Positions 1-64,000 of a stretch of 64,000 nucleotides of DNA are shown here, piece by piece. The notes beneath the pieces are model-generated. The model had not been told where the DNA came from. It saw only the letters and a program-made list of their open reading frames with translations, and made no database searches. The stretch is taken from assembly GCA_964291285.2 (NCBI GenBank), contig OZ219786.1, positions 992,001 through 1,056,000 of the forward strand, given 5' to 3'. This DNA comes from Alphaproteobacteria bacterium. Its GTDB lineage: Bacteria; Pseudomonadota; Alphaproteobacteria; Bin95. The translations under genes were made by a program, and so were the position numbers. Numbering within the stretch: the first letter of the stretch is position 1; the number at the start of each line of letters is the position of its first letter.

Positions 1-310
1 GCTTCACATCGGGGCGGTAGTTCTCGACCACGACATCGGAGCGCTCGACCAGCCGGAAGAACGCCTCGCGGCCCTTGTCGGACTTGAGGTCGAGCGTCAT
101 ACAGCGCTTGTTGCGGTGCAGGTTCTGGAAGTCGAAGCCGTCGCGCGGGCCCCCCAGCCCCTCTCCGGCAGCGGGGTCCGGCGGCGCCTCGATCTTGATG
201 ACGTCCGCGCCCCAGTCGGCAAGCTGGCGCACGCAGGTCGGCCCGGCGCGCACGCGGGTGAGGTCGAGAACGCTGAAGCGCGAAAGCGGCATGCCGGTCG
301 TCGCGGCCAT
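1..310 (-). CDS. CaiB/BaiF family CoA-transferase, N-terminal part (runs off window)
   Basis: Minus-strand translation MAATTGMPLSRFSVLDLTRVRAGPTCVRQLADWGADVIKIE...NRNKR is a class III CoA-transferase N-terminus; not in the supplied ORF track. Confidence 0.85.
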   Translation of the reverse strand, partial: MAATTGMPLSRFSVLDLTRVRAGPTCVRQLADWGADVIKIEAPPDPAAGEGLGGPRDGFDFQNLHRNKRCMTLDLKSDKGREAFFRLVERSDVVVENYRPDVK

Positions 311-464
311 CTCGGGAGTCTCCAACTCGTCGGAAAGGAGGGCGTCTCATTAGCAGCCCCGCCGCCGGCCGTCACCCTGCGCGGGCGGCGAATCCCGTCA
401 GCCGGCCGCGCCGCCCTGCCCGCTTGCGCGGGCCCGCGCGGAGGGCTAGGTTGCGCGCCTTCCG

Positions 465-541
465 GGGTCCGTAGCTCAGGTGGTTAGAGCGCCGTCTTGA
501 CATGGCGGAGGTCACAAGTTCAAGTCTTGTCGGACCCACCA
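465..541 (+). tRNA. tRNA-Val(GAC)
   Basis: Acceptor stem GGGTCCG/CGGACCC, D arm AGCTCAGGTGGTTAGAGC, anticodon arm CCGTC-TTGACAT-GGCGG, T loop GTTCAAGT, encoded CCA. Confidence 0.96.
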
Positions 542-569
542 TCCCCTTGATCCGATGGGCTTTTTCCTG

Positions 570-1448
570 ATGTTCGAAGGCTTCGAGGAACAGCGGGTCG
601 AGGGCGACGGGGTCCCGATCCACCTGCGCACCGGCGGCAGCGGTCCGCCCGTGCTCCTGCTGCACGGCTACCCGCAGACGCACCTCATCTGGCACGAGGT
701 GGCGCCCCGGCTGGCAGCGCGCTTCACCGTGGTCTGCCCGGACATGCGCGGCTACGGGCGCAGCGGCAAGCCCGCGAACGACGCACAGAACCGGCCCTAT
801 TCCAAGCGGGCGATGGCGGTGGACATGGTGCGCGTCATGGAGCGCCTCGGCCATAAGCGCTTCTGCCTCGCAGGGCACGACCGCGGCGGGCGCGTCGCCT
901 ACCGCCTGGCGCTCGACCATCCGGAGCGCGTCGCCCGCATCGCCGTGCTCGACATCGTGCCGACCCTGGAGCAGTTCGAGCGCCAGGGGCAGCGCGGAAG
1001 CCTGGATTCCTTCCACTGGTTTTTCCTGGCCCAGCCCGCGCCCTTCCCGGAGACCATGATCGGGCGCGACCCGGACTGGTTCCTGAGGAGCATGACGGGG
1101 CGGTGGTCGGGCAGCGACTGCTTCGCCGAGGCGGCGATGGCGGACTATCTGGCCGCCTTCCGCGACCCCGAGACGATCCGCGCGACCTGCGACGACTACC
1201 GCGCCGGCGCCACCATCGACTGCGAGCTCGACGCCGCCGACCGGGCGGCGGGCCGGCGCATCGCCGCGCCGCTGCTGGCGCTCTGGGGCGCGAAGGGGCG
1301 GCCTCACAAGCGCGACTCGGTGCTCGAAACCTGGCGCCTCTGGGCGGACCGGGTCGAGGGCGAGGGCCTCGCCTGCGGCCATTTCCTGCCGGAGGAGATG
1401 CCGGCGGAGACCGCGGAGCGCCTCGAGACCTTCTTCTCGCTGGCCTGA
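570..1448 (+). CDS. Alpha/beta hydrolase, haloacetate/fluoroacetate dehalogenase-like
   Basis: LLHGYPQTH, GHDRGGRVAYRLALDHP (Asp nucleophile DR motif), C-terminal GHFLPEE. Confidence 0.8.
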   Translation: MFEGFEEQRVEGDGVPIHLRTGGSGPPVLLLHGYPQTHLIWHEVAPRLAARFTVVCPDMRGYGRSGKPANDAQNRPYSKRAMAVDMVRVMERLGHKRFCLAGHDRGGRVAYRLALDHPERVARIAVLDIVPTLEQFERQGQRGSLDSFHWFFLAQPAPFPETMIGRDPDWFLRSMTGRWSGSDCFAEAAMADYLAAFRDPETIRATCDDYRAGATIDCELDAADRAAGRRIAAPLLALWGAKGRPHKRDSVLETWRLWADRVEGEGLACGHFLPEEMPAETAERLETFFSLA

Positions 1449-1476
1449 GCGTCCGGACGCTGCTATAGATGCCAGT

Positions 1477-1571
1477 GGAGACCGGCGGCGGGCGGACCCC
1501 TCGCCAACCCGGTCAGGTCCGGAAGGAAGCAGCCGTAACGAGTTTCCGGTCCGGGTCGCCTGCCGGCCTCC
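1477..1571 (+). ncRNA. ffs: Signal recognition particle 4.5S RNA
   Basis: Conserved domain IV CGGTCAGGTCCGGAAGGAAGCAGCCG within a long hairpin (GGAG...CTCC); lies directly upstream of dnaX. Confidence 0.93.
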
Positions 1572-1632
1572 GCTTTCCTCCGAACGCACTCAACCTGATG
1601 ACGGCGCCGGGCTATGCGCTAGACTGCCGGCG

Positions 1633-3354
1633 ATGAGCGAGACCGCCGCCGCTTACCGGGTGCTGGCCCGCAAATACCGGCCCGCCGCCTTCGCCGATCT
1701 CATCGGCCAGGAAGCGCTGGTGCGCATCCTCACCAACGCGATCCGGGCGGACAGGATCGCGCATGCCTTCATGCTGACGGGCGTGCGCGGCGTCGGCAAG
1801 ACGACGACGGCGCGGATACTGGCGCGCGCGCTCAACTGCCTCGGCCCCGACGGCGACCGCGACGGGCCGGCGGAGGAGCCCTGCGGCGTCTGCGAGGCCT
1901 GCACGGCGATTGCCGCCGACCGCCATGTCGACGTCATCGAGATGGACGCGGCCTCGCATACCGGCGTGGACGATGTGCGCGAGATCATCGAGGCGGCGCG
2001 CTACCGCCCGGTCTCGGCGCGCTTCAAGGTCTATATCGTGGACGAGGTCCACATGCTCTCGCGCCAGGCCTTCAATGCGCTGCTGAAAACGCTGGAGGAG
2101 CCGCCGGGGCATGTGAAATTCATCTTCGCGACGACCGAGATCCGCAAGGTGCCGGTCACGGTGCTGTCGCGCTGCCAGCGTTTCGACCTCCGCCGCGTCC
2201 CGGCCGGGATGCTGGAGGCGCATTTCGCGGGCGTGGTCGCGAAGGAAGGCGCGGAGATCGAACCGGAGGCTCTGGCGCGGATCGCGCGCGCCGCCGACGG
2301 CTCGGTGCGCGACGGCCTCTCCATGCTGGACCAGGCGATCGCCGAGGCCGACGGCGGCAGGATCGCGGCCGACGCCGTGAACGAGATGCTGGGGCTTGCC
2401 GACCGGCTGGACATTTACGACCTGTTCGAGGCGCTGATGCGCGGCGAGCCGGCCGCCGCGCTCACCCGCTTCGACGAGATGTACCGGGCGGGCGCCGATC
2501 CGGGCCTCGTGCTCCAGGACATGGCGGAACTGGTGCATCGGCTGACCCGCGCGAGCGTCGTGCCGGCAGAGGCCGAAGACGCCGCGCTGCCGGAGGCCGA
2601 GCGGGTGCGCGGCCGCAAGCTCGCCGAGGCGCTGTCCCTGCCGGCGCTCACCCGCGTCTGGCAGCTCGTGCTGAAGGGCATCCAGGAGGTGAATGCCGCG
2701 CCCTCGGCCAAGCCGGCCTTCGAGATGGTATTGCTGCGCATCGCCTATGCCGCCGGCCTGCCGACGCCGGCCGAGGCGATAGCCGAACTCCGCTCCGGCG
2801 CGCCGGCCGCGGCGGCGCCGCAGGCGCGGGCCAAGCCGGCGCCGTCCGCCGGTCCGCCGCCGCCCGTCGAAGAAGGCATGGCGGACGCAGCGGCCGCGGA
2901 ACCCGCCCCGGAAGCCCCCGCCGCTCCGGCTGCGCCGGACGTTGTCGAGCTTGCGGATTTCGACGCCGTGGCGGCGCTGTTCCAGGAGCGGCGCGAGCCG
3001 CGCCTCCATTCGCATCTGGTCCACGACGCGCATCTCGTTTCCTTCGAGCCGGGCCATATCGCGCTCAGGCTCGGCGAGCGGGCGCCGCCGGACTTCGCCG
3101 CCGAGGTCGCCAGGCGCCTGACCCGCTGGACCGGCGCGCCCTGGACGGTGTCGGCGGTCGAGGAAGGCGGCGAGGCCACGCTCGCCGAACAGCATGAGGA
3201 CGCCCGGCGCGACCTGTTCGAGCGCGCGCGCCAGCACCCGCTCGCGCAGCGCACGCTGGAGATATTTCCCGATGCCGCCATCGCCGATATACGCCCGATC
3301 CAGCCGGGCGAGGCGCTGGCGGAGCCTCCCGAGGAGCAGGATGACGAGCGATGA
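1633..3354 (+). CDS. dnaX: DNA polymerase III subunit gamma/tau
   Basis: YRVLARKYRP, Walker A GVRGVGKTT, DEVHMLS, SRC motif. Confidence 0.97.
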   Translation: MSETAAAYRVLARKYRPAAFADLIGQEALVRILTNAIRADRIAHAFMLTGVRGVGKTTTARILARALNCLGPDGDRDGPAEEPCGVCEACTAIAADRHVDVIEMDAASHTGVDDVREIIEAARYRPVSARFKVYIVDEVHMLSRQAFNALLKTLEEPPGHVKFIFATTEIRKVPVTVLSRCQRFDLRRVPAGMLEAHFAGVVAKEGAEIEPEALARIARAADGSVRDGLSMLDQAIAEADGGRIAADAVNEMLGLADRLDIYDLFEALMRGEPAAALTRFDEMYRAGADPGLVLQDMAELVHRLTRASVVPAEAEDAALPEAERVRGRKLAEALSLPALTRVWQLVLKGIQEVNAAPSAKPAFEMVLLRIAYAAGLPTPAEAIAELRSGAPAAAAPQARAKPAPSAGPPPPVEEGMADAAAAEPAPEAPAAPAAPDVVELADFDAVAALFQERREPRLHSHLVHDAHLVSFEPGHIALRLGERAPPDFAAEVARRLTRWTGAPWTVSAVEEGGEATLAEQHEDARRDLFERARQHPLAQRTLEIFPDAAIADIRPIQPGEALAEPPEEQDDER

Positions 3355-3674
3355 AGAACCTCGCCAGCATGATGAAGCAGGCCCAGGAAATGCAGCAGAA
3401 AATGGCCGAGATGCAGGACGCGCTGGCCGGCCATGAAGTGGTCGGACGGGCCGCCGCCGGCATGGTCGAGGTGCGCATGAACGCCAAGGGAGAGTTGCTC
3501 GGCCTCAGGATCGACCCGAGCCTGATCGACCCGGCCGAGGCCGAGGTGATGGAGGACCTGATTACGGCCGGCTTCAACGACGCGCGCGCCAAGGCCGAGC
3601 AGCATGCGCGGGAGGAAATGCGCAAACTGACCGGAGGGCTGGAACTGCCGCCCGGCTTCAGCCTGCCGTTCTGA
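3351..3674 (+). CDS. ybaB: YbaB/EbfC nucleoid-associated protein
   Basis: [12 protein letters not shown]...[11 protein letters not shown]; located between dnaX and recR. Confidence 0.95.
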
Positions 3675-3675
3675 G

Positions 3676-4269
3676 ATGCCGCCCGGCGACCTGGAGACGC
3701 TGATCCGCCTGCTGGCACGCCTGCCGGGACTCGGGCCGCGGTCGGCCCGGCGCGCCGCGCTGCATCTCATCAAGCGGCGCGAAGGCCTGATGGTGCCGCT
3801 CGCCCGCGTGCTGGAGGCGGCGTCGGACTCCATCACCGTCTGCTCCGAATGCCGCAATCTCGACACGACCGACCCTTGCGGCATCTGCGCCGATCCGTCG
3901 CGGGACCCCGCCGCGCTCTGCGTCGTCGAGGATGTGTCCGACCTCTGGGCGCTGGAGCGCACGGGCGCCTTTCGCGGGCGCTACCATGTGCTGGGCGGCG
4001 TGCTCTCCGCCCTTGACGGCGTCGGGCCGGAGGAACTCGGCATCGCCGCGCTCGTCGCGCGCGCCGGGGCGCCCGGCATAACCGAGGTCGTGCTGGCGAC
4101 CGGCGCCACCGTCGAGGGCCAGACCACCGCGCATTACCTGGCCGAGCGCCTTAGCGATTGCGGCGTGGCCGTCACGCGCCTCGCCCACGGCGTGCCGGTC
4201 GGCGGCGCGCTCGACTATCTGGACGACGGCACGCTGACCACGGCGCTGCGCGCCCGCCGGCCGCTGTGA
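3676..4269 (+). CDS. recR: Recombination mediator RecR
   Basis: Hh[13 protein letters not shown]4 zinc finger, Toprim domain, [13 protein letters not shown]. Confidence 0.97.
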
Positions 4270-4390
4270 CGGACCCCTCCTTCAGATGCGTTTCGCAGCA
4301 GATGCCTTTTGCGCTGCCGCGATATGTCGTATCCGGCATACCGTGAATGATTCGCGCCGGCGCAGCCCGGCAGCAGAATGGATTGGGCGA

Positions 4391-6445
4391 ATGCCAGGGG
4401 GTCTTGTCCGGGCGGGACTCGGGGCGGCGCTGGCCGGCTGCGCCCTGGCGCTTTCCACCGCATGCTCGTCGGCGGCCCCGAACGCGCCGCCGCCTGTCCC
4501 GAGCGAAGCCCGCGAGGCGCGGAAAATCGCGAATGGCATTCTGGACGGTGCCGGATGGCGGCACTTCCGGGCGGCGCTCGATGCCGCCGCGCGCGGCGAG
4601 TGGCGGCAGGCCGCCCGGAGCGCCGGGCAGGCCGGGCATCCCCTGGCCGCCGCCCTGATCGAGTGGCAGCGTCTCCGGGACCCGGAAGCCGTCATATCCT
4701 TCACCGAAATCGAGGCGTTCCTTGAAGCGCATCCGGACTGGCCGGGCCGCGCCGCACTTCTCCGGCGGGCCGAAGAGCTGATGCCGGAGGCCTATCCGGA
4801 CCGCGCCGCCCGCGCACGGTTCGACCGGTTTCCGCCGCTCACCGGCCCCGGCAAGCAGCGCCTGGCGGAAGCCCTGATCGCGGACGGGGAAACGGATGCC
4901 GGCATCCGGCTCCTGCGCGAAGCCTGGATCGGTGGCGACTTCCCCCGCGATCTGGAGCGCCGCTTCATCGGGCGGCACCGCAACGCGCTCGGCGCACAAG
5001 ACCATAACCGCCGGCTCGACCGGCTGCTCTGGGACGAGCGCGCCGGGGCCGCGCAACGCCAGCTCCGCCGTGCCAGCAAGGCGGAGCGCCGGCTGGGGGA
5101 AGCGCGGCTCCGGCTGATGAAGCGCCGGCGCGGCGTGGACTGGGCGATCCGGCAGGTGCCGGACCGCCTGCGCGGCCATCCGGGCCTCGTGTTCGAGCGC
5201 ATACGCTGGCGCCGGCTCGCCGGCAAGGATGCGGGCGCGCGCGACCTGCTCCTCGACCGGCCGGCGGAACTGGTCCGCCCCGGCAAATGGTGGCCCGAGC
5301 AGAGCTACCAGATCCGCGAGGCGATAGAGCGCCGCCTGTTCGACCAGGCCTACGCCATCGCGTCCCGGCACGGGCAGACCGCGAGCCGTCCGTTCTCGGA
5401 GGCCGAATGGCTGGCCGGCTGGCTGGCGCTCCGCTTCCTGAACCGGCCCGGCGATGCCGCGAAGCATTTCCAGGCCATGTACGACCGGGTGCGCTTCCCG
5501 ATCAGCCGCGCCCGCGCCGCCTACTGGTCCGGCCGCGCTGCGGAGGCGGCGGGCGACCGGGACCGGGCCACGGAGTGGTACCGGCGCGCCCTCGGCCACC
5601 CGACGACCTTTTACGGGCAGTTGGCCGGCAAGGCCCTCGCGCTCGAAAGCCGCTTCCCGGCCGGGGAGCCTGCCGTCGCGCCCGAAGAGCGGGAGCGCTT
5701 CGAGGCAAACCCGCTCGTCGAAGCCGCGCGCCTGCTGGGCGAAGCGCGGGACTTCGAGACCATGCGGACTTTCGTGACCCATCTGAGCCGGCGCGCAAAG
5801 ACGCCCGGCGAGCATGTGCTCGCAAGCCGGCTGGGGCTGGCTTACGGGGCGCCGCACATCTCGGTCAGCGCGGCGAAGCGGGCCTGGCGCAACGGCGTCC
5901 CGCTTGTCGCCGAAGCCTGGCCGCTGGCCTTCGGCAAGGCCGATACCGCCCGTGCGCCCGACCCGCCGGAGCTCGCCCTGCTGCTGGGGCTCGCCCGGCA
6001 GGAAAGCGAGATGAACCCCTATGCGCGCAGCCGGTCCGGCGCCGTGGGGCTGATGCAGCTGCTGCCCGGCACTGCCCGGGACGTGTCCGGCAGGCTCGGC
6101 CTGGCCTACAGCCGCTCCCGGCTCCGGGAGGACCGGGGCTACAACATCACGCTCGGCAGCGCCTATCTGGCCGAACTGCTGGAGGCCTTCGAGGGCGACC
6201 GGGTGCTCGCTCTCGCCGCCTACAACGCCGGACCGAACCGCGTCCGGCAATGGCTCGTCACCTTCGGAGACCCGCGCCGCGGCGAGGTCGATCCCATCGA
6301 CTGGATGGAGCTCGTGCCGTTCGCCGAAACCCGCAACTACATCCAGCGCGTGCTCGAAAGCACCGCCGTTTACCGCCTCCGGCTGAAGGGGCCTCCGGAC
6401 TCCGCAAGCGCCCCGGCTGCGGTCCGGACTGCCGCCATCGACTGA
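4391..6445 (+). CDS. Soluble lytic murein transglycosylase (Slt70-like)
   Basis: Signal-peptide-like N-terminus; RQES, GAVGLMQL, AAYNAGP, ETRNYIQRV motifs. Confidence 0.9.
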   Translation: MPGGLVRAGLGAALAGCALALSTACSSAAPNAPPPVPSEAREARKIANGILDGAGWRHFRAALDAAARGEWRQAARSAGQAGHPLAAALIEWQRLRDPEAVISFTEIEAFLEAHPDWPGRAALLRRAEELMPEAYPDRAARARFDRFPPLTGPGKQRLAEALIADGETDAGIRLLREAWIGGDFPRDLERRFIGRHRNALGAQDHNRRLDRLLWDERAGAAQRQLRRASKAERRLGEARLRLMKRRRGVDWAIRQVPDRLRGHPGLVFERIRWRRLAGKDAGARDLLLDRPAELVRPGKWWPEQSYQIREAIERRLFDQAYAIASRHGQTASRPFSEAEWLAGWLALRFLNRPGDAAKHFQAMYDRVRFPISRARAAYWSGRAAEAAGDRDRATEWYRRALGHPTTFYGQLAGKALALESRFPAGEPAVAPEERERFEANPLVEAARLLGEARDFETMRTFVTHLSRRAKTPGEHVLASRLGLAYGAPHISVSAAKRAWRNGVPLVAEAWPLAFGKADTARAPDPPELALLLGLARQESEMNPYARSRSGAVGLMQLLPGTARDVSGRLGLAYSRSRLREDRGYNITLGSAYLAELLEAFEGDRVLALAAYNAGPNRVRQWLVTFGDPRRGEVDPIDWMELVPFAETRNYIQRVLESTAVYRLRLKGPPDSASAPAAVRTAAID

Positions 6446-6455
6446 GGCCGCGACC

Positions 6456-7427
6456 TCACATCGTCACCACGACCTTGCCGGTGGCCTGCCGTTCCGTCAG
6501 GCGGCGGATGGCTTTCGGCACGTCGTCCAGGCTCCAGGTCTCGGTCACGCGCGGCGTCACCTTTCCTTCGCGGTACCAGGCGGCGAGTTCCTCCATGCTG
6601 TGCAGCAGCAGGTCGGGGCGCTCGCGGCGGAAATAGCGCATGGAGGAGCCCATGGCCGAGCGGTGCTTGACCAGCAGGCGGTTGGCGGGGATGCGCGGCA
6701 CGCCGGCGACGAAGCCGATCAGCAGGATGCGTCCGCCCCAGGCGAGCGAGGAGAGCGCCTCGTCGAACAGCGGGCCGCCGACCGGATCATAGACGACATC
6801 GACGCCCTGCCCGTCCGTCAGCGCGGCCACCCGCTCCTTCAGGCTTTCGGCGCTGTAGTCGATGCCCTCGTCCGCGCCGTGCCGGGCGGCGAGCGCCAGG
6901 CGTTCCGGGCTGCTCGCCGCCGCGACCACCCTTGCGCCGAGCGCCTTGCCGCACTCCACCGCCGCGAGGCCCACGCCGCCCGCCGCGCCCAGCACCAGCA
7001 TGGTCTCGCCCGCCTTCAGGTCCGCCTGCCAGCGGATCGCGACATGCGAGGAGACCCACGCGGTCGGGAAGGCGGCGGCTTCCACGTCCGACATCCCCTC
7101 CGGCACGAGGAAGGCTTCGGTCTCGCGCGCGACGGCGGTTTCCGCATAGCCGCCCCACCAGAGGATCGCCATGACCCGGTCGCCCACGGCCAGCCGCTCG
7201 CAGCCGGGGCCGAGCGCCGCGACCGTGCCTGCGACCTCAAGCCCCGGCGCGAAGGGATGCGCCGGGCGGGTCTGGTAGTTGCCGGCGACCATGATCGCAT
7301 CGGCGAAATTGACGCCGGCGGCCGCGACCCGGATGGCGACCTCGCCCTCGCCGGGCTCCGGGGCGGGCATGTCGCGGACTTCGAGGCTTTCGACCTCGCC
7401 CCAGGCGGAGCAGACGGCGGCGCGCAT
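6456..7427 (-). CDS. NADPH:quinone oxidoreductase family (MDR) protein
   Basis: [22 protein letters not shown] motifs. Confidence 0.88.
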
Positions 7428-7497
7428 GCGTTATGGATTCCTTGACGGCGGGGACGGGAGCCCGGAGTTTAGCGCCTTCCGCAAACGGAGCCAGTCG

Positions 7498-8082
7498 ATG
7501 CTCGACGATGCCGCCCTCGACCTGATTTTCCGCAAGGCCCGCACCCACAACGCCTGGCGCGACCGCCCGGTGACCGACGACGACATCCGCCGCATCTACG
7601 AGCTGATGAAGTGGGGGCCGACCAGCGCCAACATGTCCCCGGCCCGCTTCGTTTTCGTGCGCTCGCGCGAGGCCAAGGAGAAGCTCGCCCCGGCGCTCTC
7701 CTCCGGCAATCTGGACAAGACGATGGCAGCGCCGGCAACCGCGGTGATCGGCTACGACGTGCGGTTCTTCGAGCGCATGGACTACCTCTTCCCGCATGAC
7801 GACTTCATGGCCAACCTCTACCGCGGCGACCCGGCGGCGGCGGAGGAGGCGGGCTTCCGCAACGCGACGCTGCAGGGCGCCTATTTCATGATCGCGGCCC
7901 GCGCGCTCGGCTTCGACATCGGCGCCATGTCCGGCTTCGACAAGGACAAGGCGACCGCCGCCTTCTTCGCCGGCACCAGCGTCAAGGCCAACTTCCTCTG
8001 CAATATCGGGCACGGCGACGAATCGGTGCTGTTCCCGCGCCATCCGAGGCTCGATTTCGACGACGCCTGCCGCTTCGCCTGA
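7498..8082 (+). CDS. Nitroreductase family, malonic semialdehyde reductase RutE-like
   Basis: [35 protein letters not shown] motifs. Confidence 0.85.
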
Positions 8083-8106
8083 CCGCCCGGCGGACCGCTC
8101 GACATC

Positions 8107-8787
8107 ATGGCTGCACAAAGCAGGATCGAGGTGTTCGGGCGGCGGAACGCAAGCAATGTCCTGCCGGTCATGTGGACCGTCGGGGAGCTCGAAATCCCCT
8201 GCACCCGCCACGATACGGGGGGTTCCTTCGGCGGAACCGGGACCGCGGATTACCTGGCGATGAACCCGAACGGGAGAATCCCCACCCTCAGGGACGGGGA
8301 TTTCGTCCTGTGGGAATCGAACGCCATCGTCCGCTACCTGTGCAGGCGCCATGACGGGCACGGCATCCTGCTGCCCCGGTCCGAGGAGGGCTATGCGCTC
8401 GCGGACCAGTGGATGGACTGGCACAGGACCACGCTCTACCCGCCCTGCATCGACCTGACATGGGCGCTTGTCAGGACCGAGCCGGCGGTTCGCGACCGCA
8501 GGAAGATCGAGGACCTGCAGGCGCAGACCGAAACCGGCCTCGCCATTCTGGACAAACACCTCGCCCGGACCGGCCACGTGGCCGGCGACCGGTTCACGAT
8601 GGCGGACATTCCGCTCGGGGCGCTCGTCCATCGGTATCTGAACCTCGAAATCGAACGGCCGGCCTTCCCGCAGATCGCATCATGGCATGCGCGGCTGTCG
8701 AAGCGCCCGGCCTTCATCGAGCATGTGATGTTCCCGTTCGGGAACGATCCGGGCGAATGGTACCGCCTGGAGCGCGAGACCCCGTGA
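8107..8787 (+). CDS. Glutathione S-transferase family protein
   Basis: NPNGRIPTL, WESNAIVRYL, FTMADIPLG. Confidence 0.9.
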   Translation: MAAQSRIEVFGRRNASNVLPVMWTVGELEIPCTRHDTGGSFGGTGTADYLAMNPNGRIPTLRDGDFVLWESNAIVRYLCRRHDGHGILLPRSEEGYALADQWMDWHRTTLYPPCIDLTWALVRTEPAVRDRRKIEDLQAQTETGLAILDKHLARTGHVAGDRFTMADIPLGALVHRYLNLEIERPAFPQIASWHARLSKRPAFIEHVMFPFGNDPGEWYRLERETP

Positions 8788-8794
8788 CGGCTCT

Positions 8795-10171
8795 CTAACC
8801 CCCACGCTCCGCCAGCATTGCCTCGGCGGCGCGCAGGCCGGTGGCGACGGCCTTGGCGAGGCCGCCCAGATAGGCGGCGCGCGGGCCGCCCTCCATGCCG
8901 CCGGCGGTGGAGCCGGCTGCGAACAGGCCGGGTATCGGCCGCGAATTCCCGTCAAGCGCGCGCGCCTCGCGGTCGATGGTGATCCCGCCCATGCTGTAGG
9001 TGATGCCGGCGGCGGCGCGGATGGCGCGGAAGGGCGGCTCGGCCAACGGCTTCGCCGGGAAGCGGGCGACGGTGCGCGCCGGCTCATGGCGCCCGGCATT
9101 GTGCGCGGCCACGGTTTCCGCCAGCGCCGGCATGGCGAGGGCTTCGGCGAGCCGCTCGATAGTCGGGGCCTCGAATACATGCCCGCCCGCCGCCGGGAAG
9201 CTCGGGTTGAGGGCGGGCGGATAGCGGTTGTCGGCGGCGTCCTCGCGCCAGTGCCGGTCGTCGAAGATGACGGCCGCGCCCTCCGGGTCGTCCAGCCGCG
9301 CGAGTTCGTTCGCCATGAAGACGCCGCCGAGGCCCTCGTCGCAGAAGCGCCGCCCCGCCCCGTCCACCAGCAGCGACACGGCGGCCAGCGCATCCAGCGT
9401 CGGATAGGGCCAGAGCTTCTCGTTGCCGAAGGCGTCGAGCCCCAGCAGATGGCCGTAGAAGCGGTCCATGCCGACCGTCGCCGCGCCCACTTCCGCCGCC
9501 ATGGCGAGGCCGTCGCCCCGTCCCCCGCCCGCGCCGCGCTTGAACAACCGCTCCGGCTGCGGAGAGAGATGGCGGCGGACCAGTTCCGGATTGTCCTGGA
9601 ATCCGCCGTCCGCAATCAGCACGAAGCGCGCCTGCTCCACGCCGGCGGCGGTCCTGACACCCGCAACCCTGCCGCCCTCCACCGCCAGCGCCTCCGCCGG
9701 AGAGCCGAGGCGCAGCACCCCGCCGCGCGCCGCGAGATTGCGCGTGAGCCGGCGCAACAACGCGTCCGGCCCGCGCCCCTTCCAGTCGAGGCCGCCGCGG
9801 CGGCGGCGGGGCGGGGCCATCACCCAGCGCATGAACTCGGGCGCGCCGCCGCGCACGAAGGCCCCGCCTTCGGCGCGCAGCCATGCCAGCACCCTGCCGG
9901 CATCCTCGGCCAGGAGGTCCGCCAGCGCCGTCGCCGGGTCGCCGGCCCCGCCCACAGACTCCGCGACGGATGCGCGGATTTCCTCCGCCGGGCGCGTCAT
10001 GTCCCGGAAGGCCACATGCAGAAGGCCGCCGGCGATGCGCGAGTTGCAGAAATAGTCGGGCTCGGCCCGGCGCTCCATCACCAGCACGGAAAGTCCGCCT
10101 TCCGCGGCCCGGTTGGCGGCAGTCAGCCCCGCAAGGCCGCCGCCCACCACGATAAGGTCCGGCCCGCTCAC
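8795..10171 (-). CDS. FAD-dependent oxidoreductase (fumarate reductase/TcuA flavoprotein-like)
   Basis: VVGGGLAG dinucleotide motif, ADGGFQ, TYSMGGI, GLFAAG; GTG start overlaps upstream stop (GTGA). Confidence 0.8.
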   Translation of the reverse strand: MSGPDLIVVGGGLAGLTAANRAAEGGLSVLVMERRAEPDYFCNSRIAGGLLHVAFRDMTRPAEEIRASVAESVGGAGDPATALADLLAEDAGRVLAWLRAEGGAFVRGGAPEFMRWVMAPPRRRRGGLDWKGRGPDALLRRLTRNLAARGGVLRLGSPAEALAVEGGRVAGVRTAAGVEQARFVLIADGGFQDNPELVRRHLSPQPERLFKRGAGGGRGDGLAMAAEVGAATVGMDRFYGHLLGLDAFGNEKLWPYPTLDALAAVSLLVDGAGRRFCDEGLGGVFMANELARLDDPEGAAVIFDDRHWREDAADNRYPPALNPSFPAAGGHVFEAPTIERLAEALAMPALAETVAAHNAGRHEPARTVARFPAKPLAEPPFRAIRAAAGITYSMGGITIDREARALDGNSRPIPGLFAAGSTAGGMEGGPRAAYLGGLAKAVATGLRAAEAMLAERGG

Positions 10172-10395
10172 TCCGGCAGCAGCATGTCGGCGATGATGAC
10201 GGTCAGTTCGACGAGCAGGCGGGTGACGAAGGCAAATGCGATGCCGGCCAGCAGCCCGACCGCCATCCAGAACCAGTGCCAGCCCTCGATCCCGATGCCG
10301 AGAAAGGCGGCCAGCACGGGCAGCGCGCCCGCCGCAGCGACCAGCAGCCGGCCGCGCCTGACCACGAAGCGGACGGTCGGAAAGCGGTCGATCAC
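10168..10395 (-). CDS. Small membrane protein (two predicted TM helices)
   Basis: 75-aa hydrophobic ORF coupled by GTGA overlaps to both neighbours. Confidence 0.65.
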   Translation of the reverse strand: MIDRFPTVRFVVRRGRLLVAAAGALPVLAAFLGIGIEGWHWFWMAVGLLAGIAFAFVTRLLVELTVIIADMLLPE

Positions 10396-11630
10396 GCGTC
10401 CAGGCCGTGCGGGAGGAAATCCCAGCCGAAGATCGACTCGGCCGGGCCCGACTCGCCGACAATGGCGATGTCCTCGAGCCACATGCGCTCGCGCCGGTCG
10501 CCCGGATAGTAGATGTGGGTCGCGATCGCCATGCCGGCCGCGACCGCGAAATCGCCGGTGACGGCGCCCTCGGCATCGACCTCCTGGTCGAGATGGCTGA
10601 GGCCGAGGCCGTGGAAGAAGATCAGCGCATCCTCGGCGAGCGAAAGCCCGTGCTTGCGATAGACCGCGCGGCCCGCCGCCTGGAGCGCCGAAATGCGCGC
10701 GCCGGGCACCATGAGGGCCTCGATCTCGGCCATTGCGTCCGCCGTCGCCTGCGCCAGCTTGCGCGCCGCGCCCGCGCCGCCGGAGCCGACGATCCAGGTC
10801 TTGCCGCCGTCCCAGCAATAGCGGTCCTTCGTGCCGTGGCAGTCGAACATGATCCGCATGCCGGCTTCGAGCTCGTAGTCGTCCGACTCCGAGGCGATGA
10901 CAGGCACGGGGCTGTCGGAGCCGTTCGCCAGCACCATCGCGCCCGGATCATGGACGAAACCGCCGCGCGCGAGCGCCGCCGCGTGGTAGGCGGCGCGCAG
11001 ATCCCTCCAGGTCATGCCGGGCGTCCATGCGGCGATGCTTTCCTCGATGGCCGCGCGGTTGACGGCCGTCGCCGCGCGCATGAGGTCCACTTCGGCGGGC
11101 GTCTTGATGCTTCGGGCGGACATCAAGAGGCCGTAGCCGTCCTCGACATCGATGCCGGAGAGGCGCGCCGCCAGCCTCGGCTCGTCCGCCGCGATGCGCT
11201 TGCCGGCAAGGCCGAGATCGGCGACGGCGCGCTCCAGCGCGGCCACCATGTCCGGCGCGTAGCGGTCGGCTGCGGCGGAGAACCAGTTCGGCCGATCCCC
11301 CGGTGCGACGAAGCGGTCGAGGTCCGCCCTGCCGCGGGACGGCTGGTCGAAGGGCAGCAGGATGGCGCGGAAGGGGCGGATATCCTCGATCCAGCACGGC
11401 GCGGCCATGACAGCGCCCAGATAGAAATCGGGCAGCACCATCACAGGCGATTCGGGCGCTTCGCGGGCGAGCAGCACGGCGAGCGGGCGCGGCTCGTCGG
11501 ACTTGTGCGCCGGCAGGTTGAAGCCCGAGAGCCAATAGACATTGTTGGGCGCGGCCGCGAGCACGGCATCGACGCCTCTTCTGTCCATCAGGTGGAGCAG
11601 CCGGTCGAGATTGCAGAAACGTTCGGTCAC
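10392..11630 (-). CDS. M24 family (Xaa-Pro peptidase/creatinase-like) protein
   Basis: Creatinase_N-type start, ARSIKTPAEV, HGLGL, WLED. Confidence 0.78.
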   Translation of the reverse strand: MTERFCNLDRLLHLMDRRGVDAVLAAAPNNVYWLSGFNLPAHKSDEPRPLAVLLAREAPESPVMVLPDFYLGAVMAAPCWIEDIRPFRAILLPFDQPSRGRADLDRFVAPGDRPNWFSAAADRYAPDMVAALERAVADLGLAGKRIAADEPRLAARLSGIDVEDGYGLLMSARSIKTPAEVDLMRAATAVNRAAIEESIAAWTPGMTWRDLRAAYHAAALARGGFVHDPGAMVLANGSDSPVPVIASESDDYELEAGMRIMFDCHGTKDRYCWDGGKTWIVGSGGAGAARKLAQATADAMAEIEALMVPGARISALQAAGRAVYRKHGLSLAEDALIFFHGLGLSHLDQEVDAEGAVTGDFAVAAGMAIATHIYYPGDRRERMWLEDIAIVGESGPAESIFGWDFLPHGLDA

Positions 11631-11650
11631 CGGCGCGTCTCCCGCCCGTC

Positions 11651-12535
11651 TCAGGCGACGTCCTCATACTGATCGAAGAACCGGCCCGTGAGCGTCTTCT
11701 GGTTCTCGTAGATCGAGCCCTGCTTCGGCGCGACCGGCAGCGGCATGCGCACCGGCGCGGGCTCGAGGCGCGGCTCCAGGGTGGGCCTGCCCCGGCAGAT
11801 GCGCTTGTCGAACTCTTCGAGCGTCGCGCCTTCCAGACCCATCAGCGGCCAGGCGTCGGCGGCGAAATAGCTGTAGAGCAGGAGCCGGCGCGGGCGGTTC
11901 GAGCGGTTGAGCGCCGAGCCGTGGACGGCGCGCACATGGTGCAGGGTGAAGGTGCCCGCCGGGCCCGCCATCTCCGCCGCCCGCTCATGGCCGACATCGT
12001 GGAGCCCGGGGTCGATGCCGCCGCAGAACGCGCCGCCGCTGTGGTGGTCGAAGACGGGCCCCCGGTGCGAGCCCGGCACCGCCATCATCGGGCCGTTGTC
12101 CTCGCCGACATCGTCCAGATAGATGCCGAGCGCCAGGCCCGTGTCGTTGGTGTGGGGGTAGAAGGCCCAGTCCTGGTGCCACTCCACCGCCGCGCCGAAA
12201 CGCGCGGACTTCATGTTGAGCTTGCTGTTGTGGATGCGGATATCGGGGCCGAGCAGCGGCTCGACCGCATCCAGCACCGCGGCCGAGCGCATCAGCCGGT
12301 CGAAGAACGGCCAGTGCTCGAACGGGGTCTTCAGCCGCCGGACGCGCGGCGCACCGGGCCGGTGGCTGTCCTCGAGGTCGTAGCGCGCATCCGACGCCTC
12401 AAGGCCCCGCGCCCCCTCGGTCGCAAGGTTGGCCTCCCGCTGGAGCTCCGCCAGAAGGTCCGCCGGCAAGGCCGCCGGCAGCACGAGATAGCCCGTTTCC
12501 CAGAAGCGCTCGATCTGCTGCCGCGTAAGCGTCAT
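11651..12535 (-). CDS. Phytanoyl-CoA dioxygenase (PhyH) family Fe(II)/2OG dioxygenase
   Basis: WHQD, PGSH, HGSALNRS.RPRR. Confidence 0.9.
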   Translation of the reverse strand: MTLTRQQIERFWETGYLVLPAALPADLLAELQREANLATEGARGLEASDARYDLEDSHRPGAPRVRRLKTPFEHWPFFDRLMRSAAVLDAVEPLLGPDIRIHNSKLNMKSARFGAAVEWHQDWAFYPHTNDTGLALGIYLDDVGEDNGPMMAVPGSHRGPVFDHHSGGAFCGGIDPGLHDVGHERAAEMAGPAGTFTLHHVRAVHGSALNRSNRPRRLLLYSYFAADAWPLMGLEGATLEEFDKRICRGRPTLEPRLEPAPVRMPLPVAPKQGSIYENQKTLTGRFFDQYEDVA

Positions 12536-12760
12536 GGCGCCCGCCTCCCCTGCCCTCAGGCTCCGCGCCCCCGGCCGCGCCGGGAGCCGCGCAAGCCTAA
12601 CCTGCCGGCACAGGCCTGCCTATCCCGCAAATTCAACCGACGCAGACGCCCGGCCGCTCCCCGGCAGGCACCCGCCATAGAGGTGAAGATTGACCTTGGC
12701 GCGCCCGGTGTCCATGCTGGCGGCAATCCCGTATCCGCCCGAAATTAGGCCGTCCGCCCC

Positions 12761-13576
12761 ATGCGTCTCTTCCTCTTCGCGCTCGCGGCCGTCCTGGTCC
12801 CGGCGCTCGCTCCCGCCCAGACCGGCGACCCGGTGGTCGCCAAGGTGAACGGAGAGCCGGTTTACCAGTCGGACGTGAACCGGCAGGCGGCCGAGATCGC
12901 GCCGACCATGCAGGGCGCGCCGCCCTCCCTCATCCGCCGCACGGCCCGCCAGCGCGTGATCGAAAGCCTGCTGATCCACGCCGCCGCCGAAGCCGCGGGA
13001 TTCGACCGGCGGCCGGACTTCCAGCGCCAGCTCGCCCAGCAGCGCCGCACGCTGCTGACCCAGTACTACATGCTCAGCTACCTGCAGGAACGGATCGACG
13101 ATGCCAGGATAAGGGCGCTCTACAAGGAGAGCTATCCGGACGGCAAAGGCAGGGTGGAAATCCACGCAAGCCATATCCTGGTCGCGGACGAGGATGCTGC
13201 ACGCGCGGTCATCGCCGAACTCGACAAGGGCGGCGATTTCACCGCGCTCGCGGAACAACATTCCATCGGCCCCACCAAGTCGCGCGGCGGGGACCTCGGC
13301 ACGTTCGGCAAGGGCAGCATGGTGCCGGCCTTCGAGAAGGCGGCGCTGGCGCTCAAGCCGGGCGCCTACAGCAAGGAGCCGGTCAAGACCCGGTTCGGCT
13401 GGCATGTCATCCTGCTTCACAGTGCCGAACGCCCGCCGGCGCCGGACTTCACCCAGGTGCGGGGCCCGCTCGCGCGCCAGCTCAGCGAGCAGATCCTCCA
13501 GGAGCATCTGGACGAGTTGCGCGCCGGCGCCCGGATCGAATTCCTCAATGCCGACGGAACGGCGGACTCCCAATGA
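12761..13576 (+). CDS. Parvulin-type peptidyl-prolyl isomerase
   Basis: HASHILV, GGDLG, MVPAFEKAA, TRFGWHVI; signal peptide. Confidence 0.92.
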   Translation: MRLFLFALAAVLVPALAPAQTGDPVVAKVNGEPVYQSDVNRQAAEIAPTMQGAPPSLIRRTARQRVIESLLIHAAAEAAGFDRRPDFQRQLAQQRRTLLTQYYMLSYLQERIDDARIRALYKESYPDGKGRVEIHASHILVADEDAARAVIAELDKGGDFTALAEQHSIGPTKSRGGDLGTFGKGSMVPAFEKAALALKPGAYSKEPVKTRFGWHVILLHSAERPPAPDFTQVRGPLARQLSEQILQEHLDELRAGARIEFLNADGTADSQ

Positions 13577-14796
13577 ACACGGTTTCTCCCCTGGCGCCCG
13601 AGCGCTTTCCCGACATGCCGGCGATCGGCGGCGTCCGCACGGCGACCGTCGAGGCCGGCATCCGCTACAAGGGCCGCGACGACCTGCTGCTGGTCGAGCT
13701 TGCGCCCGGCACGGCGATCGCCGGCGCGCTGACCCGCTCGCTCACCGCCTCGGCGCCGGTCGAGTGGTGCCGCGAGGCGCTGGCCGGCGGGCGGGCGCGG
13801 GCCGTCGTGGTGAATTCCGGCAATGCCAATGCCTTCACGGGCCGGCTGGGCCAAGCCGCGGTGGAGCAAACCGTGGCGGCTGCGGCGCGAGGGCTCGGAT
13901 GCGCGGAAGCCGAGGTCTTCGTCTCCTCGACGGGCGTGATCGGCGAGCCCCTGCCGGCCGAAAGCACCATCGTCGAGAAGCTGCCGGGGCTGGTCCGGGC
14001 GCTTTCGTCCGGCGCATGGGAAGGCGCCGCACGCGCCATCATGACCACCGACACCTTCCCCAAGGGCGCCTCGGCGACCGCAAGGATCGGCGGCAGGACG
14101 GTGACCATTGCCGGCATCGCCAAGGGCTCCGGCATGATCGCGCCGGACATGGCGACCATGCTCGCCTATGTCTTCACCGATGCGGCGGTGCCGCCCGGCC
14201 TGCTGCAGAGGCTCACGAGCCGGGCCGTGGAGCGCAGCTTCAACGCCATCACCGTGGACAGCGACACCTCGACCAGCGACACGGTGCTGGTCGCGGCAAC
14301 CGGCGCCGCCGGCAATCCGGAGCCCGACGCCGCCATGCTGCGCGGCTTCGCCCGGGCGCTCGAAGCGGTCTGCCGCGACCTTGCACACCAGATCGTCCGC
14401 GACGGCGAGGGGGCCTCCAAGTTCGTGGAGATCGCCGTGTCCGGCGCGGCATCCGCCCGCGCCGCGAAGCGCATCGGTCTCGCCATCGCAAACTCGCCGC
14501 TGGTGAAGACCGCCATTGCCGGCGAGGACGCCAATTGGGGCCGGATCGTGATGGCGGTCGGCAAGGCCGGCGAGAAGGCGGACCGCGACGCGCTCCGCAT
14601 CGCCATCGGCGGGGTGGAGATCACCCGCGGCGGCCATGTGGTGCCGGACTATGACGAGACCCCCGTCGCCCGGCACATGCAGGGGCAGGACATCGCCGTC
14701 GCGGTCGATGTCGGCGTCGGCCGCGGCAAGGCCACGGTGTGGACCTGCGACCTGACCCACGGCTATATCGACATCAACGGGTCCTACCGCTCTTGA
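13573..14796 (+). CDS. argJ: Bifunctional ornithine acetyltransferase/N-acetylglutamate synthase
   Basis: NSGNANAFTG, KGSGMIAPDMATML, DTSTSD, DGEGASK. Confidence 0.97.
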   Translation: MNTVSPLAPERFPDMPAIGGVRTATVEAGIRYKGRDDLLLVELAPGTAIAGALTRSLTASAPVEWCREALAGGRARAVVVNSGNANAFTGRLGQAAVEQTVAAAARGLGCAEAEVFVSSTGVIGEPLPAESTIVEKLPGLVRALSSGAWEGAARAIMTTDTFPKGASATARIGGRTVTIAGIAKGSGMIAPDMATMLAYVFTDAAVPPGLLQRLTSRAVERSFNAITVDSDTSTSDTVLVAATGAAGNPEPDAAMLRGFARALEAVCRDLAHQIVRDGEGASKFVEIAVSGAASARAAKRIGLAIANSPLVKTAIAGEDANWGRIVMAVGKAGEKADRDALRIAIGGVEITRGGHVVPDYDETPVARHMQGQDIAVAVDVGVGRGKATVWTCDLTHGYIDINGSYRS

Positions 14797-15194
14797 GCCG
14801 TGTGCTGCTGGTCGTCGCCGCCGCCCTGGTGGACCGCGACGGGCGCGTACTTCTGGCCCAACGCCCCGAGGGCAAGGCGATGGCCGGGCTCTGGGAGTTT
14901 CCCGGCGGCAAGCCCGCGCCCGGCGAAACGCCCGAAGCGGCGCTCCTGCGCGAGCTCAAGGAAGAGCTCGATATCGACACGGACGCATCCTGCCTCGCCC
15001 CGCTCACCTTCGCGAGCCACGCCTATGCCGATTTCCACCTGTTGATGCCGCTTTATGTGTGCCGCGTCTGGCAGGGCGTGCCCCGGCCGAGGGAGGGCCA
15101 GCACCTCGCCTGGGTCCGGCCGCGCGAGATGCGCGACTGGCCGATGCCGCCGGCCGACCGGCCGCTGGTGGCTATGTTGCGCGACCTGCTCTGA
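14793..15194 (+). CDS. mutT: 8-oxo-dGTP diphosphatase (Nudix)
   Basis: WEFPGGK...ETPEAALLRELKEEL Nudix box; follows argJ. Confidence 0.9.
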   Translation: MSRVLLVVAAALVDRDGRVLLAQRPEGKAMAGLWEFPGGKPAPGETPEAALLRELKEELDIDTDASCLAPLTFASHAYADFHLLMPLYVCRVWQGVPRPREGQHLAWVRPREMRDWPMPPADRPLVAMLRDLL

Positions 15195-16140
15195 GGGGGT
15201 CCGCGGCGCCGCCTGCCAGCAGCCTGCGCGCGGTGTCGCAATCGGCGGCGATCTGCACCTTCAGCGAGTCGAGGCCGTCGAAGCGCCGTTCCGGGCGGAT
15301 GAAGTCCAGCATCCGCACGCGCAGCATCCGGTCGTAAATGTCGTTCGAGAAGTCGAAGACATGCACCTCGAAGGCGAGCCTCTCCCCGTCCACCGTCGGG
15401 CGGACGCCGAGATTGGCGACGGCATCCCGCCATACCCAGCCGCCCTCCTCTTCCAGCCCGGCGCTGACGGCATAGACGCCGCGGGCCGGCTCCAGCAGGT
15501 CGCCGAGGCCGAGATTGGCCGTGGGAAACCCGATGGTCCGCCCGAGCCGCTTGCCGGTCTCGACCCGGCCCACGATCTCCCAGGGATGGCCCAGCAGGCG
15601 CGCAGCCTCGACGGGGCGCCCTTCCGCCAGGTGCTCGCGCACCCGCGTCGAGGAAAAGCCGATGCCGTCCGGCGCAATCACGTCCGGCATGACAGTGACG
15701 GCAAAGCCGCAGTCCCGGCCCAATGCCGCCAGGTCCTCGGGCCTGCCGGTCCGCCCCTTGCCGAAGCGGAAGTCGTCGCCGACGACGGCATGGGAAATGC
15801 CAAGTCCCCCGGCCAGCACGTCGCGGGCGAAGGACCCGGGCGAGCGCACCGCCATCGCCTCGTCGAATTCCAGCACGAAGACCAGGTCGAGGCCGAGCGG
15901 CTCCAGCTGGTAGATCTTGCCCTCGAACGACGTCAGCCGGAATGGCGGGTCGTTCGGACGGAAATAGCTGCGCGGATGGGGCTCGAAGGTGACGGCGGCA
16001 AGCGGGGTTTCGCCGGCGATCTCCCGGCAGGCCTCGAACACAGCGCGGTGGCCGCCATGCACGCCGTCGAAATTGCCGAGCGCTGCGACCGCACCCCGCG
16101 CGTCGTCGGGCAGGCCGGAGAATTGCCTGAAAACCCGCAT
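15172..16140 (-). CDS. ribF: Bifunctional riboflavin kinase/FAD synthetase
   Basis: GNFDGVHGGH, SSTRVR, GRTIGFPTAN. Confidence 0.95.
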   Translation of the reverse strand: MRVFRQFSGLPDDARGAVAALGNFDGVHGGHRAVFEACREIAGETPLAAVTFEPHPRSYFRPNDPPFRLTSFEGKIYQLEPLGLDLVFVLEFDEAMAVRSPGSFARDVLAGGLGISHAVVGDDFRFGKGRTGRPEDLAALGRDCGFAVTVMPDVIAPDGIGFSSTRVREHLAEGRPVEAARLLGHPWEIVGRVETGKRLGRTIGFPTANLGLGDLLEPARGVYAVSAGLEEEGGWVWRDAVANLGVRPTVDGERLAFEVHVFDFSNDIYDRMLRVRMLDFIRPERRFDGLDSLKVQIAADCDTARRLLAGGAADPLRAGRAT

Positions 16141-16347
16141 CTGGCCTCAGCCGGCGGCAGGACGGAACGGGGGCGCGGAACCGGAGGACATCGAGGCGGC
16201 GACGGGTAGCGGAGATGCTCTCTATAGCCGAGCGCCGGCTTCTGCGAAAGGCCGGCCTTCTCCCGGCGGCAGGTCGTCGGGAGGGCCTGCGGGGCTTGCT
16301 TTCAGCCTCGTTCTTGCCGGAAAATGGCGCTTCGGGAGCACAGCAAA

Positions 16348-16740
16348 ATGTATGAGAAGACGACAGCCAGGGTGCGTGTGCGCGTACGGCCGGAATATCT
16401 GGAGGGCCACTCCGATCCGTCGGAAGGGCGCTATTTCTGGGCCTATCACATCGAGATCGCCAATGAAGGCGATAGCACCGTGCAACTGGTCTCGCGCTAC
16501 TGGCGGATCACCGATGCATTCGGCCGCGCCGAGGAGGTGCGCGGCCCCGGCGTCGTCGGCAAGCAGCCCGTGCTGAAGCCGGGCGAAAGCTTCTCCTATT
16601 CCAGCGGCGCGCCGCTGCCGACGGCCTCCGGCTTCATGGTCGGGCGCTACCAGATGGTGCGCGAGGACGGCGAAGGCTTCGAGATAGACATTCCGGCCTT
16701 CTCACTCGACAGCCCGTGGTCCTCGGAGTCGATCCACTGA
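16348..16740 (+). CDS. apaG: ApaG protein
   Basis: YWRITD, GPGVVGKQP, IPAFSLDSP. Confidence 0.93.
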   Translation: MYEKTTARVRVRVRPEYLEGHSDPSEGRYFWAYHIEIANEGDSTVQLVSRYWRITDAFGRAEEVRGPGVVGKQPVLKPGESFSYSSGAPLPTASGFMVGRYQMVREDGEGFEIDIPAFSLDSPWSSESIH

Positions 16741-16756
16741 GCAGCGGCTCTCTTCC

Positions 16757-18226
16757 ATGATCGACGTCCGGCCGGTCTTTTTCATTATCGGCTGGCTCCT
16801 GGTCATGCTGGCGGGAGCCATGCTGCTGCCCGCCGCAGTCGAATACGGCCGGGCCGAATCGGAATCGACCGTCTTCCTGATCAGCGGGGCGATCACTCTC
16901 TTCGTCGGCGGGCTTCTGGTCGCCGTCTGCCGCTCCGTCAGGCCGAATTCACAGCTGCACCGCTATCTCACCCTCAGGCAGTCCTTCCTGATGGCGGTGT
17001 TGAGCTGGGTGGTGCTCGCGGCATTCGCGGCGCTGCCGCTGCTGCTGCTTTCGGATATCGACCTGAGCGTGACGGATGCGATGTTCGAGGCGGTTTCGGG
17101 CATCACGACCACCGGCTCGACCGTACTCAGCGGCCTCGACGGCATGGCTCCCGGCATCCTGCTCTGGCGGGCCCTGCTGCAGTGGCTAGGCGGCATGGGC
17201 ATCATCGTGACCGCGATCGCGGTCTCCCCCCTGCTCAGGGTAGGCGGCATGCAGATTTTCCGGATCGAATCGAGCGACCGGTCCGAAAAGGTGCTGCCGC
17301 GGGCCGCGCAGATCGCAGGCCATATCGGCGTCATCTACCTGGTCATGACCGCCGTGCTGGCCGGCGCGCTGACGTTTGCCGGCCTCAGCCTGTTCGATGC
17401 CGTCGTTCATGCCATGACCACCATCGCGACCGGCGGCTTCTCGACCATGGACGGCTCCGTCGGCGCGTTCGCCAATCCGACGGTGGAATGGATCGTCATC
17501 GCGGGCATGGTCTCGGGCTCGCTGCCCTTTGTGCTCTATATCCAGCTCATGCGCGGGCGGCGGGGGCGGCTGCTGGCCGACAGCCAGGTCCAGGCCTTCC
17601 TCGGCATACTGGGCATCTCGATTGCCGTTCTCACCGCGGCCCATGCGCTGGTGAATTCCGTGGAACCGTTCGAGGCGCTCCGGCAGGTGGCCTTCAACGC
17701 CACCTCCTACATGACCGGAACCGGCTATGTGACGACCGATTTTTCCATGTGGGGCGGTTTCGCGCCGGCCGCCCTGTTCTGCCTCATGTTCATCGGCGGC
17801 TGCGCCGGCTCGACGACCTGCGGCATCAAGGTGTTCCGCCTCCAGGTCCTGTTTGCCGAGGCCCGCGCGCAGATCGGCCGGCTGCTCCACCCCCACGGCG
17901 TCTATGTTCCCCATTACGCCGGCAAGCCGATCCCGGCGGCGGTGGCCGCCTCGGTGACGAGCTTCGTGTTCCTCTTCATCGCCTCTTTCGCCGTGATTAC
18001 CGTGGCGCTTGGCATTGCGGGCCTCGACCTGGAGACGGCCGTCTCCGGCGCCGCGACGGCCATCTCGAATGTCGGCCCCGGCCTCGGCGAGACCATCGGC
18101 CCGATGGGCAATTTCTCGACGCTCAACGATCCCGCCAAATGGGTGCTGATCTGCGGCATGCTCCTCGGCCGCCTCGAAGTGCTGAGCGTCCTCCTCCTCT
18201 TCACCCCCGGCTTCTGGCGGTCGTGA
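16757..18226 (+). CDS. trkH: TrkH family potassium uptake membrane protein
   Basis: SGITTTGS, QWLGGMG, ATGGFS, GGCAGSTTCGIK, GRLE. Confidence 0.93.
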   Translation: MIDVRPVFFIIGWLLVMLAGAMLLPAAVEYGRAESESTVFLISGAITLFVGGLLVAVCRSVRPNSQLHRYLTLRQSFLMAVLSWVVLAAFAALPLLLLSDIDLSVTDAMFEAVSGITTTGSTVLSGLDGMAPGILLWRALLQWLGGMGIIVTAIAVSPLLRVGGMQIFRIESSDRSEKVLPRAAQIAGHIGVIYLVMTAVLAGALTFAGLSLFDAVVHAMTTIATGGFSTMDGSVGAFANPTVEWIVIAGMVSGSLPFVLYIQLMRGRRGRLLADSQVQAFLGILGISIAVLTAAHALVNSVEPFEALRQVAFNATSYMTGTGYVTTDFSMWGGFAPAALFCLMFIGGCAGSTTCGIKVFRLQVLFAEARAQIGRLLHPHGVYVPHYAGKPIPAAVAASVTSFVFLFIASFAVITVALGIAGLDLETAVSGAATAISNVGPGLGETIGPMGNFSTLNDPAKWVLICGMLLGRLEVLSVLLLFTPGFWRS

Positions 18227-18299
18227 GGGAGCCCCGCCCGCTTTACGGGGGCGGAAACATCTATAGCCTTGGCGGGGCGCGTGCGCGGGGAGGAAGGCG

Positions 18300-19193
18300 A
18301 TGGCGTTCGAAATCGTTCCGAGCGGGGATGCGCTCGGGGCCGAAGTCCGGGGCGTGGACCTGTCCCGGCCGCTGGATGCGGAAGCGCTGGAGCGGGCCTG
18401 GTCGGACCATCTGGTGCTGCTCTTCCGCGGCCAGAAACTCGCCGACGAGGACCTGCTGGCGCTGGCCGAAGCGATGGGCGGGGCCCAGGAGGCGGGCTCG
18501 CGCTCGTACTACCTCAAGGGCGGCTACGGCGTGGAGACCGGGCGCGTCAGCAGCTTGCCCGGCATTTCCATCGTCTCCAACCTCGACGAAACCGGCAAGC
18601 CGGCGAAACGCCATGCCGGCACGGGCAGCCAGGAGCTCACCTGGCACACCGACAACTCCTATGTCGAGCAGCCGCCCAAGGGCTCGATCCTCTACGCGCA
18701 TAAGGTGCCGGTGGACGGCGGCGGCGACACCTCCTTCGCCAACCAGTACGCCGCCTATGAGCGCCTGCCCGAAGCGACCCGCCGCCGGCTTCCGGGCCTC
18801 ACCGTCCGGCACGACTCCTCGCGCAACACGGCCGGCGGCCTGCGCCCCACCGTCACCGCCCCCGCCTCGCGCGCCGAGGTGCCCGGCCCGGTCCACCCGC
18901 TGCTGCGCCGCCATCCGGTCACCGGCCGCGCGGCGCTCTATCTCGGGCGCCGCTACAAGGCGCCGTCGAGCCATATCGTCGAACTGGACGAAGCGGAGAG
19001 CGAGGCGTTGCTGGACGAGCTCTGGGCGGCCGCAACCGACCCGGGGATCATCTGGACCCATGTCTGGCGGCCGGGCGACGTGCTGATCTGGGACAATCGC
19101 TGCACCATGCACAGCCGCACCGAAGTCGATCCCACCCAGCCGCGCGTGCTGCACCGGACGCTCATCCGCGGAGAGCGACCGCTGGCGGCCTGA
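18300..19193 (+). CDS. TauD/TfdA family dioxygenase
   Basis: WHTD, WDNRCTMH, R.LHR. Confidence 0.9.
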   Translation: MAFEIVPSGDALGAEVRGVDLSRPLDAEALERAWSDHLVLLFRGQKLADEDLLALAEAMGGAQEAGSRSYYLKGGYGVETGRVSSLPGISIVSNLDETGKPAKRHAGTGSQELTWHTDNSYVEQPPKGSILYAHKVPVDGGGDTSFANQYAAYERLPEATRRRLPGLTVRHDSSRNTAGGLRPTVTAPASRAEVPGPVHPLLRRHPVTGRAALYLGRRYKAPSSHIVELDEAESEALLDELWAAATDPGIIWTHVWRPGDVLIWDNRCTMHSRTEVDPTQPRVLHRTLIRGERPLAA

Positions 19194-19226
19194 CACTGGC
19201 TCCCGGCTGGCAGAGGAGCCGGAATC

Positions 19227-20471
19227 ATGGACAGCAAACCGTCCTTCGCAGTCGTGGGCGCCGGCATGGTCGGCGCCTGCTGCGCGCTCTACCTCCAGAG
19301 CGAGGGATTCGACGTTACCCTGGTGGACCGCGGCGGGCCGGGCGAGGAGGCCTCCTTCGGCAATCTCGGCGGCTTCGGCGTGGCCTCCTGCCCGCCGGCC
19401 GCCATGCCGGGCGTGCTCCGAAAGGTGCCGGGCATGCTGCTGGATGCGGACGCGCCGCTGAAACTCCGCTGGGGCCATGCGGTGAAGGCCCTGCCCTGGT
19501 TCCTCCGATTCACCGCCAATGCCCGCCGGGACCGGGTCGAGGCGAACGCCGCCGCCCGGCAGAGCCTGCTCGACAAGGTGCATGAGGCGGTCGATCCGCT
19601 GATCGCGGAGGCGGGCGCAACGCACCTGATGAGCCGCACCGGGCTCATGTTCACCTTCGAGAGCGAAGAGAGTTTCCGGGCCGCGTCCTACGCCTTCGAC
19701 CTCCGCCGGCGCAACGGCGTGCAGATGGACCTGCTCGACGGCGACGAGGCGCGCCAGGTACAGCCCGCGCTCAGCCCCGCAGTGGTTCGGGCATACCGCG
19801 TTGCCGACTTCTCGCACACGGTGGACCCCGGCGGGCTGGTGAAGGCGCTGGCCTCGCTGTTCGAGCAGCGCGGCGGCCGGCTGGAGCGGCGGACAGTGCG
19901 CAGTTTCGACCTCGGCCCGGACGGCGTGCGCGCGCTCAGGACAGATGCGGGCGACATGCCGGTCGGGAATGTCGTGGTGGCGGCCGGCGTCTGGTCCAGG
20001 CGGCTTGCGGCCATGCTCGGCGCGCGCGTGCCCCTGGAAGCCGAGCGCGGCTACCACGCCATGTTCCGCGACACGGACGTTTCCATGAACGGCGGCATCA
20101 TCTCTGTGGACCGGTATCTAGCAGTGACGCCGATGGCCGACGGCGTGCGCGTCGGCGGTGTCGCCGAGTTCGCGCCCCCGGAGGCGCCGCCGGACCCGCG
20201 GATTGCCGCGCGCGTCCGCCGCCACGGGGAAGCGCTGTTTCCCGGCCTGAAGGGCGGGCGCGTCACCGAGTGGGTGGGCCCGCGCCCCTCGCATCCGGAC
20301 TCGAAGCCGGTCATCGGTCGCTCGCCGCGCTTCCCCAATGCCTATTTCGCCTTCGGTCACGACCATCTGGGCCTCACCATGGGCGGCATCACCGGAAAGC
20401 TGATCGCCGAGCTCGCCGCCGGCCGCCCGCCGGGCGTGGACCTCGCGCCCTTCCGCCCGGACAGGTTCTAG
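19227..20471 (+). CDS. DadA-like FAD-dependent D-amino acid dehydrogenase
   Basis: VVGAGMVG, ASFGN, ERGYH, GPRP, GHDHLGLT. Confidence 0.85.
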   Translation: MDSKPSFAVVGAGMVGACCALYLQSEGFDVTLVDRGGPGEEASFGNLGGFGVASCPPAAMPGVLRKVPGMLLDADAPLKLRWGHAVKALPWFLRFTANARRDRVEANAAARQSLLDKVHEAVDPLIAEAGATHLMSRTGLMFTFESEESFRAASYAFDLRRRNGVQMDLLDGDEARQVQPALSPAVVRAYRVADFSHTVDPGGLVKALASLFEQRGGRLERRTVRSFDLGPDGVRALRTDAGDMPVGNVVVAAGVWSRRLAAMLGARVPLEAERGYHAMFRDTDVSMNGGIISVDRYLAVTPMADGVRVGGVAEFAPPEAPPDPRIAARVRRHGEALFPGLKGGRVTEWVGPRPSHPDSKPVIGRSPRFPNAYFAFGHDHLGLTMGGITGKLIAELAAGRPPGVDLAPFRPDRF

Positions 20472-20472
20472 C

Positions 20473-21396
20473 CTAGACCCGCGCGAGCCGAGCCCAAGCG
20501 ACGTCGTCCGGGGGAAGGCCGAGGCGGAAGCGGCCCGGCATGTCCGGGAAGCTGCGCACCCAGAGGCCCTGGCGGGCGAAGCGCGCCACGCCGCCTTCGC
20601 CGGCGACGAAGCGGAACAGCGGCGTGCCGCCCAGCAGTTCGAAGCCTCGCGCGGCCAGCGCCTCGTCCAGCCGCGCGGCGGCCCGCTCAAGGCGGATGCG
20701 GGTTTCCGCGGCCCAGGCCCCGTCGCGATAGGCACGGGTGCCGAGTTCGAGCGCGGGGCCGGAGACGGGCCAGGGGCCGAGCCGGGCCTCCAGCCTGTCC
20801 AGCAGTTCGGCCGGCCCCAGCGCAAAACCGAGCCGGAGCCCCGGCAGGCCGTAGAACTTGCCGAAGGACCGCAGCACGACGACATGCCGATGCGCCGCGA
20901 GCGAAAGCTCCGGGGTCGGATCGACGAAGGACTCGTCCACGACCAGCAGGCCGCACTCCACCGCGAGAAGCTCTTCGGGACGCCAGCGACGGCCGTCGGG
21001 ATTGTTCGGATTGGCGACGACCAGCACATCGGCCGGCTCCGGCTCCGCGACCGGGCGCACCCGGCGGCCCGCCGCCTCCCATGCCGGGGCGTGTTCATTG
21101 TAGGTGGGCGAGACGACCGCGACATCGCCCGGCGGCGCGCAGAAGGGCAGGTGCTGGATCGCCGCCTGCGCGCCCGGCACCGGCAGCGCCCGGCTTGCGC
21201 CGAAGGCCCGCGCGGCAACGGCGGCAAGATCGTCAAGCCCCTCTTCCGAAGGCAGCCGCGTCAGCGCCTCGGGCGGAAGCGCCAGCGCGGGCCAGGGCCA
21301 GGGGTTGACGCCGGTGGAGAGGTCGATCCAGCCGCCCTCCGGCTCGCCGAAGGCCCGGCGGGCATCGCCCAGGTCCCCGCCATGGGGACGCTTCAC
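20473..21396 (-). CDS. Threonine-phosphate decarboxylase (CobC/CobD family, PLP-dependent)
   Basis: HGGDL, DLSTGVNP, NPNNPDG, VDESF, RSFGKFYGLPGLRLG. Confidence 0.9.
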   Translation of the reverse strand: MKRPHGGDLGDARRAFGEPEGGWIDLSTGVNPWPWPALALPPEALTRLPSEEGLDDLAAVAARAFGASRALPVPGAQAAIQHLPFCAPPGDVAVVSPTYNEHAPAWEAAGRRVRPVAEPEPADVLVVANPNNPDGRRWRPEELLAVECGLLVVDESFVDPTPELSLAAHRHVVVLRSFGKFYGLPGLRLGFALGPAELLDRLEARLGPWPVSGPALELGTRAYRDGAWAAETRIRLERAAARLDEALAARGFELLGGTPLFRFVAGEGGVARFARQGLWVRSFPDMPGRFRLGLPPDDVAWARLARV

Positions 21397-21998
21397 GCGG
21401 CGGCGAGCGCGCGCTCGACGAAATCCAGCCGGTCCTGGCCCCAGAAGATTTCGCCATCCACGACATAGCTCGGAATGCCGAACACGCCGCGCGCCAGCGC
21501 CTCGTCGGTATTCGCGCCGAAGCGCTCCAGTGTTTCCGTGTCGTCGGCGGCGCGGAGCAGGATGTCGCCGGGCAGGCCGCATTCCTCGCAGATGGCGGTC
21601 AGGACGCCCTTGTCGGCGATGTCCCGGTCCTCGGCCCAGACGGCGCGCGGCAGCGCCAGCACGAGCGGGGCCACATCCGCGCCGAACCGGTCGGCGGCCA
21701 CCACCACGCGCGCCGCCAGATGCTGCGAGACGGGGTAGTAGCGCGGCTCGTCGGAGAGCGGCAGGCCGTAGAACGCAGCCCAGCGCTCCATGTCGCGCTT
21801 GCCGTAGGCCCGGTGCAGTTCCGAGCGTTCCGGCGGGTCGTCCATGCCGATCAGCCTGAGCATCATCTCCCGGAGGTCCACCGGGTGGTAGACGATGCTT
21901 GCGTCCTGCCTCCCGGCGATCTCCTCAAGCCGGCGCTGGCTGAGATAGACCCAGGGCGAGTTCATGCAGAAGAAATAGTCGACGGTCTTGCCGGCCAT
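21393..21998 (-). CDS. 2-hydroxychromene-2-carboxylate isomerase / DsbA family protein
   Basis: SPWVYL, GVFGIPSY, FWGQDRL. Confidence 0.88.
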   Translation of the reverse strand: MAGKTVDYFFCMNSPWVYLSQRRLEEIAGRQDASIVYHPVDLREMMLRLIGMDDPPERSELHRAYGKRDMERWAAFYGLPLSDEPRYYPVSQHLAARVVVAADRFGADVAPLVLALPRAVWAEDRDIADKGVLTAICEECGLPGDILLRAADDTETLERFGANTDEALARGVFGIPSYVVDGEIFWGQDRLDFVERALAAA

Positions 21999-22005
21999 GG
22001 GGGCC

Positions 22006-22647
22006 TCACGCCTCCTCGGGCAGCGCGATCGGCTCGGTCTCGCCCGCCAGCGCCCGGGCGAGGAAGTCCAGCCGGTGTTGGCCCCAGAACGGCTCGCCCC
22101 GCCAGACATAGGTGGGCGCGCCGAACACGCCGGCGGCCTTGGCCTGCCCGGTCTGCGCCCGGTAACGCTCCTGCACTGCATCGCTGCCGGCTTCCGCGAG
22201 CAGCGCCGCCCCGTCGAATCCGGCCGCATCGGCGATGGCCGCGAGGTCGCCGTCATCGCCGATATTGCGGTCCTCGGCCCACACGCCGCGCATCAGCGCG
22301 CGCGCCAGCGCCGCCGCGTCGAGGCCGCCCATGACGGCTGCGACCGCCATGCAATTGGCCCGGTCCGCCGGGGCCGGGAAATGCTTCGGATGGACGTTGA
22401 GGTCCGCGCCGCGCCGCGCCCGCCAGCGCTGCAACTCGACCAGCCGGTAGGCCCGGCGCTGCGGAGCGCGCTGCGGCAGCGGCAGCCCGCCGGAAGTCGA
22501 GAACACGTCGGCGAGGTCCACCGGCAGGATGTCCACGGCGACGCCGTGCTTGCGGCAGAGCGCCATCGCCTCGTCATGGCCGAGATATGTCCAGGGCGAG
22601 GCCATGGTGAAGTAGTAGGAAAGTCGTTCGTCCGGCATCGGTTCCAT
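22006..22647 (-). CDS. 2-hydroxychromene-2-carboxylate isomerase / DsbA family protein
   Basis: SPWTYLG, GVFGAPTY, FWGQHRL. Confidence 0.88.
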   Translation of the reverse strand: MEPMPDERLSYYFTMASPWTYLGHDEAMALCRKHGVAVDILPVDLADVFSTSGGLPLPQRAPQRRAYRLVELQRWRARRGADLNVHPKHFPAPADRANCMAVAAVMGGLDAAALARALMRGVWAEDRNIGDDGDLAAIADAAGFDGAALLAEAGSDAVQERYRAQTGQAKAAGVFGAPTYVWRGEPFWGQHRLDFLARALAGETEPIALPEEA

Positions 22648-22656
22648 GCTCCGGGT

Positions 22657-23616
22657 TCAGGCGAGGATTCGTTTGAGCCAAAGGGCGCCGTCGGCAAGGC
22701 AGCGCTCCGCCTTGGCGACCGAGGCGGCGGCCCTCAGGAATCCGTGGGTGACGCCCTCATAGAGCGCATATTCGGTGTCCACGCCGGCGAGCCGGGCCTT
22801 TTCGGCCAGTGCCAGGCTCTCGTCCGCCAGCACGTCCAGCTCCGCCGCGGCAATGCGCAGCGGCGGCAGGCCGGCAAGCTCCGCGCGGAGCGGCGCCGCC
22901 AGCGGATGGGTCATCTGGTCGGGCGAGCGCACATAGTTGTTCCAGAAGAAGCGCATGAGCCGCGTCGAGAGATAGAGGTCGCCGCTCCCGTAGAGCCGGT
23001 AGCTCCCGCGGGTGAAATCGCTGTCGAACACGCCGTAGTTGAGCAGCGCGCCGCGAAGCCAGTCCTCGCCCTCGTCGCGGAGCATGAGTGCTGCGGCGAG
23101 CGCCAGGTTGCCGCCGGCCGAGTCCCCGCCGACGGCGATCCGGTCCGGGTCGATGCCCCACTCCTCCGCCCGGGCGCGCACCGCCCTGAGCGCCGCCACG
23201 CACTCGTGCAGCGCCTGGGGAAACTTGTATTCCGGGGAGAGCGAATAGTCGGGCGCGATGACGGCCGCGCCCGCGCGGGCGGCATATTCCCGCGCCGTGC
23301 GGTCGCCGGTATAGATCGTGTTCCAGGTCCAGCCGCCGCCGTGCAGCAGCACGAAGGCCGGCAGCGGCCCGTCGGCCTCGGGCATGTTGAAGCGCGCGAG
23401 GATGAGCCGCCCCGGCCCCTCCAGCGCGCGGTCCACGGCCTCGCGCATGGGCGGCCCGCCGGCGGCATAGCCGATGCGCCCGGCCTCCATCGCCCGGCGC
23501 ATCTGCGGCAGCGGCGTCCCGAGCGGGTCCATCTCCTGCGTCGCGTTGTCGGTTGTCGCGTCGAGGAAGGCCCGCATCTCCGGGTCCATCGGCGCCCGTT
23601 CCCGCAGCCCGCTCAC
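22657..23616 (-). CDS. Alpha/beta hydrolase (HSL-family esterase)
   Basis: HGGGW, GDSAGGNL, HGF; start codon uncertain. Confidence 0.9.
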   Translation of the reverse strand: MSGLRERAPMDPEMRAFLDATTDNATQEMDPLGTPLPQMRRAMEAGRIGYAAGGPPMREAVDRALEGPGRLILARFNMPEADGPLPAFVLLHGGGWTWNTIYTGDRTAREYAARAGAAVIAPDYSLSPEYKFPQALHECVAALRAVRARAEEWGIDPDRIAVGGDSAGGNLALAAALMLRDEGEDWLRGALLNYGVFDSDFTRGSYRLYGSGDLYLSTRLMRFFWNNYVRSPDQMTHPLAAPLRAELAGLPPLRIAAAELDVLADESLALAEKARLAGVDTEYALYEGVTHGFLRAAASVAKAERCLADGALWLKRILA

Positions 23617-23734
23617 CCGGCGTCCGCCCGTTCGACAATCGGCCTGCTGCGTGCCATTTTCCGTCCCCTCCCGCGAGCCGCGGCAGTCTGTTCGCAAACC
23701 GCGCCGCATTCAAGGACGACGGACCGTTGCAGCC

Positions 23735-24337
23735 ATGACCGATGCCCCCGCGCTGACCGTCTATATCGACGTCAAGAGCCCCTACGCCTATCTCTCCATC
23801 GCGCCGACCCGGGCGCTGGCGGCGGAGTTCGGCATCCGCCCGGTCTGGAAGCCCTATACGCTGGAGATCCCCGATTTCCTGGGCGCCGTGGAGACCCGCA
23901 ACCCGCACCAGTGGCGCCGCGTGCTCTACAGCTACATGGATGCGCGGCGGCTCGCCAACCAGGTCGGGCTGACGGTGCGCGGCCCGCAGAAGATATTCGA
24001 CAGCTCCATCGCCCATATCGGCATGCTGCGCGCCCAGGACCACGGGCGGTTCGAGCCCTATATCGACCGCGTGTTCGAGCGCTTCTGGAAGCGCGAACTG
24101 GACATCGAGGACCCGGCCGTCATCGCCTCGGTGCTGGAGGAGGCGGGCGCGCCCGCTGCCGATTTCGCCGAATGGGCGGCGGGCGAGGGCCGGCGGCGCC
24201 ACGACGCCAACCAGAAGGAGGCGGAGGAAGCCGGCATATTCGGCGTGCCGAGCTATCTCTTCAGGGAAGAATTATTCTGGGGCGGGGACCGCCTCGGCAT
24301 GTTGCGCGAACGGATCGAGGAGGCGCTCGCCCGGTGA
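23735..24337 (+). CDS. DsbA family / HCCA isomerase-like protein
   Basis: KSPYAYL, GIFGVPSY, FWGGDRL. Confidence 0.85.
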   Translation: MTDAPALTVYIDVKSPYAYLSIAPTRALAAEFGIRPVWKPYTLEIPDFLGAVETRNPHQWRRVLYSYMDARRLANQVGLTVRGPQKIFDSSIAHIGMLRAQDHGRFEPYIDRVFERFWKRELDIEDPAVIASVLEEAGAPAADFAEWAAGEGRRRHDANQKEAEEAGIFGVPSYLFREELFWGGDRLGMLRERIEEALAR

Positions 24338-25257
24338 TCGAACTCTGGATTCCGGTCACGATCTTCGCCGCCTTCTGCCAGAACCTCCGAAGCGCCGTCC
24401 AGAAGCACCTCAAGGGCTCGCTCTCCAACACGGGGGCTACTTTCTCGCGGTTCGGCTACGGGTTTCCGGTGCTGGTCGCCTATGTGCTGGCGCTGCATTA
24501 CGGCGCCGGGATGGAGTTGCCGGCGCCGCGGGCGGAGTTCTTCATTTACGGCCTTGTCGGCGGTGTAACGCAGATCGGCGCCACCTTCTGCCTGGTGTGG
24601 CTGTTCTCCTTCCGCGACTTCGCGGTCGGCACCACCTATTCCAAGACGGAAACCGTGCAAGCGGCGCTGTTCGGGCTGGTCATCCTCGGCGACGGCGTGG
24701 GTCTGGCCGGGGCCGTGGCAATCTTCGTCAGCCTGATCGGGGTCGTGCTGCTCTCCACCGCGAAGAGCGAACTCGACTGGCGCAGGCTGTGGCTCGGCTG
24801 GACCGAGCGGACGGCGCTCATCGGCATCTTCTCCGGCACGCTGTTCGGCGTCTCCGCGGTTACCTTCCGGGCGGCCTCGCTCTCGCTCGGGGACCCTGCG
24901 TCGGGGCAAGGGCCGGGCTTCCTGATGCAGGCGGGCTTCACGCTTGCCTTCGTCATCCTCGCCCAGACGGTCGGCATGGCGCTGTGGATGGCGTGGCGGG
25001 AGCCCGGCCAGCTCGGCGCCGTGCTGCGGTCCTGGCGCTGGGCGAGCCTCGCGGGCTTCGCCGGCGCGCTCTCCTCCATCGGCTGGTTCACCGCCATGAC
25101 GCTCCAGAACGTCGCCTATGTCCGCGCGCTCGGCCAGATCGAGCTGGTCTTCACCTTCGCCGCCGGCATCCTCATCTTCAAGGAGCGCAGTTCGCGCCTC
25201 GAAATCACCGGCATCCTCCTGGTCGTAGCCGGCATCCTCATCCTGGTGAGCGGGTGA
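24334..25257 (+). CDS. DMT/EamA family transporter
   Basis: About 10 hydrophobic segments; SKTE and RALGQIE motifs; GTGA overlap with upstream gene. Confidence 0.82.
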   Translation: MIELWIPVTIFAAFCQNLRSAVQKHLKGSLSNTGATFSRFGYGFPVLVAYVLALHYGAGMELPAPRAEFFIYGLVGGVTQIGATFCLVWLFSFRDFAVGTTYSKTETVQAALFGLVILGDGVGLAGAVAIFVSLIGVVLLSTAKSELDWRRLWLGWTERTALIGIFSGTLFGVSAVTFRAASLSLGDPASGQGPGFLMQAGFTLAFVILAQTVGMALWMAWREPGQLGAVLRSWRWASLAGFAGALSSIGWFTAMTLQNVAYVRALGQIELVFTFAAGILIFKERSSRLEITGILLVVAGILILVSG

Positions 25258-25388
25258 GGCGTCCACCCGCCGGGGCCTGTACGGCGCGCCCGGGGCGATG
25301 ATTGCGGCGCGGAGACCGGGCCACCGCGGCCGTGCGGATTGTGCGGCGCGGGGGTTTTGCTACAGTCCCGGCGGCAAGGAGGCAGGCA

Positions 25389-26282
25389 ATGGCTGAGTTC
25401 GGTCCGGGCGCGATCCGGGGAATCGTGCCGCCCATGACGACGCCGTTTTCGGCGGATGGCGCAATCGAGGAGGCGGCGTTCCGGGCGGAGGCGCGCTTCC
25501 TGCTGGGCGCCGGCGTCCACGGCCTTGCGGTCGCGGGCAGCACAGGCGAGGGCCATGCGCTCTCCACCGACGAGGTCTGCCGGTTGACGGCAATGGCGGT
25601 CGAGGAGGCGGACGGGCGCGTGCCCGTCGTCGCCGGGATCATCGTCGATTCGACGGCGCAGGCCGTCGAGCGCGGCCGGGCGGCGGCGGAGGCCGGAGCG
25701 GCCGCGCTGCAGGTCACGCCCGTGCACTACCTCTTCCGGCCCGACGACGCCCACATGAAGGAGCATTTCCGCGAGATGGCGGACGCCGTCGCCTCGCCCA
25801 TCATCATCTACAATGTCGTGCCCTGGACCTATCTCTCGCCGGAACTCCTGGTCGAGATCATGACGGACATTCCGGGTGTGGTCGGCGTCAAGCAGAGCGC
25901 GGGCGACCTCAAGCTGTTCGCCGACCTGATGGCGACCGCCCCGGAGGGCTCCCGCATCATGAGCGCGGTCGATGCGCTCATGTATCCGTCGTTCACGCTC
26001 GGCGCACACGGCGCGGTCGCGGCGATCCTGACGGCCGCGCCCAGGGCGTCCGTGATCCTCTGGGACGCGGTGGCGGACGGCGACCACGCCGCGGCGCTGG
26101 ACCTGCATCTCAGGCTGCTCGCGCTCTGGAACGCGATGATCGACGACAACCTGCCGGCGGCGGTCAAGGCGGCGCTCGACTTCCAGGGCCTTGCGGGCGG
26201 CCTGCCGCGCCGGCCGATGCCGGCCGCGTCCAACAGCCAGCGCAGCGCCATCGCCGCGGCGCTGAAGGAGTTGCCGCAATGA
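25389..26282 (+). CDS. Dihydrodipicolinate synthase family aldolase
   Basis: GSTGE, IYNV, GVKQS (Schiff-base Lys). Confidence 0.88.
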   Translation: MAEFGPGAIRGIVPPMTTPFSADGAIEEAAFRAEARFLLGAGVHGLAVAGSTGEGHALSTDEVCRLTAMAVEEADGRVPVVAGIIVDSTAQAVERGRAAAEAGAAALQVTPVHYLFRPDDAHMKEHFREMADAVASPIIIYNVVPWTYLSPELLVEIMTDIPGVVGVKQSAGDLKLFADLMATAPEGSRIMSAVDALMYPSFTLGAHGAVAAILTAAPRASVILWDAVADGDHAAALDLHLRLLALWNAMIDDNLPAAVKAALDFQGLAGGLPRRPMPAASNSQRSAIAAALKELPQ

Positions 26283-27538
26283 GCGCGGTCGGGACTCCCG
26301 GCGACATCATGCCGGCCTGGCCGGAGGGCGGCGTCTCCCGCGTGCCCTACCGGCTCTTCTCGGACCGCGACGTCTATGCGCTGGAGCAGGAGCGGCTCTT
26401 CCGGGGGCCGGTCTGGAACTATCTCTGCCTGGAGCTGGAGGTGGCGGAGCCGGGCGACTTCCGCACCGCCTTCATCGGCGAGACGCCCATCGTCGTCGCG
26501 CGGGACGAGACGGGCGCGCTGCGCGGCATGGTCAACCGCTGCGCGCACAAGGGCGCGCTGGTCTGCCTCGCCGAACGGGGCAACCGCAAGCACTTCTCCT
26601 GCATCTACCACTCCTGGACCTACCATCTCGACGGGCGGCTCCGGGGCGTGGCCTTCCGCGGCGGGCTGAAGGGCAAGGGCGGCATGCCGGAGGATTTCGA
26701 CCCCGCCCGCCACCGCATGCAGCCGATCCGCGTCGAGACATTCTGCGGCCTGGTCTTCGGCACCTTCGAGCCCGACATGCCCCCGGTCGAGGAATGGGTC
26801 GGGCCGACCATGGCGCATTTCCTCAAGCGCAATCTCGGCTCGCGCCCGCTGAAGGTGCTCGGCACCCACAGCCAGATCATCCACAACAACTGGAAGCTCT
26901 ACGCCGAGAATGTGCGCGATTCCTACCACGCCACCCTGCTGCACACCTTCTACACCACCTTCAAGGTGAACCGGCTGGACATGGACGGCGGCATCCTGCT
27001 CTCGGAAGGCACGCCCTGGCACCATATCAGCTACGCCAAGCGCGCCACTTTCGAGGAGGCGGCGGAATACACCGAGGCGCAGGTCCATTCGGCCAGCTAC
27101 GATTCGAAGCTCAACGGCCCGGAGCTTCTGAAGACCGAGGACGAATTCGACGACGGGATTACGCACTCCGTCCAGTCGATCTTCCCGACGCTCGCGGTGC
27201 ATTTCACCCTGAACTCGCTCTGCGTGCGCAATTTCGTGCCGCGCGGGCTGGAGGAGACCGAGCTCGTCTGGACCTATCTCGGCTATGCGGACGACAGCGA
27301 GGAGATGACGGCCATGCGCGTGCTGCAGGCGAACCTGACGGGCGCGGCCGGGCTGGTCTCGCTGGAGGACGGCTGCATCAACGAGTTCGTCCAGCGCGGC
27401 ACCAGGGGCAGCGGCGACGCGGCGGCCGTGCTGGAGATGGGCGGGCGCGGGCTCGAGTCGAGCGAAAGCTCGCGCGCCACGGAAGTCTCGATCCGGGGCT
27501 TCTGGAGCGGCTATCGCGGCCTGATGGGCTACGCATGA
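26279..27538 (+). CDS. Rieske aromatic ring-hydroxylating oxygenase alpha subunit (salicylate/anthranilate/terephthalate group)
   Basis: NRCAHKG...CIYHSW Rieske motif, NWK...D.YH...LH. Confidence 0.9.
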   Translation: MSAVGTPGDIMPAWPEGGVSRVPYRLFSDRDVYALEQERLFRGPVWNYLCLELEVAEPGDFRTAFIGETPIVVARDETGALRGMVNRCAHKGALVCLAERGNRKHFSCIYHSWTYHLDGRLRGVAFRGGLKGKGGMPEDFDPARHRMQPIRVETFCGLVFGTFEPDMPPVEEWVGPTMAHFLKRNLGSRPLKVLGTHSQIIHNNWKLYAENVRDSYHATLLHTFYTTFKVNRLDMDGGILLSEGTPWHHISYAKRATFEEAAEYTEAQVHSASYDSKLNGPELLKTEDEFDDGITHSVQSIFPTLAVHFTLNSLCVRNFVPRGLEETELVWTYLGYADDSEEMTAMRVLQANLTGAAGLVSLEDGCINEFVQRGTRGSGDAAAVLEMGGRGLESSESSRATEVSIRGFWSGYRGLMGYA

Positions 27539-28008
27539 TCGACGCGGAAGCGCGCCAGCGGATCGAGGACTTCCTGCTTGACTGCGCCTGGGCCATCGAC
27601 GAGGACGAACTGGAGGCCTGGCCGGGCTTCTTCGCGGGCGACGGACGCTACCGCATCACCACGCGCGACAATGAGGAGCGCGGCCTGCCGGTCGGCATCA
27701 TGCTCTGCGAGGGGCGCGGCATGATGGAGGACCGGGTGCTGGCGCTGCGCACCGCCAACATCTTCGAGCCGCACCGCTACCGGCACATTCTCGGCCGTCC
27801 GCGCCTGCGCGAGGCCGAAGACGGGCTGGTCCGCTCCGACAGCAGCTTCATCGTCATGCGCACCATGCAGGACGGCCGCATGGACCTGTTCGCCGCCGGC
27901 AATTACCGCGACCTGCTGCGCGTGGAAGACGGCCGGGTGCTGTTCCAGGAGCGCGCGGCGGTGCTCGAATCCCGCCGCGTGGATGTGCTGATCGTCATTC
28001 CGATATGA
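27535..28008 (+). CDS. Ring-hydroxylating oxygenase beta subunit
   Basis: LEAWPGFF, DRVLALRTANIFEPHRYRH, C-terminal VIPI. Confidence 0.88.
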   Translation: MIDAEARQRIEDFLLDCAWAIDEDELEAWPGFFAGDGRYRITTRDNEERGLPVGIMLCEGRGMMEDRVLALRTANIFEPHRYRHILGRPRLREAEDGLVRSDSSFIVMRTMQDGRMDLFAAGNYRDLLRVEDGRVLFQERAAVLESRRVDVLIVIPI

Positions 28009-28024
28009 CGGGCTGGAGGGCTCG

Positions 28025-29047
28025 GTGATGCAACCCTTGACCGACTCGACCGGGATTCAAGACAACGGGCTGAAGCTGCGAGAGCGGGCGGAGGCGGATG
28101 GCTATGTGCTGGTCCGGGGCCTGCTGCCGCGCTCGGTGCTGGAGGAGATCGCGGCTGAAATTGCCAGGCCGATGGCCGATGCCGGCTGGATCGAACCGGG
28201 CGCACCGCTGGCGAGCGCGAAGCCCGACCTCTCGAAATTCTGCGTGGAGCCGCAGCCGCCTTTCATGGAGGTCTTCTACAGGCAGCTGTCGCTGCGCTCG
28301 CTGCATGCGCTCAAGCTGCACGAGAACCTGATGGGCTTCTTCGGGAGGCTGTTCGGCGAGGAGGCGTTCTGCCCGCCGCATTTCGTGATGCGGCTGGCCT
28401 TCCCCTGCAGGGACGAATACGCGACCCCGGCGCACCAGGACTACACGCATTTCGAGGGCAGCCGGCGCAACTGGGCCGCCTGGATTCCCTTCACCGACAT
28501 CGACGAGAAGCGCGGCGGCCTTGCCGTCGCGGCCGGCTCGCACAAGGGCGGCGTGCTGGACATGCGCCCGGCCTTGGGCGCGGGGCAGATGGTCATCGAC
28601 GCGGACCTCGACGCCTGCGACTGGCGCTGGAGCCCGATGCAGGTCGGCGACGTGCTCATCCACAACTGCCAGACGATCCACAAGGGCCTGCCGAACTCGT
28701 CGGGCGCGATGCGGGTCTCCATGGACTGCCGCTACCAGCCGCTGTCGGAACCCGTGGGCGAGAAATATCTCGGCGTTTCGCACCAGATGCGAAGCTGGGA
28801 AGACCTTTACGCCGGTTGGGAGGAGGACGACCCGCTCAAATATTACTGGCGGGACCTCCCCCTGACGGTCCAGCCCTTCGAATATCGCTGGTACGACCGG
28901 CGGGACGAACGCGCCATCGAAATGGGCGAAGCCGGAGACCCGGAAGCCCTCCTCGCGCTCGAAAACATATCCCTGAAGCACCGCTCCCCGGCGGTCCGGC
29001 ACCGGGCCGAGGCCGCCCTGTCACGCCTGCAGGCGGCGTCGGGCTGA
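28025..29047 (+). CDS. PhyH family Fe(II)/2OG dioxygenase
   Basis: HQDY, AGSH, HKGLPN...RVSMDCRYQ. Confidence 0.85.
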   Translation: MMQPLTDSTGIQDNGLKLRERAEADGYVLVRGLLPRSVLEEIAAEIARPMADAGWIEPGAPLASAKPDLSKFCVEPQPPFMEVFYRQLSLRSLHALKLHENLMGFFGRLFGEEAFCPPHFVMRLAFPCRDEYATPAHQDYTHFEGSRRNWAAWIPFTDIDEKRGGLAVAAGSHKGGVLDMRPALGAGQMVIDADLDACDWRWSPMQVGDVLIHNCQTIHKGLPNSSGAMRVSMDCRYQPLSEPVGEKYLGVSHQMRSWEDLYAGWEEDDPLKYYWRDLPLTVQPFEYRWYDRRDERAIEMGEAGDPEALLALENISLKHRSPAVRHRAEAALSRLQAASG

Positions 29048-29066
29048 GCGGGCAACGGTCCGGCCG

Positions 29067-29792
29067 TCACTCCTCCGCCGCCATCACGGCTTCCGCCCGG
29101 TCGGGATAGATGATCCGCTCGGCGAAGCGGTGCATGAGGTCGATCTCGTCCTGGCTCCGGTATCTGGGGGTGCTGCCCTTAATCGCGGCCAGATGTTCGG
29201 CGATGATGTTGCGGCGCACCTCGGCGGCGAAGGAGGTCAGCCGGTGGTAGGCCTCGGAGATCGTCCGCCCGAGGGTCGTGACGCCGTGCCCGATCAGCAC
29301 CACGCAGTTGGTATCGGCGATGAAGTCCTTGACCGGTCCGACATCGGTTTCGACGTCGATATCCGCAGCCACATAGTAGGGCGGCTTGCCGTGGATGAAC
29401 GGCATGTCGAGCGAGAGGATCCGGACTTCCTCGAAGGCCCCGGAGCCGAAGAAGGCGATGGTGTCGTCGTGATGGACATGGATGACCGCGTGGATGTCGG
29501 GCCGGAGCCTGAGGATCTCGCGGTTGAGGTTGTGGCCGACGCTCGTCACCGCCTCGCCATGCAGCAGACGGCTTGTCGGGATGTCGGTGATGACGATGTT
29601 GTCCGCGGTCATTTCCTCAAGCGAGATTTCGGCATGCTTGGTGTAGGCCACGCCGTGTCCGAAGTCCGGATGCGGCTTGCGGATCACCATGTTCCCGAGC
29701 GTGTTGTGGACATAGCCCCGCCTCGCGACCATATGCGCATAGCGGACGAAGGTAGCGCCGGTCTCTGCGTCGAATTCGACCCGGTTGTCCAT
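29067..29792 (-). CDS. Class II aldolase/adducin family protein
   Basis: GN, AVIHVH, GHGV metal-binding motifs. Confidence 0.8.
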   Translation of the reverse strand: MDNRVEFDAETGATFVRYAHMVARRGYVHNTLGNMVIRKPHPDFGHGVAYTKHAEISLEEMTADNIVITDIPTSRLLHGEAVTSVGHNLNREILRLRPDIHAVIHVHHDDTIAFFGSGAFEEVRILSLDMPFIHGKPPYYVAADIDVETDVGPVKDFIADTNCVVLIGHGVTTLGRTISEAYHRLTSFAAEVRRNIIAEHLAAIKGSTPRYRSQDEIDLMHRFAERIIYPDRAEAVMAAEE

Positions 29793-29886
29793 CCTGCTTC
29801 TCCTCCTTACCGCAATCCAATATCCCGTAAATTTCAACGGATTGTATGCCTTTAAGGCAATCGCCATGAACTATGGACTGCGCTCC

Positions 29887-30927
29887 TCACGCCGGGCGGA
29901 TCGTCCAGAAGAGGGCGTCGCCTTCGGCCTTGGCATCGACCTCCATGAATTGGCGGTGCGAGGCGACGGCGCCGCGCCAGAGCTCAATCCAGCAGGCGAG
30001 CAGGGTCCCGCGTCCGGAGCCCTCGATACCGCGCACGATCCTGAGCCCGGTGTGACGCAGGGAAACGGCGCCGCCCCCGGCGTCCTCGACCTCCGCGCCG
30101 TCGCCCATGCCCCGGAACATGGCGGCGAGGAAGTCGGCCGCTTCCTTCGGCCCGCCGTCCACGCTGCCCACGGCCCCGGCCATCTGCCGATAGTGTTGCA
30201 GGCCGGTCAGCCGGGCGGCGCGCCTGCCGTGCTCCAGCGCCTTCGCCTCGCCGACCGTTTCGATGAGTTCGCCGATGCCGGTGCGGATGAACTCGGCGGC
30301 GTAATTCCGGTTGGCCTTGGCGAGCCGTTCTTCGCTCCAGTCGGCCTCGGGCGCGGCGGGCTGCCGGCCGGGGTCGAAGGGCGGCGGACGTTCGTCGGGG
30401 GCGAAGACAAGGCGCTCGTCATCGGCGAGGTCGCGGTCGTATTCCCTGAAGTAGCCGCAGAACCCGAACTGGCCGGTCACGTCCTCCGAAACGCAGACGA
30501 AGCCGAGCCGGGGATTGCCCAAGGTGACGCCGTTCTGCGCATACCAGCCGCGCAGGAAACCCCGGCCCGCCTCGACCGGCATGCCGCAGATCGCCGGCCC
30601 GTCGAACATCCAGCGCGGATAGCGGAAGCGGACCCAGGCCTTGCGGTCGGACTCTTCCATATACTCCACGGGGACGCCGCCGATGACGTTCGAGAGCGTG
30701 TGATACCGGGCGCAGGCCACCGCATCAGGCAGGCCTTCCAGCCCCAGTTTCCTGAAGCTCGAAAGGAACTTGTCCTCATGCAGCCGGCGGAAGAGACGGC
30801 ACAGCCAGTCGCCGACGACCTCCGGCCCCTCGCGCATCGCCACCGTGAGTTGCAGGCCCAGCAGATACTGGTGGTGAAGCTCCGCCTGGGCGGACATGGC
30901 GGCGGCCTCGGGGGCTTCGGTGGACAT
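29887..30927 (-). CDS. Hypothetical protein
   Basis: 346-aa ORF with host-like codon usage, downstream of the ligase; no motif recognised. Confidence 0.6.
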   Translation of the reverse strand: MSTEAPEAAAMSAQAELHHQYLLGLQLTVAMREGPEVVGDWLCRLFRRLHEDKFLSSFRKLGLEGLPDAVACARYHTLSNVIGGVPVEYMEESDRKAWVRFRYPRWMFDGPAICGMPVEAGRGFLRGWYAQNGVTLGNPRLGFVCVSEDVTGQFGFCGYFREYDRDLADDERLVFAPDERPPPFDPGRQPAAPEADWSEERLAKANRNYAAEFIRTGIGELIETVGEAKALEHGRRAARLTGLQHYRQMAGAVGSVDGGPKEAADFLAAMFRGMGDGAEVEDAGGGAVSLRHTGLRIVRGIEGSGRGTLLACWIELWRGAVASHRQFMEVDAKAEGDALFWTIRPA

Positions 30928-30945
30928 CGTTCGGCGTTCCTTCGT

Positions 30946-32499
30946 TCAGGCTTGCCCGGCGGGGCCCGCCGCCAGCAGCGCCAGGCCGTCCGCGGCATCC
31001 GGCGGCAGGTCCCAGAGGATAGCGCGTATTTCCGCGCGTTCGAGCACGAGACCGGCCTTGCGGCGCGGCGCGGGGCGGACCGCGTCGAACGCGACCTCGA
31101 GCACCAGCGCCGGCTCGACCGCGCGGACGGGGCCGTAGCGCCCGGCGGTGTGCGCGCGTATCCAGCGGTCCAGCCGCTCGCGTTCCGCGTCGGCCAGCCC
31201 GCAGGACGCATCGCCGACCGCCACCGGCCCGCCGTCCCCCAGGAGGGCGACGCTGTAGCTTGAACCGCCTGCCCCCGTTGCCGCGGGCTTCGTCGAAAGC
31301 AGCAGGGCGCGGGCGGTTCGCGGCGCGGACTTGCGCACGAGCCAGGGCGGCCCGCCGGGAAGGTAGGACGCGCCGGCCGGCTTCAGCACGATGGATGCGC
31401 CCTGCGCGCAAAGGGCGTCGAGCGTCCCGGGCCCGTCGATGGCGAGCAGCGGCGACAGGTCGAGGCGCGGCCTGCCGGCAATCCGTGCCTCCAGCCGCGC
31501 CCGGCGCTCGCGGAGCGGCAGGGCGCGGATGTCCTCGCCGGCGTCGAACATCAGGTCGAAGAGGCGGACGAAGACAGGGGCCTCGGCCGGCAGGCGGCGC
31601 GGGACGGTCTTGCGGCCGAGCCGCCTTTCGAGCGCTTCCGGCGGCCCCGGCCGGTAGGGCGGGCCGTCCGGGCCGGCGGCCGCCATGAGCACGCCGTCGA
31701 AAACGCCCTCCAGCCCCTCCATGGCGGCGATGACCTCCGGGAACAGGAAGGAGATGTCGTCTCCCGACCCGCTGTAGAGCCGGCGCCCCCCGGCCTCCGA
31801 GACAAGTTGCACGCGCAGGCCCGGCCATTGCCGCTCGGCCCGATAGCGGGTGAGGTCGAGACCCCTGGCAGTCGCGTCATCGAGCGGGCGGACCGGCATG
31901 AGCGGCCGGAAGCCGGCGACCGCCTCGGGGCGCGGCGCACGGCCTTCCAGCCAGGCGAAGAGCGGGCCGTAAGGTGGGGCCGATCCGTGCCAGACCTCCT
32001 CGATGGCGCCGAGATCGGCTGCGAAGGCGGCGGCGAGCGCCGTTCTGGCGAGACGGGGGGTGACGCCCTTGGAACGGCGCCCGGCGGCAAGCTGCCCGAG
32101 CGCCAGCCGGACCGGTGCGTCCGAACGGTCGAACCATCCGGCGAGCAGGCCCGGCGCCGCCTGCCGGGAGCTGGCGGCAAGGGCAGGCAGGGCCTCGGCG
32201 AGCGCAGGCGGGCGGGGTGCGGTTCCGCTCTCCGGCCATATGAGCGCCGCCGTCTCGACCGGGTCGCCGACGAAATCGAGCGAGAGCCGCAGCATTTCGC
32301 CGTCGGCGCGCTCCGCAGCAAGCGCCAGCAGGGTTGCCGGGCGGACGCGGGCGGTATCGAGGCCGCCGCCGAGCACGGCGAGCACCCAGCCCCGATCCGG
32401 GTCCGGCGCCCGCTCCAGATAGTCCGCCATGAGACGGACCCGGACGGCGGGCGCGGGCGCAAACGCCAGCCGGTCCAGCAGTTCGGCGAAAGCCCTCAT
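30946..32499 (-). CDS. ATP-dependent DNA ligase homologue (cisplatin-damage-response type) with degenerate active site
   Basis: MRAFAELLDRL...PDPDRGW N-terminus, RLFDL, OB-fold V.PALVLEVAFD; motif I reads AERQWPGLRVQ instead of E.KxDG.R. Confidence 0.8.
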   Translation of the reverse strand: MRAFAELLDRLAFAPAPAVRVRLMADYLERAPDPDRGWVLAVLGGGLDTARVRPATLLALAAERADGEMLRLSLDFVGDPVETAALIWPESGTAPRPPALAEALPALAASSRQAAPGLLAGWFDRSDAPVRLALGQLAAGRRSKGVTPRLARTALAAAFAADLGAIEEVWHGSAPPYGPLFAWLEGRAPRPEAVAGFRPLMPVRPLDDATARGLDLTRYRAERQWPGLRVQLVSEAGGRRLYSGSGDDISFLFPEVIAAMEGLEGVFDGVLMAAAGPDGPPYRPGPPEALERRLGRKTVPRRLPAEAPVFVRLFDLMFDAGEDIRALPLRERRARLEARIAGRPRLDLSPLLAIDGPGTLDALCAQGASIVLKPAGASYLPGGPPWLVRKSAPRTARALLLSTKPAATGAGGSSYSVALLGDGGPVAVGDASCGLADAERERLDRWIRAHTAGRYGPVRAVEPALVLEVAFDAVRPAPRRKAGLVLERAEIRAILWDLPPDAADGLALLAAGPAGQA

Positions 32500-33484
32500 C
32501 CGCCGCTCCCGGCCGGCGGTTCGAGCGGCCGGGCGTCGAGGCCCGGGCCCCGCGCCCAGCGGATCAGGGCTTCCGGGGCCCCGTGCGTCACCCGGATTTC
32601 CGGAGCGCCGGTGTCGGCAATGGTGGCTGTCAGGGCGGTCCAGTCCGCATGGTCGGAGACGGCGAGCGGCAGCTCGACGCCGCGCCGGCGGGCATGGGCG
32701 CGAACCTGCATCCAGCCCGAAGCGAACACCCGCACCGGCTCGGCGAAACGGTCCGTCCGCTGCTCCGGGCCCGGCGGTTGCAGCACGATCTCGCCGGCAA
32801 GGCCGCCGGCGGCGCCGAGCGGCCGGGTTTCGCCGAGCTCCACGCCGAAGTCCCGGTAGAGCGCAGTCATCTCGTCGAGCGCCGGGTGCAGCCAGACCGG
32901 CCGGTCGTAGCCTGCGCGCCGCAGCAGGCTCAGCATGCGCTGGCACTTGCCGAGGCTGTAGACCCCGACGACATGGCAGCGGTCCGGGAAGGTCTCGACC
33001 GAGCGCAGCAGGCGGACGGTCTCCCCCCGTCGTCCGGCAGGCGGAACACGGGCAGGCCGAAGGTCGCCTCGGTGATGAAGACATCGCACGACACGGGCTC
33101 GAAGGCGGCGCAGGTCGGGTCCGGCGTCCGCTTGTAGTCGCCCGAGACGACGACCCGCCGCCCGCGATATTCCAGCACCGCCTGGGCCGAGCCCAGCACA
33201 TGGCCCGCCGGGGCCAGCCGGACGGAGACCTCGCCGGCCTGCACGGTCTCGCCGTAACGGAGCGGCTGTCCGGCCGGGCGGTCCCTTGGATAGCGGAGCG
33301 CCATGATCGCCAGCGTCTCCGGCGTCGCCAGCACCGCGCCGTGGCCGGGGCGCGCATGGTCGGCATGGCCGTGAGTGATGAGCGCGCGTTCCACGGCCCG
33401 TTGCGGGTCGATATGGAAGCCGCCCGGCTCGCACCAGAGGCCCGCCGGCGTCGGCCGCAGCCAGTCTTCGAGCGCATCCGCCAT
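32496..33484 (-). pseudogene. Ligase-associated DNA damage response exonuclease (MBL fold), frameshifted at a G6 run
   Basis: THGHADH, AGHVLGS, SGDYK, EATFGLP in one frame; YSLGKCQR, SGWM, SDHADW in another; one extra G at 33023-33028 restores a 329-aa ORF. Confidence 0.85.
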
Positions 33485-33530
33485 CGCGCTACTATGGCCT
33501 CCCTGGGCCGGAGGAAGAAAGCGCGGCGGC

Positions 33531-35990
33531 ATGGAGGCAGGCATCGGGGTTCCGCAACCCGCCGCGATCCGCGACTGGTTCCGGGCGCGCGGCTGGCGGC
33601 CCTATGCACACCAGTTGGAAATGTGGCGCGCGGCCGAGGCCGGGCGTTCGGCGCTGCTGGTGGCGCCGACGGGCGGCGGCAAGACGCTCGCGGGTTTCCT
33701 GCCGAGCATCGCCGAACTCGCCGGGGCGCCGCGTCCCGGCCTGCATACGCTCTATATCTCGCCGCTGAAGGCGCTTGCCGTCGATATCCACCGCAATCTG
33801 GAAGCCCCGATTGCGGAAATGGGCCTCGATATCGGCGTCGAGACCCGGACCGGCGACACGCCGCAGAGGAAGCGCGAGCGCCAGCGCCGGAAGCCGCCGC
33901 AAATGCTGATGACCACACCCGAATCGCTGGCGCTGATGCTGTCCTGGCCCGACGCGCCGGCGCTGTTCGGTCCGCTGCGTTGCGTCATCGTGGACGAATT
34001 GCATGCGCTCGCGGACAACAAGCGCGGCGACCTGCTGTCGCTCGGCCTGGCGCGGCTCGGCGGCATGGCGCCCGGTGTGCGGCGGACGGCCCTGTCCGCC
34101 ACAGTCGCCGACCGGGACTACCTCGCCGCCTGGCTCTCGCCCAGCGCCGGGCAGGAGCCTGATGTCGAGACCGTGGTCGGCCGCGGCGGCGTCGCGCCGG
34201 AAATCGCCATCGCCCGGATGCAGGGGCCGATGCCCTGGTCGGGCCATATGGCGGTCTATGCGCTGGGCGAGATCCACGATGCGATCCGGGCGCACCGCAC
34301 CACCATCGTGTTCGTCAACACCCGCGCCCAGGCCGAGCTCATCTTCCGCGGGCTCTGGGACCTCAACGAGGACGGGCTTGCCATCGCGCTGCACCACGGC
34401 AGCCTCGCCCCGGAGCAGCGCCGCAAGGTGGAGGCGGCGATGGCGGCGGGCCGGCTGCGGGCGGTCGTCGCCACCTCCTCGCTCGATCTCGGCATCGACT
34501 GGGGCGATGTGGACCTTGTGGTGCAGGTGGGCGCGCCGAAGGGCGCCGCGCGGCTGCTCCAGCGCCTCGGGCGCTCCAACCACCGCCTCGACCGGCCGAG
34601 CAAGGCGCTGCTGGTGCCGGCCAACCGTTTCGAGGTGCTGGAATGCCATGCCGCCATCGACGCGGTCCGGGCGGGCACGCTCGACGGCGATGGGCCGGAG
34701 CCCGGCGGCCTCGACGTGCTGGCCCAGCATATCGCGGGCGTCGCGGCGTCCGGCCCGTTCGAGGAAGAGGCGCTTTTCCAGGAGGTGCGCCGGGCATTCC
34801 CCTATCGCGGCCTCACCCGCAAGACCTTCTCGGAAGCGGTCGATTTCGTGGCGACCGGGGGCTATGCGCTCGGCGCCTATGAGCGCTACCGGCGGCTGAA
34901 GCGCGACGCCGCCGGCCGGCTCCGGGCGGCCAATGCCGATGTCGTCCGGCGCTACCGCATGAATGTCGGCACCATCGTCGAGGCCGTGACCCTGAAGGTC
35001 CGGCTCGGCGGGCGCGTGCTCGGAGAGGTTGAGGAGTATTTCGCCAATACGCTCACGCCGGGCGACACCTTCGTCTTCGCCGGGCGGATGCTGCGCTTCG
35101 AGGGCATCCGGGAGATGACCATCCGCACCTCGGCCGCCACGGGCGAGGCGCCGCGCATTCCCGCCTATGGCGGCGGGCGGCTGCCGCTGACCACGCATCT
35201 CGCCGAGCGGGTGCGCGGCCTGCTCGCCGACCGGCGGCGCTGGCGGGAGTTCCCGCCCGACGTGCTGGAATGGCTCCGCGCGCAGGACCGGCGCTCCGTG
35301 CTGCCGCGCCCGGGCGGGCTGCTGGTGGAGACCTTCCCGCGCGGCGGCAAATGGTATCTCGTCGCCTACTGCTTCGAGGGGCGCAACGCCCACCAGACGC
35401 TCGGCATGCTGCTGACCCGGCGCATGGAGCGCGCGGGGCTCGGCCCGCTCGGCTTCTGCGCGTCGGACTATGTGCTCGCCGTCTGGAGCCTGCGCGAGGC
35501 TGAGGAGGTGGACGAGCTGTTCTCCGAAGACATGCTGGGCGACGACCTCGAGGACTGGATGGCGGACTCCACCCTGCTCAGGCGCACCTTCCGCAATGTG
35601 GCGGTCGTGGCGGGGCTGATCGAACGGCGCCATCCGGGCCGGGAGAAGACCCGCCGCCAGGTCACCTTCAATGCCGACCTCATCTATGACGTGCTGCGCC
35701 GGCACGAGCCGAACCACCTGCTGCTGCGCGCGACCCGCCGCGATGCAGCGCGGGGCCTGACCGACATCCGCCGCCTCGGCGGGATGCTGGCGCGGGCCAA
35801 GGGCAGAATCGAGCTGCGCCGGCTCGACCGCGTGTCCCCGCTCGCCGTGCCGGTCCTGCTCGAGATCGGCAAGGAGTTCGTCTATGGCGGCGCCATCGAG
35901 GAGCTGCTGGTGGAGACGGCAGCCGAAAGCGAAAGCGAACTGGTGGCCGAAGCCATGAGCGGCGCGGACATGGCGGAACTGCCGCTTTGA
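33531..35990 (+). CDS. Ligase-associated DEXH-box helicase (Lhr-core)
   Basis: APTGGGKT, SPLKAL, DELH, HHGSL, QRLGRSNH. Confidence 0.93.
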   Translation: MEAGIGVPQPAAIRDWFRARGWRPYAHQLEMWRAAEAGRSALLVAPTGGGKTLAGFLPSIAELAGAPRPGLHTLYISPLKALAVDIHRNLEAPIAEMGLDIGVETRTGDTPQRKRERQRRKPPQMLMTTPESLALMLSWPDAPALFGPLRCVIVDELHALADNKRGDLLSLGLARLGGMAPGVRRTALSATVADRDYLAAWLSPSAGQEPDVETVVGRGGVAPEIAIARMQGPMPWSGHMAVYALGEIHDAIRAHRTTIVFVNTRAQAELIFRGLWDLNEDGLAIALHHGSLAPEQRRKVEAAMAAGRLRAVVATSSLDLGIDWGDVDLVVQVGAPKGAARLLQRLGRSNHRLDRPSKALLVPANRFEVLECHAAIDAVRAGTLDGDGPEPGGLDVLAQHIAGVAASGPFEEEALFQEVRRAFPYRGLTRKTFSEAVDFVATGGYALGAYERYRRLKRDAAGRLRAANADVVRRYRMNVGTIVEAVTLKVRLGGRVLGEVEEYFANTLTPGDTFVFAGRMLRFEGIREMTIRTSAATGEAPRIPAYGGGRLPLTTHLAERVRGLLADRRRWREFPPDVLEWLRAQDRRSVLPRPGGLLVETFPRGGKWYLVAYCFEGRNAHQTLGMLLTRRMERAGLGPLGFCASDYVLAVWSLREAEEVDELFSEDMLGDDLEDWMADSTLLRRTFRNVAVVAGLIERRHPGREKTRRQVTFNADLIYDVLRRHEPNHLLLRATRRDAARGLTDIRRLGGMLARAKGRIELRRLDRVSPLAVPVLLEIGKEFVYGGAIEELLVETAAESESELVAEAMSGADMAELPL

Positions 35991-36697
35991 AGGCAGCGTC
36001 CTTCCGGTTGAACGGGGCATCGCTCGCCGCCGACCCTTCGGGCGCGCTCTGGTGGCCGGAGATGCGCACGCTGGTCGTGGCGGACCTGCATTTCGAAAAG
36101 GGCTCGGCCTTCGCGGCGGAAGGGGGCGCGCTGCTGCCGCCCTATGACAGCCATGCAACCCTGGAGAGGCTGGAAGCGCTCGCCCGGCGCTACGATCCGG
36201 CGCGCTGGGTGTCGCTCGGCGACGGCTTCCACGACCGGCATGCGGACCTCCGCCTCGACCCGGATGCGGCGGGCCGCCTCGACCGGATTGCGCGACGCTG
36301 CGAGTGGCTCTGGCTTCGCGGCAACCACGATCCCGAGGCGCCCCGGGGTTTCGGCGGGCGGGCGCTTGGCGAATGGCGGGCCGGGCCGCTCGTCTTCCGC
36401 CATGAGCCGCATCCGCATCCGGCGCCGGGAGAGGTCGCGGGCCATCTGCATCCGCGCGCGACGGTTTCGACCGGCCGGCGGCAGGTTTCCGGCCGGGTAT
36501 TCGTCACCGACGGCCGGCGCCTGCTGCTCCCGGCCTTCGGCGCCTATGCGGGCGGGCTCGATGTCCACGACCCGGCGGTCCGGATGCTGTTCGCCCGCCC
36601 GCCGCGCGTCCTGATGCCGGGCCGCGAGCGGGTCCATGCCTTCCCCTGGAGCCGCCTCGCCGTGCCGGACCGGCTGAGGAACGCAGGCGGCGGGTAG
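35987..36697 (+). CDS. Ligase-associated metallophosphoesterase/endonuclease (PdeM/MPE)
   Basis: ADLHFEKG, LGDGFHD, GNHD, HEP, GHLHP, PAFG. Confidence 0.92.
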   Translation: MKAASFRLNGASLAADPSGALWWPEMRTLVVADLHFEKGSAFAAEGGALLPPYDSHATLERLEALARRYDPARWVSLGDGFHDRHADLRLDPDAAGRLDRIARRCEWLWLRGNHDPEAPRGFGGRALGEWRAGPLVFRHEPHPHPAPGEVAGHLHPRATVSTGRRQVSGRVFVTDGRRLLLPAFGAYAGGLDVHDPAVRMLFARPPRVLMPGRERVHAFPWSRLAVPDRLRNAGGG

Positions 36698-36738
36698 GCG
36701 GACGGGCCTATGCCGCGGCCGTCGGGTCGGGTAACGTC

Positions 36739-38037
36739 GTGTCCACCGACCGGCGCCCACCCGCCATGCGCACGCTGCTCTTTCTCGAACCCGGCCATTT
36801 CCACGCCGCCCTCACCCTGCGCGCGGCGAATCCCCGGATCGACCCTACCGTCCATCTCTATGCCCGCCCCGGCCCCGAGCGCGACGCCTTCACGGCCCTG
36901 GTCCACTCTTTCAACGCCCGGGACGACCGGCCGACGGGCTGGGATATCCGGATGCACGAGTCGGCCGACCCGGAACGGGCGCTGGTCGAGCAGCGGCGCG
37001 GAGACGTCGTCGTCCTTGCCGGGCGCAACCGGCCCAAGCTCGGCACCATCGCGCGCCTGCACGCGGCGGGGCTGCACGTGCTCGCCGACAAGCCCTGGCT
37101 TACCGACAGCGCGGCCCTCCCGGACCTGGAGCGGGCGACGGCGGGCCGGCCGCTCGCGATGGACATCATGACCTTCCGCCACGAGGCGACGGCGCGGCTC
37201 ACGCAGAAGCTCGCGGCCGACCCGGACCTGTTCGGCGTCCTCGACGGGCAGGCGGACGAGCCGGCGATCGACATCCGGTCCGTCCACCATCTGCTCAAGA
37301 CGGTGAACGGCGAGGCGCTGCGGCGGCCGGCCTGGTATTACGACACCCGCATCCAGGGCGACGGCCTCGTGGACATCCAGTCGCACATGGCGGACCAGGC
37401 GCAATGGCTCCTCGGCGACGGGCCGGGCTTCCTGTTCGAGCGCGACTACGAGCTTGAGGACGCGCGCTTGTGGAGCACCCCGGTGCCGTGCGCGCTCTTC
37501 CGCGCCAGCACCGGACTCGACGGGTTCCCAGAGGCTCTGGAGCCGCATGTGGACGCCGGGGTGCTGCATCTCGCCTGCAACGGCGAGATCCGCTACCGGC
37601 TCAGGGGTGTGCCGGTCCGCCAGCGGGCGGAGTGGGGGCAGCACGAGCCGGACGGAGGCGGCGATGCGCACCGGACGACGGTCCGGGGCGAGCGGGCGGC
37701 GGTCATCGCGCGCCGCGGGCCCGAGACGGGCTTCCGGAGCGAAGTGCATATCGCGCCGCGCGAGCCAGGACCCCGCTTCGAGGCCCGCCTCTCGGAGACG
37801 CTCGCCGCCTGGGAAGCGGAGATGCCCGGCCTTTCGCACCGCCCGTCCGCGATCGGGCGCGAGATCGTCGTCCCGGCCGCGCTCCGCACGCCGCACGAAG
37901 CGCATTTCGCGATGGCGCTCGACAGCTTCCTCGACCTGCTCGACGCGGGCGAGTGGCCGGCCGCGCTCGCCGCACGCATCCGCGCGCGTTACACGCTCCT
38001 CGCGCGGGCGCGCGAACGCTGTGCGCAAGACCGCTGA
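36739..38037 (+). CDS. Gfo/Idh/MocA-like oxidoreductase
   Basis: EPGHFHAAL, ADKP, D..TFRHE; start may be 36766. Confidence 0.7.
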   Translation: MSTDRRPPAMRTLLFLEPGHFHAALTLRAANPRIDPTVHLYARPGPERDAFTALVHSFNARDDRPTGWDIRMHESADPERALVEQRRGDVVVLAGRNRPKLGTIARLHAAGLHVLADKPWLTDSAALPDLERATAGRPLAMDIMTFRHEATARLTQKLAADPDLFGVLDGQADEPAIDIRSVHHLLKTVNGEALRRPAWYYDTRIQGDGLVDIQSHMADQAQWLLGDGPGFLFERDYELEDARLWSTPVPCALFRASTGLDGFPEALEPHVDAGVLHLACNGEIRYRLRGVPVRQRAEWGQHEPDGGGDAHRTTVRGERAAVIARRGPETGFRSEVHIAPREPGPRFEARLSETLAAWEAEMPGLSHRPSAIGREIVVPAALRTPHEAHFAMALDSFLDLLDAGEWPAALAARIRARYTLLARARERCAQDR

Positions 38038-38049
38038 CGAGGCGCCGGC

Positions 38050-38484
38050 CTATGCCGCGGCCGCCGGGTCCCGGATTTCGATACGGCCGGCATAGCGGCG
38101 GAAGTCGCGGATATTGAAGGTGAGCAGCCGCCGCTCGCCATGCGCCAGCATGGTGGCGACGATATTGGCGTCGTGGACCTGCTTGCCGCTGACCGGTATC
38201 TCGCGGCAGAGTTCTGCCAGCGCGCCCATCACATGCGGTCCGTCTCCCAGCACCTCATACGTCTTCTCCATCCATGAAAGGTCCGCGAGCGCCATTGCCG
38301 TCGGCAAGGGAGCGGACCATGCCTGCGGTCGGGTCGCGGCCGCCAGATATTCGCGCATGATCTGGCGACTGATGCGCAGAACCTCGCCGGACCGCTCGGC
38401 CCGGTTCAGCGCCGCCCTTGCCAGGGCGTGGGCCGGGGCCGCGTCGAACCGGGCGGGGATGAAGAGATTGGTATCGAGGAACAC
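38050..38484 (-). CDS. PIN-domain (VapC-like) toxin
   Basis: FLDTN, REYL, HDANIVATM, LTFN..DF. Confidence 0.88.
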   Translation of the reverse strand: MFLDTNLFIPARFDAAPAHALARAALNRAERSGEVLRISRQIMREYLAAATRPQAWSAPLPTAMALADLSWMEKTYEVLGDGPHVMGALAELCREIPVSGKQVHDANIVATMLAHGERRLLTFNIRDFRRYAGRIEIRDPAAAA

Positions 38485-38942
38485 GCGGGTCAGCAGTCGG
38501 ATCCGGAACCGTCCTCCGGCCCGCCGGTCAACCGGCCCATGTCGTCATAGATCTGTTCGCGGCTTACCGTGAAGCCTTCCGGCCAGGGACCGCCGTTCCA
38601 AGGCGGGAAATCGCGGTCCAGGTTGAAATCGCGCTTGGCCCGCCGCGGCGGCAGGCCCATTGTTGCCGGAGCCTCCCGAAGGCTGTCCGTCACGCTCATA
38701 CCGTCTCCTCCCTCCTCTGCGTAGCGAAGCGGCGCGGTCTCCGCCGGCGGTTCCGCCTCTCTCTCGAACACCAGCGTCTCCGCCTCCAGATCGACCCGCG
38801 CCGTCCTCCAGCCCGCCGCCTGCCAGGCGAGCGCGTGGGAGTGGCCGCTTCCCTTGCGGGAGTTGGCCCACCAGGGCCGGTGCAGGCGCGCCGAATCGGG
38901 CAGGCGGAAGCCCAGAACGCGCTCGACCTCGCCGAAACCGGC

Positions 38943-40394
38943 GATCGTGCCCCCGCGGGTGGTGTAAGAGCCTGGCGTCCGTAGCGGTGTCCGGCGGGTA
39001 GGGCCGGAACGCTCAGGCTGCCACGGCGGGCAACTTGACGGTTGTATTGTCGCTCACGGGAGCGATGGATTCCAGCGTCATGTATCTGGCTCTCTGGACT
39101 GCCCATTCATCGTTCTGCTCGAGCAGGATTGCGCCGATCAGCCGGGTGATGGCGTCCTCGTTGGGGAAGATGCCGACGGTGTTTGTGCGCCGCTTGATCT
39201 CGCCGTGGAGGCGTTCGAGCGGGTTTGTCGAGTGCAGCTTGGCGCGGTGCGCGGCCGGGAAGGTCATGTAGGCGAGAACATCGTGCTCGGCCTCGTCCAT
39301 GATGGCGGCGAGCTTTGGCGCCTTGGGCCTGAGCTGGTCGGCGACCTGGCGCCACTGGGCGGAGGCGCTGTCTGCATCCTCCTGGGCGAAGGCGGTAGTG
39401 ACGAAGGCGGAGACGACGCGCCGGCCCTGCTTGCCGGCATGGGCGAGCAGGTTGCGCATGAAGTGGACGCGGCATCTCTGCCAGGTGGCGCCGAAGATGC
39501 GGGTGGCGGCGGCCTTCAGGCCCTTGTGGTCGTCGGAGATCACCAGCTTGACGCCGCGCAGGCCGCGGCGGGCGAGCGAGCGCAGGAAGTCGGTCCAGAA
39601 GGTCTCGGCCTCGGACGCGCCGATCGCCATGCCGAGCACCTCGCGCCGGCCCTGATCGTTGACCGCCACCGCGATGGTGACCGCGACCGAGACGACGCGC
39701 CCGGCCTCGCGCATCTTCACATAGGTCGCGTCAAGCCAGAGATACGGCCAGTCGCCCTCCAGCGGCCGGTCGAGGAAGTCGCGGATCTTGTCGTCGATCT
39801 CGCCGCACAGCCGCGACACCTGGCTCTTGGAGATGCCCGACATGCCCATCGCCTGCACCAGGTCGTCCACCGAGCGGGTCGATACGCCCTTGATGTAGGC
39901 CTCCTGGATCACCGCCGTCAGCGCCTTCTCCGCCATCCGCCGCGGTTCAAGGAAGCCCGGGAAGTAGCTCCCCTTGCGCAGCTTCGGGATCTTCAGTTCG
40001 ACCGTGCCGGCCCGCGTCTCCCAGACCCGGTCCCGGTAGCCGTTGCGCTGCGTGATCCGGTCCGGCGAGCGCTCGCCGTGCGCGGCGCCCGCAAGGCCCT
40101 CAACCTCAAGCGCCATCAGACGCGCGGCCGTGAACCCGATCATCTCGCGAAGCAGGTCGGCGTCGGAACTCTTCTCCAACAGCGCCCGCAGGGTCATCAT
40201 GTCGGTGGTGGTCATCGTGGTACTCCTCCGGTCAGGTGGACTGTGACAGCCCAACCCTAACCGGCACCGCGATGGCCTCCGCTGTGGGTAAGTGGCCCGC
40301 CGCCGCCTGACTCCAGACGGTCGCGGCGGCGGCCCACTTACCCACAGCTACCACCGGAAGCTTCAGCTCCTACACCACCCCTGGGGACACGACC
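38943..40394 (-). mobile_element. IS256 family element, copy 1 (1452 bp)
   Basis: Imperfect terminal IRs G(A/G)TCGTG(C/T)CCC...GGGTGGTGTA; 8-bp TSD AAACCGGC at 38935-38942 and 40395-40402. Confidence 0.95.
39013..40215 (-). CDS. IS256 family (mutator-type DDE) transposase
   Basis: [42 protein letters not shown]. Confidence 0.96.
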
Positions 40395-40643
40395 AAACCG
40401 GCCCGCCACTCGGTCTCCGGCCGGAGCGACAGCAGATGCCTGTAGAGCGGCGCGTATTTGCCGCGCGCCGCCGCTTCCCTCACCAGCTTTTCCCGGTCCG
40501 TCGCCATCCGCTCATCGGGCCCGTAAAGTTCTTACTTACCTGAGTATTGTATGTCCTGCCCCGGCATGTCAACAGGTTTCTCATGCCGTGAAGCCTTCCC
40601 ATTTCCGCATCCGCATAGAACAATGGCGCCCGGGAGGCTTGCG

Positions 40644-42347
40644 ATGCAGTACGACTACATCATCGTCGGCGGCGGGTCCGCCGGCTCGGTCATGGCGAAC
40701 CGGCTTTCGGCCCGGAGCGCCAACAGGGTCCTGTTGCTGGAGGCGGGCATCGACACGCCGCACGGCGCGATTCCGCCCGATGTGCATTCGAGCTATCCCG
40801 GCACGGCCTATTTCAACCCGAACTACACCTGGAACAAGCTCCGGGTGCGGCTCCAGCCGGTCAACAAGAACCTGCCCGAAAGCGAGAAGCCGGAGCTGCG
40901 CAATTACGAGCAGGCGCGGATCATGGGCGGCGGGTCATCGATCAACGGGCAGATGGCCAACCGGGGCGCGCCCAACGACTATGACGACTGGGGGCGCCAG
41001 GGCGCGAAGGGCTGGAGCTGGGAAGCCTGCCTGCCCTTTTTCCGCAAGCTCGAACGCGACGTGGACTATGACGGCGCGCTCCACGGACAGGAGGGGCGCA
41101 TCCCCATAAGGCGCGTCTTCCAGCAGGAATGGACGCCTTACGCCAGGGCGGTGGCGGAGGCGATGACCGAGCTCGGCTACCCCTATCTCACCGACCAGAA
41201 CGGCGCCTTCGAGGACGGGCATTTCCCGGTCACGGTGTCGAACCTCTACGACCGCCGGGTCTCGACGGCCATCGGCTATCTCGATCCGCCGACGCGGCTG
41301 CGCGAAAACCTGGAAATCCGCTCCGAGACCCAGGTGAGCGAGATCCTGTTCGACGGCCTGCGCGCCGTGGGCGTAAAGGCCGAGCGGAACGGCAGGTCGG
41401 AGACCTTCATGGCCGGCGAGGTGGTGCTGTGCTGCGGGGCGGTGCATTCGCCCGCGCACCTGCTCCGCTCCGGCATCGGCCCGGCCGGCCATCTGGCGGA
41501 CATGGGCATCGAGGTCCGCCACCACCTGCCCGGCGTCGGGCAGAACCTGATGGACCATCCCTCGGTCGCCTGCTCCACCTGGCTCCCGGACGAGGCGCGG
41601 ATGACGCGCAAGGACGCCCGCCACATCCATGTCGGCGCGCGCTATTCCTCGGGCCTGCACGGTGCGCCGCAGGGGGACATGTTCATCGTCCAGGTGTCGA
41701 AGTCCGGCTGGCACGCGGTCGGCGAGCGGCTCGGCTCGCTGCTGGTCTTCGTCAACAAGTCCTATTCCCAGGGCGAGGTCCGCCTCGCGTCGAAGGACTG
41801 GCGGGAGGAGCCCGAGGTCGAGTTCAACCTGCTCTCGGACGAGCGCGACCTGGACCGCCTGAAGGACGCCTTCCTGCGCGCTTCCACCATCAACCTGCAT
41901 CCCGCCGTGGCGCGCGTCGCCGGCTACACCTTCCCCTCCTCCTACAGCGAGAAGGTGCGCGCCATCGGGCGCGTGACCAAGCGCAACGAGATGATCTCGA
42001 AGGCGGTCGGCGGCGTGCTGGACATGGCCGGCGGCATGCGCGGCATGCTGATCGACCGCCTGATAACCGGCGGCTTGCGGCTGCGTGACATGATGGAAGA
42101 CGACGGGGCGCTGGAGGGTTTCGTGCGCGCCACGGCCGTCGGGGTCTGGCACGCCTCGTGCACCAACCGCATGGGAAGCGACGACGACCCGATGGCGGTG
42201 ACGGACGAGCAGGGCCGGGTGCGCGGGCTCGCCGGGCTCAGGGTGGTGGACGCCTCGATCATGCCGTCCGTGCCCTGCGCCAACACCAACATCCCGACCA
42301 TCATGATGGCCGAGCGCATCTCCGATACCGTGCTTTCGGACGGCTGA
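40644..42347 (+). CDS. GMC family oxidoreductase (choline dehydrogenase-like)
   Basis: IVGGGSAG, GGGSSING, GVGQNLMDH, WHASCT, VVDASIMP, NTNIPT. Confidence 0.92.
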   Translation: MQYDYIIVGGGSAGSVMANRLSARSANRVLLLEAGIDTPHGAIPPDVHSSYPGTAYFNPNYTWNKLRVRLQPVNKNLPESEKPELRNYEQARIMGGGSSINGQMANRGAPNDYDDWGRQGAKGWSWEACLPFFRKLERDVDYDGALHGQEGRIPIRRVFQQEWTPYARAVAEAMTELGYPYLTDQNGAFEDGHFPVTVSNLYDRRVSTAIGYLDPPTRLRENLEIRSETQVSEILFDGLRAVGVKAERNGRSETFMAGEVVLCCGAVHSPAHLLRSGIGPAGHLADMGIEVRHHLPGVGQNLMDHPSVACSTWLPDEARMTRKDARHIHVGARYSSGLHGAPQGDMFIVQVSKSGWHAVGERLGSLLVFVNKSYSQGEVRLASKDWREEPEVEFNLLSDERDLDRLKDAFLRASTINLHPAVARVAGYTFPSSYSEKVRAIGRVTKRNEMISKAVGGVLDMAGGMRGMLIDRLITGGLRLRDMMEDDGALEGFVRATAVGVWHASCTNRMGSDDDPMAVTDEQGRVRGLAGLRVVDASIMPSVPCANTNIPTIMMAERISDTVLSDG

Positions 42348-42430
42348 CGAGCGCGATACATACTGTCGCATATCCCGAATCGCGGCGAATTCGGGAACGG
42401 TATCAACAGCTTGTCCGGCCCTGCGGTCGC

Positions 42431-42460
42431 TTGACACCCGCGGCGGCGCGCCCCTAGTGT
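42431..42460 (+). promoter_or_regulatory. Putative sigma70 promoter of the atp F0 operon
   Basis: TTGACA-18 bp-TAGTGT about 50 bp upstream of atpI. Confidence 0.45.
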
Positions 42461-42510
42461 CCGGGCGCTTCCGGGGCGGGCTTCGCGCCGGACCGCGTTT
42501 CGTGGCGAAA

Positions 42511-42849
42511 ATGGGCGAAGACGACAGGGACGGCCCCCTTCACGATTTCTCCGACAGGCTCGACGATGCACGGCGTCGCCGGGACGTTGCCGCGCCGAAG
42601 CCGGCCCCGAAGGAAGGGCTGGGCGCGGCGATGCGGATCGGGGTCGAACTGGTGGCGGCGCTGGGGGTCGGCGCGGCGATCGGCTGGGGGCTGGACCGCT
42701 GGCTCGACACGGCGCCTTGGCTGATGGTGGTCTTTTTCGTGCTCGGGGCGGCGGCCGGGGTGATGAACGTATACCGGTATATGAGCGGCATGGACGCTTC
42801 GCCCGGCTGGCGCCGGGGGCGGCCGCCGCAGGACGGGCAGGAAGGCTAG
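42511..42849 (+). CDS. atpI: ATP synthase protein I (AtpZ/AtpI)
   Basis: ELVAAL.VGAAIGWGLDRWL; first gene of F0 operon. Confidence 0.9.
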   Translation: MGEDDRDGPLHDFSDRLDDARRRRDVAAPKPAPKEGLGAAMRIGVELVAALGVGAAIGWGLDRWLDTAPWLMVVFFVLGAAAGVMNVYRYMSGMDASPGWRRGRPPQDGQEG

Positions 42850-42861
42850 AGGGGGAACCCG

Positions 42862-43596
42862 GTGGCGGGAGACGCGCACGGTCCGCTGGAGCAGTTCCGG
42901 ATCAAGGAGCTGGTCGATATCCCCGTGGCCGGAGTCCAGCTCGACATCACCAATTCCACCGTCTGGATGGTGGTTGCCGCTGCCGGCGTGATCGCCGTGA
43001 TGGTCGGCGGCACGCGCAAGCGCGCCCTGGTGCCGGGGCGGCTGCAGTCGATCGCCGAGCTCTCCTACGAGTTCATCGCCGGGATGGTGCGCGACACGGT
43101 GGGCGACGAGGGCCGGAGATATTTCCCGCTCATCTTCACCCTCTTCATGTTCATCCTGTTCGGCAACCTCGCCGGCATGATCCCCTACAGCTTCACCTTC
43201 ACCAGCCATATCGCGGTCACCTTCGCGATGGCGGCGGTGGTCTTCGTCGGCGTCACCGTGCTGGGTTTCGTCAAGCACGGCTTCCGCTTCTTCAGCTTCT
43301 TCGTGCCGCCGGGCGTCTCGGTGTTCATGTGGCCGCTGCTGATCCCGATCGAGATCATCTCCTACCTCTCGCGGCCGATCAGCCTCTCGGTGCGCCTGTT
43401 CGCCAACATGCTGGCCGGCCACACGCTGCTCAAGGTCTTCGCCGGCTTCGTGCCCGCGCTCGGGGTGGCGGGCATCCTGCCGCTCGCCTTCGTTTCGGCG
43501 CTGACCGGGCTCGAGATCGTGATCGCCTTCCTCCAGGCCTATGTGTTCGCGATCCTCACCTGCCTCTACATCAACGACGCGCTTCACCTCCACTAA
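42862..43596 (+). CDS. atpB: F0 ATP synthase subunit a
   Basis: PGRLQS, SLSVRLFANM.AGH, LQAYVF. Confidence 0.97.
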   Translation: MAGDAHGPLEQFRIKELVDIPVAGVQLDITNSTVWMVVAAAGVIAVMVGGTRKRALVPGRLQSIAELSYEFIAGMVRDTVGDEGRRYFPLIFTLFMFILFGNLAGMIPYSFTFTSHIAVTFAMAAVVFVGVTVLGFVKHGFRFFSFFVPPGVSVFMWPLLIPIEIISYLSRPISLSVRLFANMLAGHTLLKVFAGFVPALGVAGILPLAFVSALTGLEIVIAFLQAYVFAILTCLYINDALHLH

Positions 43597-43632
43597 CCGG
43601 CTATCCGCCCACGCGAAGAAGGAACCAACCCC

Positions 43633-43857
43633 ATGGAACTTGAGGCCGCCAAAGTCATCGGCGCGGGTCTTGCCGTCATCGGCGTCATCGGCGCCGGTAT
43701 CGGCATCGGCAACATTTTCGCTTCCTTCATCCAGGCGGTCGGGCGCAACCCGTCGGCGCGGGGCGAAGTGTTCCCGATGACGATGCTGGGCTTCGCCCTC
43801 GTCGAGGCGATTGCGCTCTTCGCCCTCGTCGTGGCGCTCGTCATCCTGTTCGGCTGA
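43633..43857 (+). CDS. atpE: F0 ATP synthase subunit c
   Basis: GAGIGIG, RNP loop, ALVEAIALF. Confidence 0.97.
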   Translation: MELEAAKVIGAGLAVIGVIGAGIGIGNIFASFIQAVGRNPSARGEVFPMTMLGFALVEAIALFALVVALVILFG

Positions 43858-43877
43858 GGCCGGCCCCGCGCCCGCCC

Positions 43878-44372
43878 ATGCCGCAACTGGAGCAAATCTC
43901 CACCTATGCGAGCCAGATCTTCTGGCTGGTGGTGGTATTCGCCGTCCTGCTGGGCGTGATGCTCAAGGTCGCCCTGCCGCGCGTGCAGGGCATCCTGGAA
44001 GAGCGGCGGAAGCGGATCGACGACGACCTCGCCCGGGCCGCGGCGCTGCGCGACGAGGCCGGGGGCGTGCTGCGCGCCTATGAGCAGGCGCAGGCGGACG
44101 CGCGGGCCGGGGCGCGCCGCCTCATGCGCGGGCAGCAGGAAGCGGCCGCGGCAGAGGCGGCGGCCCGCCATGCCGCGCTCGGCGAACGCCTCGCCGGGGA
44201 CACGGCGGCGGCCGAAGCCCGGATCGCCGAGGCGCGCCGCGAGGCGCTCGCCGGCATCGAGGCGGCGGCCGGAGAGGTCGCGCAGGCCATGACCGCAAGG
44301 CTGATCGGCGTCGAGGTGGACGCGGCGGAGGCCGCCGCCGCGGCAGCCGGCACCGGCCGGGCAGGCGCGTGA
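43878..44372 (+). CDS. F0 ATP synthase subunit b'
   Basis: MPQL...SQIFWL, then coiled coil. Confidence 0.92.
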   Translation: MPQLEQISTYASQIFWLVVVFAVLLGVMLKVALPRVQGILEERRKRIDDDLARAAALRDEAGGVLRAYEQAQADARAGARRLMRGQQEAAAAEAAARHAALGERLAGDTAAAEARIAEARREALAGIEAAAGEVAQAMTARLIGVEVDAAEAAAAAAGTGRAGA

Positions 44373-44854
44373 TGTTCTCCGACCCGACATTCTGGACCGC
44401 CGTCGGCTTCGTCATCTTCGTCGCCGCGGTCGCGCGCGCGGTCTGGCGCATGGCGACCAAGGCGCTCGACGACAGGGCGGCCGGAATCAAGGCGTCCATC
44501 GACGACGCCGCCGCGCTTCGCGAGGAGGCCCAGGCCATGCTTGCGGAGTACAAGCGCAAGCAGCAGGGCGCCGAAGAGGAAGCCGAGGCCGTGCTCGCCC
44601 ACGCGCGCGAGGAGGCGGCGCGCATCGCCGGCGAGGCGGAGCGCGCGCTCGAAGACGCGCTCAGGCGCCGCGAACAGCAGGCGCTCGCCAAGATCGCCCA
44701 GGCCGAGCAGGAAGCCCTTGCAGACGTGCGCGCCCACGCCGTCCGGCTGTCGGCCGCCGCCGCCCGGACCCTGATCGAACGCCACCTGGACAAGCCCCGC
44801 GCCGACGCCCTGGTCGCCGAATCCGTAGAGAGCTTGCCCCGGCACCTGAACTGA
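44369..44854 (+). CDS. atpF: F0 ATP synthase subunit b
   Basis: TFWTAVGF TM, ALDDRA..I coiled coil. Confidence 0.92.
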   Translation: MMFSDPTFWTAVGFVIFVAAVARAVWRMATKALDDRAAGIKASIDDAAALREEAQAMLAEYKRKQQGAEEEAEAVLAHAREEAARIAGEAERALEDALRRREQQALAKIAQAEQEALADVRAHAVRLSAAAARTLIERHLDKPRADALVAESVESLPRHLN

Positions 44855-44929
44855 GTCTCCGCCGGGGGCCGGGGCGACACCGGCCGCGCGATGCGCCAGG
44901 CTGCCGCGGACGGAACCGGAGCGCTTCGC

Positions 44930-45196
44930 ATGGAACCTCCCGGCTGGAACTGGCCCGCGGTCGCCGCGCTGGCGACGGTGGCGGTTACCGTCGTAACGGT
45001 AGCCTACGCTGTTGCGACCTGCTTCTTTATCCGCTCAGGCTTCCGGAAGATGGACCGGGCCTTCGACGAGCGCGCAGCGGACCGCCAGCGGGCTTGGGCG
45101 GCTCTGGAAGCGGAACAGCGCCGCCACGAGGAGGCGATGGAGGACAGCCGCCGCCGCGAGGAGGCGATGCCGGTGCGCGCCGCGCCGGCGGAGTAG
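44930..45196 (+). CDS. Small TM plus coiled-coil hypothetical protein
   Basis: N-terminal hydrophobic helix; duplicated RR(H/R)EEAM segment. Confidence 0.55.
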   Translation: MEPPGWNWPAVAALATVAVTVVTVAYAVATCFFIRSGFRKMDRAFDERAADRQRAWAALEAEQRRHEEAMEDSRRREEAMPVRAAPAE

Positions 45197-45338
45197 CGGC
45201 GGGGCGGGTCCGGGAGTTCTTTGCCAAGCAGGCGGGAGTGAGGGCAAGGAAGGTCAAGTAATCCTCTAAGGGACCGTCGCCGGTATGGCCAACAGGTTCG
45301 ACGACTTTCTCCTTTGGACCTTTATACCCGCACTAAAT

Positions 45339-46646
45339 TTAGAACTTGGATGCCTCGCTCGCGCTGCTTACCACGGAATTGAGATTTCCAGCGTCACTCG
45401 GTGATGCGCTAGATTGTTTGGATCGGGGTTTCGGGCCACGTCCTGCACCCGGATGAGGATCATAATGGCCCACGAGTGCCATGTACTCAGCTGCTATAGG
45501 CTGAGGGGGCGTGGGCGCAGGCACGAACTCCGAACGAGCAATCGCAAGCGCGGGATTACCACGAATTTTCGTCCCGGAGAGTTGTGCCTTAATTGACCGG
45601 CCGAGAATCTCCGCGAGAAGAGGAGGAGTAGCATTACCGGCTTGCCGCACTTGTTCTCGGTAAGTTCCGTCAAGTTTCCAGAAACTCGGAAAAGTTTGTA
45701 GCCGAAGAATCTCTTCAGGTGCTAGAGGTCGATTGTTCCAATGAAAAGGACCTGTCGCCGGGCCGGGGTTCGCCGGCACCGTCCAAGCGGGCTCAGCCTT
45801 TGCAAGCTTGAGAAGGAATGACCAGAATCGACGTCGATACCCGAAAAGCGGCGGTCCTTTCCCTCGTTCAGTGAAAAACTGATAATTCTGACCTTCGGGT
45901 ATCGACGGAAGCAAACCTGCAAATCGTCCGCTCGAAGCTGGCGGCGTCGCCGGGCACATGTCGTGAAGCGCATCCCAAGCCCGTACTGGATAATCACGAT
46001 GTGTCGTGGCAGGCCATACGGGAATTGCCCCGTTGCGAAACGCAATAATTATTGCGCGCCTGCGTCGCTGTGGAACTCCGAACTCTGCAGCGTTGAGTAT
46101 CCTACAAACTAGCTTATAACGTGTACCGCTTTGACAATTAATGTCGGCAAGGCGCTCTTCTAGAATCGGCAGCGCTGAACGACTGCCCTTCACGAACCCT
46201 GGCACATTCTCGATCAAGATCGCATGGGGGAGCAGCCGCTCTACCAGTGTCAGCAAGCTGTGGAGGGTCCCTGCCCGATGATCGTTGAGCCCGAGAGCAC
46301 CGGTCTGGGACCACTGAGCCGCGTTCGAGAAGGGTTGACAGGGCGGTCCAGCAGCGAGCAACGCAAGTTCCCCCTCGGCGATTCCAAGGTCTCTTGGGAG
46401 CAGATTACTTGCAACTTCGTTGATATCGTGAGGTTTCAGATACTTTCGCCTAGGGCGATTGAGCGCTAGGGACTGCCGCGCTGCTGTATCGTTTTCGATT
46501 CCTCCAATGATACTGAACCCCGCGTGTTCCAAGCCAAGGTCCAGCCCACCGATTCCAGAGAATGCTGACAGGCAGAGAAGCTGCCCGTTGGCAATGCCCT
46601 GTTGCCTGTGGCCCCTCACCATCCACCCCTGCCGAGACTCGCGCAT
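45339..46646 (-). CDS. DNA (cytosine-5)-methyltransferase
   Basis: FSGIGG (I), GPPCQPFS (IV), ENVPG (VI), PQRRRR (VIII), RLQTFP (IX), GNATPP (X); start may lie slightly downstream. Confidence 0.95.
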   Translation of the reverse strand: MRESRQGWMVRGHRQQGIANGQLLCLSAFSGIGGLDLGLEHAGFSIIGGIENDTAARQSLALNRPRRKYLKPHDINEVASNLLPRDLGIAEGELALLAAGPPCQPFSNAAQWSQTGALGLNDHRAGTLHSLLTLVERLLPHAILIENVPGFVKGSRSALPILEERLADINCQSGTRYKLVCRILNAAEFGVPQRRRRAIIIAFRNGAIPVWPATTHRDYPVRAWDALHDMCPATPPASSGRFAGLLPSIPEGQNYQFFTERGKGPPLFGYRRRFWSFLLKLAKAEPAWTVPANPGPATGPFHWNNRPLAPEEILRLQTFPSFWKLDGTYREQVRQAGNATPPLLAEILGRSIKAQLSGTKIRGNPALAIARSEFVPAPTPPQPIAAEYMALVGHYDPHPGAGRGPKPRSKQSSASPSDAGNLNSVVSSASEASKF

Positions 46647-46881
46647 GATTCGACCATTCTACTGATACCAAGAGGCACGACCAGCATAAGCTAGCAGCTT
46701 GAGACTCGCTCTTGGGGCATATCGGATACAAGTCAAGGTTACGCCTCGAAGGTCATGGTTCTGAGAAGGCTTGGGGGTCGCTTCACACTACCATAGTTGC
46801 TGATGGCCGGGGACGATGTCCTAGCAGGGATACCAAACTCGGAACACGACATAATTGTTGCCCCCTGTTCGACGGCTGGTG

Positions 46882-47832
46882 CTAGCCCGCGAGCGGCTCC
46901 ACATCCGCCCCAATCATGGCTTGGATTAGATCCCGCTCGTTAGCGCCAATTTCGTATTTGAACCCCACAAGGCGAAGTCTATCCAAAACGATAGCACCAC
47001 TCTTGGTTGTCAAGAATTCCGTCGTCGGACGCTCGACATGATGGGGTACGGCGAGAAATGGCGACGGTGGAACCCTGGTACCCGTGAAAAGCCTCCATTG
47101 ATCTTGGCTAGGTTCGTTGATTTTGTCCATCCAACTGTCGCTACGACCCACCGTGACTTGGCCGATGAATCCCCAAGTGCCGGGACGCAGTTCCTCTTCC
47201 CAACCGATGTGGCAAAGAATGTCAACTCCTTCGTCATGGGCATTTACACGTCGTGCCGCTGCATTCGGGGCTGCCTTGAGACCAACTTTTTCGCAGGCGA
47301 TTCGCAAGGCGTCTTCAAAAGAACTACCTTTGCGGCGGTGCATAGCTATCCCAGCAGACAGCAAGCCACGACCTTGTAGTACCTTTAATACGATTTGCTC
47401 GAACATCTCGACCGGCCGATGTATCGAATTCAGGCCAAATGCGTGTGTGATGGTCAGGGCGAGAACCGCCGCGTATGCGCTCGCTTCAAGGTCAACGCCG
47501 CACTCAAGTGTGATTGCGTCATTCGTGATCTCGAAAGGATAGCGTTCCGCAAGTACCGCACGACGCTCACCAATCTGCCGAAACACAACTGAGGCCGCTT
47601 CGTGGGCCTTATCCTGATGCTCAGACAAATGTCTCGAATCACCATCAAGGTAATCACCTTCTGGCAATTGAATTAGCTCAAGATCCCAGTCAGCATCAGC
47701 CAAAAAATCGGCGAGAGTTGCCCGCTTCACCGGCTTTCCCTTCAGCGCTAGAAGCTCGACATAGTCCGCCAGTAGCGAAGCTCGCGCATATGGACCATAG
47801 GCGTTAGGTTCAGGCGTCCCGATCACGCTCAT
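46882..47832 (-). CDS. Hypothetical protein, possible PD-(D/E)xK-like nuclease
   Basis: FEQ...HDEGVDIL...GQVTVG...W..K pattern resembles restriction-endonuclease folds; overlaps the upstream gene by 23 bp. Confidence 0.55.
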   Translation of the reverse strand: MSVIGTPEPNAYGPYARASLLADYVELLALKGKPVKRATLADFLADADWDLELIQLPEGDYLDGDSRHLSEHQDKAHEAASVVFRQIGERRAVLAERYPFEITNDAITLECGVDLEASAYAAVLALTITHAFGLNSIHRPVEMFEQIVLKVLQGRGLLSAGIAMHRRKGSSFEDALRIACEKVGLKAAPNAAARRVNAHDEGVDILCHIGWEEELRPGTWGFIGQVTVGRSDSWMDKINEPSQDQWRLFTGTRVPPSPFLAVPHHVERPTTEFLTTKSGAIVLDRLRLVGFKYEIGANERDLIQAMIGADVEPLAG

Positions 47833-48925
47833 CTATCCCGTCTTTAACGATAGCTCGCGCAGAGCGGACCATACGTGACAACTCTTCCATAGCCTGAAAT
47901 AGACTGCTCGACATATCGACGGCTTCTGCTCGCTGAAGGGTCTCCAAGAACAATGCCAAGCTCTTGACAAGCCGCTGAGCGCGCGACTCCAGATCTAGCT
48001 CTTCGACAACCTGTCTTGCTAGACTAAGGTCAGCTGTCCCACGCAGTGTTGTGCGCGCTCGTTCGTTTGCAAGGACTCGTCCGTAGATTGTGACGTCTCG
48101 TGAATCGCCCAACACAGCTCGGCTTCGCTCTGCGGTGCCCCCCAAATCTCCAAGCACTTCTGCCAACTTTTCTCGGTTGATCCCTTCTAATGCTTGTTCG
48201 ATTTCCTGATATGTTCTTGCTCGGCTGAGCTCGACATAATTCCTAATGTCAGCGGAGTTCATGCAACGCAACCAGACTCCGAACCGTTGATCTTGAACAT
48301 AAGTGACGCTTATGCCAAACTCCTCCCGAGCGTAGAGGAGGATACGGATCGCAAGATAAGGATTCCTGACCCCTTGGGCATTACTGCCAACCCGCCGGCC
48401 GAGCTCTCGAAAGGGATCAGTAAATCCCTCGCTTACGAGACGATGGACCCCGGCAAGGATGTAGCGGGCCTTTGCCTCCGGCGGCCATGTTTTCAGTCCG
48501 CCGATATGCCTGAATCCGATATATGCACTTATCTGGTTACGGTTCGCTACAACGATGCAAGGGATCTCTCGGAGCTGTTCTAGGCGTTCCGGCGACAGCT
48601 CAAGGCCGACAAAATCAATGTCGTCAGCTTCCGGAGTTCCATGTAGTATCATGAGCGCCGCCAGTCGTCGATTTCCCTCGACGACTGTATATGTGTCCTC
48701 TTCGCCTTCCCGGACCACCAAAAGCGGCTCTTGCGGAAAGAAGCCGTTGTCTTGGTATGAGTACGCAAGCTCCTCAAGGGCCCCCTGATTATAGAGATAC
48801 CTTAGAATTTCGGACTGTGGCTGTCCGTGAAGCTGTTCTGGAAGCCGCGGATTCTCTTTATCGAGAATTAGGCTGTTTATGGGGAACCACTCAGTAGTTC
48901 GTTCTCTCGGGTCCGTGGCACTCAT
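47810..48925 (-). CDS. ParB/Srx N-terminal domain protein
   Basis: LILDKENPRL, EPLLVV, VVEGNRRLAAL arginine patch. Confidence 0.82.
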   Translation of the reverse strand: MSATDPRERTTEWFPINSLILDKENPRLPEQLHGQPQSEILRYLYNQGALEELAYSYQDNGFFPQEPLLVVREGEEDTYTVVEGNRRLAALMILHGTPEADDIDFVGLELSPERLEQLREIPCIVVANRNQISAYIGFRHIGGLKTWPPEAKARYILAGVHRLVSEGFTDPFRELGRRVGSNAQGVRNPYLAIRILLYAREEFGISVTYVQDQRFGVWLRCMNSADIRNYVELSRARTYQEIEQALEGINREKLAEVLGDLGGTAERSRAVLGDSRDVTIYGRVLANERARTTLRGTADLSLARQVVEELDLESRAQRLVKSLALFLETLQRAEAVDMSSSLFQAMEELSRMVRSARAIVKDGIDERDRDA

Positions 48926-49110
48926 TGAAAATGTTCCCTTACGAGGCGAGTAGAAACGATGATCCAAGCCAAAAGGCTTAGCCTGAAAAAGCCCAGACCC
49001 AGTAGCGGATCACGTAGCCTCCTATGCACGGCTGGTTGGGCCCAACTTCCAGAAGATTGACCCGCCTGACCTGAACGTCAATGCAGTGAGTGTCTGCAGG
49101 AGCCTTTCCT

Positions 49111-50562
49111 GGTCGTGTCCCCAGGGGTGGTGTAGGAGCTGAAGCTTCCGGTGGTAGCTGTGGGTAAGTGGGCCGCCGCCGCGACCGTCTGGAGTCAGGC
49201 GGCGGCGGGCCACTTACCCACAGCGGAGGCCATCGCGGTGCCGGTTAGGGTTGGGCTGTCACAGTCCACCTGACCGGAGGAGTACCACGATGACCACCAC
49301 CGACATGATGACCCTGCGGGCGCTGTTGGAGAAGAGTTCCGACGCCGACCTGCTTCGCGAGATGATCGGGTTCACGGCCGCGCGTCTGATGGCGCTTGAG
49401 GTTGAGGGCCTTGCGGGCGCCGCGCACGGCGAGCGCTCGCCGGACCGGATCACGCAGCGCAACGGCTACCGGGACCGGGTCTGGGAGACGCGGGCCGGCA
49501 CGGTCGAACTGAAGATCCCGAAGCTGCGCAAGGGGAGCTACTTCCCGGGCTTCCTTGAACCGCGGCGGATGGCGGAGAAGGCGCTGACGGCGGTGATCCA
49601 GGAGGCCTACATCAAGGGCGTATCGACCCGCTCGGTGGACGACCTGGTGCAGGCGATGGGCATGTCGGGCATCTCCAAGAGCCAGGTGTCGCGGCTGTGC
49701 GGCGAGATCGACGACAAGATCCGCGACTTCCTCGACCGGCCGCTGGAGGGCGACTGGCCGTATCTCTGGCTTGACGCGACCTATGTGAAGATGCGCGAGG
49801 CCGGGCGCGTCGTCTCGGTCGCGGTCACCATCGCGGTGGCGGTCAACGATCAGGGCCGGCGCGAGGTGCTCGGCATGGCGATCGGCGCGTCCGAGGCCGA
49901 GACCTTCTGGACCGACTTCCTGCGCTCGCTCGCCCGCCGCGGCCTGCGCGGCGTCAAGCTGGTGATCTCCGACGACCACAAGGGCCTGAAGGCCGCCGCC
50001 ACCCGCATCTTCGGCGCCACCTGGCAGAGATGCCGCGTCCACTTCATGCGCAACCTGCTCGCCCATGCCGGCAAGCAGGGCCGGCGCGTCGTCTCCGCCT
50101 TCGTCACTACCGCCTTCGCCCAGGAGGATGCAGACAGCGCCTCCGCCCAGTGGCGCCAGGTCGCCGACCAGCTCAGGCCCAAGGCGCCAAAGCTCGCCGC
50201 CATCATGGACGAGGCCGAGCACGATGTTCTCGCCTACATGACCTTCCCGGCCGCGCACCGCGCCAAGCTGCACTCGACAAACCCGCTCGAACGCCTCCAC
50301 GGCGAGATCAAGCGGCGCACAAACACCGTCGGCATCTTCCCCAACGAGGACGCCATCACCCGGCTGATCGGCGCAATCCTGCTCGAGCAGAACGATGAAT
50401 GGGCAGTCCAGAGAGCCAGATACATGACGCTGGAATCCATCGCTCCCGTGAGCGACAATACAACCGTCAAGTTGCCCGCCGTGGCAGCCTGAGCGTTCCG
50501 GCCCTACCCGCCGGACACCGCTACGGACGCCAGGCTCTTACACCACCCGCGGGGGCACGATC
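49111..50562 (+). mobile_element. IS256 family element, copy 2 (1452 bp, inverted relative to copy 1)
   Basis: Same ends and identical translated transposase; 8-bp TSD CCTTTCCT at 49103-49110 and 50563-50570. Confidence 0.95.
49290..50492 (+). CDS. IS256 family transposase
   Basis: Same protein as copy 1; GGAGG RBS upstream of ATG 49290. Confidence 0.96.
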
Positions 50563-50875
50563 CCTTTCCTTAGCCCTAGAAACTCCAAACAGGTCAACGC
50601 GTTGCCGCACTACGCAGCGTCGAATCTGCCTACTCAACGACACTTCCGCCCCCCTGCTTTCCCGATGCCAGACAATAATGCCGCTCATCGTGCTTTTTCG
50701 TCAACGCCCGACGCCACAGGATGGCCGCGTGCCAGCATCAGGAAACAAGTCTCGATATCTCTCTTAGTGCTTTGTCAGGTGCAGAGCCACGCGAGGACGG
50801 GGCGGCTGGACGAGGCAGGACAGGCTCCCTACTTTCGATAGCTTCGGGACGACAGCCGTCGAAGGAGGGAGCGCC

Positions 50876-51142
50876 ATGGAAGCCGAGCCCAGGGAGCGAC
50901 TGCATCAGCTGGTGGACGCGCTTCCCACCGGCGAACTCCCGGTCGCCGAGCGCTATCTCGAATTCCTGTCCGGGGTCGGGCATCCGTTCGTTCGCGCGCT
51001 CTTTACCGCCCCCGAGGCTGACGAGCCGCTGAGCCACGGGGACCGCGACGCCCTTGAGGAGGGACGCCGCGCCCTTGACGCCGGCGATACCGTCTCCGAT
51101 CGCGAGTTGCGCAGCCGGGCCTGCCAAGCCGCCCGCCCGTAA
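50876..51142 (+). CDS. Small antitoxin-like protein without partner toxin
   Basis: Strong RBS AAGGAGG; RERLHQLVDALP...DEPLS..DRDALEEGRR...G pattern typical of RelE/ParE-associated antitoxins. Confidence 0.5.
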   Translation: MEAEPRERLHQLVDALPTGELPVAERYLEFLSGVGHPFVRALFTAPEADEPLSHGDRDALEEGRRALDAGDTVSDRELRSRACQAARP

Positions 51143-51151
51143 GGCGCGCCG

Positions 51152-51418
51152 CTATTCGCCCGCTTCGGGCGCCGGCTCCCTGCGGCGTATCGAGCCTTCA
51201 AGCAGCCCCTCCACCCGCGCCACACGGTCGGAAAGGCCGCGCAGGTCCGTCGAAACGCGCGCCGAAAGCTCGCTCATATCCTTTGCCAGGCGCTCGGAAA
51301 GGTCCCTGTTGTCCTTCGCCGCGCGCTCGGAGAGGCTGCGCATGTCCCGGTGGATGGTCCACAGGAAACCGATCACGCCGAGCATGAGCCCCGCCAGGAT
51401 GTAAACGCCTTCGTCCAT
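51152..51418 (-). CDS. Small membrane-anchored coiled-coil protein with 11-residue repeats
   Basis: TM helix then DMRSLSERAAK/DNRDLSERLAK/DMSELSARVST/DLRGLSDRVAR. Confidence 0.65.
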   Translation of the reverse strand: MDEGVYILAGLMLGVIGFLWTIHRDMRSLSERAAKDNRDLSERLAKDMSELSARVSTDLRGLSDRVARVEGLLEGSIRRREPAPEAGE

Positions 51419-51469
51419 GGTCCCACCGTACCCGCCCTGCGGCTCCCCACGCAAGCTCCGGCCCCCCGG

Positions 51470-53124
<1,655 letters not shown>

Positions 53125-53261
53125 CCGACAACACAGTCGCTCTCCCGTGCATCGGCGGGGGCTCCGGTCGCCGGCCCTCACGCCTTCGGATTGGGGATTA
53201 TCCGTTTGACTAAATATCAGCCCGTCTCCTAGCCTGTGCTCTTCACAGCGGGAGATCAAGC

Positions 53262-54642
53262 ATGGCGAGGAAATCTGATAGGGTAGAAGGCAGGCGACGC
53301 AGCGGCGACGCAGCGGCGACGCAGCGGCGACGCAGCGGCGACGCAGCGGCGACGCAGCGGCGACGCAGCGGCGACGCAGGAAGCCAACTGGCGCAACCGC
53401 ACCATCTGGACGCGCGACAATCTCCATGTCCTGAGAGGCATGAACAGCGCCACGGTTGATCTCATCTATCTCGACCCGCCCTTCAACTCCAACCGCACCT
53501 ATAGCGCACCCATAGGCTCGGAGGCGGCCGGGGCTGCCTTCAAGGACTCATGGACCTTCGACGACGCGGACCGCGTCTATCTGGCACTGCTGCAAGAGCG
53601 TGACCCGACGACTTTCGCCATAATCGACGCGGCCCGGCTGGCGCACGGGCGCGGCATGGCGGCCTATCTCGGCATGATGGCGCAACGCCTCGTCGAAATG
53701 CGGCGTGTCCTGAAGCCGACCGGCAGCATCTATCTGCATTGTGACCCGTTCGCGTCGCATTATCTCAAGATGCTCATGGACGCGATTTTCGGACGCCTTA
53801 ATCACCGGAACGAGATTATCTGGTGCTATACTGGCCCCGGCTCACCGCATATGCGCCAGTTCAACCGAAAGCACGATACAATCCACTGGTATTCAGTCGG
53901 CGAGACATGGACCTTCAATGCCGACGCCGTGCGTATTCAGCACCATGGCAAGACCAAGGCGAATTTCAAAGACGGTTTGCGCGGTTCTGGATTTATCGAG
54001 GGCGAATATGGGCTGACGGACGGCAAAGTCCCTGAAACATGGTGGCCGCAAGAGAAAGGAAATGGACTCGCCATAGCGCCCCGCCAAAAGGCGCAATATG
54101 TCGGCTATCCGACGCAGAAGCCGCTTGCCCTTCTGGACCGCATCATCAAGGCGTCGAGTAACGAGGGCGATGTCGTGCTGGACCCATTTTGCGGTTGCGC
54201 GACGGCCGCCGTGGCGGCGGAGCGGCTACAGCGCCAGTGGATCGGCATCGACATTTCCGCGAAGGCGGCCGAGCTCGTCACGACGCGCCTGCAAGGCATC
54301 CTCGACGAAATCCCGCTCTACAAGACCGGCGATGTTGTCCACAGGACGGACCAGCCGGGCCGCACGGACCTGGGAGACCTTCCCCACTACCGGACGCACC
54401 TGGACTTGCTCTACGGCCAGCAGGAAGGCTTTTGCGGCGGTTGCGGGGAGCATTTCCGCAAGCGCAATCTGACGGTGGACCATATCGTCCCGCAAGCGCA
54501 TGGCGGGACCGACCACCTTGAGAACCTTTGGCTGCTGTGCGGCGCCTGCAATTCGTCGAAGGGAACGCGCTCGCAAGAGCAATTCCTGAAAGAGCGTATG
54601 CAGAAGCGCGCCGCCCTGTTCCCGTGGCTGATAGAGGCGTGA
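53262..54642 (+). CDS. Beta-class N4/N6 DNA methyltransferase fused to C-terminal HNH endonuclease; out of frame at the 11-bp repeat
   Basis: NRTIWTRDNLHVLRGM, LDPPF (IV), YPTQKP, LDPFCGCAT (I), CGGC...VDHIVP..HGG...NL..LCGACNSSK (HNH); main ORF 53440-54642. Confidence 0.88.
53293..53379 (+). repeat. 11-bp tandem repeat (GGCGACGCAGC) x7 plus 10/11 of an eighth unit
   Basis: Direct count; lies 31 nt after ATG 53262 in the 5' coding region of the MTase-HNH gene. Confidence 0.95.
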
Positions 54643-55611
54643 CTAGTATGGCCGCGCCCCGCTCGCCAGCCCGTTCTCGGCAATCAGCCGGGCGTAGGTC
54701 AGGCGCTTCCCGACCATGCCGGCCGCCAGTCCCGCCATTTGTGCCAGCGTCCCGGCTTCGCGGATGTTGTGCCGCCCGGCGAACTCCGCGATGTAGCGGT
54801 GAAGGTGCTTCGGCGAGAACTTGTGATAGACGCCCTTGTGCGCCCGCTTCAACATGGCCCAGAAGCTCTCGATCCCGTTGGTATGCGCCTGCTGGCGGAC
54901 ATACTCGCCAGCGGAGTGATTGACCGCTTCATGCTGAAACCACACTTGCAGCGCCCGATAGACCGTCGCCTCGTCCGAATAGACCGTCGTGCCGATGCGG
55001 GCGTTGTGAGCGGCGAAGCCTGCCAGCGACGGCGCGTCCGCGTGCTGGACATGGCGGGCGCGAACCTGCTTCGTGCCCCGGTCCTTCACGCCAACGACAA
55101 TGTCCTTGCCGACAGCGCCGCGACCCTCAAGGCTCTCCCGCTTCGCCTTGTGCATGTTCTTGCGCAGCCCGCCCAGATAGACCTCGTCCACCTCTACCGG
55201 CCCGTCCATGGGCGGCTCGTCGTCGCGCTTGAAGGCTTCGCGGATGCGCTGGAGCATGAACCATGCGGTTGCCTGCCGGACGCCTATGTCCCGGCTCAGC
55301 TTCACGCTGGAGACGCCCTTGAGCGAAGTCAGGTGCAGGTAGATCGCCCAAACCCACTTGCGGAACGAGAGCTTGGACCGCTCCATGACGGTGCCGATGC
55401 GGACGCTGAAATGCCGCTTGCAGCCGGGGCAGTAGTAGGGCATCGGCGGGTTGCCGGTGCATTCAATCGTCTCGGTATGGCCGCAGCGCGGGCAATGGCG
55501 ACCGTTCGGCCAGACCTTCGCCTCAAACCATTCGCGGGCGCTTTCCTCGGTCGGGAACATCTCTCCCAACTCCATGATGGTCACGCCTTCGCGGTAGTGC
55601 TTGCCAGCCAT
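54643..55611 (-). CDS. IS1595/ISXO2-like DDE transposase with zinc ribbon
   Basis: CPRC...CPGC, VEVDEVYLGG, YSDE, HTNGIESFW, KHLHRY. Confidence 0.95.
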   Translation of the reverse strand: MAGKHYREGVTIMELGEMFPTEESAREWFEAKVWPNGRHCPRCGHTETIECTGNPPMPYYCPGCKRHFSVRIGTVMERSKLSFRKWVWAIYLHLTSLKGVSSVKLSRDIGVRQATAWFMLQRIREAFKRDDEPPMDGPVEVDEVYLGGLRKNMHKAKRESLEGRGAVGKDIVVGVKDRGTKQVRARHVQHADAPSLAGFAAHNARIGTTVYSDEATVYRALQVWFQHEAVNHSAGEYVRQQAHTNGIESFWAMLKRAHKGVYHKFSPKHLHRYIAEFAGRHNIREAGTLAQMAGLAAGMVGKRLTYARLIAENGLASGARPY

Positions 55612-55683
55612 GACGGCCTCCGTTCCGACTGCTTGAGTCAGAATATGGGGACTCGCCGTCATTTAGTCAAGCGGATAATCCCC

Positions 55684-57064
55684 CAGTAATGCGCGCCAGA
55701 ACCGTATCCGGCCCGACGATCCGGGCGACATAGCTCAGGCCGAAGCCCGACGAGACCGTGCCAGGCGTCAGCGACACCGACTCGCGTCCTTCGCCCAGCG
55801 TCGTGCTGATCTCCTTGAGATAGGCTCGATCCAACAGGTCGTAGAACTGCGACGGTCTACCTGCGAGGCTGGCAAGCTCGAACGACTTGACCCGCCAGAC
55901 CTTGCCGACGCTGTTCATCGCATCGACCGTTGCCTGCAGGCTCGAACTATTCCGGAAGGACGGCGTGACTACCGACACGCCGCCCCCGGAGATCACGACG
56001 TCTACCGACGAACCGAACAGCTTCGGCAATACGCCCGACAGTCCGATCTCGAAATCATGCGCCCGGTCGAACTGCACCGAATAAAGGTAGATCGAGAGCG
56101 ACACCGGCCGCAGCGTGTGCCGGTCCAGATGCTGCAGATAGTCCCGGACTCTGGCAACCGCCCTCGGAGCGCCCCGCACGCTTACCGTCCCGGACGACTC
56201 CGATACCAGCACCTCGGCGCCATCCCCGGCCGCGTCGCAAACGAGATCGGTAATCTCCTCCCACGGCTTGTATTCCATGGAAGCGTCCAGCGACTGCTTC
56301 GTGCCCCCCGAAGTCTCCTCGCCCGCCTCGGCCTCCGTCGACACCTTCACATCGTATTTTTGCGTTCCGACCAGTGCATTGATGCTGAAGGTGCGGCTCT
56401 CGGAGCGCACGATGTCGATCGCCCCTGAAACCTCGTCGTATCGCCAGAACCAGCCCAACTCCCCGGTCCACACTTCAAGCAGACGATCCAATGGCCCCGT
56501 CCACACGCCGCTGTCCGGCACCAGCTCGTCCGTCAGCGATTGCATCCATTCGGAGCTCTCGCCCGACCGCCGCAACGCAGCACTTTCGCAAGAGCCGTGG
56601 CCTTCCGCCCTCGGCTTGTCTTCCTCTCCGACCCACCGGACAACCAGCCCGGAGGCTACAGCGATCCGACGCCGCAACACCTCCGTAGCCTCCTCCGGAG
56701 ACACCTCTGGAGACACCAAGTCACCCACCGGCACAGTCACGCCGACTTCGCTGACCAGATCCTCGGGTAGTGGTGCCGCTTCGGTCTGCACCGCCGACAG
56801 CGCGAGATAAGGCGCCGCAGACTCCCGAAGCGACCGAAAGCCGGAACGGTCGGGACCAGAGGGCCGCAGCTCCCTTACTTTCTGCTCGATGGCTGCCTTG
56901 TTTTCCGGGTCCCCCTCAGACTCCGCCCAGCCGCAGCCTGCCACCCACCAGCACGCCGCAAGAAGCGCAGCAAACTCAATTCCGCGACGCCCACAAATCC
57001 CGCCACCGAATGACAGACTGTTGACAACTCTCGGCGAATCCAACAGTACCTCTCCCATGTCCAC
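55684..57064 (-). pseudogene. PilN/BfpB-like type IVB pilus secretin fragment, 3' end cut by IS1595
   Basis: Signal-like N-terminus, WTGPLDRLL, SESSGTVSV, YLKEISTT...LTPGTVSSGF; stop codon lies inside the IS inverted repeat. Confidence 0.55.
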
Positions 57065-57091
57065 TGCCGGGAAAGGTGTGGTGGTAGGAAA

Positions 57092-57790
57092 ATGCTGTAT
57101 TTCCTACCGCGCTTCGAGCAGGCGGAGCTGGGGCCGGACGGGGCGCCCGCCTCCTCCGGCGTGATCCCGGAAATGCCGTTCCCGCGCCGCATGTACGCCG
57201 GCACGCGCCTCGCCTTCCACGAACCCATCCGCATCGGCGACCGGCTGCACCGGGAGACGGAGCTTGTGGAGCTCGCCGTCAAGGACGGCAGCACCGGCCG
57301 CCTCGCCTTCGCAACGGTCGAAAGCCGCATCTCGACGCCGCGCGGCCTCGCCGTGGTCGAGCAGCGCGACACGGTCTATCGCGAGGAGACGCCGGCCGGC
57401 GCCACGAACAGGGCGCCCAAGCGCGCCGCGCCGCCCGACGACATCGCATGGGAGGCAGAGGAGCGCCCGGACGAGGTCACGCTGTTCCGCTTCTCGGCGC
57501 TCACTTTCAACGCCCACCGCATCCATTACGACGCGGTCTGGGCGAAGGAGGTGGAGGGCTATCCGGCGCTGGTCGTCCACGGGCCGCTCTCGCAGTCCTA
57601 CCTGATGAACTTCGCCCGCGACTGCATGGCCCCGAGGCGCATGACCTCCTTCGACATGCGGGCGCGCGCGCCGCTCTTCATCGACAGGCCGGTGCGGCTG
57701 GTCGGCAAGCCGGTGGACGGCGGCTGCGAGGTCTGGGCGGTGACGCCGGAGGGGACCATCGCGATGAGCGCCTCGGCGGGTTTCGCCTGA
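57092..57790 (+). CDS. MaoC/hotdog dehydratase (mesaconyl-C4-CoA hydratase-like), possibly 5'-truncated
   Basis: LYFLP, RRMYAG, LFRFSALTFNAHRIHYD, VVHGPL. Confidence 0.8.
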   Translation: MLYFLPRFEQAELGPDGAPASSGVIPEMPFPRRMYAGTRLAFHEPIRIGDRLHRETELVELAVKDGSTGRLAFATVESRISTPRGLAVVEQRDTVYREETPAGATNRAPKRAAPPDDIAWEAEERPDEVTLFRFSALTFNAHRIHYDAVWAKEVEGYPALVVHGPLSQSYLMNFARDCMAPRRMTSFDMRARAPLFIDRPVRLVGKPVDGGCEVWAVTPEGTIAMSASAGFA

Positions 57791-57831
57791 GGCCCGGCGA
57801 GGGGAACGAGGAACGGTTGGGAGAGAACGAC

Positions 57832-58680
57832 ATGGCAGAACAGCTTCAGACCCGTCCGCTCGGCGGCGCGCTGGGCCTCGAAGTGACCGGCGTTGACCTG
57901 TCGGGGCCGGTCTCCGACGACGTGTTCGGCGAGATCAAGGAGAATTTCTGGCGGAACCCGGTTCTTGTGTTCCGCGACCAGGACCTCGACGCGCACAGCC
58001 TGGCGGCGCTGGGCAAGCGCTTCGGGCCGCTCCAGCTTCATGTGCTGGTCGATTACCGCCATGAGGAGGTGCCGGAAGTCTCCTGGCTCACCAACGTGAA
58101 CAAGGACGGCTCGCTCGACCCGGCCGGCTACAAGCGCGCGACGACCTGGCATTCCGACGGCACCTTCGAGGAGCGCCCGCCGGCGGTCGCCATCCTGCAC
58201 GCCAGGGAAATCCCGTCGAAGGGCGGCGGCACCGTGTTCTGCAACATGATCCGCGCCTATGAGACGCTGTCGGACGAGGTGCGGGAGCGCATCGACGGGC
58301 TGACGGGTCGGCATTTCTACGGCGCCGGCCCCGGCGGAACCGGCGCGCTTCCGCTCAAAGACTATCAGGAGGGAACGCTGCCGGAAGTGCATCACCCGGT
58401 CGTGCGCACGCATCCGGAGAGCGGACGCAGGATGCTCTATGTCAACGCCATCCACACCTTCGGCTTCGTCGAGGTCGAGGGCGAGGAGGGCGAGACGCTG
58501 CTGAACGGCCTGCTCGACCACGCCACGCGGGACGAGTTCGTGTACCACCACCGCTGGAACCACGGCGACGTGGTGATGTGGGACGAGCGCGCCACCATGC
58601 ACCGGGGCGCGGGCGACTACGACCCGAACGAACGCCGGGTGATGCTGCGGACCATCTCCTACGGGGAACGGCCCCGGTGA
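57832..58680 (+). CDS. TauD/TfdA family dioxygenase
   Basis: WHSDG, HPVVRTHP, WDERATMH. Confidence 0.9.
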   Translation: MAEQLQTRPLGGALGLEVTGVDLSGPVSDDVFGEIKENFWRNPVLVFRDQDLDAHSLAALGKRFGPLQLHVLVDYRHEEVPEVSWLTNVNKDGSLDPAGYKRATTWHSDGTFEERPPAVAILHAREIPSKGGGTVFCNMIRAYETLSDEVRERIDGLTGRHFYGAGPGGTGALPLKDYQEGTLPEVHHPVVRTHPESGRRMLYVNAIHTFGFVEVEGEEGETLLNGLLDHATRDEFVYHHRWNHGDVVMWDERATMHRGAGDYDPNERRVMLRTISYGERPR

Positions 58681-59540
58681 ACCCGGCCTTCGCCAAGGCC
58701 GTCCTGCTGACCGGGGCGGCCGGCGGGCTCGGCGCGGCGATGGCCGAGGCGCTTGCCGGCGACGGGCACCGGCTCGCGCTGGTGGACCGCGACGAAGAGC
58801 GCCTGCAGGCGCTGACGAACCGTCTCTGGCAGAAACACGGCGACGGCGTGGTATTGCCGCTGGCGCTCGATCTCACCGACGAGGAGGCCTGCGCGGAGGC
58901 CGCCGGGCGCGCGGCGGAGCATTTCGGGCGCCTCGACATGCTGGTGAACAATGCCGGCATCGGCATGAGTACGCTGCGCCCCGACTACCATCTGCGTCCG
59001 CTCGCCGCGTTCAGCGAGGTGTCGGTCGAGGACTGGCAGCGCTTCGTCGCGGTCCATGCCACCGCGCCCTTCGTCTTCATGCGCGCCGCCGCGCCCTTCA
59101 TGCAGGAGCGCGGCTGGGGCCGGATCGTCAATGTCACCACCTCGCTCTCGACCATGCTTCGGCCGCAGTTCTTCCCCTATGGCGCGTCGAAGGCCGCGCT
59201 CGAGGCGATGTCGTCCCAGTTTGCCGGCGAGCTGGAGGGAACCGGCATCACCGTGAATGTACTCACACCCGGCGGCCCGACCGACACGCCGATGGTGACG
59301 GAGGAGAGCGCGCCGGACAGGAGCGCCCTGCTCTCCCCCGCGGTCATGGCCCCGCCGATCCGCTTCCTCGCCTCGGAGATTTCTGACGGCTTCACCGGCC
59401 GGCGGATCATCGCCGCGCTCTGGGACAAGCGCATCGCGCCGGTGGACTCCGCCATGAACGCCGGCGGCCCGATCGGCTGGCCCGGCACGGGCCCCGCCGC
59501 CATCTGGCCGGAGAGCTTGCCGGGAGCCGAGCGCGCCTGA
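58677..59540 (+). CDS. Short-chain dehydrogenase/reductase
   Basis: TGAAGGLG, NNAG, YGASK. Confidence 0.9.
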   Translation: MNPAFAKAVLLTGAAGGLGAAMAEALAGDGHRLALVDRDEERLQALTNRLWQKHGDGVVLPLALDLTDEEACAEAAGRAAEHFGRLDMLVNNAGIGMSTLRPDYHLRPLAAFSEVSVEDWQRFVAVHATAPFVFMRAAAPFMQERGWGRIVNVTTSLSTMLRPQFFPYGASKAALEAMSSQFAGELEGTGITVNVLTPGGPTDTPMVTEESAPDRSALLSPAVMAPPIRFLASEISDGFTGRRIIAALWDKRIAPVDSAMNAGGPIGWPGTGPAAIWPESLPGAERA

Positions 59541-59651
59541 TCCGGCGCGGCGGATTGCTGCACCGCAAAAAGGCCCGCGCCGCTTGACTTGCCCGGCGCC
59601 GCAACCCTAAAAGCCGCCCTTGCCCTTCAACCCGAGCCTGCGGAGGTCCCC

Positions 59652-60401
59652 TTGAAGGTCCTCGTCCCCGTCAAGCGCGTCATCGACTACAATGTGAAGA
59701 TCCGGGTGAAGCCGGACGGCACCGGCGTCGAGACCCGGAATGTGAAGATGTCGATGAACCCGTTCGACGAGATTTCCGTCGAACAGGCCATCCGGATGAA
59801 GGAAGCCGGCTCGGCCGAGGAGATCGTCGCGGTCTCCATCGGCGTGCAGCAGTGCCAGGAGACGATCCGCACGGCGCTCGCCATGGGCGCGGACCGGGGC
59901 ATCCTGGTCGTCACCGAGGACGAGGTGGAGCCGCTCGCCGTCGCCAAGATGCTGAAGGCGATCTGCGAGAAGGAAGAGCCGGGCATGGTCATTCTCGGCA
60001 AGCAGGCCATCGACGACGACTGCAACCAGACGGGCCAGATGCTCTCCGCGCTGCTCGGCTGGTCGCAGGCGACCTTCGCATCCGAGGTCGCGATAGACGG
60101 CGGCAAGGCCCGCGTCACCCGCGAAGTCGATGGCGGGCTGGAGACGGTCGAGGTCACGCTGCCGACGGTGGTGACGGTGGACCTGCGCCTCAACGAGCCG
60201 CGCTACGCCTCGCTGCCGAACATCATGAAGGCGAAACGCAAGCCCATCGACCGCTTCGAGCCGGCCGACCTCGGCGTCGATACCGCGCCGCGCCTCAAGG
60301 TGCTGCATGTCGGCGAGCCGGAGAAGCGCGCCGGCGGCGTGAAGGTCGAGACCGTCGAGGAGCTCGTGCAGAAGCTCTCCACCGAAGCGAAGGTGATCTG
60401 A
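59652..60401 (+). CDS. etfB: Electron transfer flavoprotein beta subunit
   Basis: [33 protein letters not shown]. Confidence 0.96.
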
Positions 60402-60405
60402 TCCC

Positions 60406-61359
60406 ATGAGCGTTCTCGTCATTGCCGAACACGACAACGCCACCCTGAAGGCGGCCACGCGCAACGCCGTCGCCGCAGCGGCCGAGATCGACGCGGATGT
60501 GCATGTGCTGGTGGCCGGACAGGATTGCGGCCCGGCCGCCGAGGCGGCCGCGCAGGTCGCGGGCGTCGCGAAGGTGCTTGTCGCCGAGGACGGGGCCTAT
60601 GAACACGCGCTGGCGGAGAATGTGGCGAAGCTGGTAGTCGATCTCTCCGGCAGCTACAGCCATGTGCTCGCGCCGGCCACCGCGAACGGCAAGAACATCC
60701 TGCCCCGCGCCGCGGCCCTGCTCGACGTGGCGCAGATTTCGGACATCACCGAGGTCGTCTCCGCCGACACCTTCGTGCGGCCGATCTATGCCGGCAACGC
60801 CATGGCGAAGGTGCAGTCCGCCGACCCGGTCAAGCTCATCACGGTGCGCATGACGGCGTTCGACGCGGCCCCGGCCGAGGGCGGGTCGGCACCGGTCGAG
60901 GCGGCGTCCGGGGCCGGCAGCGTCGGGCTCTCCAGCTTCGTCGGGCGCGAACTCACAAAGTCCGAGCGCCCGGAACTCACCACCGCCGGCATCGTCGTCT
61001 CCGGCGGGCGCGGCATGGGCTCGGGCGAGAACTTCAACATACTGGAGGCGCTCGCCGACCGGCTGGGCGCGGCCGTCGGGGCCTCGCGCGCGGCGGTCGA
61101 TGCGGGCTATGTGCCGAACGACTACCAGGTCGGGCAGACGGGCAAAGTGGTCGCCCCGGACCTCTACATCGCGGTCGGCATTTCCGGCGCCATCCAGCAT
61201 CTCGCCGGCATGAAGGACAGCCGGGTGATCGTCGCCATCAACAAGGACGAGGAAGCGCCGATCTTCCAGGTCGCCGATTACGGGCTCGTGGCGGACCTGT
61301 TCAAGGCGGTGCCGGAACTCACCGGCGCCATCGAAGACTACAAGGCGGAAAACGATTGA
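60406..61359 (+). CDS. etfA: Electron transfer flavoprotein alpha subunit
   Basis: [27 protein letters not shown]. Confidence 0.96.
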
Positions 61360-62258
61360 CCGCCATGCCGAGGGGTCACGACAGCGGCATCCGCAAGGTC
61401 GGCGTCATCGGCGCCGGTCAGATGGGCAGCGGCATCGCGCATGTCGCCGCGCTTTCCGGCTTCGATGTGCGCCTTGTGGACATCGCGGACGCAGCGCTGG
61501 AACGCAGTCTCACGGTCATCGACCGCAACATGGACCGGCAATTGCGCCGGGGCCTGTTCGACGAGGCGGCGAAGGCCGAGGCGCTGGCGCGGATCGACAC
61601 GGGCTCGGACTATGCCGGCTTCCGGGACTGCGACATCGTGATCGAGGCCGCCACGGAGAACGAGGCGGTGAAGCGCGAGGTGTTCAAGGCGCTGCTGCCG
61701 CATCTCGCCGAGGGCGCAATCGTCGCGTCCAACACCTCCTCGATCTCGATCACGCGGCTGGCCTCCACGACGGATCGTCCGGAGCGGTTCATCGGCCTGC
61801 ATTTCATGAACCCGGTGCCGATGATGTCCCTGGTCGAGCTCATTCGCGGCATCGCGACCGGGGACAACACCTTCGAGGACGTGAAGGAGTTCGCCGTCTC
61901 GCTCGGCAAGACGCCGGTGGCGGCGGAGGACTTCCCGGCCTTCATCGTCAACCGCATCCTGCTGCCGATGATCAACGAGGCCGTCTATACGCTCTATGAG
62001 GGCGTGGGCTCGGTGGACGCCATCGACACCGGCATGCGCCTTGGCGCCAACCACCCGATGGGGCCGCTGGAGCTCGCGGACTTCATCGGCCTCGACACCT
62101 GCCTCGCCGTGATGCAGGTGCTCTATGACGGGCTCGCCGACAGCAAATACCGCCCCTGCCCGCTGCTGGTGAAATATGTCGAGGCGGGCTGGATCGGCCG
62201 CAAGGCCGGCCGCGGCTTCTACGACTATTCAGGCGACCACCCCGTCCCGACGCGGTAG
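61356..62258 (+). CDS. hbd: 3-hydroxybutyryl-CoA dehydrogenase
   Basis: [28 protein letters not shown]. Confidence 0.93.
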
Positions 62259-62268
62259 GGCCGACCGG

Positions 62269-63444
62269 CTACAGCACGCCGTCGATTGCCCGAAGGTAGA
62301 GGCGCTCCAACGCGCCCGTATCGAGGGGAACCGGGTTGGTTGCAGCGGACGGGTCCACCGCCGCCATCGGCGCCATGCGCCTTGCGAACGAGGCGTCCAC
62401 GCCTATGTCCCTGAGCGTGTGCGGAATCCCGATTTCCTCGCGCAGGGCAAGGATCCAGTCGAGGACGCCCGAGAAGGACGGGTCCGGCAGGTCGAGGTAG
62501 CGCGCGAGGGCCGCCATCTTCGTCTCGATAGCCGGCCGGTTGAAGACGAGCACATAGGGCATGACCACCGCGTTCGTCAGGCCGTGGTGGGTGTCGAGCA
62601 GCGAACTGCAGGGGTGGCTGAGGGCGTGCATCGCGCCCAGCCCCTTCTGGAAGGCGGTCGAGCCCATCGCGGCCGCCACCTGCATGCGGCTCCGCGCGGC
62701 AAGGTCGGAGGGGTTCTTCACTGCGACGGGAAGCGCGTCGCGGACGAGCCGCATCGCTTCGAGCGCGATCCCCTGCGCCAGCGGATGGAAGACGGGGCTC
62801 GAATAGGCTTCGAGGCTGTGGGAGAGCGCATCCATTCCGACCGCCGCGGTGAGGTGGGCGGGAAGCCCCACAGTGAGTTCGGGGTCCAGGATCACGCGGC
62901 CCGGCATCATCCGGGGATGGAAGATGATCCGCTTGGTGTGCTCGGCGCGGGCGTCGGTGATGACCGAGGCGCGTCCCGTCTCCGAACCGGTGCCGGAGGT
63001 GGTGGGAACGGCGACGACCGGCGCCAAGCCGTCCTCCTCGGCCCGGGTCCACCAGTCCTCGCGGTTCTCGAAATCCCAGATGGGCCGCGATTGGGCCGCC
63101 ATGAAGCCGATCGCCTTGCCGGTATCCAGGGCGCTGCCGCCCCCGAAGGCAATGATCCCGTCGTGATCTCCCTCCCGCAGCGCCGCTACCCCGTCATGGA
63201 CATTGGCCTCGACCGGGTTCGCGCGCACGTCCGAGAAGACCGCACATGCGAGTCCTGCCTGCGCACAGGCCTCCACCGCTTCGCTCACCATGGGCAGCGC
63301 CGCCAGCCCCGGGTCCGTGACCAGCAGGGGCCGGTGGATGCCGAGCTCCAGACACGCCCGGGGAAGCTCGCTGATGCGCCCGGCGCCGAAGCGGATCGGA
63401 GCAGGGAAGCTCCAGTTGCCAATCGCGTCCGTCGGCTTGTCCAT
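62269..63444 (-). CDS. Iron-containing alcohol dehydrogenase
   Basis: GGGSALD, PTTSGTGSE, DALSH, HALSH, HHGL. Confidence 0.92.
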   Translation of the reverse strand: MDKPTDAIGNWSFPAPIRFGAGRISELPRACLELGIHRPLLVTDPGLAALPMVSEAVEACAQAGLACAVFSDVRANPVEANVHDGVAALREGDHDGIIAFGGGSALDTGKAIGFMAAQSRPIWDFENREDWWTRAEEDGLAPVVAVPTTSGTGSETGRASVITDARAEHTKRIIFHPRMMPGRVILDPELTVGLPAHLTAAVGMDALSHSLEAYSSPVFHPLAQGIALEAMRLVRDALPVAVKNPSDLAARSRMQVAAAMGSTAFQKGLGAMHALSHPCSSLLDTHHGLTNAVVMPYVLVFNRPAIETKMAALARYLDLPDPSFSGVLDWILALREEIGIPHTLRDIGVDASFARRMAPMAAVDPSAATNPVPLDTGALERLYLRAIDGVL

Positions 63445-63557
63445 AGGGTGCACCTCCCGGCATGAGCATCGGGAAAGACCGGATAGGACCCTTGCAGGCA
63501 GGAAGGCAAGCCCGGCGAGCGGCGTTGCCGGACTATGGCCCCGGTGATAGTTCCCGG

Positions 63558-64000
63558 CTAAATCACTCCGTCCGCGCGGAGCGCCTCGACCGCCGCACCG
63601 TCATAGCCGAGGGCGGCCAGAACTTCCGCCGTGTGCTCGCCCTGGTCGGGGGTGTGGAGGCGGACATCGGGCCGGCCGCCGCTGCGCGAGAGGGTCGCCG
63701 CCTGGCCGACGACGCCGACATCGCCGAGTTCCGGGTGGGCCATCGGCTTCTCGATGCCGAGATGACGAACCTGCGGGTCGGTCATGGTCCTGTCGATGCT
63801 GTTGATCGGCCCGCAGGGCACGCGCGCCTCGTTCAGCACGACCACCCACTCCTCGCTCGGGCGCCTCGCCGTGTATTCGCCGAGCACCCTGTTGAGCGCG
63901 GCGCGGTTCTTCGACCGGCTCCCGTCGTCGGCATAGTCGGGGTGGGAGACGAGTTCCGGACAGCCGAGCGCGTTGCAGAGCCGCTCGAACATGGTGTTGC
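63558..64000 (-). CDS. CaiB/BaiF CoA-transferase, C-terminal part (start outside window)
   Basis: VPCGPIN, DPQV, HP.LG, P..GEHT.EVL. Confidence 0.85.
   Translation of the reverse strand, partial: NTMFERLCNALGCPELVSHPDYADDGSRSKNRAALNRVLGEYTARRPSEEWVVVLNEARVPCGPINSIDRTMTDPQVRHLGIEKPMAHPELGDVGVVGQAATLSRSGGRPDVRLHTPDQGEHTAEVLAALGYDGAAVEALRADGVI

Follow-up and report, generated by a model that had tools for sequence, protein, structure and literature searches.

Within the window (the whole 64,000-nucleotide stretch of DNA that was analysed), an element at positions 53193-55683 was found to be bounded by 23-bp inverted repeats with one mismatch, which form the longest inverted pair between 50 and 60 kb and extend imperfectly to 37 nt. 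The element contains two genes only, a cargo gene on the + strand that fuses a methyltransferase to an HNH domain and a transposase on the - strand; the two are convergent, and their stop codons abut at 54642/54643. A first-pass annotation had described 23-bp repeats enclosing an IS1595 transposase together with a beta-class methyltransferase-HNH gene convergent to it, with abutting stops and no further genes. Repeat and domain searches and a rereading of the frames agreed with this description. The parts it named were all present, and an 11-bp array and a missing target duplication, which it had not stated, were added to the anatomy. The features were as follows:

53185..53192, no strand: left 8-bp flank, identical to the 8 bp on the right of the C3 2119247-2121671 copy

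53193..53215, + strand: left terminal inverted repeat (23 bp), from the repeat search

53206..53235, + strand: putative inward cargo promoter, with a -35-like hexamer within the repeat, an 18-nt spacer and a weak -10-like hexamer, read by eye

53250..53292, + strand: ribosome-binding site, ATG (53262) and short leader, taken as the true cargo start; similar leaders occur in L141 and L014

53293..53379, + strand: perfect 11-bp tandem array of 7.9 units, which sets the reading frame and is now out of frame

53380..54370, + strand: body of the beta-class amino-methyltransferase, with DPPF at 53473, FCGCA near 54187 and a variable target-recognition region

54433..54570, + strand: C-terminal HNH nuclease domain (CxxC, DH, N, CxxCN); the gene stops at 54642

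54643..55611, - strand: intact IS1595-family DDE transposase of 322 aa with a zinc ribbon, from profile matches

55642..55670, - strand: promoter-like site for the transposase, with its -35 within the right repeat; weak (1 found versus 0.5 expected in shuffles)

55661..55683, - strand: right terminal inverted repeat, from the repeat search

55684..55691, no strand: right 8-bp flank, identical to the 8 bp on the left of the C3 2119247-2121671 copy

55684..57064, - strand: 5' portion of a secretin-like gene that the insertion interrupts, with the 3' portion next to the C3 copy; both Pfam matches are below the curated cut-off

The transposase scored 185 bits against NCBIfam NF033547 (cut-off, 75), matched Pfam DDE_Tnp_IS1595 (PF12762) and its zinc ribbon (PF12760), and had intact acidic motifs. 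The cargo, in a single frame, matched N6_N4_Mtase (E 4.6e-46) and HNH (E 4.9e-14), with DPPF preceding FCGCA. The cargo promoter was missed by a scan for consensus promoters; the related locus L014 has comparable hexamers around a 17-nt spacer that differs in sequence. These sequence features place the element in the IS1595 family, as a passenger-carrying member, and its ends fit the end-motif consensus of the ISNwi subgroup, to which it may belong. The family was reportedly set out by Siguier, Gagnevin and Chandler in 2009 and is said to include transporter IS with passenger genes. The element shares with such transporter IS a zinc-ribbon DDE transposase, short inverted repeats at the termini, an 8-bp duplication and a single passenger, but differs in that its passenger is a tandem-repeat-gated methyltransferase-HNH fusion. 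The term tIS (transporter IS) is in use in passages of PMC7986276.

A genome scan with the terminal repeat, allowing up to 5 mismatches, found it solely at the 8 ends of 4 element copies, which were at least 99.9% identical outside the array and all carried the methyltransferase-HNH cargo. Perfect 8-bp target duplications flanked two of the four. Flank comparison revealed no target duplication around the window copy, because this copy and the one at C3 2119247-2121671 hold each other's flanks; the secretin-like gene is split accordingly, with its 5' part to the right of the window copy and the continuing frame to the left of the C3 copy (weak Pfam matches). The flank swap reflects either an exchange between copies by recombination, a replicative rearrangement or a mis-join in the assembly. 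In run X1, possibly from the source sample, the element formed one 2425-bp contig with a depth of 497, a value that agrees with four copies given the depth of 129 in the flank. One contig of run X2 (labelled sponge metagenome) contained a related element that has the same tail-to-tail junction, and run X12 a related transposase of ∼93% identity. The element moves as a unit, cargo included. This upheld the first-pass view of it as self-mobile, through four copies, 8-bp duplications on two, and the same cargo in each copy returned by the search with the inverted repeat that had been proposed beforehand. Its description as minimal was not retained, since units of 1.4 to 1.5 kb without a transposase exist (L004, L033, and L056).

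The methyltransferase part displays the beta-class order, with the catalytic DPPF before the SAM-binding FxGxx motif and the recognition region between them. Its nearest solved folds were CcrM, M.BceJIV, M.MboIIA, and M.RsrI, and a PADLOC match to MTase_III (E 3e-47) indicated a Mod-like beta-class core. Among 35 sequences, residues C352, C355, D367, and H368 of the HNH domain were invariant, and N382, C387, C390, and N391 were found in at least 90%. Compared with L014, which bears a different repeat from the window element and is also off-frame, the N-terminal part was 89% identical, the C-terminal methyltransferase part 93%, and the HNH domain 90%, with dN/dS values of 0.07, 0.15, and 0.08, respectively. 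The recognition region between was only 24% identical, and such divergence between conserved flanks suggests that recognition regions are exchanged among close relatives. Among seven chosen proteins, relatives were found in which Mrr-like or T5orf172 domains replace the HNH domain on the same core.

The predicted monomer had a mean pLDDT of 76.8, with values of <50 at residues 153-161, 181-221, and 224-244, within the recognition region. A predicted two-copy model scored 0.78 versus 0.00 for the best control, with runs agreeing in at least 92% of contacts and pLDDT of at least 73, and placed the predicted dimer interface within the methyltransferase part. Of 30 solved pairs, 20 attained the mark used to call a dimer, as did 1 of 23 single chains, and the model's pass probably reflects likeness to solved beta-class dimers.

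The 11-bp array sits between the ATG at 53262, which is preceded by the ribosome-binding site, and the first conserved strand of the enzyme; it is thus a perfect 5' coding repeat whose unit is not a multiple of three and which sets the frame. Two copies, including the window copy, contain 7.9 units and the other two 1.9 units, although the long and short alleles otherwise differ by no more than two substitutions. The gene would be in frame at 3, 6, or 9 units; both observed lengths are out of frame, and all four copies are therefore out of frame between the ATG and the enzyme body. As assembled, none of the four should make the full enzyme. The long form of 7.9 units comes from the assembly, in which two copies agree; the contigs of run X1, an output that drops variants, contained the 2-unit form only and no in-frame allele of the element. 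An ATG at 53440 was considered as an alternative true start and rejected, as it would drop the invariant D13-N14-L15 strand and a helix, and its Met is not conserved among 35 relatives.

Type IIG enzymes in the narrow sense have a gamma-class methyltransferase with an N-terminal PD-(D/E)XK nuclease, and the window protein, with its beta order and C-terminal HNH domain, falls outside that group. By having methyltransferase and nuclease domains in one polypeptide, it belongs with the one-chain Type IIC/IIG enzymes; Type IIC is defined by this arrangement in passages of PMC12707154. A one-chain restriction-modification (RM) role is plausible for such a sequence. The first-pass proposal of an RM system encoded by one polypeptide accordingly stands as far as the conserved HNH residues and purifying selection carry it, but not as a system working now, with four copies out of frame.

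A protein search returned 505 genome and 548 metagenome loci, of which the best 80 of each were used. Record titles among the matches listed named Alphaproteobacteria, Gammaproteobacteria, Poribacteria, Dehalococcoidia, and others; many of these relatives we take to be sponge symbionts. Passages of PMC11410982 describe sponge microbiomes as rich in RM systems. Of 79 loci examined, 21 were enclosed by inverted repeats and a perfect 8-bp duplication, and an IS1595 transposase match was present in 18 of these and absent from 3, so that the counter-case foreseen at the outset, in which methyltransferase-HNH homologues would never be found inside IS1595 repeats, did not materialize. With full flanks available, an IS1595 transposase was located within 2.5 kb of 22/58 HNH-fused genes versus 4/29 others, approximate counts based on five query transposases and a regex HNH call. 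The transposase was mostly upstream of the gene in relatives, and the convergent layout was rarer. Contig C5 of this genome contains a related gene after an IS1595 transposase and, at 335546-336886, an in-frame relative; four near-identical repeat-free loci (L008-L011) were likewise in frame.

At E 1e-60, a family member was found in 1 of 16 same-genus genomes (57% identity) and in 4 of 60 relatives overall, where a genome without a match may still hold a member; the presence in 1 of 16 fits horizontal arrival. On viral contigs, 3 of 67 scored genes were HNH-fused and none of the three had a repeat, so the main vehicle does not appear to be phages. The IS1595 element is not the unique vehicle, as the same cargo family is also carried on IS1-family elements in this genome. 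Such IS1-family elements with a related methyltransferase-HNH gene were observed in G000 at C3 12088-15226, near 784938-786230, and at 1268788-1271925, with poly-C runs of 10, 10, and 9, two being in frame and one out.

Several further arrangements were recorded among the relatives. Three copies of an IS1595 element with separate methyltransferase and HNH frames lie in this genome at G000 C2 1112284-1114857, C3 1207869-1210446, and C1 811247-813822, and a further IS1595 element, at C3 1124272-1126886, has a split transposase and a methyltransferase frame of greater length. In genome G030, a single methyltransferase with a weak Mrr-like match at its C terminus accounted for 21 matches (L194-L220); in the fetched loci it lay next to an IS1595 transposase, in frame and repeat-free. 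The closest of the matches listed, L237 (G001 C3 3264000-3272000), has the same left end and no more than a fragment of the transposase, with no right end located; it looks like a decaying element with intact, off-frame cargo.

Repeats at the 5' end were then counted under a strict rule, which replaced an earlier looser rule (12/77 versus 1/76); another loose count gave many chance matches and was discarded. A repeat ending just before the enzyme body was present in 11 of 67 HNH-fused genes and in none of 78 other relatives, drawn from the best 80 of 505 genome and best 80 of 548 metagenome loci (Fisher p 1.3e-4, a value overstated since kin are not independent). The rate was lower in a second set, where 2 of the 39 non-viral HNH-fused genes had a repeat, as did 1 of the 6 others. 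Internal control windows gave 8/564 and 4/336 matches, and the 8 that were listed were all single-base runs. Unit lengths were 1 (e.g., poly-C), 5, 7, 8, and 11 nt, never a multiple of three. Repeat-free relatives predominated, at 56/67 in the first set and 37/39 of the non-viral HNH genes in the second, which argues that the family can spread without the switch and that having one is optional.

Among multi-base arrays, 1 of 25 genes was in frame (1/24 in the first set, plus one off in the second), although 18 of the 25 came from genome G002 and starts were picked by script. There was a bias within the off state, with 16 of 24 genes in one phase and the one later gene in the same phase; both off phases occurred. 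The sole in-frame multi-base gene, L222, has a frameshift before the HNH domain, a single case that may be a sequencing error. Single-base runs, which are open to sequencing error, were in frame in 5 of 12 genes of the first set and 0 of 2 scorable genes of the second. The two short copies of the window element fell below the strict rule and hence were left out of these counts. In G002, an unrelated IS1595 element with the same convergent layout was present in three copies that differ in a 5-nt array, and a paralogue set shared an 8-nt array of 1.6 to 5.6 units.

Other runs and arrays were noted in passing. Runs of 8 to 12 G, C, or A residues were seen inside the gene body of L002, L021, L036, L203, L004, and L056, and internal switches are possible in L056 and L203, given their short frames. 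A repeated cassette of ∼2.5 to 3 kb in G000 (C1 60423, 801137, and 827970; C3 404706, 406774, and 1623951; C5 393102) has, next to a gene that is porin-like by eye, perfect 7-nt arrays of 9 to 26 units; the cassette gave no methyltransferase or IS1595 match and is possibly a second repeat-switch family in this host. At G000 C4 57596, a 7-nt array of 23 units lies in the 5' part of a long frame that is surface protein-like in appearance.

The element is best read, with somewhat better than even confidence, as a mobile, phase-variable, one-polypeptide RM-like cassette on an IS1595 transporter element that is now off. Slipped-strand changes in the 11-bp repeat would switch the enzyme, and slippage would give a minority of in-frame cells. 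In these cells the enzyme would form a methyltransferase dimer that recognises a short site by means of the variable region and methylates host DNA there, at N6-adenine or N4-cytosine, and unmethylated incoming DNA would be nicked or cut close to such a site by the fused HNH domain. The off bias may reflect the cost of the nuclease, a mostly-off state limiting self-damage. The off state would also let new copies arrive harmlessly and may ease entry into new hosts, and a rotating minority of on cells would restrict phages and plasmids. Counted against this reading are that no in-frame allele was seen, that a minority of the family has a repeat, and that 18 of the 25 multi-base cases derive from one genome.

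A rather unlikely alternative is that the cassette is a mobile phasevarion, in which methylation and gene regulation are what matters and the HNH domain nicks weakly or aids DNA binding, with no restriction. The closest solved folds, CcrM and M.BceJIV, are solitary beta methyltransferases, repeat-switched Type III mod genes act in this way in passages of PMC7383803, and the in-frame L222 has its frameshift (one case, possibly a sequencing error) before the HNH domain; such a role would, however, sit poorly with the conserved catalytic and zinc residues of the HNH domain, its dN/dS near 0.1, and the swapping of three unrelated nuclease types on the same core. It is improbable that out-of-frame alleles instead yield a low, constant level of enzyme through transcriptional or ribosomal slippage. 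The strong off bias with an intact body, with 1 of 24 in frame and 16 plus one later gene in one phase, is what such dosing would predict, but the two off phases are both represented, copies differ widely in array length, and to our knowledge GC-rich units of 5 to 11 nt are not recognised slippage signals.

Quite improbable, too, is that the repeat inactivated a costly gene and that the transposon now spreads a silent passenger. All four copies are off and the X1 contigs yielded no in-frame allele, as this would have it, but the body is intact in 4/4 copies, different units recur at one position, and purifying selection is seen between off-frame relatives at dS 0.5 to 1.3. The gene may still have been inactivated recently. 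The strong form of the first-pass reading, a constitutive addiction or defence module forcing its own retention, is very improbable: many repeat-free relatives are in frame and multiplying (e.g., L008-L011 and C5 335546-336886), but the window element is out of frame in every copy, and as switching off equals gene loss, strong post-segregational killing should purge off alleles and off copies should not dominate.

The reading as a switchable, mobile RM-like cassette may be widened, tentatively and with clearly less than even confidence, to a mobile combinatorial immune repertoire. A class of one-chain RM enzymes, built on a beta methyltransferase with exchangeable recognition and nuclease domains (HNH, Mrr-like, and GIY-YIG-like), would then be spread across phyla on IS1595 and IS1 elements. 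Repeats that evolved independently would hold most copies off, the cells of a genome rich in paralogues (18 repeat-bearing genes in G002) would each express their own small subset of specificities, and the off state would permit a transposon that bears a nuclease to enter a naive host.

Repeat-switched RM genes and transposon-like RM units are each known; every part of the element has a precedent, and the combination was not found described. A literature search gave no description of a repeat-gated methyltransferase-HNH gene on an IS, with the founding IS1595 paper, ISfinder, REBASE, and supplements as places that may list one. A precedent among single genes is Cj0031 of Campylobacter jejuni, which is chromosomal and has a poly-G tract and a gamma-class methyltransferase with a PD-(D/E)XK nuclease. 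Cj0031 is a phase-variable Type IIG gene encoding both nuclease and methyltransferase, whose phase variation alters methylation and phage restriction (PMC4889913). A single, repeat-switched gene for nuclease and methyltransferase is thus shared, as predicted here from sequence. Unlike Cj0031, the window gene is of the beta class, has a C-terminal HNH domain and a 5' 11-bp repeat, and resides on an IS.

Transposon-like RM units within inverted repeats and 8-bp duplications were described by Furuta et al. in 2010 in Xanthomonas oryzae and Neisseria gonorrhoeae, the latter unit containing a Type IIG homologue (passages of PMC2853133). The search that yielded them had first set aside cases linked to mobility genes, and the authors left the transposase open. 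The window element, in contrast, has its transposase inside the ends, and the passages mention neither a repeat switch nor a methyltransferase-HNH fusion. Simple repeats switch expression in 17.4% of mod genes (passages of PMC7383803), and the beta-class core, the exchangeable recognition region, and simple-repeat switching are common to the Type III mod genes as well as the window gene. In contrast to Type III systems, the element has no adjacent res helicase-nuclease gene, the nuclease is fused, and the unit is an IS; the window protein is also ∼200 aa shorter than the solved Mod subunits among its listed fold matches, and it was not classed as Type III.

If the favoured reading is correct, the element unites the repeat-switched RM genes of host-adapted pathogens with RM genes in transposon-like units. 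It would suggest a way for a one-chain nuclease-methylase to be transferred horizontally while sparing the recipient, by arriving off and being on in few cells, and the 2.5-kb size of the unit makes this safe-arrival idea testable. The family is also a potential source of compact putative methyltransferase-HNH enzymes with many recognition regions.

To the left of the element, window positions 49251-53124 hold an IS256-type transposase, a short HTH transposase-like frame, and a many-copy IS110 transposase. Further left, a block of lower GC (51 to 56%) at 45339-48967 encodes a C5 cytosine methyltransferase, a 316-aa protein, and a ParB-like protein with PD-Lambda-5_A matches, and is likely a defence island.

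Follow-up and report, generated by a model that had tools for sequence, protein, structure and literature searches.

The locus is occupied by an insertion element of the IS1595 family that carries a single passenger gene, a fused DNA methyltransferase and HNH nuclease (Table 1; positions refer to the window, the whole 64,000-nt stretch of alphaproteobacterial DNA analysed here). The transposase scores 185 bits against NF033547 (cut-off 75) and is convergent with the passenger gene, their stop codons abutting, which agrees with the term "transposon-borne" used in an earlier note on this DNA. Within the element, a promoter scanner picked up the mirror site at the right end and nothing on the passenger side, where the boxes were picked out by eye. 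A secretin-like frame (55667-57064, minus strand) extends into the right end of the element.

Table 1 The IS1595-family element, its flanks and its passenger gene in the window.
Feature	Position	Strand	Basis or remark
Left 8-bp target flank, TTCGGATT	53185-53192	+	differs from right flank CAGTAATG, 55684-55691
IS1595-family element, 2491 bp, one passenger gene	53193-55683		inverted ends; four genomic copies by BLAST
Left terminal inverted repeat, 23 bp	53193-53215	+	22/23 identical to right end
Possible -35 box TTGACT facing passenger gene	53206-53211	+	by eye, inside left terminal inverted repeat
Possible -10 box TAGCCT	53230-53235	+	by eye
Start codon and leader MARKSDRVEG	53262-53292	+	presumed true N-terminus, from homologous leaders
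Perfect GGCGACGCAGC x7.9 array, OFF (+1)	53293-53379	+	TRF; 1.9 units in two other copies
Predicted beta-class N6/N4 DNA methyltransferase with C-terminal Cys4 HNH nuclease, 420 aa from EANW	53380-54642	+	Pfam, fold
Conserved methyltransferase N-terminus (strand 8-11, Asp13, helix 14-20)	53380-53439	+	conservation, model
DPPF motif	53473-53484	+	
Variable central region	about 53740-54100	+	
DPFCGCAT motif	54181-54204	+	
HNH	54433-54570	+	
IS1595 DDE transposase, 322 aa	54643-55611	-	NF033547 above cut-off; PF12762, PF12760; open frame
Right terminal inverted repeat, promoter-like TTGACT-17-CATATT facing transposase	55661-55683	-	promoter scan

To the left of the element, positions 49113-53124 hold a cluster of mobile pieces, among them an IS256/Mutator transposase with inverted ends (49113-50560), a hairpin with 26-nt arms (49157-49224) and a transposase-like HTH fragment (51470-51982); an IS110 transposase adjoins the element on that side. 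Farther left, a low-GC block of three genes (45339-48967, minus strand) encodes a C5 cytosine methyltransferase, a 316-aa protein that matches neither Pfam nor PADLOC models, and a ParB-like protein that matches PD-Lambda-5_A and PDC-M38A. This block is a probable defence operon.

The passenger protein matches PF01555 (E 5e-46) and PF01844 (E 5e-14) in Pfam as well as the PADLOC models MTase_II and MTase_III; its motifs run in the order DPPF ... FCG and its central region is swapped between homologues. A structure model built from an alignment of 101 sequences (pLDDT 85.8; a single-sequence prediction with pLDDT 38 was not used) matches the fold of the beta-class methyltransferases M.BceJIV, CcrM and M.RsrI. 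Conservation across the 101 sequences is complete or almost complete for the DPPF and FCG motifs and, in the HNH part, for C352, C355, D367, N382, C387 and N391 (invariant) and H368 and C390 (nearly so), which include the four zinc cysteines. With methyltransferase and endonuclease domains in one chain and the catalytic residues intact, the protein is, judging by its sequence, most likely a single-chain restriction-modification enzyme that would methylate its site in the host and cut unmethylated incoming DNA, with a specificity most likely set by the exchangeable central region. There is no solved fused relative among 17 sequence matches, and the literature searched holds no family member with demonstrated activity.

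The switch-like feature lies between the start codon and this enzyme. ATG 53262 is preceded by a Shine-Dalgarno-like GGAG (53251-53254, spacing 7 nt) and followed, after its leader, by a perfect tandem array of the 11-bp unit GGCGACGCAGC (87 nt, TRF score 174), the sole long array with a 100% match among 63 TRF rows for the window. The 3' end of the array abuts GAA GCC AAC TGG, with which the conserved methyltransferase N-terminus (EANW) begins. Upstream, the methyltransferase frame runs into TAG 53284-53286, and no ATG, GTG or TTG lies in it from there to 53440; the frame opened at ATG 53262 gives a 65-aa peptide that ends at TGA 53457-53459. With 118 nt (31 + 87) before the EANW codon, leader and methyltransferase are fused in frame with 0, 3, 6 or 9 units only, and the unit has no stop codon in any frame. 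The observation in the earlier note is thereby confirmed; it had described a GGAG-led ATG followed by seven units and a near-complete eighth, an N-terminus stranded upstream of ATG 53440, a fusion restored by the gain of one unit or the loss of two, and a repeat that is stop-free in every frame.

In the host genome (G000, contigs C1 to C5), BLAST finds four copies of the element, at C2:1045193 and C3:1312203 (2491 bp) and at C3:662489-664913 and C3:2119247 (2425 bp). They differ by two SNPs in all, plus array length, with 7.9, 7.9, 1.9 and 1.9 units of GGCGACGCAGC (8, 8, 2 and 2). The array is therefore length-mutable within this genome, but the difference is of six units, so that all four copies are OFF and share one phase. 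The 8-bp target duplications match in two copies; the flanks of the window copy are exchanged with those of the copy at C3:2119247-2121671, which reflects either recombination between copies or an assembly mis-join.

Repeats are found elsewhere in G000. A second methyltransferase-HNH family, 45% identical, has three copies (C3:12448+, 786194-, 1271566-) with poly-C after the start codon, in frame in two and one base shorter, out of frame, in the third; an IS1-like transposase, identified by eye, adjoins it downstream. A different repeated region has ten copies in which ATGAAAGACATGAA is followed by (GAGGCGC)n, n being about 2 to 26 (C1:60409+, 801123+, 828046-; C2:760878-; C3:404692+, 406940-, 1586216+, 1623937+; C5:393296-, 316896-), with only a frame of roughly 25 aa downstream and a -10-like TAGAAT preceding the array on the other strand. 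At C4:57596-57759, (AGCGCCG)x23.4 lies in the 5' end of a long frame, now in frame, which has a signal-peptide-like segment and, by eye, the look of a surface protein; this is likely a 7-nt phase switch.

The family of the passenger protein is large (7506 matches at E<=1e-60 among 8000 scored), and we surveyed its gene starts in the 80 best-matching loci of each of two sets, 505 from genomes and 389 from metagenomes, and in whole-genome searches. Matches that start beyond query residue 13, those with less than 150 nt upstream and exact duplicates were dropped, giving 279 starts plus 39 held out, or 318. Under a fixed rule, which counts an array between the start codon and the conserved N-terminus, 59 of the 318 starts have a leader repeat (54 + 5 held out). 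Another 17 arrays lie upstream of an in-frame start, including the poly-C of L311 and the poly-G of L236, which by eye look like leader repeats but are excluded by the rule; two have no start, and 236 of the 318 starts have no repeat. Among the first-round homologous loci, 9 of 77 have a repeat in the 120 nt that precede the N-terminus; of 4119 control windows from the same loci, 70 have one (Fisher p 1e-5), so that the placement is beyond chance.

Twenty-one of the 59 leader repeats are homopolymers (20 of them poly-C) and 38 are multi-nucleotide loci, which use 19 different units of 2, 4, 5, 7, 8 or 11 nt and come from 13 genomes and one metagenome contig, 22 of them from two genomes. No unit among the 19 has a length divisible by three, but of 15 units in other arrays of the own genome 9 do (Fisher p 1e-4). 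Counted over the only six unit lengths involved, the chance of this avoidance is (2/3)^6 = 0.09. All 19 are free of stop and common start codons, the chance of which is 5e-4 for the first 16 units and 0.04 for stops alone. The 39 held-out loci added three units, none divisible by three and all OFF. By record title the repeat-bearing genes belong to Alphaproteobacteria, Arenicellales, Dehalococcoidia, Bryobacterales and Rhodothermales. IS1595 transposase sequence lies within 1.5 kb of 15 of 33 multi-nucleotide loci; for repeat-free loci the count is 53 of 210. The carrier is therefore common, not obligatory. In a tree made by a quick method, with many open forks and with 11 identical and 30 short rows left out, repeat-bearing genes are scattered among repeat-free ones, and a single origin of the repeats is rejected on this ground; the origins are uncountable because leaders exchange (see below). 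The leaders of L028, L425 and L432 share a SKLEK/PKLNEG motif and have no long array. L028 is in frame and the other two are out of frame with short imperfect duplications, possibly stages in the birth or death of an array. Many record titles among the relatives name lineages that are known as sponge symbionts. Small shares in sequencing runs labelled sponge or coral-reef metagenome belong to relatives and were rejected as evidence for the habitat of the present genome.

Multi-nucleotide arrays are seldom in frame: 2 of 38 are ON (L284 and L247) versus 7 of 20 poly-C tracts (Fisher p 0.006). When each distinct state is counted once, the ON share is 2 of 27 (p 0.002, tested against one third) and, with at least three units, 2 of 21 (p 0.013); kinship makes all three p values optimistic. 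In-frame alleles are also present as proteins with repeat-encoded peptides. P0005, 77% identical in alignment A1, reads MARKSSGLERG-QSGSPAVR-EEASRNW, from a leader like that of the window gene through three 8-mer units into the N-terminus, and P0013 and P0027 read through 7-mer arrays, the units of all three being deduced from peptide repeats rather than from DNA. A change of phase is seen in a relative, where the CAGTC array counts 19.8, 18.8 and 23.2 units in three gene copies whose coding sequences are identical, which makes two phases. An ON allele of the 11-mer is found neither in the four own-genome copies nor among the homologues surveyed. The ON state is not lethal as such, because several ON genes keep an intact HNH (L247, L082, L084, L252, L363). 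The rule that ON is lethal unless the nuclease is dead is rejected by at least these five genes; L284 and L436, a second broken ON gene, with poly-C, are the cases that fit it. In L284 (G002:C1:63453, plus strand) a run of five A is shortened to four just before HNH, leaving a methylase without nuclease, which may be a sequencing error.

We propose that the array puts a single-chain restriction-modification gene under slipped-strand phase variation, OFF being the default; the sequence comparisons make this mechanism probable. Translation would start at ATG 53262 and the array would serve as a translational switch, in which slipped-strand mispairing alters the unit count; three, six or nine units, or none, would join the leader to the methyltransferase-HNH frame, and eight would yield the 65-aa nonsense peptide and leave the enzyme OFF. 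The 5' leader of the family would be a permissive site, where repeats that shift the frame have arisen or been exchanged repeatedly. The OFF bias may reflect a cost of being ON, which could come from cutting of the cell's own DNA, once the gene has switched or entered a new host, or from lost gene inflow; selection for ON, probably by phage, would now and then offset it. In such a mutation-selection balance, fast poly-C tracts would stay near one third ON, and slower long units would be pushed OFF by the cost. The idea that the element arrives silent, put forward in the earlier note, fits this bias. We infer the switching rate, the expression of the ON form, the activity of the nuclease and the cause of the OFF bias. 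Repeat units over 4 nt would probably escape mismatch repair. The host genome has mutS and mutL in open frames, and loss of mismatch repair is rejected as the cause of the arrays.

An array that is nearly always OFF could also be a one-way silencer: a short duplication would have knocked out a costly passenger, the array would since have drifted, and the gene would be decaying. The 36 OFF alleles at 38 multi-nucleotide loci, the OFF state of all four own-genome copies and the further breaks, downstream or by insertions, in some repeat-bearing G002 copies (L225, L230, L266, L227) are all consistent with this. However, OFF genes are no more broken than repeat-free ones, 30 of 33 being of full length versus 148 of 189, and their dN/dS is near 0.1 (0.07-0.15 for the conserved parts; for whole alignments, in which the central region is swapped, about 0.2), even between genes with an identical unit (0.13 for L285/L111, 0.07 for L222/L229); the close paralogue pairs L278/L282 and L084/L088, which are OFF/OFF or ON/OFF, have values near 0.3. 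At the sequence level, then, OFF genes appear to be under purifying selection and to decay no faster than repeat-free genes. A knock-out, moreover, needs no long, perfect, stop-free arrays at one site, and in-frame alleles exist in homologues. We consider one-way silencing unlikely.

Purifying selection despite near-universal OFF would be explained if a low level of full-length enzyme, made from OFF alleles by ribosomal frameshifting or transcriptional slippage within the array, were the normal working state. Purine-rich, Shine-Dalgarno-like runs do precede many arrays, but both phases occur among the 33 OFF genes (20 off by +1 and 13 by +2), and no single programmed shift serves both; one programmed frameshift for all members is rejected for this reason. 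The leader RNA folds no better than shuffled sequences (z -0.67), and a special RNA structure is rejected on that count; the repeat units are GC-rich, a kind that to our knowledge is not among the known slippery sites. Such a rheostat is thus very unlikely.

It could further be asked whether translation begins at ATG 53440, or re-initiates beyond the stop at 53457-53459, at any unit number, the repeat being untranslated or regulatory only. Gene callers do put the start at an internal Met, here and in at least 7 of the top 120 homologues, and the stop lies 17 nt past ATG 53440 in this copy. Against this, the stop is private to this copy, and the product would probably be crippled, because it would lack the first strand, Asp13 and the helix. 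Residues 1-20 have a pLDDT of 94-95 in the model, D13, L15, R19 and G20 are nearly invariant in 101 sequences, and Asp13 aligns with CDCL 45-48 of M.RsrI; the similarly placed Asp8 of M1.HpyAVI binds the purine N6 of AdoMet, though the Asp8 mutant retains reduced activity, as given in an excerpt of PMC5173035. In addition, 70 of the 77 first loci examined have an in-frame start upstream of the N-terminal segment. We regard a start at ATG 53440 as highly improbable. Finally, it is hardly credible that the eight-unit count is an assembly error for an allele with two units or an in-frame number: the contigs of run X1, possibly the source sample and the one run that contains the element, have only the 2425-bp, two-unit form, whose depth is about four times that of the flank (497.5 vs 129), and the exchanged flanks could be a mis-join, but the four sequencing runs examined are all contigs and k-mer contigs collapse an 87-bp array by construction, so that those of X1 cannot resolve eight units, whereas two loci with different flanks in an assembly of five long contigs both have exactly 7.9 units and long arrays recur in other genomes.

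Slipped-strand phase variation, as the earlier note had suggested, is supported in part. It is favoured by the 8, 8, 2 and 2 units of near-identical copies, the frame-changing variation in CAGTC, the in-frame alleles of homologues, the avoidance of units divisible by three and the selection on OFF genes. Among the four copies of this element no change of state is seen, the six-unit difference leaving every copy OFF, and no ON allele of its 11-mer was found.

The leaders themselves appear to be exchanged. In another genome (G002), 15 copies are alike in the 110 nt before an array of GACAGTCC (median identity 94%, minimum 76%), whereas the bodies behind it are only 70% identical in DNA and 57% in the first 130 residues of protein, so that leader and repeat move or homogenise apart from the enzyme. 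These bodies form several clades and end in HNH or T5orf172 domains, and two further repeat-bearing genes of G002 end in Mrr_cat; one of the 15 copies is in frame, the L284 described above. The leader of the window gene is similar to that of a 42%-identical gene whose unit is different, the 96%-identical neighbour of the window gene differs from it in both leader and unit, and a MARKPGKVEQG leader precedes an 8-mer array in a same-genus genome (L241). We therefore offer, tentatively, the further idea that promoter, leader and repeat form a portable cassette grafted just before EANW onto unrelated methylase-nuclease bodies, which would give a library of silent restriction-modification specificities turned on singly; this is possible, although the odds are rather against it. 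If it is right, long units would allow switching to continue in hosts proficient in mismatch repair, and with OFF as the default the element could pass between phyla and leave a naive chromosome uncut.

Repeat switching of restriction-modification methyltransferases is an established mechanism, known from Type III mod genes and from Cj0031, and we compare the present gene with excerpts of the papers that describe these systems. In the Type III survey, 662 of 3805 mod genes have units of 1-9 nt, with units divisible by three scarce, and M.Eco131I, CAGCGAC[n], is a 7-nt switch with mixed lengths in culture (PMC5909438). The long unit is therefore less unusual than the earlier note had held. As in mod genes, the repeat sits at the 5' end of a beta-class methyltransferase coding region, after a Shine-Dalgarno-led start and before the catalytic part, its units are not divisible by three, the central target-recognition region is exchangeable and several switchable genes occur per genome; unlike them, the gene rides an IS1595 element and units go up to 11 nt rather than the 1-9 nt of the survey (PMC5909438). 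In further contrast to mod genes, the nuclease is fused here (HNH; in relatives also T5orf172 or Mrr_cat) and the element, which holds only the fusion and the transposase, lacks a res gene (helicase-nuclease). The hosts are uncultured non-pathogen lineages, and the likeness lies in the design of the switch.

Cj0031 of Campylobacter jejuni contains a poly-G tract. It is a phase-variable Type IIG gene that affects methylation and phage restriction, and it resembles the present one, as read from sequence, in having methyltransferase and endonuclease in one repeat-bearing gene (PMC4889913). The Type IIG plan, with an N-terminal PD-(D/E)xK nuclease and a gamma-class methyltransferase (PMC4081073), differs from the beta-class methyltransferase first, HNH last and long-unit leader repeat seen here. 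Type IIC BtgZI shares the single chain with the methyltransferase first and the nuclease last, but is alpha-class with a PD-(D/E)xK variant where beta-class and HNH are predicted here, and the excerpt of PMC4081073 names no beta-class/HNH Type IIC enzyme. The DDE transposase, the inverted repeats (about 25 bp in tISCpe8 and MTnSag1) and the passenger gene are those of IS1595-family transporter IS (tIS) elements, whose passenger is a resistance gene instead of a restriction-modification-like fusion under a repeat switch (PMC5704250); an 8-bp target duplication is seen with the element here. The system would thus work like a phasevarion-type switch while being neither a Type III mod, for want of res, nor a typical Type IIG enzyme. 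We found no account of the repeats, the IS1595 carrier, the unit turnover or the OFF bias of this family in the open literature; subscription papers and the supplements of PMC5909438 could list members.

The repeat is, on the strength of the comparisons above, a good candidate for a family-wide, mobile and mostly silent phase-variable restriction-modification system. Restriction-modification is the most prevalent defence in one sponge microbiome, where phage sites mutate against it (PMC11410982, excerpt). If our reading is true, it extends repeat-driven phase variation of restriction-modification from the Type I, III and IIG genes of pathogens to a very large single-chain family, spread by insertion sequences through genomes of Pseudomonadota, Chloroflexota, Acidobacteriota and Rhodothermota. 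Because gene callers place the start of OFF alleles at an internal Met and score these alleles as functional defence genes, catalogues of defence in genomes of this kind would list more than is expressed. The many independent units at one site make unit turnover, and the relation of long units to mismatch repair, testable, and the family would likewise offer a test of how a mobile methylase-nuclease establishes itself without killing its host.
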